Assembly: GCA_000708835.1 (NCBI GenBank)
Contig: DF237734.1
Location: 1-32,857 of the forward strand
Direction: 5' to 3'
DNA from: Klebsormidium nitens
Lineage: Eukaryota; Plantae; Klebsormidiophyceae
Length of the DNA: 32,857 nt
This document shows, one piece after another, positions 1 through 32,857 of this stretch (position 1 is its first letter; each line of letters opens with the position of its first letter). The position numbers and the translations under genes were made by a program. The notes under the pieces are model-generated. The model was given only the letters and a program-made list of their open reading frames with translations, was not told where the DNA came from and did no database searches.

Positions 1-363
1 ATGACATTAGTCCGCGCGACCCGCGCGCGTATAGCTACCGAGGGATCCCCGCGAGGGGCTCGGAAAGCTAGCGCCGTTACACCAGGAGCGATGGGAGCAA
101 ATTACCATGGACTTAATTGCAGTCCTGACTACCTGAAACCACTCGAGGAAATTCCGGCATTGCTGTTTTCGTCGACCGCTTATCGAAAGAAATAAAAATC
201 GCACCCATATCTGATGACACGACCGCCCCCGCCATCGCTCGTGTATATTTTGATAACGTATTCCGTCATAAGGGACTGTCGCGCGTGATCATTTCTGACA
301 GGGACCCTCGGTTTACTTCTAACTTTGGCGTACCCTTTTCAGGCTCCTTGGTACCAAGCTCTC

Positions 364-405
364 CACGCGCTCGGTTTGACCGTCGGTTTGGGGGTGGAAG
401 GCGGT
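364..405 (-). other. Inverted 42-bp piece of the integrase gene (TAFHPQTDGQTERV)
   Basis: Reverse complement of 364-405 is acc gcc ttc cac ccc caa acc gac ggt caa acc gag cgc gtg, the conserved gypsy integrase motif that is missing from the + strand here. Positions 364-377 and 457-470 form a perfect 14-bp inverted repeat. Confidence 0.93.
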
Positions 406-461
406 TTTAGGGTGAAAACCCTAAAACCCTAAAACCCCTAAAACCCTAAAACCATAAAACC
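405..461. repeat. Interstitial telomeric repeats (TTTTAGGG type), G-strand unit facing C-strand units
   Basis: TTTTAGGG (405-412), TG, then AAAACCCT AAAACCCT AAAACCCCT AAAACCCT AAAACCAT AAAACC (415-461). Confidence 0.9.
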
Positions 462-1223
462 GAGCGCGTGAACCGGGTCATCGAGGAAGCCCTCCGACCC
501 TACGTCAACGCCCGACACTCTGACATTGATCTATACCTAACAGCTATCGAATTTGCCTATAACAACTCGGTCCAACTCTCTACCAGCCACTCCCCCTTCT
601 ACCTCAATACCGGTCCACACCCCCTCACACCCGCCAACCTACTAAAACCACCTTCCTCCGATACACCCGCCGCCGATCAATTCCTGCACAACATCGCCTC
701 CTCCCTACAAACGCCAAAACCCTCCTTGTACTCGCCCAAAACCGCCAAAAACAGTACGCCGACCAGCGTCGCCGCCCGCTTACCTTCCAACCCGGCGACC
801 AAGTCTATCTATCCACCGCCCATCTGTCGCTCTCCACCCGCTCCCAAGTCCGCAAACTCGCACCCAGGTACACCGGGCCATTCACCGTACAACAAACCAT
901 CTCAGACGCTGCGTACAAACTCGACCTACCCGCCCACATGGCAATCCACCCCGTTTTCCACGTATCCCAGCTAAAACCCTACCATCCAAACGACCCGACC
1001 CGCTTCACCGACCGAGACCCACCACCACCTCCTCCGGTACTCACCACAGACAATCCCCAACACCCTATTGACAGTGTTGTGGACGAACGAACCGTCGGCC
1101 GCGGTACCCGGCAGCGCACCCAGTACTTAGTCACCTACCGAGACCAGCCCTTCCACGAGGCCCAATGGGTCGACGCCCACCTAGTAAATTTAAACCCCAG
1201 CAACGAGGACGTTGCTATTACTT

Positions 1224-1233
1224 AAGGGGGGGA
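1224..1233 (+). other. Polypurine tract of the retrotransposon
   Basis: AAGGGGGGGA overlaps the pol stop codon and ends 4 nt before TGTAAC. Confidence 0.8.
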
Positions 1234-1237
1234 CTGC

Positions 1238-1663
1238 TGTAACACGTGGATCTTTATTAAACATTTATAGCCGTAGATATACGGATAGACTTGATCAGAT
1301 TATTCCGATGATTTGCATGTTTCCCCCTATAACGGTAACATGATCTTATAAATAAATACTCGATTCCTATTGGTTGCGCAAGATGAGCTTAGCTTAAGGT
1401 AAGCTCATCTTAGCAACTGAGCTGCACACAATAATACTAAGACTACTCTATAGACTATACTTACAGACTGAGCTCATGCGAGCACAGTGGCAGCTTGGGT
1501 CAAGCTACAAAAGTGGATTTCTCCACTTGTGGACCTCATTCGCTAGACCCCGGATTGAGGACAACTTTCATCTTTAGATCTTTCTCAACTCTACACTAGC
1601 TCTCTCCGCATCCACTGTAGAAATCAGGATCCCTTATATAGCTCAAGGGAGCTCCCGATTACA
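1238..1663 (+). repeat. 3' LTR (TGTAA...TTACA); alternative end at TTACA 1461-1465
   Basis: Starts TGTAA just after the PPT, and 5-bp inverted termini are available at 1659-1663. TATA-like CTTATAAATA near 1345-1354. The 5' LTR is not available to confirm the boundary. Confidence 0.65.
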
Positions 1664-1838
1664 ATGTTGACCACCCGAGTCGCGGATCATCTGCCGGTCT
1701 CTCTATTGCCGACGCTTCGAGAGACGGTTCTTGAACCCCATAGCAAGACAGCTCAAAGACTAAACCAAAATTCCATATGAAAATCATAAGCGATTGGGGC
1801 GCTTTCAGCACATGAAACGGTCGCGCGGAGATGGTATG

Positions 1839-1887
1839 CCATGTACTACGTACATGGTATGGTACTACGTACATGATGTACTACGTA
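1839..1887. promoter_or_regulatory. Three GTACTACGTA copies (TACGTA A-box cores) upstream of the P450
   Basis: TACGTA at 1847-1852, 1866-1871 and 1882-1887. The first lies in the near-palindrome CCATGTAC-TAC-GTACATGG. About 200-240 nt upstream of the P450 ATG. Confidence 0.35.
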
Positions 1888-2087
1888 GCACACGATTCAG
1901 CAAGTGTGTGCATGGACTCTGGAGGCTGCTCGAAAAGTAGCAAAGTGAAGCCCACGCCGCCAAGGATCTTGTGGAAGAGAAAAGCGCCAGGTTTCTTCTG
2001 AAAGAGAGCTAGACCAGAAGCACGTTCGCGAAGCTGCTAAGCTGATCTTATCTCGCAGCATTGCGCGCTCGAGCGCTCTCTGCCAAA

Positions 2088-5000
2088 ATGTCCCTCTCGT
2101 GTTCCCTCAAGAGCTGCTCAAGCATCCAATCCGCAGCGCCTTTGAAACCGGCAGCAAAGACGAGGCAGCAGCAGCACTCGCCATGTTCTAGCAACCCTTC
2201 CTCCCAGCGCATCACTTGCAAGCGATATCCAGGTGCTCTGCTGAGCTTGCCACTGAAGAGAGGGGCATTCTTGGGTTGTACCGTGACTCTACATAGCACT
2301 CATGATCAGCAATCCAGCATTAGATCCCCTCAGCGCGGCGTCAAGGGTCAACACAGGAAGGTACCAGCTGCCAAGCTGACACTAGAAAAAGAGACACAGA
2401 CGCAAGCAAAGCATGGGGGTGAGAAAGAGGGGCTCGAGCTGCCCCCCGGATCTCTGGGCCTGCCAATCATCGGCGAGACGCTTGAGCTCATTAGAAGTCT
2501 GAATCCTGAGAACCCCGATGCGTTCTCGGGCCCGCGGCAAGCCAAGTATGGGAGGATCTTCAAGTCAAACGCGCTCGGGCGCAACTTTATCACTGTATCG
2601 GGGCCCGAGGCTGCAGCCCAAATCTTGACAAACGGTTAGCGACTTGACAGATCAGCGACTCTCGGATCCTCATCTTGGGTTCTCCTTGCTGGTACTACAT
2701 AAAGAACAATCTGTTTTGGGGAATAGCTTCCTCTCTTGCTTCCTGGATTATTTCGCAGAGTTATTGTGGCTCATCCTAGTGGCTCCATTTTTTAAGTGGC
2801 TCATTGGCAAATTTTCAAAGATCGCTCTCCTTGATCACATTGTTTCGATCATTTACCTAGAAGGTACTTTTGTCTTGGACAAGCTTTCCCATCAAGTGCG
2901 GCAACTAATGAGACCAGTTTTATTCACAAGCTTTTTCCTCTGGTTGCAGAGAAGCTGTACGCCACTGAATGGCCACAATCATTTAAGCCCCCAATCGGCG
3001 AGCATGCGCTGTCCATGACAAACACGCTCTGATCAAATATCCATAAGAAGTATCGGTCTCAGTAAGCAGTTTCAATCTTTGCAGAGAGACTAGTTGTCAC
3101 TGAATGACTGAGATTCTTCGAGCGCCTCGTTGCCTAGCCCTCGAACTTTCAAATGAATAACCATAGTCTCCAATTCCAATGAGCGCCTTCTCATTTGCAG
3201 AGAAACTGTATGCCACTGAATGGCCGCGGTCTTTCAAGCCCCTCATCGGCGAGCATGCGCTGTCCATGACAAACGGGCCGAAGCACAAGTATCTACGCGC
3301 ACTGATAGCCAACCCCCTGAGCTTGGAGAACCTGAAAACGTACGTGCCTCTCATTGAGAGAGCGGTGCTGTCGCTCCTGGACTCTTGGCAGGAAGATACG
3401 ATTCTGAAGGCGCATCAAGAGATGAGGCGGGTAAGGGCGACAATACATACATGCTCATAGAGAGCCTAACCCTCATCTGTCACTTGCTTCATTGATATGT
3501 CAAGAGATCGTGGCGTGAGCGATTCTATAATCTCCCTGACTTTCAAGATAGCGTGGACCGGCCAGAAGCGTTTGGCTAACAAGATCTGCCCGACCCTAGA
3601 CCAGATTTCAGTGCCAAATTCTGATTTATTGTGCGCAAGATCATGCGCCATGTCATGTGTAGACGCATGGAGGTTCGTTATGTAGCAATGTAGCAATTCC
3701 TTGAATGATCACTTTCAGGCCCCAAACGCGTGTCTACGACAAGATTCTCCCGAGTAATAGTTTTAGAGTCGGCTAAAGCCAATTCCTAATCCCATGTTGT
3801 CTCACAATGCTGTGGTCTACTCTCTTCTGAATTACAGGCCCCTTCAGGGGCTCTTTCTCAACGATCTCGTCTATCCTGTGTGCAGTTGACATTCAACGTC
3901 ATCTCAGAGCTGATCTTTGGCGCAAAGCCTGGACCCCAGACGGAGCGGCTGTCGGGTCACTTTGACGTGTGGGTGCAAGGCCTGGCTGTGCTAATCCCCA
4001 TCGACCTCCCCTTCACAAAGTTCGGGAAATCTATGAAGGTGGGTTGGAATCTGGCAGAGGGCATGAGTGACAAATGACGAGATGTTTTCAAGCCCGTCGA
4101 GCCTGTTATCACTGGTTGCTGACTGCAAACAAGCTTTTGATATGCAGCGTTTGAATCTTTGCCCAGATTGCGAGGAGCTCCTTATTTTCAGTGCGCTTCT
4201 GGTCCGCTCTGTCCAGAGACCATTCGCTAGCTGGGAGCTGGTGCATGGGACCCGGATTTAAAGATCGATCAATCAATCAATTGATGATCGTAACGTCTCG
4301 TAGGGGCCAGGGGAGGCTCATGAGACAAGTAGACATGAGACAGATAGAAGCGGGACCTGCGAGGGTCGGGCCTTGCCCTTAAGCTCCGATGAAAGCCTGG
4401 AGCATCTGTCTTTATCTGCTATGGTGCGCTGTCGATCAAAGCTGCTTAAAGCGGTGATTAAGCGTCCCACCGCCAGAGGGTTATGTCTGACCCCTGCTTT
4501 AGCAGCCCCCTGACAGATGCATCAGAACATACTCGTCTCCTAACCAGATTTGGTTATTTAAACCTCACGTGTCTCGCTCAGGCACGCCGAGCCATCTTAT
4601 CCGAGGTCGCCCAGATTGTGGGCGAACGCCGCACAGCGCTGAGAAATGGCGAACCCGTCCCTAACGACATCCTAACCCGGTTGCTAACCGAAAAGGACGC
4701 GGAGGGGAGGCAGCTTACGGAGGTGGAGCTGTCGGACAACCTCCTTAACCTGCTTTTCGCAGGTACGTTTCGCAGGGAGAGTCTGGCCCTAACCGGAGTC
4801 GGTTATTGTTAGCCTGCTTTTCTAGGACATCATAACAGGGTTAGGTACGAGAATCAGACCTTTCGTTTTCACAAAGTTGAGCATGGCTCGCTTGGCTTGT
4901 CAGTACTCGAGCATGATCTTGTCGTTGTGACGTTGAACCTTTTCGCATGACGTGTGTTAAGAGCTGGAACGTATGCCATCGGACTTTTCGGCTGCGCCAA

Positions 5001-7879
5001 AAACGGTACTTTTACAGCGTCCAAGGTGGTTCGGTCTTTCAATCGTTTTACAGGCCACGACACCAGCGCGAGCAGTTTGTCCATCATCATCCACTCTCTA
5101 GGGAGCCGTCCCGACGTCCAGCAGAAGCTGCGGGTGAGCCGAGCGTTCCTCGCTCGCAACTTTTCGAGCTACCATATGTCAACGTATACCGCAGTCTCGA
5201 GCTCTTGGCTTCGAGTGCGGCTTTCCCTTGCAAATTTGCAAGGAAAGCGTCCCTTGAATCGAGAAATGAATAACAAGGAGGGTGAAGCAAGTAAAGCCAC
5301 ACATGTACGCTCAAAGAAGTCAATCATAAATTCCAGGAAACGTACGAAAATTGAGTATTGAATCGTCCGCGTGTGTCGCCAGTCTCGAGTGCCATCGCCT
5401 TCTTGGAGATTTGTACGAAGCCGTATCGGTTCCGACGGTCAGGTCATGATCAAGGCGCAATTCACCGCTTCAACTCTGGAAGCTTGCCGCCAACTTGTCT
5501 CAACAGTAAAAATATACAACGGGAGGATTCAGACAAAAGGATGGTATGCCGAACTTCTTCTTAATACTGATCACGCAGGACGAGCATGCACGCATCAGGA
5601 GCGGCAAGGCAGCCGGCGAGCCGCTGACGTGGCAGGACGTCCGCCAATTGGCGTACACGGATCAGGTGAGGGGACGTAACCATTCTGCCCGGCACGTGTA
5701 ATGTCCGCCGACATATCTGCTGACACGTCAGGCGACTGGGCGCCGGAGTTATTCTTGGGAGGGTTGTCAATATGGTATAACGAGGGAGCGCAGCGAAAGT
5801 TGGGCGAAATCTTCACTGAACCTGGCCGAGATTGTTCTCATCTTGCAACCCTGAGGGACTTTGAAACTCAGAGCGCTGAAAATTGCTTGTATGAAACGAC
5901 CCAGTATCACGGTTGTCACCTCTGCTGAGGCTGCGGGAGTTTGCTTTGTTTCTTCTTGATTTGGATCCATCTTCCGCTAAGCATTCTGCGGTATTCGCTT
6001 TCAATCTCTATCAGAGATCTTCCAAAGCCCAAAGTTGGTCTGTGCGCGAATCCTACCGAAAACCAACTGCAATCCTCCCCTTCTTTGAATGCACCGTTCG
6101 ATCGAGGGTGTGCGGTTGCAAGCCTTTTCTCTCTGTTGGTCAAATCGGGTCAGGTTGCTCCATGCACCCTCAAGCCATCTTTCAGGGCCTACGACTGCTT
6201 CGTTTATTTCCAATTGTACCAATTTCTTTTTTACATTCTATTATTGACCAGGCTCCTCATCCCTAAACTCAAATTTCACGTGAGTGTTTCTGTGGCTCCT
6301 ACAGCGCTTACCCTTTCTCAGTACAGAGTTCCTTTGGTATTGCCTTCCAAGATTTCAATACTTTTTTTATATATTTTCTTCCTTACGGCTCCTGGTTAAA
6401 GTTGGTTTCCTCTCTCTACTTGCAGGTCATCAGCGAGGGCCTGCGGCTGCGGCCAATTGTCGGGAACGCATTCAAGGTGGCCACGGAAGACACGACAATG
6501 TACGGCTACCGCGTACCCAAGGGCTGGTCCGTCAACCTAGACTACCGCGCCGTCATGTGCCGCGACTCGTACTTTCCCGAAGCGGACCAGTTCCGGCCGG
6601 AGCGGTTCGACGTGAGTGAACGGAATGAACGGGGATACGGAACCTACGATCTGCTGAGGCGACGATTTGTTCGAGTTTTTGTGCGGAAAATGTTGCCGTG
6701 GCAGCGACAGACGTTTGCACGCTCTTGTGCGCGCTCTTTTTCACCTCAATCCGATGCCAGAAGTCTAGGAAGAGTTTGCAAGTTTTCTTTCAGAATAGAG
6801 TCGAAAATTCACTCAGATCATTCTGTCAGCTTTTGAGCGTGTGCTTGGCACTTCGCACCTTTATGCTGAGGGAACTCCATGCAAGAAAGTTAGCGAAAAG
6901 ACATCCGGAAAGAATACTCGACCTATCAGCTCTGTTTTAATCGCCCTCCGCTTTACAATGCAGGAGAAGCTCAAGCCATACACGTTCCTTCCGTTTGGAA
7001 GTGGTGAGTCGTGCTGACCTGAACCGGTATTTTTTTCCTCGGGTTCTTCCTTTTAGCACCTGCAGTCTCCATCCTCTCAGACTTCGACAAGAGTTTGCCT
7101 CATGACCACAGAGGGATTGTGCGTTTGATGCCGTGTCTTTGCCTCGTTTCTTGTGGCGAAAGGAGCGGCTTGTTAGCTGCCCCGGTTTTGCTGCTCTCAA
7201 GTACGTGAATTTGCCCGACTGGATTCGATGCTGAATGATGTGCTGCAATCCACACGCGCGCTTCTCCCTGATACAGCGGGTCTTTTATCTGTCCTTGTTT
7301 CGGTGTCCAGGTGAGCGGCAGTGCCCGGGGAGCGCGCTCGCTCGGATGGAGATGACGGTCTTTCTGTACCACTTCTTGCACCTCTGGGAGTGAGTTTGCT
7401 CTTGGTTTCCGTTGCGCCACCATTTTCCTTATGCTTGCGCCACCCTTCTTTCACCTACTGCCTTTACTTAGCCTTCATTATGGCGCTACGAAACGGACTC
7501 GTTCAGATACCTCCACGAAGTTCTGAGGTGGACGATAAATTTTAATTGTCGGCTGAATGTCTGCTTAATTTGCTTACTTTATCACGCTGTTGAAATTATG
7601 GCGGATGTGAAGCGAGAAACTCTCTTACGTAGATGGCTGATTCAACAACGTGCAAGAGAACCAGGTATCTAGTTGAGTAAACAACTAATCTTTCAGGGCG
7701 ACTCGCTGCTTCTTTATTAAAGCCGCAGCGTTGATCTTTCATGATTTAAACTTTCGAGTGGCTTTCTTTCTTGCAGCTTCGAGCTCACAAATCCATCGGA
7801 GGAGACTGTCTTTGTCCCCATGGTGCGGCCGAAGGAGGGCCTGCCGCTGAAACTCCGGCGACGAGTTAACTTTCAGTGA
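2088..7879 (+). CDS. Cytochrome P450, CYP85-clan-like, 561 aa, with plastid-transit-peptide-like N-terminus
   Basis: Exons 2088-2634, 3201-3430, 3886-4038, 4582-4762, 5054-5133, 5579-5665, 6426-6611, 6964-7003, 7311-7389, 7777-7879; all GT-AG, phases consistent, 1686 nt. Motifs: LPPGSLGLPIIGET, I-helix AGHDTS, ExxR (EGLR), PERF, heme-binding FGSGERQCPG. Confidence 0.93.
2944..3023 (+). pseudogene. Truncated duplicate of the P450 exon 2 5' end, with its own acceptor, inside intron 1
   Basis: TTGCAG acceptor, then 2950-3023 matches 3201-3274 at 65/74 nt (KLYATEWPQSFKPPIGEHALSMTN vs KLYATEWPRSFKPLIGEHALSMTN). An in-frame TGA follows at 3030-3032. Confidence 0.85.
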
Positions 7880-9454
7880 CGTGGCAGCTCGACGCTCATT
7901 TTCCGGCGTGAACGGAACTTATAGGAGTAAAGCAAAGGAGGTCATATCTCATGTACCGTAGTAGCGTTGCGTTACTGTAGAGCTGTGAAGTTACCATAGT
8001 TCTCGTGGTTCACGGACTCATCTCGATAGATGGCAGAGAAGGGAACAGGTGTCTTCAAGTTGCGAGCCCTGATCAGACGTCGTCGACCTGTACAACATTC
8101 TTTCTAGAACGCACGCATACATTGTTTGATCTGGACAAAATACTGGACATATTGTCCGCGCGCCACTTGTCAGTGATCAAAAAGCTCTGTAAAGCCGCAC
8201 AGAGAAAATCATGTAAGTACGCTTTAGGAAGTAGTATATACGAGTTTGCAAAACAGCAAGCGACTTAGCAGAAGCTCTTTTGTACTGACGGAACGCTAGC
8301 TAATATAGTGATCACACATCTGAGGATGTGATGCCGACCTTATAATTTGAATTATTTGGATATTTGATTTATTCTCTTCTGAGTATGAAGCGGTGTTCAG
8401 TTACTGAGTAGCATGGACACTGAACTGTGCGGCGACTAGTCGGCTCAGCATTGTGCACGCCGTGCTGCAACTCGGGCGCCTTTCGCATGCCTTGCGCATC
8501 ATTGTTGGACTTTGCGTACGGTGAGGCCCAACCGTTGGACTAGCTTGAGCATATCATTGTATCATTCCAATACTTTGATGCCGCGGATCTGGAGTTCACG
8601 TATAGTTGTGTATACATGCCATGCAGCCAGCAGGCTGGATTGTACATGCCGCGCGTTTACAGGCGGCGCATGCACACATGCATCCCACAATTGTGACACA
8701 CGAAATAGAACGTTTCGATTGTGGCTTTTCAATATTTGCGATGAAGTGCATCATCAGAGTCATGGCATATCATCATGCACCCGGGCCACCCGCCCCATCC
8801 GACATGCAGCCTCGTGCTCAGGCCATGATCTCTAAGGGTGGGCCCCAGAGGATGCAGCCGCAGAGCGAGGAGGGGACTACTGCTTCTCAACCTTGTTGAT
8901 CCGACATGATTGTTCAACTGATTCAGTACTTACATACTCAACAATCCTCCATGCTGGCTGGGCACTCGGTGTAGACTTGCTCCACGTTGCTGGCTGTCAT
9001 TTTGGTCAAGGCCATTTGCGAATCTTCCATTGCGATAGCGAAGCGCTCTTGAAGCTTCGTACAAAAAACTTATCAAAACCGCCTCTTTAAGTGGCTACAA
9101 GCCACTTTGGAAAAACTCGTTCCTCAGATTGCTGTTTATCTCTGCCTATACGGAAAATAAACCTCGTTTTTCAATGTACAGTTGCAGTTTGACCGGTCAC
9201 AACCACAGATCTCATGTTACATCAATCGTGTGATGATCAAAGTATTCACTCTCTTACTGACTCCCCTATTAGTTCGCCCAATGCTGCACATACACAGAAG
9301 GCTTCACTAACTTGTTCGGGCTTTAAGTAGTCAGTCATGTATGCCCAAATCATGGGGCAGATTAGGCACTGCTCAAGGGGGCCACAAGCTTCACAGCAAA
9401 CTACCCTGATTGTTCAGTGCAACTCACCTGACCCTTCCGATCCACTTGCAAAGA

Positions 9455-10143
9455 CTAGGCAATGTCTGTGTCGTCAAAATCGTCCTCAAACTCTGCAAGG
9501 ATGCAGAAAAGCTCTGTCTTCAGTTTTGAGTTGACTTACTCTGACAGCCAAAATAAATAATTGATTTGTTCCTGGCCGAGTTAAGCCATTGAAATTGTTC
9601 CTGATCGAAGGCAGAAGTGTTCTGCTTGAAGGGTCAATCAGCACTGTTTACCTTAGCCCATTGTTCCTTCCTTAGAAGCAAGCCAGCAGGGAACAAAATG
9701 CACTTTTTAAGTGACATTTTCCTTGCGTTATCTGTAAATAGCACAGTGGACTCAACGCAAAGGACGTCCAACTGTCAACAAACCCAGGACGCAGGCCCGT
9801 GTCTCTTTGCTCAAAAAGAAATCCAGGCGACACTCCCCCTCGCTGCCACCCCTACTGAGAGGTCCAGTCAAACCAAGGCAACTTTGGTGGCTCATTCGCG
9901 CGATTCCAATCCTCCTGACTTGCAGACCACACGCCCAAGCCAGTTACATGCGATCGAACTTTGACATGGCCTCAGCCATCAGCCTCTATCCACTAAAGAG
10001 CATAGACGCTCACTGTTGTAAAAGTCTGCGTCCACATGCTTTTCCGTGGGGTGCCCGTCCACTGTGTCCAATTCCATGTCCCCGTCCCCATCAAAGTAGT
10101 TCTCTGAGTCAACGTCAAAGCTCTGGGGCATCGGTTGCTTCAT
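9455..10143 (-). CDS. SMAP1: Small acidic protein (SMAP1 / COP9 signalosome subunit 9-like), 55 aa
   Basis: Exons 10143-10014 and 9492-9455 (GTGAGC donor, TTGCAG acceptor) give MKQPMPQSFDVDSENYFDGDGDMELDTVDGHPTEKHVDADFYNKFEDDFDDTDIA*. The C-terminal F/D-rich DADFxNKFxDDFDDTDI is the SMAP/CSNAP signature. An in-frame upstream ATG at 10245 is an alternative start. Confidence 0.88.
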
Positions 10144-10905
10144 CTTTGCGTCCCTAAACTCCTTGAAGCCCGCAGCGATGCTTCCAACGTTTTCCCGGTC
10201 CTTGCTCCATTCCTTCCCGAATGCATCCTTGCCAAAATTAGACATTGCTACAACAGACCTTTTCCCCTGCACCCTCAGCAACTCTAAGAGGAGCCTCACA
10301 CTGCCAAAATCCTCCAGCCCGCCCACTTTTAAGAGCAAATATACCGTAGTTTGCCAACCCCTGCAACTTGCAAGCTTTCTCGCCGCCCTTGACTCCCTCT
10401 GCCTCGCGCCTTAGAAGTTTCTGCCCTGGTGCTGGCTAGCTCTTTTACTGTACACAAAAGTACAGGATCATAATGGGACGGTGGGGGGGGTATTCTTCCT
10501 GCAGGGTGGGAAAGGACGGTTCTTTCAGACGGAATAATTCTTTTAGACTAAGACAGGGCCGGTTTACAGGGCCGGTCATTGCAACGGCAGCAGCCTTGAG
10601 CCCCCTACAAAATACAGCTTCGTACAAGGGCGCGCGCGCGGAGCGGGCTACTTCTTGAGCTTCTTGAGCTATCACCGACTCCTGAGCCTGACGCTGCTGC
10701 ATCATGCACTGATCCCGTGCCTGGGCAGAAACTAAGCTTTTAAACGCGATTGTTGGGTACGGTACTTCGTGACACTGTTCTGCAAAAGCTGACAGCAAGC
10801 GCTGGCAAAGCTGGATAAACATCTCAACATCTTGAATTGCAAGCAGCGAGTTGAGCGGCAAGCTTTTCTTTCTGCATCCTATATTTGCACCAGTTAAGGC
10901 CAAGC
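10144..10905. promoter_or_regulatory. Putative bidirectional promoter between SMAP1-like and DCC-like genes
   Basis: Divergent ATGs with 762 nt between them. Direct repeat ACAGGGCCGGT at 10553-10563 and 10566-10576, plus a GC-rich tract near 10628-10647. Confidence 0.45.
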
Positions 10906-13385
10906 ATGGCGATGTCCCAGCTCGCAAGCACACGCTGCTTGACTGTCGCTGTGGGGCCTGTCACCAGCAGTGCAGGGAGGATATCCACCAACTCTGCTGC
11001 AGGGCCCCTTCTGCCGTCAAGGCGTAATCCATGCAGACAGCAGTTGCGCAGAGCTGCCCCCTTGTTCGTCTTAGACTTGCCTACAGGAATGCAAATGCAT
11101 GAGGTGTCACAATTGGGCAGACGGCAGCAAAGTGTGCGCTGTGCTGCGCACAAGGAACTGAGTGTCACACTGGACTCGCCAAAGGTGAACGAACGAGCTG
11201 GCCTTGGCAGTTCGATGGAACAGGCCGGCGGTGACCCGGGCGATGTCTACTTTGCTAAGGACAAGCGGCCAGTCATTCTTTTTGACGGTGAGCCGCGAGA
11301 GAGGCCTTCTCCTTCTGAGCAAGGAGCATTGAAGCTTGCTGTTGCAGGAATGTAACGTATGAGGGTAGGGCAATAACAATCTGCCACAAAGGGCCCTTGT
11401 CTTGAACCTGAATTTTCAATGAGCCCTTGTATTTCAGTTGGGGGCCAGCTCAGTCAAAGCTGAGAAAGGGATGCTGACTGCATGCAAATGCATGTGAAGT
11501 TTACCCGTTGAGGTTGGGGCAGATGCAATCATCCTGTGGACTTCTCAGAAGGAGTTTCTTGCTGGATGCAACTTGGTCAGTCTTATCTGCATGCACGGCA
11601 AGTTGTGGCCGGTTGTGCAGAGTTTTGTCACTTCAAAGCTTCACCTGAATTGTGCCCTGGGCTTACTCTTAGAAACAGTACAATCCTGATGAAGGCCCTT
11701 CTCAACAAAATTTTGCACAGTTGGTCGTGCGTTTTCCTGTTGCTTAATCTGACAGTTTCTGCCAAAATTGTAACGATCTACATGCTTTGCTTGCAGGTGT
11801 ATGCAATCTGTGCAACAATGGTGTCAACTTCATGCTTGATCATGATCCTAAGGGGTAAGTCCACAATCCTTAGTAACTCTACTTGCTAGAGACCTTGTTT
11901 AGCCATGTTAATTCACTATTTTTCTACCCAAATCTACAGGGAAGCTTGTGTCGAGCCACCTTGAGCAAGTGAGAGTACACAGCCTTCAATCACCAAACAA
12001 AGCCCCCCGCCTTTGTCAAGATTACTTGTGCTGGAATGGGGCCTATGTCCTGCCTTGAGTAAAAAGGTTCTCGTTTGGGTTGGGGCCTTAAATCAATTCA
12101 GGAGTACCTGTCTGGATTGCGGCTCACATTCCCTGGCATGAGTGACAGGAGGAAAACCTTGTGGTAGAGATCAGCTTTCACCTGCTTTGGGTTTCTGCTG
12201 ACCGCAAGCTCCTCTTCTGGACCCTTTTTTCCAGTTCCTGGTCAAGACGGTCTGCATGTGAACCTTACGTTGATCATCTCAGGCAGACTGGCTTCTTCAT
12301 TTTCTCAACTGCCTGCCTCGTGTGCAGGAATCTGCGCTTCTCGGCGCTCCAGAGCGAAGCGGGACGGGCGCTCCTGCGCCGTGCGGGTCGGGACCCCCAG
12401 GACATCACCAGCATCGTCCTGGTGGAACCAAACAAGTGAAGACTCTGAACTCTTGGCTAGCGTTTTGAAGTCGACAGAGTTATTTGGACCTCTGAATGGA
12501 AACGACACTGTCTTTGAAAGTCTTTACTTTTACAGAAGACCTGGTGTTTCTAGCTTCCTCATTCTGAACGTGGTATAGATGCTGAAGACATGGAAGTGGC
12601 TTTGTGAGTATATCCCTCAGCCTCTACAGCTTGAACGCCGCTTGGGTAGATTTCTTGGATCCGAGCGGGTCATTGACGTCATGAAAGAGCGTTATGCACG
12701 TGAGCAGCGCAATCAGAGTTGTGTCAGCTTTAACTCATGTTTGAGTTGCGGGTTGCGGATTCAATTTTGCCAACAGATCCAAGGAAAGGTGTTCTTGCAC
12801 AGGTTGACAATGTTTTCTCGTGATACATCCAGGTGCTACATTCGCTCCGAGGCAATACTGCACATTGCGCAGTACTTGCACCAGCCGCTGATTGCTTTTG
12901 GACATCTCGGCCTGATCGTACCTGGGTGAGTGTCGCTGCTGGTGAAGCCTAAGTCTAATTGAGCGAGTCGGTGAAACCTCTTTTTACGTGCCGCTTCTTG
13001 AAGCTCTCTAATCTGTTCTTTAAGACCAGGACCTGAACGGTTCTACCAGGACCTATTTCTAGAACCGTTCTTTGCTGTTCGACAAGATGTCCCGCCAAGC
13101 AAAGCGCTACGGATTATTTTTGAAAAATTCTAAGCCCGCCCTGTAACTCCCGATACCCATCATTTCTCAAGCACGACTCACGCAAGATCTGTTACGTCTT
13201 TGGATCAGGATAATATGTTAATCTGCAAGCTTCTCCAATGCGTTTTAAAGTTTCTCGCCCACTGATGCAGGTTTTTCCGGGACAAGTTCTACAACCTGAT
13301 TGCTTACAACCGATACAGCATCATGGGCAAGCGGAACATGTGCCGTATTGGAGATCAACGATTTGTTGATAGGTTTGTTAGCTAA
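10906..13385 (+). CDS. DCC-family (DUF393) thiol-disulfide oxidoreductase, 251 aa, probably chloroplastic
   Basis: Exons 10906-11287, 11797-11854, 12328-12435, 12833-12925, 13271-13385 (756 nt, in phase). Motifs: VILFDGVCNLCN (DxxCxxC), RFSALQSEAG, YIRSEAIL, RDKFYNLIAYNRY. Ser/Ala/Arg-rich N-terminus ending SVRCAA. Confidence 0.92.
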
Positions 13386-14862
13386 GTTCGCTCGGTTGCC
13401 AACATCGGAAAGCCCTATTGTTGGGGTGTGCCAAGACGGAGAGATTCAGTGTATACATAGGTGGCGTTTTGTGTGATAAAGTGCGGTCTTCTTGGGTTGT
13501 GTAATTAGGTTGACTTACGCGAGTTGGGTTACGCGAATGGATTTCAGGGACATTGAGAGCACGCATAGGGTTCCCCTCGAGGTCAGATTCATGCACGCAA
13601 ACAAAGGTAGCGTGTCCAGATTGAATGTCAGATCTAAATAGAGTGCTTGTGGTTGATTCAGTGAGTTGTTGAGTCTAGCTGTTATAAAACCGTAGATTTA
13701 GTGCATGCTTAAGTTGCCCGCACTTCTCTAGCGCGCTCCATTTGATCAGCCGTCGGTGACTCTACATTGAAGACAGAGGTTGGCTAGCTCATTTCAGATT
13801 GCTTGAATCTAGTTTGTGTCTGTGGTGTAACCTAGGTTGATGTTTTGTAAAGATCATTTTGATGTGCTGTGAGGCTGATTTAATGAGCACGGTTGGCTTG
13901 CGTCCAATCTATTTGGAAAGATGTCGCGGTTCGCTCTCCCAAAGCCAAGCGCACAGGTTCTTGTGCGTTATATCTGAAGAGCTGGCGCCTGAGTTGAACT
14001 AGTCCTGCGGTGAAGTGGACGTTTCGAGTGTTGTCGCGGAAGATTCCTCAACAACCTGATCGGCAATTACCTCTGGAACGTCGAGTGCAGTATGTCACGG
14101 CATGCCGTGCATTTAACTTGAAGCAGACTGTACCTGTGGACTGGGACTACGAACTTTTGCACGAGACTCAAGCGCGGTATACCACTGCTGTTTTGGTTGT
14201 TGCCAGGCCTTACAGCGTCACTGTCATGCAGAATAAGTAAACATTACATTCTTATGCTGCATAAATACGCCCATACTGGGGGCAAATAGATTGTCGCAAG
14301 CAACGGCCCGAGTCTCGTTGCATGCATGCGCATCGAGATTTGAAACGACTGTATTTGCATGCAAGAACTCGAATCTTCACGTATCATCACGACGCGCACT
14401 CTTTCATTCTATTCACTAAAGCTTACTCAAGGGCGCGTCCAATTCTCAGCATGCGTGATAATTCAATACCGTTACATTCGATCCAGCGTGACGTACTGTA
14501 CTAGTTAGCAGCAAAACCATTGGATTTTGTGTACAAAGTCGTGTAGTAAACGCATCACCGATCACAACTCGCTCTCTTCAGCTCTTTGTCTCGAGCCTAA
14601 AATTGTCTCGCACCTGTACAACAAATTGCATGCAGTGCAATTTTTCTAAAACACAAACTCAAAAACGACGGCCCATCGTCCTCGGAAAATGAACAACTCG
14701 CGCAAACACACTGTAATGTCCTGATTAATGACACAATACCACTGATCAATTTGATAACCAACGCGTCATGCAGCTGCCGCAACCGGAAAACGCTATTTCA
14801 ACAATTGAAAAACACTGTACAAATGCGCGCAAAATGAACGACTACAACCCAAGTCAACTCAA

Positions 14863-17800
14863 CTAGCGCCGAGAGCCCGCCTTCTCCCGTTGCTTCTCCT
14901 CGCTCTTGTCCTCTTCGCTCTTGTCCGCTTTTGGGAAGCCTCCTGCCTCGTACTGGTCTTTCGTCGGCTGGCCGACTTTAATATTGAACGTATCGATTAC
15001 ACGTTTCGCCATGGGAGGATCTTGCACGATCCACAGGCGAAGGCCGACGTCGAGCACCTCGGGGGCGAGTGCCCGGTAGACCCCGAGCATGTTGTACCAG
15101 ACTGGGAGGATAATGTCGTGCTTCTTGTACCGGGCGGCCTTGACAGCGTCCCGGGCCATCATGGCGGTCGGGACAATGGGGTAGAGCCCCAGTTGCTCCT
15201 GCAAAAGGATCAGCAGTGGAAAGAATCAGAGAAAACAAAACGATGCCAGATAGAAGGTCTCCTCGGTTTAACTGCCGACTCGGATCTGGGCAACGAGTCG
15301 TTGGCTGCCAGCAAGAGAAGCTATTGACTAGTTGGAACGAGGAGTCCGCTGCGTGTGCTAGAGTGTGTATCTCATTTATGTGGACACTCAGCACTTATAT
15401 TTGAACAGTTCGCTGCACACAGTGATTGCCTCAAACGTCACAGGTATCCCTACCCGAAGCGCGCAATCAGGTTGAGAGTCTGGGCGGCAGCTTAAGTGCC
15501 GAACGACAAGGGGCAGAAGTCGGCACTTCTACTCTTGTGGATCACCACCTTCGACCGTTTTAGCAGCAGCACCCTTCTTGCGCACCTTCTGCGATAGAAG
15601 GGTCCAGCGCGCAAGCTATGAAGCGGACTTCACCCTGCGCTAGACTGGGGATGCGATACTGTGACGCAAAAAACCTGAATCCAAATCCGTCGTTCCCCTG
15701 GAACCTCCAACCCTGAGATTCCCACATCTTAGAAACCAGTTTTGCCTGGAACATGGTTGACAATAGAGTTTCTTTGACCGCCGCTCCACCCCCTCGCTTT
15801 TCCTCGCTTCTTGTCCCGTTCGGATATATTTGTAGGAGAGAGCATAATAATCAGGTCCGTTTCAACATCAGACTAAACAGTTCAAACGAGTACCACAAAG
15901 TTAGAACAAAAACCTCTTATGACACGCCGACAAAACAGCGACACCCTCTCGAACAACTACGTTTTTTGCGCTCAAATGTTACTCACATTTCTAAGATCTC
16001 GTGCCTTCTCCGGCCCGGGCACTTTCCCCTCGGCCTGCGACATTTTGCCGTCGGAAAGCTCGCTCTTGGTGACCCCGGGGGAGAAGATGGTGATCGGTAC
16101 GCTATCCCCGAGCTCGATGCGGAGAGTGTGGAAAAAGTTGGTCACCGCGGCCTTGGATGCCTGCGCGCCCGGAACACAAGGCCGGGTTAGGGAAACTGTT
16201 CAGGCAATGTCAATGTGGGGTTAAGAAAGCCGCGCGCTGGGAGATACTGCCGGGTTAGGACACCGCCTGGGAGACACAACCCGGTTCCAAAACTTGCCCG
16301 GAAACACGCCCGGGTTAGTAAAACTGGCCGGATTAAGAGGAGATTCTCGGGAGAAACGGCCGGGTTGCGAAACTGCCCGGGATTGCATTCGGGTGAAGAG
16401 AACTGCCCAAACTGCCCGGGGATACGGCCAGATTACAATAGGGCCCGAGGAACCGGTGGCTCGAGGACAGGAACACGAGCCGACAATGTTGAACACTGAG
16501 GCTTTCTGAGGAAGGACGTCAGAAATAGGTGTGAAGGGATCTTTCAGAGGCGCCTCATGATAGCTAAGCTTCGCAACATGAAGCGGAGTGTCTTGCAAAG
16601 CTCGCAACGAGACCGGAGTGCCACGACCAGATCAATAGAAAACACCCTGACGGAGTCGAACTGCACAAACTATAGAGTTAGCCGACTTACATTGTAGATG
16701 GAGTTTCGCGGCTGGGGCACAATGGAGGAGACGGATGAGTTGACCACGATCTGGCCGCGGTTCTTCTGCAGATGCTCCAACGCGTGGTATGTCATGTAGA
16801 CGTAACCCCAGAAATTGACGTCCTGAAAAATGTGATTTGAGACACTTGAGCGGCGGGTTGCGGAGAGATTCTTGCATCGGCAGCACGTCAGCAACTTGAA
16901 CTGACGGGACTTCGAGGAACGTTCCAATATCTTAGCCCTACCATTAGACTTCTGAAAAGCAGGACTGGATCCCTGTTGGCATTTTGCGAGCTTTGCAAGT
17001 CTGAATGGTTAACACGAAGTGGGCCGTGTAAACGTATGCTCGAGAGTCAACGTCGTCGTGTAGGAAAATTGTCATCGAGTTTTGTAAGACGTGATTGTTA
17101 CGTCTGAGTCAAGCACGTTGGCACACGTTAAAGTTGCGGGACCCGCTCAGCCTAGACCGCCCGTCTGTTAGTAGACTGTTCACATTCATGTTCCATTTTT
17201 TTCGACCATTTTTGCAATCTGTTCTGTTTCCTTTTCAATTCTGTTGCGACGCTGACAAACCGAGGACGACCAGGTACCGTTTTGCCGCAATAGTTGAAAA
17301 CGTTCCATCCAAGGGGAGATTCTCAGGTTTAAGGAAAAACGGGCGGGGTGCATTCTTACCATGATGGAATCGAAGCGTTTCGTGTCGGTGGCGTCTGTGA
17401 AGAGATACGCATGGAACATCCCCGCGTTCAAGGCCAGGGTATCAACTGCATAAAGGATAGGGAAAGTAAAGTTAGAGAAAGCACCTATCGAGCAGTATGC
17501 CAAACGAAGCCTCTCTTGTGGGACGCATCTGAGTCCAACTTCATGGTGAATTTGGACCAGAATGTCAATCGAAGGCTGTTGACAAGCGGTAATGCCCAAT
17601 CGAGAGCCGACTTGATCACTTAGCCGACTCTGCTACTCTTGCTTTTGTGGCCACCGATTTGAAGGCTTTTCAGAGAAATGCGTACGATGTGTTCTGCGAG
17701 AAAGCAAAGTGTACCGATAATGAGATTTCGCAAAGGCTGCCTGTACAGGTGAGCTCGTCAAACGAGGTCCAAACGGGGGTAGCTCGGGGTCAACAACCGC

Positions 17801-19854
17801 CCCAGGTAAAAATGGTTACAACCGCTTTCCATGCTCCGAGGACGGCCTTGCCTGTCCGCCCAAACCCAAACCTCGGTGGCCTTGAATAAAATCGGTCATC
17901 AGCAATGTCAGTTGGATTTTGTTTCTGGGCGGACGGGCCAACCGCACGCTCTAGGGACCTGGTTAAGAAAAATGCACCAGCCAGATTGGACTCTATCCAT
18001 ACATTGTTGACTGTCTGACCTGTTTCGTTCGTGAACCTAGGACCTTCAAGCGCTCTATAGATGTCCTTGAAGCGACCGAGCCGTCCAATTCTGTCAGATA
18101 GGTATCAGACATGCAGAGCATACCTTTCGGCCTTTAAGTAGATTTCTGACAAGAGAAGCTGGGTAACTCCATTGGAAACAAGAGAAGCTCAAGAAGCAAG
18201 GCTGAGGTCGAACGCCTGCTTACTCTTTTTGAAGTGCGCAAGTGCTGCGTCAACCGCTGCCTTACAGCCCTCTTCGGTTCCAAGGTCTTGCTCAATTACC
18301 AACACGTCTGGAGCACCCATCAACCTGCGGCACAAGTGCAACGACGTCATCATGATGCACCGCAGAAGGATCTGATCCTGTTGTCGAAGCCGGCAGAGGA
18401 CTCAAGTAGATTGACGTGCACCATTAGGAATACAGACAACTGCCATGAGTAAGTAGATGTTGCAAGTCTTGACAATCAGCAAGGAATGCACATCTGTACC
18501 GTTTACCCTCCAATCCCATGTAATTGCAGACCATGTTCCACCATCTCTCCTCTCCCACTGGCAACTGTGATGAGTCATGCGTGTTCGGAAGGACCATCAT
18601 GATTCCACCAGATCTGACCAAATATGGCCAAATGCTCCCCTTGACAAAAACCTATTCCCAGCAATACTTCTTAACGCTGTCAAACTGAGCCTTTCCTTCA
18701 ACAGACGCACCTCTGAATGGTCTCTACCTGCACAATACTTCCTCGCAAAGTGTTTCCTCACTGTCCCGACAAAGAAACTGAGCTCTTACCTGGCTTCCTC
18801 GGCAACTTCCTCCAGCTTCTCCCCCCTCCGAGCCACCAGCCCCAACCGTGCGCCGAGACGTGCGTACTCGTATGCCATGTGCTCTCCAATACCTAAAATG
18901 TCAGTGCTTTGATTGCTCTGATTGCGATCTTGTCTAGCAGTCTGCATCAAGCTGCCCCATGTTAAACTGTGAATAAAAGGACTCAATTATACTGTGGTCA
19001 GGGATGGAATTCGCTTGTTAAAAGAGAGTCTGATCCCTGCGACTCGGCAGGCGGAAGAAGACCCCTTGCTAGACAAAAAAGAATTTTGTTCATGGGAGAA
19101 TGCATCTTCATCTCAGAGATCCAAAGCGCAACTTCATAGGCCGCTATTTGTTCTGCAGTCTCGACTTGTGCTTTGCCGCTCCATACATGCATTATAGTCT
19201 GGTGTGCAGTCCTTGTGCGAATCAAGAACAAACAAGATCCATCTCTTGCAGCGTCTCACCTGATGAGGCTCCAGTAACCACGACCACCTTGTCCTTCATA
19301 TCCAGAGGCTCCATCGTCAACGCCTTATATAAGCGGACCCCCCATACGGCCGGCAACACAACAACCAGCCCGGCTATCCCCAACGGATATGCGGTCACAT
19401 TCAGAAGCTTGGTAGTTGCAGCCATCACTCTGTCGCCAAGTGTCGGCTCCACAGCAACTTTGTTTCTTGGCTTCTTCTTTTCAGGGGGATCCCCTCTGCC
19501 ATTGCTTGCAGCCGCACGGATTGACTGCCTTTCTTCAGAGCTCAGGCGCGTTGTATGCTTTTTGCATGTGGCTGCTCTGAGTTGGGAACGCCTAAAGGTT
19601 CTCAAAAACGACTGGTCAGAGCTGGTGTGGCCTGGGATGACTAGCTGGGAGCAGCTCAAGCTGGCTTCAGCTGCTGAGATGGTAGACGGCCCACTTGGCT
19701 TGCAGCAGCTTTTCTGACGCAAAGACTTGCTCGAAGGGCAGGCTAAGGAAACCACGCCCATGTCACTCCGGTTCTGCAATCTTGCTGACGTTGATGACAT
19801 CATCGCCGTGCATCTCAACGGCACCTGAGAGGTGCTTGCACTGCAAGCATTCAT
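14863..19854 (-). CDS. HSD: Steroleosin / 11beta-hydroxysteroid-dehydrogenase-like SDR, ~508 aa, long N-terminal extension (start codon uncertain)
   Basis: Exons 19854-19260, 18892-18790, 18324-18224, 17445-17360, 16822-16691, 16160-15987, 15198-14863 (1527 nt, in phase). Motifs: VVVTGASSGIGEHMAYEYA, LVARR, LNAG, DVNFWG, VNSS, catalytic YNASK. A hydrophobic Pro-containing segment (YPLGIAGLVVVLPAVWGVRL) precedes the Rossmann fold. An AG acceptor near 19826 allows an alternative 5' structure. Confidence 0.88.
16168..16405. repeat. Degenerate ~30-bp minisatellite in SDR intron 5
   Basis: Units at 16168-16198, 16236-16265, 16266-16296, 16297-16326, 16346-16375 and 16376-16405, consensus about CCGGGAGACACGGCCGGGTTAGGAAAACTG. 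Confidence 0.6.
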
Positions 19855-21633
19855 CTTCGTCTGCCTCAAGAACCCCAATTCAACAAGAGGTACTTGATCA
19901 GCACTTTGTAGATTAAGCTAGGAATAGGACCTTCTCTTCAAGTCCAACTGCGTCTTCGCTTCCTCTTCCAGGCCGTATTGCAATGCTGCGCTGACAAAAA
20001 ACTGATTGGAAGAGCTGACCCCAATCCAGCCGTTGGCAAAGGAAGAGGAAGCCTGTAAGGATGCATGAGGCGCCTTTCCTCCAGCTCATTGTCCAGCTCG
20101 GCGCCCGGGCTGACGTGCGCTGCATGTCTTCCATCTTGCATGGCATGGCGCCTTTGCTCCTGGACCATGACAATGACACCCCAACTCTGGAGTAATGGAG
20201 ACCACGTGGCGGACCAAAAAGGGACTCTGCAAAATCTGTTAAAGGTGAACCGTCCGATGATGGCTTCTGGTCAACCTGCGCGCGCGTCCATTGCTTCTGC
20301 TTCATCCGGTCATGTTAGGAAAGGTGTACCAACAAGCCAAGGTCGCTGGCACGCTGGTACCGTACAGTCTCAGCTTGTTGGCAGGTAGGTACCTGGTACG
20401 TCCATAGTTGCTGGCCAAGAAGCGGACTCATATCCTTTTCCTAATAAGATCCCCAGCTCAGGTACGGGGAATGAAAAGCTGCTCCAGTGCAGGGCTCACT
20501 GTACATACCTAGGTAATCGCCATTGGACCAACGATGGCAACAGGCTCTCAATGACCTGTTTTAGGCTTGTACCAGATTCTCATCAGAGCTGTATGTATTG
20601 CGGGACAGCTCAATTCAGCAGGAGGTCACCTAGCTCAGATTGAGCGAAACAACAACGATGGGAATGGTCACCCTGCGTCAGCCAGAATACTTCTGCAATA
20701 TGGAGCTTTGGAGCTCATGAACAAACTGAAAGAATCAAGGGAATATGATCAGTGGATTCCTGCAGGATAGGTGCTAAGAGCTAGCTGGATAAGCTACAGG
20801 CTAATCACTCACAGAGGCTGCAAGGAAATGCACGCATGTGTTCGTGCACAGAAATTGTTGCAAAGAGACTTAAGTTGAAGAGCTTTGAGCCTGCCATGGT
20901 AGCCGTCCGACAACGCCTGGTGAGCTGCAGCTGTTCTATTGCAAGTGCACCGTCTCACCTTCAGGAGCTTGATCCGTGCAGGTTGCGGGAAAAAGCTTAA
21001 ATGTGATTTGCTTTTTGGATAAGGAGTCTCTTGATATAGCTGGATGCTGGATGGTGAGCATTGCCCGCAGGGATTGAAAGGTAGGCTGATGAGATACGTG
21101 GACTGATTGAGGAGCCCAACTGCTGAACGGTACCGGCGTTTGCGGACCTATTCCACAATGCGCAAACACCCAGGCTCTGCAACAAGTTTGCGTAACAAAT
21201 CACACGATGCCAATTTCACTGACCGAAAGTGGTGCTTTTTGGCAGGGACATGTACCACCCTTTGTCGCATGAGGCATGATCAAGATCAGGACTGGCTGCG
21301 GAAGTGGAGCATGTACAGAGAGCTAAAACAGCTGCAAAATCACCCCACAAAAGCCACTAATCGAAGCAAGCGCGCTTCATAAGAGCAGGTCTGACAGCCT
21401 CACAAAAGACAAAACTCACTTACTCCACAGAGAAAAGCGCACAGCCTGGGCTTCAGGCGCACATGAACCTTGTGCACCGTCTTGGCCTCTCATTATTCGT
21501 TTGAAATGTTAAGATAGAGCTTTTCAGCTCTCTAGGACACTGGCATGTAGCCAAAATAAGGACCTAGGTAGGTCTGCTACTCGTATTGCAGTATCCAGAT
21601 TAGCAGAACCGAACAGATTGCCTGCGAGCAATT

Positions 21634-24600
21634 ATGACAGCTCCTGCGGGGGGTTCAGGCAAGGGCAAGAAGCATGGAGGGGAGTGCGTCAAGGTGGTGG
21701 TGCGGTGTCGGCCGTTGGCGAGCAAAGAGATTGCAGATGGCCGCCAGCGCATTGTGGACATGGACTCGCAAACCGGACAGGTGAGCTCGCTGGCCTGCTG
21801 TGCTGCTCATTGTGCGTTGACATTCCAGTTCCATGTTGGCTTTCAGATTGTCATGGTAGAGTACACTCCAAGCACGCAATTTCTACTTCAATACTCCCTC
21901 CTGAAGTTCTCAGTAAGTAGAAACCCCACTCTTACAGCAACGTGATGTACTTCAAATGAGTTAGGTCTCGGCCGTATACTGTTCTTAGCAACGCACCTTC
22001 CTCAAAGAGAATGTCAACAGTGCAATTTTGCAAGTGGTGCCCTATCTTGTTGCGTCCCCAAGCTCGACGCAATCTGACAATTTGTCCACAGTCACTGCAA
22101 CCTCTGTACGTGCCCAAACTTTCAGGAGAGGAGATTCTAGAAAATTTTATGGCAGACATTTTCGACCGCAGTTCTGCTTCAACAGGAAAGGGGAATACAG
22201 AAAAGCAGTGATCACAAGAAGAGTCAAAGGTTTTGAATCTGCTCTGTGACAGCCTGAAAGGGTCTTGCTTGTTCAAGTCTCCTGCTTATGTCTGAGTCCC
22301 GTGCTCGCAAATAGCACCTTTGCTTCACTCAGACCGCCTCAGGTTCTAGTATATTTTATTCCCGGGTTCATAGATCAGTATGGCTACAGAAATGAAGCTG
22401 TTTCCTTAACCGCAGGTCACGGTGCGGAACCCGAAAATGGACCTCAAGGAGCCCCCCAAGGCGTTCACCTTTGACCAAGTCTTCGACTGGAACAGCACCC
22501 AGGAGCAGGTCTACGAGGACGCTGCCAAGCCGATTGTGATCAGCGTGTTGGAAGGATACAACGGAACGGTCTTTGCGTATGGTCAGACAGGGACGGGGAA
22601 GACGCATACCATGGAGGGAAGGGACGAGCCAGGTAAGACTTGCTTGTTGGAAAAATTCCTCTCATACGCTGAGAAGGGAATCGGTAAATGAAGCAGTGAC
22701 GGATGTCCAAAGGGGCATCAACGAAACCCATTTAAAGCCAGGAGTTGAAGCTCCACAGCCACGCGCTCACTGGTTTAGCATTTTGCTCGCCCATTTACAC
22801 AGCGCATTCTTCTCTACCACGCACGAATCAAAAGAGACGACTGCTGATTTCTTAAGTCGGAGGATGTTGAAAGCCTGTACTCTTTGAGCCGCAGGCTAAT
22901 CTCCGCTGCATGACCGCCCTTTCATTGGATCGGAATGCTCTTTAACTGCTCTTTAACGTCTATCTGTTACTTTTTACAATGGACTGGCGCATGCTTTGAA
23001 CTCCTCTTGACTTCCTTTCCTTCACTTTGCGCAGCGGACCAGCGCGGCATCATCCCAAACGCCTTCGAGCACATTTTTGCCGAGATCGCGCAAACCGAGG
23101 GCACGGAATTCCTCGTCCGGGCGTCGTTTCTGGAGATCTATAACGAAGAGATTCGGGACTTGCTGGCGAAGAACCCGAACAACAAGCTCGAATTGAAGGA
23201 GAGCGTCGAGACGGGGGTTTACGTCAAGGACTTAACCAGCTTCGTGGTTAAGGGGGTTCAAGAGATCCGGAACGTGCTGCTGGTCGGGAAGAAGAACCGG
23301 ACGGTCGGGGCGACCCTGATGAACCAGGTGGGTGAATGAGTGCGTCCGGTTGAAAAGAACATGCTCAAGTTTAAACAGAAGCTTCCCCTACTCGCAGGAA
23401 AGGTTGACTTGTCGATCAGGAGCACGCCCTGCCTTTGTAGAGAGAGACTCGCGCTCAAAGACGTGTATCCGATTCAGCGGGATCCCTTCAGCAGCGGGCT
23501 TGGCAACCGAGTGAAAGACCAGAACTGCCACCTGTTCGTTATCTTGGTGAAGCCAGTAACATACCAACTCGCTATCCAGTTTGTGCGAGTACGCGACTGA
23601 GTCTCTGACCTTACTAAACAACCAGCTTCTGTTCTGACAGCCCTTGCAAAGTGGAGTCATCGGCCCAATGCTGGTCCGAAAGGACCGATCAGCGGGTGTG
23701 TTGAGTCTGACCCCACAAGCATGTTGTGAATAACCTACCAGCCATCACCAAGAGCTGAGACCTGTGAACAAATAAATTTGTGGAGCACTTTTCCAGACAG
23801 GCCTCTGAATGCAAACACCTACCACCGCTCCCCGGTTCCAGGACTCGTCCCGGTCGCACTCCATCTTTTCGATCACCATCGAAACCAGCACGCACATCAA
23901 GGCAGGGCCCAAAGACGACGGGCCGACCATTCGCGTGGGGAAGCTGAACCTGGTGGATCTCGCGGGGAGCGAGCGGCAGGGCAAAACGGGGGCCACGGGT
24001 GAGCGCCACGTGGCAGGGTCCCAATCGTTGGTAGAAGAAGGCAGCCGTCAGGGCGCGTTTTGATTTCACGACTGCTTGCGCCGACTGACTTGTGTGGAGC
24101 AACATTCAGAAACTGTGCACCAGATCCTTCCGCGCTGCATTCCGCTTACAAAGAAAGGCTCGCTAGCGGATGTCAATCCTTTCGTCGTGTTCACTCTGTC
24201 CCTGAGCAGGGATTGTAGTCAGAGACGGCGAATCTGAGAATCGAAAATAAAGACCTTCAGGAATTTGGGACTCCGACTTGGATTCCACCGTCTCAGATTC
24301 CCCGACGAGGCCCTAATAAGGTATGTAGAGACAGATGCTCTTCCTACCTTACCAGGTGACCGGTTGAAGGAAGCGACCAACATCAACTGGTCGCTGTCTG
24401 CGCTCGGCAACGTCATTAGCGCTCTTGTCGATGGGAAGAGTGGGCACATCCCGTACCGAGACAGCAAGCTCACGCGGCTGCTCCAGGACAGTCTCGGGGG
24501 TGAGTTTGCTAGACTTTGGGCATTCTCTTGTTCTCAGAAATATTTTATTCTCACCAATAGCTACAGTGACGGAGAGTCTTCTTTGTCTCATCGGCACATT

Positions 24601-27600
24601 TGTTCCGCGAAATGGGTGGCCGAGGTCTAGGTTGGACGATTGAAAGTACTTCCAGTTGCGGCAGCGATTCCGTTTATTGCGTCGGCCATCCGGCAACTGG
24701 AAAGACGTGAAGATTAGTTGACCTCCCAATCAAGCATCACCTCGACTTCGTACTTGATTCCTTGTACAAAGTTCGTACGCTCAATGGCTAGTTTTTCGGC
24801 TGCCTAAATGCTTACCCAGCCTCACGATCCAGCAAGCATCTCGGTGTTCTCCTTTTTCACAAAAGACAACCCAGCAAGCAGAGATTCTGAACACAGGACA
24901 GACTGACCACTGGAGCTCAAACTCAGGCAACAGCAAGCCGCTCACGGTCGCCGATCTAGGCCCTACGGATACTACTTGAAAAGCCCCCGTAAAAAGTGCA
25001 GGTTGATGTTTTGGTGTTAAAAAGCTGAGCCTGACGCCAAGTGTGTCACAGGTAACACCAAGACGGTGATGGTCGCCAACCTGGGCCCCGCAGACTACAA
25101 CTTCGACGAGACGGTGAGCACGCTGCGGTACGCGAACCGCGCGAAGAACATCAAGAACAAGCCGCGCATCAACGAGGACCCCAAGGACGCCATGCTGCGC
25201 GAGTTCCAGGAGGAGATCGCGCGGTGAGCGCCGGTTCCACTTTGGCATTTTGCTATTTCTGCACCAGCAGAACTGTTGTTACGCGTTACGAAGGTAACTT
25301 TAGGAAGGGTCACAAAATGCGTTGTCGTGGTTGCAAAGACAAGTTGTGCGGCGAGAGTAGCTCCTTTGTGTAGGGTTCGCTGGGCAATGCAAGGGGGCCT
25401 TTATGGACCTCGTAAGGGGTTGACAGGAGCTTGGGAGGTTGTATTTAGGGGTGATTACGATGGGACAAGCAGCTGAGATTCCAAAGTCATCGCGGGCTGA
25501 GATCAGCAGCCCGGTGGCGGATCAGACCCGGCGGACAAGTCTTGGCGGAATCTTCAACTTACAGAAAACTTCCAAAAACGGTACAGAAAACTTCCAGAAA
25601 CGGAAGCTGATTCTGCCTCGCTTCTCGCCCTCTCCAGGTTGAAGAGCCAGCTTCAGCAGTCCGGCGGCGGCGCGGGCCCCAGCGGACGGATCTCGGACGG
25701 AGAGATGAGCGACGAGCGGATCGCGCACATCAAGGAGCAGATGCGGAAGGAAATGGAGAGCGGGCTGAACAAGGGGGCGAGCGAAGAAGCGATGGCAAAA
25801 ATGCGAGATGAGATCGAGAGGAAAGCGCGGGAAGAGATGGAGAGTATGATGAAAGAGCGGGAGCGGACGGAGGAAGAGAAAAAGCGGATAGCGCAGGTAA
25901 AGTTACGATTCTCCCATTTTACGATATCCATCTCTGAAGGATTAATGTACATATATCTGCGCTGTTGGCATGGGCGGATGCTGCCATAAGAGACGGCACT
26001 TTCCGTGTTATGGAAAGTTACTCTCAACGACGGAGGATCTGCCGCCCAGAGCAATGTTGAGATCGAAGGCGTGGTGCTGTTTGTCGATACTGCAGACCTA
26101 AAACGCTCAATGCCCAACAAGACCAACTCCGATCGTAGAGACTTCCATTCAAGTCAACTACAAGCTCTGTATCCTATCCTATTGTTTCAACACGCGGGCT
26201 GCCGCGGAGCCTGGCGGCCCTCCAAGTAAGGAAAGGTCCACCCACGACGATTCGGCCGCCGAAGAATGCTTTTGCACTGCCACTCCAGTTTCTTCTGAAG
26301 ACCTTGTTACGTTTCGTGTTCGCAGGACTTGGACTGGCAGCTTAGAGGTCGAATGGTTGACAGGGTTTATTTCTGGATCTAACTCTTCTATCCAAATTAT
26401 AGAGTTACCGTCTCCTTAAGCGTTCAGATTTTGTTACTCTTTGCAGGCTGCTGACCCGCTTCCATTCCGCCTCCAAGTTGGCCACAGCGCTTTGATTGCG
26501 TTGGATTAAGCTTTCGCTTTACGTTCCGGTTCGGATCCGCAGAAGTTGAACCAGCAGCAGGAGCTGTAGATACAGCGGCATTAAGAGGAGCTCGGGAAAG
26601 AGAAGCGGCAGTCAATCCTTCTTCAAACATTGATTTTTTCTGAAATTGGCATTAGCGCATTGTTCCGTCTCTGAAGCTTTCCGTTCCGGTTCCGTTCCGC
26701 AGGAGCTGGACCGGCAGCACGAAGAGATGCAGCGGCACTACGAGGAGCTGGCGAACGAGAAGCGGCAACGGGACGAGCTCGCGCGCAAGCTGAAGGCGAT
26801 GGAGGATAAGCTATTGCACGGAACTAGCAACGGCGAGAACCTGCTCGACAAGGCGGAACGGTTCGAGCGGGAGCTGCAGCAGAAAGAGGCGGAACTCGCG
26901 GAAAAGCGGCGAATCGACGAAGAGAAGCAGCGGAAGATCGCGGAACTAGAGGTGAGGGATCAGGTGGAGGCTGAGAAGAATGGACGATCTAGACCGGCGG
27001 TAAACGGGGAAAGAAAGCTTCACGAGAGTGCATTCCTGGGCGGAAGTCCACTGGATAGGCAGAAGGCCGAGCTGAAACAAAGCGTTCCTCTCCAGAAAAA
27101 GCGACCATCAGCATTGGGCATGTTATAAGATCGTTTAAACTCATGGGAAGCCTGAACGTAACTCATTCCCGCTTTATTGTACGTCTTTCGGATCCACCTA
27201 CACCTGGTCGAGGCTGCAAAAGACCCGAAAAGACCAGGTCTTTGCAGAGTGTGCGAAGCTCTCTTCAGACACCCAACCTCACGTCACTGTTTCCCACGTC
27301 ACTTACACTCGCTGACATCATGCACTGACGTCACGCTCCGGTTTTCTTCGTCGCAGGACGCCCAACTGACGGCGGAAGAGCGGTACTCTAGCCTGGCAGA
27401 CGAGATCGACTCGAAGACCAAAAAGCTGAAACGAGCGATTGCGAAGTACCAAGGGGCCAAAGCGGAGGTGGAACAGGCGCACCGAGAGATGCAGGAGTTG
27501 AACGAAGAGTTTCAGCGCGAGCGAGAAGATCTGCTGGATTCCATACGCGCGCTAGACCAACAGCTGCGGCTCAAGAACCTTATTATCGAGGTGAGACTTT

Positions 27601-28981
27601 GGCGCCAGGACGTTTCAACATGTCCCACAGAGTACAAGCTTCCGCTGTCGGTTGTTACAGCTGCTTGAACGAGCTCATTGGTTTTGCCGCAATAAGATGT
27701 GCTTGGCCCTTTAGGTTACAATTTATGATCGAGCTTTTGTCGCTCTTAGTCGTTGATATCAAGCGGCAGCTGCTTCTGAGCCTCTTACGTGGTGGTGTCA
27801 AACGAAAAATCCCCCTCACTACGCTTTGTGATGTCTCCCTTCTTGGAGCTTTGTCCCGACAAGAACAGTGAAGCAGCTCGCCATGCAATCTCTTCCTCAT
27901 CACAATTGGTTATTCTTGCTATATCCGGAAGCGCTGGAACGGTCTTCCTTTCGTTAAGCAAAGCGCTTTTCGCCCGCAGAGCTTCGTTCCGCCGGAAGAG
28001 GTGAACAAAATCATGCGGCGCGCGCACTGGGACGAGGACCATGAGCGGTGGATTTTGGAGGGGGTGCAGTACGCAGGGAATAATGCGAAAGCGAAGCGGC
28101 CCATATCCGCAGCGGGGCAGCGGCGACCAATCTCTGACTACGCCCGCATCGCGGTTGCCATGGGGGAAAACAACCCGCGCTTCAAGTAAGATTCATGCAT
28201 ATCAGTGCGATTTGACCAGATTGAGAACAGAGTTTCCCCGAGGTTCGAGGGACTCAGCCGCTCATCGAAGCGCCAATTGGCGCGGACTTAAGATTCTGGT
28301 TTTGTTCTTTCAAGATTGCCTGTTTGGCTCAGATATAGGTTACCCGTTCAAGAAGACATGGAGGCACGTTCAACCCTGAGCTTTCGCTCGGGAGGGACTC
28401 ACAAGCGCGGATCTGTACGCCAGGGACGGGGATTAACCGGCAACTCTGTAAATCAGATATAACTAAGATTGACTGTAATCTGAACGTTCACATCGAAGTT
28501 GAGACGCCTTCAAACGTATTAAATTCACGCAGCTGCACTTGAAGAACTTGCATCCAGTGCCCCACGATGGCAGATATCCGTTTGATGAAGGCTTTTGGAT
28601 TTCAAGCTGCTCCGCTTGGCAGGATTTCGCTGTCCAACGCCGTTGCGGCGCTCTCAGCCGTAGGCTTCTGATGCGGTCACAACTAACGCTCACGTTCCGT
28701 TGGCCAGGGCGGAAAACATTTTGACGATGGAGTTGGACATGCCGGAACGGACGACGTACGACTACGACGGCGGGCCGGGCAACGCGCGCGTGCAGGCGAC
28801 GCTCAACCACGCGTTTGCGGACGATGGGGAGCAGCTGTTTTCGGACACCTTGCAGAGCGCGTATCTGTCGTACGATGACGGGGACTCGGCGGACAAGAAG
28901 CGCGCGGCGAGTAGGGCGGCCGCGCGGCCCAAGTCGGCGCGCCCGAAGTCGGGGCGGCCAAAGACGGCGGCTCGGTCGTGA
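21634..28981 (+). CDS. FLA10: Kinesin-2 motor subunit (anterograde IFT, KIF3/FLA10-like), 783 aa
   Basis: Exons 21634-21780, 22416-22632, 23035-23327, 23842-23998, 24356-24499, 25052-25223, 25638-25896, 26703-26951, 27357-27590, 27980-28185, 28708-28981 (2352 nt). P-loop GQTGTGKT, switch I SSRSHS, switch II DLAGSE, neck [22 protein letters not shown], coiled-coil stalk, KIF3-type tail [21 protein letters not shown]10 rather than FLA8 is a judgement from the N-terminal motor sequence. Confidence 0.92.
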
Positions 28982-30044
28982 GAAGGGAGTAGAAAGAGGC
29001 AGAGTATGTTTCTTGTTTGCACAGTTTCAGATTGCTTGCACGCGACTCATTGAAGCTGCTTGCCCGTTTGCATAGGCCTACGGTTTGCGGACAAGACCCA
29101 TTTAGGTCCGTGAGTGTAAAAAATGCGCGAGAGTCGTTGGGCAATAAGAAGTGTCATCTGACGAAGAACCCCTCTCAGAGAACGGCAATCGCCTCGTAGG
29201 TTTGTGCTTGCACCCAAAGGGACGTCACAAAACTTCTCCGATCGACTGGGCTCGCGTAAAAGCGATTCGCATCTGATGGAGTGAGCTTCCGCAAGGCCCC
29301 ACAAAGGATTTCGAGGGCAAGGCTACCTCCTCTGTGCCCTCTTTCCTCTAATTCTGAAACTGACAATGAAGGATGATCGAAGTCCTAACTGAGGGGGGCG
29401 CGATCCGTAATAGCGGGGTATGATATCAAGCAAACGTATCACTGCTTTCAAGGGAGCTGAAACGCTGATGCCGCAAATACAAACATGCTATTCCGTGCAT
29501 TTGTATGTTTACTCTTTGAAACCGCAGCTAGTACCGGCATGACTGACATCAAGTTCGAGAGCGGAAACGGTACATTCCTAGTCAACCGATAAGCCAGGAT
29601 CGCGTGACAAGGATTCCATGCCATCGGCTGTAGCGTCAACAGCCGGCATGCCGCGATATCTGTCCATGCTTGAAATGGAAATCTAACCAATGGGTCATGC
29701 TGCAACCGAGTTCGATTCAAGATACCAAGATTAGCGCAATCCTATAATGGCAACGGAGATGTTCTGTTAGCGAAGTGCTCGCGATACGGCTTTCGAGATT
29801 TTTCGTGGCGACTACTCACGGTTCAATGTCGAATTGGATACACAGTTCAATGTCGAATGAGCATATAAACACTCGATTTATTGCCCAACATGATACAATT
29901 TCTACTTTACAAGGCGGCCCCGCGCTCTAGAGATTGCAAACCCTCCGGAACAAACTTTATCACACGTGGGTAACTGCAAATGTACAACGTCCCACCCACA
30001 TGGCATTCACTGCCTGATTCCTCGTTCTTCATAATTCACGCTCT

Positions 30045-30237
30045 TCAGCAGCCAGTCACGTTACTGGGCGCCGTACCACAGTTGGGCAGGCAGATCCCGA
30101 TGAAGTTCTGCGCGGTGATGGGGTGAAGTCGGGGCTCCGCCGCAGCCGGCCGCGCAGTGGTACCCGAGGAAGCAGTCGAAGTCCGAGTTGCAGCCCTGAG
30201 TGCATGCAGCGCACGGCACGATGGCCTGGCAGACGGT
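30045..30237 (-). CDS. Terminal exon of a small Cys-rich protein with an apparent frameshift (possibly a pseudogene); upstream exons not identified
   Basis: After CTGACAG, the frame reads TVCQAIVPCAACTQGCNSDFDCFLGYHCAAGCGGA with strongly GC3-biased codons. A second frame continues PITAQNFIGICLPNCGTAPSNVTGC* (stop 30045-30047). The first frame alone stops at 30061. Confidence 0.5.
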
Positions 30238-31061
30238 CTGTCAGAGTCATACCTAGTACACGTTTGTGACAACCTTGGAAGAACGAGGCTTCGAGAATAT
30301 TGAGAACGCGTCAATCTGCGTCACCCAAGATTTGATCCTCGAATGCCTGCAAACGTCGTACATCTCTCGCTGAGGTTAGATCGGCACCTCTTTCCTACAA
30401 GAACATCTGCATGCTGCGTCACCATCGTTGGCTCCTGCCAAAAAACATTGCTAACGAAAGTCGCCTTGGACGCTAGCTGGAATGCTGATCCGGCTGACGT
30501 CAAGTCTGGCGCTTAGGGCAACGGACGGCGCGCGTGTTCAGCATGGCATTTTGGTCGGCTTGCTGACGTCACTGCGGATGCCTCCTCGCATGCCCGCTTT
30601 GGCGAGAGTCTTGGTGCGACAATCCGTAAGTGGCGAGGCCATCGACAAATCAGGCAAGCTTGATCTGCCCGCAGCGGCGATCCGAGAATTAGTATGGCGC
30701 AGTCGAAGTCAATCCGAGGATAAGAACGCCGCAGAAGAGAGCTCGCTTTTGCACTTTGAAACAACGATGGGCGGACTGCCTGCGTAAGCCTCGAAACCCG
30801 TTGACCGCTGCTCCATAAGTCTGTTCCACCCGATCCCACCGAACCACGAAGTTGGTCGCAAGCTTGCAGATGCACAGTACAACTCATTGAGGTCTGACAT
30901 TAACGGCCCCTTACGGCCATACCAATCTTGATGAGTCTTTCGTTCTATCAATTCTCTTCACTTCTTCGCGGAAACCCTTTGGCCTCTTTACCGCCGCAAG
31001 TAAAATTGAAGGCGCCACCCGTTCAGAGTTTTTTTCCGGCGGCCGGTCCTTGTCTGCGGAG

Positions 31062-32857
31062 ATGGGGCTCACGTCATCGCCGCTTCCAGTGTTCCTCTGC
31101 ATCATCATGCTGGTTGCGCTCGATGCAAAAGTAAGGAGGAGCTGGCGCTTGACGTTTTAGTTCTTTCGAAAGGTCTCGACCATTTATTTTTCAAAAAGCA
31201 CCGTCCGCGTCTTCCTCGTTGAGGAGCCAGGCTGAAATGCTCAGTGTTTCGGGTTTCGCCTCTCAGTTTTGTGCTTGCCGGCTCTCTCAGACGTTTGTGT
31301 TCAGAACAGTTTTGAATGCCTTAACACGTCTTTATCCATGTCTAGGTGTTCGCGTCCCCTCCTGGGCAGGACTTCCGCCCAAGCGGGCGGAAGATCCGTG
31401 GCGGAATGGACACCATGCAGTCGCAGCGCCAATTGCTGCAGATCGGTGAGTCGACTGCCATGTCTCATCTGACTGTGCAATCCAGATCTAGGCCAGACCG
31501 ATCGGCGCACTTTCCGTTAGCAAGTGAGGTCGGCGCTTCACGCCGACTCGATCAATCTGGTCTTGATCTTCGATTTCAAGGGCTTCTTTCAACTGGTTTT
31601 GTGTAGAGCCATTCAGTACGTGCCCTTCTTTTCCTATCGCATGGTCTACTACTCCGCTCGTTAGCTACCAAATTTGATGCTTTCAAGCACGTACCCGCGT
31701 GGGCGGAAGCTTCTAAAGGGAGATATTGACAGATTGTAACAATAGCCCCGGTCGGTCCCCTGTTAAAGTCATATATTCGTTTTATTGCCCGGATTTTCTG
31801 CTATAGCGTGCATATGGTGACGTTCCAAATCCAAGATGTGCTTCCCATGTGCTGAGACGGCTTCTTTTAGCCGACAACGATGTCCGATTTCACCCAGCGC
31901 TGTTTCATCAGGCGGATAAGATCTGGGTGTACTGCTCCACGGCCCGTAATCCCAAGCATGACGATGAAGAGAGTCCGTGAACATTTATGAGGAAACGTAA
32001 ATTGCAGCCGTATGGCATTCCTTCTGCTTGACCTCGATTCATTGGGCCCGTCTGTCATTCCTTCTGCTTGACTTCAATTCTTTGGGGCCGTCTGTCAGAT
32101 CTTTTGCGGACCTCGAACCCGGACGCCAGATCTGGAAAGGGGTGCTTGCCGAATGGTGACGTCCACGTCGATCTTCTTATTCGCTGTTGCAGCTGGTGGA
32201 GTGGCGTCCACATGCCCTGCCAGAGACGTGATGACGCGTCCCTCAGTGCAAGTAACGTGTGGTTACGTTCTTGCGGACGCTTCGAGTGGAGAGACTCAAG
32301 CGATCCTGACTTGCAACTACAATACAAAAGGGAATCTCACGAACTCTGAGACCAATATTCAGCCACGAGTGGGAACAGAGGCTCACAATACAACCATGAA
32401 CCTAGCCTTCCCTGGCACCTCCTGCCCAAGTAAGCCAAACTATTTATCCTTACCCTGGTACCTGCTTACCTCTCTTGTCAACTTCTTGAAACTGAATGAG
32501 TCCGTCGATCCGAAGTCACAGTTAATCTCAACAGGGGCCTGTCCATTGCAGTTTCAATGATGTGTGTCTTCAAAACCCAAACTATCTAAATGTCCATTGT
32601 GGGTTTTGCTACAAATCTATCACTGCGCTTTATGTCCCCTTGACCTTGCTAACGTGCACGATAACAACCGAGATCCCTTAGGTTATTAACCCGTCCAAGA
32701 TTGATCATGTACCACCTGCAAAGCGTTCCGCCTCCGAGGCACCCTGCTCTCCAATGCTGAAGTCCCCGAGCTTTCTTTGATCGTGAAGAATTTGTTTTCC
32801 AAATGCCTGTCTCTCAAATCTTGTTTGTGAACCTCCTTGTGGCAGGAGTCACGCCGT
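31062..32857 (+). CDS. Putative secreted protein of unknown function, 3' end outside the window
   Basis: Exon 31062-31130 (MGLTSSPLPVFLCIIMLVALDAK, signal-peptide-like; GTAAGG donor). Exon 31346-31445 (VFASPPGQ...SQRQLLQI; GTGAGT donor). Exon 32193-32429 (phase 1-1, four Cys, NLT/NTT sequons; GTAAGC donor). Probable next acceptor at 32844-32845. Confidence 0.68.
32016..32095. repeat. Tandem 40-bp duplication in an intron
   Basis: 32016-32055 vs 32056-32095 match at 36/40 nt. Confidence 0.85.

Follow-up and report, generated by a model that had tools for sequence, protein, structure and literature searches.

Layout of the locus

The DNA analysed here, referred to below as the window, is a stretch of 32,857 nt (32.9 kb) from Klebsormidium nitens, contig DF237734.1, with a G+C content near 50%. 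Its first 1.25 kb is the 3′ part of a Ty3/gypsy element, and an intron-rich cytochrome P450 gene follows at 2088–8260 on the forward strand. Relatives of the element retrieved by protein search (loci L001–L004) are 67–79% identical to it and carry an rve core, a Tf2-type SH3 region and a chromodomain (domain matches PF00665 (rve), PF24626 and PF00385). The same loci additionally encode a Ty3 capsid, an RVT_1 reverse transcriptase and RNase H. The integrase is of the Ty3/gypsy chromovirus type, with an rve core that holds the …HPxTDGQTE… motif and is followed by an SH3-like region and a chromodomain; the tail of the element in the window itself gives Pfam matches to Chromo and SH3_Tf2-1, both of which are weak.

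The integrase of this copy is interrupted by 107 bases (364–470) that consist of 42 inverted bases and facing short telomere repeats, and which we call the scar. The scar and its flanks comprise the following features.

87–364, forward: fragment A, the upstream integrase core (…ISDRDPRFTSNF / WRTLFRLLGTKLS); blastn to L001–L004 at 77–79% identity.
364–377, reverse: left arm, an inverted copy of segment C (AAACCGAGCGCGTG); a 14-nt inverted repeat, 100% complementary to the 14 nt at 457–470, and alignment to the relatives.
378–405, reverse: segment B (ACCGCC…GACGGTC, codons TAFHPQTDG-Q), present as an inverted copy only; translation and alignment to intact relatives.
405–412, forward: one G-strand telomere unit, TTTTAGGG; T405 is common to this unit and to inverted segment B, and TTTAGGG occupies 406–412.
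413–414, forward: T413, then the filler base G414, read from the sequence.
415–422, forward: C-strand unit 1, AAAACCCT.
423–430, forward: C-strand unit 2, AAAACCCT.
431–439, forward: C-strand unit 3, AAAACCCCT, with one extra C.
440–447, forward: C-strand unit 4, AAAACCCT.
448–455, forward: C-strand unit 5, AAAACCAT, with one substitution.
456, forward: the A that follows the C-strand units.
457–470, forward: right arm, segment C (AAACCGAGCGCGTG) in its native forward position; inverted-repeat match and alignment.
471–1225, forward: fragment D, the remaining integrase, the SH3-like region and the chromodomain tail; blastn (457–1250), tblastn and the weak Pfam matches.

Outside the scar the copy has three frameshifts, of which two lie in fragment A (near 128 and 325, with tblastn frames 3 then 2) and one in fragment D (near 720). 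Fragment D ends at a stop codon at 1223–1225. There are zero in-frame stops and the residues are well conserved, which together indicate that this is, judged by its sequence, a moderately young dead copy.

Anatomy of the scar

Fragment A ends …GGT ACC AAG CTC TCC (G T K L S) at 364, exactly where its blastn match to L001–L004 stops. Read on the minus strand, 364–405 translates to TAFHPQTDGQTERV, which is the inverted integrase motif. C364 is common to the Ser codon and to the inverted block, leaving a 1-nt microhomology at the A/C′ junction (a prime denotes the reverse complement). The inversion of segment B gives the plus strand a 3′ end of …GGCGGT, the first telomerase-type seed. On the minus strand the C-strand tract at 415–456 is a G-strand tract primed on …CGGTTT, and bases 457–461 (AAACC) can be read either as repeat or as integrase, providing a 5-nt seed, GGTTT, on that strand. 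Counted from the seeds, the G-strand tract spans 405–413 and the C-strand tract 415–456, with one filler G between them and 457–461 common to repeat and integrase. After the right arm the forward integrase reads TERVNRVIEEALRPYVNARH..., with fragment D starting AACCGGGTC… at 471.

A preliminary description of this DNA, made from the letters of the window, had reported most of this anatomy. The integrase stop at GTKLS followed by a 42-bp inverted motif, the TTTAGGG-T-G followed by five C-strand units of which two are imperfect (406–456), the geometry of G-strand facing C-strand, the 14 bp present twice (forward at 457–470 and inverted at 364–377) and the beginning of the tracts at GGT and GGTTT all hold base for base. 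The loss of 6 bp (TTCTCC), which that description missed, is seen by comparison with intact relatives.

The scar contains the only telomere-type run in the window, where a 16-mer pattern gives four overlapping matches against 0.01 expected. No other telomere words in a tandem run and no comparable hairpins occur in the 32.9 kb, and tandem telomere units are absent from 52 kb of related loci. As single-stranded DNA, the 126 nt at 355–480 are predicted to fold into one long hairpin (−35.6 kcal/mol, z = −6.9) in which inverted segment B pairs with the C-strand units.

Identity of the repeat

Two lines of evidence support the identification of the scar repeat as the telomere unit of the organism. 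First, TTTTAGGG is the published telomere repeat of the Klebsormidiophyceae and of some Chlamydomonadales (PMC3622300). Second, the repeat is greatly over-represented in reads of the source organism, for which depths were taken from Logan contigs of four public runs (two studies): words (31-mers) from CCCTAAAA runs reach a summed depth of ~4 × 10^3 to 1.7 × 10^5, compared with ~5–20 for single-copy sequence such as the copy-specific contigs beside the scar. This thousands-fold excess implies tens of kb of telomere array in three of the four runs, and the array exits into different unique sequences in many contigs. The insert repeat is identical to the species’ own unit both by read depth and by publication, as the preliminary description had presumed.

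Sequence before the proposed break

The reference for the pre-break state is made up of natural intact relatives and same-organism family copies, that is, paralogous sequences taken individually, with no consensus built. Between the two blastn blocks that correspond to window positions 87–364 and 457–1250, the relatives keep exactly 34 unmatched nt. These are TTCTCC (codons F-S) and the 28-nt segment B, after which come the 14-nt segment C and then D. Alignment to intact relatives, which the preliminary description had named as the way to establish the pre-break sequence, fixes the order before the event as A-TTCTCC-B-C-D, with a length of 28 bp for B and 14 bp for C. The order now is A-C′B′-(TTTTAGGG)1-T-G-(AAAACCCT)5-C-D. 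On balance, 6 bases (TTCTCC) are gone relative to the relatives, 28 bases are present only in inverted form and 14 bases are duplicated (inverted and direct).

L001–L004 and the same-organism copies, all of them paralogous references, have no repeats at this point. Reads of the source organism also show multi-copy members of the family in which B-C-D is contiguous, with the same bases and no repeats. The evidence for these intact copies comprises a loose end, CCCCAAACCGACGGTC, before 457 in X1 and an opposite-strand joint 365>470 in X4 with 41 letters on the island side and a depth of ~110. As for an orthologous empty site, the related-species loci L005 and L006 are without the element upstream of the P450 gene.

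The reading frame provides a separate view of the same event. By tblastn the integrase reads in frame 2 as far as 364, then in frame 3 starting at 456. The scar swaps 34 nt for 92 nt, a net gain of 58 nt or +1 frame, which matches the frame shift seen. Because the frame shift equals the net length of the scar and the flanks are collinear, the locus is best described as one element copy with a local lesion.

Telomere-like seeds at the junctions

The G-tract on the plus strand starts after …GGCGGT and that on the minus strand after …CGCTCGGTTT, and both tracts continue their seeds (GGT and GGTTT) in the correct register of the 8-nt repeat. To gauge how often such seeds arise, each window position outside the scar was taken as a mock 3′ end. 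A G-strand match of at least 3 nt is found at 9.5% of mock ends and one of at least 5 nt at 0.65%, giving a joint chance of ~6 × 10^−4 for both seeds in what is a post hoc test. The integrase motif DNA (CCCCCAAACCGACGGTCAAACC) resembles the telomere C-strand, a likeness that would favour telomerase priming at this place. The surrounding DNA is also unusually telomere-like, and this agrees with the idea that telomerase finds a favourable substrate in the conserved integrase motif when it is written in the codons used here.

A model for the origin of the scar

Our judgement leans slightly towards the scar being a local double-strand-break repair site in a single chromosomal copy of a retrotransposon of the Ty3/gypsy (chromovirus) type, where short telomerase extension was followed by rejoining. 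We infer telomerase catalysis from the register of the tracts and from their seeds; a similar picture would result if another polymerase had copied telomeric DNA or RNA. A point against the repair explanation is that, of the five C-strand units, two are imperfect, one of them (ATGG for AGGG) being the first to have been synthesised.

The polarity of the primed ends constrains any such model. The left primed end is C′B′-3′, which is the bottom strand of the right-hand fragment and not of fragment A. The right primed end, also on the bottom strand, is C′-3′ and differs from the left one by 28 nt of trimming. The left primed end is thus the right flank in inverted form, the two primed ends agree in polarity and both derive from one side of the break, so that repeat addition must have been preceded by an inversion, by a fold-back or by a sister-type step. 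The preliminary description had proposed that two broken ends were extended with telomeric repeats and rejoined. Its notion of telomere-assisted repair is supported, but the two ends, being of the same polarity, are not the two sides of one break, and we reject healing of both sides of a single break for the same reason. Fragment A abuts the far side of the inverted block through 1 nt of homology, with a loss of 6 bp, and the facing tracts meet head to head across a single filler base.

In the repair model the 42-bp B-C stretch beside the break would have been turned round. Telomerase would then have extended both 3′ ends at the open junction, by ~1 repeat on one end and ~5.5 repeats on the other. 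The resulting tracts, too short for capping, would have been filled in and joined by non-homologous end joining.

At least three routes to the inversion fit this one example. In route (a), the DNA would have broken at two places separated by ~48 bp, and fill-in of a 14-nt stagger at the right-hand break would have duplicated segment C; the small fragment would have been religated to A in inverted orientation, and the …GGT and …GGTTT ends would have been extended and joined. In route (b), a hairpin or fold-back at the right end would have produced a short palindrome, C′B′|BC, the centre of which broke again, with one side resected to C before both ends were extended and joined. In route (c), the broken chromosome would have been replicated and each sister end healed abortively and independently before the sisters fused; a further break, 42 bp away from the axis, would then have been joined to A. 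We rank routes (a) and (b) above (c), because (c) would have to pass through a dicentric or acentric intermediate and depends on great luck in the placing of the second break. All three routes would share a core in which telomere addition to two 3′ ends was abortive and the ends were then joined across a single filler base.

The preliminary description had also held that the event knocked out the integrase catalytic core. The catalytic-core motif is indeed disrupted, but with three other frameshifts in the copy the timing of the scar as the knockout event is not supported. The consequence at this single locus is small: one further inactivating lesion in an already frameshifted retrotransposon copy.

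Read support and alternative explanations

We think it unlikely that the scar is an assembly or library artefact, in which a read chimera, or a mis-join close to a contig end, brought together telomere-bearing pieces of one repeat family and the chromosome is without this structure. The scar begins just 364 nt into the window, whose first base may be a contig end. Fragment A, B-C, fragment D and the telomere words are all multi-copy in the reads, and among the Logan contigs listed for the four runs none crosses the junctions at 364, 405, 414 and 456. In X3 and X4, bins 217–324 are uncovered. The 2014 K. flaccidum/nitens draft, if it is the source, is a 454 and Illumina Newbler assembly in 1,814 scaffolds, with a published size of 104 Mb (PMC4052687). 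Exact-pattern scans of metagenome contigs found neither the B′/repeat junction nor a copy-specific 30-mer beside the scar, and exact-protein look-ups of five window ORFs, including two short ones that cross the scar, found none on record.

Against an artefact, a repeat-driven mis-join needs shared sequence, and the junctions have only 0–5 nt in common. Fragment A, the inverted island and fragment D all derive from one copy, within 100 bp, and are frame-coherent, a coincidence that would be very unlikely for unrelated pieces. Both repeat junctions fall on telomere-like seeds, which is not expected of a random chimera. Furthermore, contigs at single-copy depth run from 463, 476 or 485 to 683 and match 463–683 exactly.

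Two other observations were made on the read contigs. Three runs of the same sample contain, at single-copy depth, a joint 364>547 with 30 letters on its shorter side; it cannot share k-mers with the exact 463–683 contig and is therefore probably from a paralogous copy of the element. In run X5 (second study), 18 of the 25 listed differences from the window in 556–1000 are G>A, which suggests that the library is of the bisulfite type or that a methylated or paralogous copy underwent deamination with a strand bias.

Template-switching repair typically leaves templated and inverted inserts. A real scar could, improbably in our estimation, have formed without telomerase, through copying of telomeric DNA or telomeric transcripts by a repair polymerase (of the MMBIR/FoSTeS or polymerase-theta type) or through end joining that captured stray telomeric fragments, in either case by microhomology and together with a templated inverted 42-bp insert. 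The 3-nt and 5-nt overlaps at the tract starts suit microhomology annealing equally well, and the imperfect units were possibly copied from degenerate proximal telomere repeats. There is, however, direct precedent for telomerase-linked insertion at breaks (PMC2246262). Formation without telomerase also requires two separate captures in opposite orientations. Each tract stands in seed-extension register, and the tracts are as short as abortive healing would leave them.

Reverse transcriptases often switch templates at microhomologies. An origin before integration, in which reverse transcriptase switched templates by snap-back and onto telomeric RNA and the scarred copy was then integrated, would agree with the position of the scar inside the element and with the otherwise coherent frame on both sides. 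It would nevertheless require three switches and telomeric RNA in the particle, and no further copies with the scar were found either in the metagenome contigs scanned for the junction pattern or in the 32.9-kb window. We regard this origin as very improbable.

Least credible of all is the insertion into the integrase of a mobile element of fold-back or MITE-like kind that has a telomere-like core. The perfect 14-nt terminal inverted arms and the predicted 126-nt hairpin are what such an element would have, but alignment to the relatives largely refutes it by showing that the arms are the target’s own sequence (C is native integrase and B′ the displaced neighbouring 28 bp). Copy-specific arms of this kind are expected of a repair process and not of a transposon. 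A target-site duplication is absent (363/364 versus 470/471), 34 bp of the target are missing from the forward orientation, the window has no second copy, and metagenome contigs scanned for the junction word gave no match.

Three further readings are rejected. The end-to-end fusion of chromosomes raised in the preliminary description fails because a single collinear integrase copy supplies both flanks and its frame shift matches the net +58 nt. A true chromosome terminus is inconsistent with the assembled sequence, in which another 414 nt derived from the element lie past the C-strand run and the array has only five units. Microsatellite growth from the telomere-like words of the element would not yield the exact 8-mer in both orientations.

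Relation to known systems

Head-to-head telomere fusions are represented by the human 2q13 chromosome fusion and by the sister-chromatid fusions of critically short telomeres. The scar resembles them in having (G-strand)n facing (C-strand)m with little filler and in the unequal loss of sequence from the partners. Both of its arms come from the same side of the chromosome, as in sister-type fusions. Unlike these fusions, the scar has tracts of one and five units, its flanks are one collinear copy and not two subtelomeres, and its left arm extends for only 42 bp before normal upstream sequence resumes, so that no chromosome-scale fusion survives.

With de novo telomere addition the scar shares tracts that start at GGT and GGTTT seeds in register and telomere-like surroundings. 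Such addition consists of a terminal truncation and a full telomere, whereas the scar would represent abortive addition with the ends rejoined internally. Fold-back or P-nucleotide-like footprints likewise place a short inverted copy beside a break with a joint of 0–1 nt of homology. The inverted stretch of the scar is longer (42 bp), the forward copy of segment B is missing and telomere repeats lie on the axis.

The interstitial telomeric sequences of Nergadze et al. are similar to the scar in comprising few, exact units at an internal site, in the deletion or duplication of flanks and in the inferred role of telomerase. They differ in being unidirectional, whereas the scar, instead of a single unidirectional tract, has two facing tracts (405–413 on the plus strand and 415–461 on the minus strand) together with a 42-bp inversion. 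The scar is moreover from a streptophyte alga, has an 8-nt unit and shows no flank derived from telomerase RNA of the kind present in rodent TERC-ITSs. In mammals, telomeric repeats are inserted at break-repair sites with flanks deleted, added to or duplicated, some of these events having been deduced from the consensus of a repeat element (PMC2246262), and break-repair telomeric inserts of primates and rodents also feature in two other papers (PMC7215372, PMC8537989). In Chlamydomonas telomerase mutants, which have the same 8-nt repeat, new telomeres, interstitial tracts with microhomology and subtelomeric inverted fusions are reported (10.1101/2023.01.23.525193); a compact internal structure of facing tracts is not described in that preprint.

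Telomere inserts at internal break sites are documented mainly in vertebrates and are one-directional, and the scar lies in a streptophyte alga near the ancestry of land plants. What it adds to the known principle is the presence of repeats on two ends of the same polarity and the accompanying local inversion. The multi-copy nature of the host element means that the pre-break state is known to the base, which is rare for evolutionary repair scars.

Tentatively, and with more doubt than confidence, we propose that telomerase routinely joins in internal break repair in Klebsormidium, in which case facing repeats with a local inverted duplication would be a genome-wide signature. If so, this copy would be a key instance, as the known family sequence gives the exact state before and after the event: the choice of seeds, the 6-bp loss, the 42-bp inversion, the 14-bp duplication and the 1-nt filler. 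Such a signature would be a natural record of abortive healing versus end joining in a desiccation-tolerant alga, and structures of this kind should then not be annotated as transposons.

Other features of the window

The 3′ end of the element has further recognizable parts. A polypurine-like tract (AAGGGGGGG) lies at 1224–1238 after the stop of the chromodomain ORF, and read contigs from other contexts start at 1238 (TGTAAC…), where the 3′ LTR probably begins. A near-perfect palindrome of 16+16 nt is located at 1380–1411 inside this probable LTR. On the coding strand of the element, more words that resemble the telomere C-strand are found at 642–649 (CTAAAACC), 716–723 (AAAACCCT) and 971–981 (CTAAAACCCTA), so the bottom strand offers several further potential telomerase seeds.

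The beginning of the window (1–86) stands apart in the reads of the source organism. Its first ~80–110 bases have a depth of ~10^3–7 × 10^3, far above the ~5–500 of the rest of the element outside telomere-repeat bins, and A41G is present in every contig that covers 1–86. Positions 56–127 still align to the family integrase at the protein level (tblastn of P0003). The region 1–86 belongs either to a far more abundant integrase subfamily or to another very high-copy repeat.

The first exon of the P450 gene encodes …GLELPPGSLGLPIIGETLE…, and loci related to the gene have a Pfam p450 match. The gene is syntenic, exon by exon, with L005 (JGI sample) and L006 (Logan run SRR23617307) at 72–93% identity. 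One exon start, with its 3′ splice-site context (…tgcag/AGAA[AG]CTGTA…), occurs twice, at 2945–3023 and 3193–3271, ~250 bp apart, and both copies align to L005 4298–4379 at ~83%. The upstream copy runs into a stop, and the repeat consequently looks like a young tandem partial-exon duplicate.
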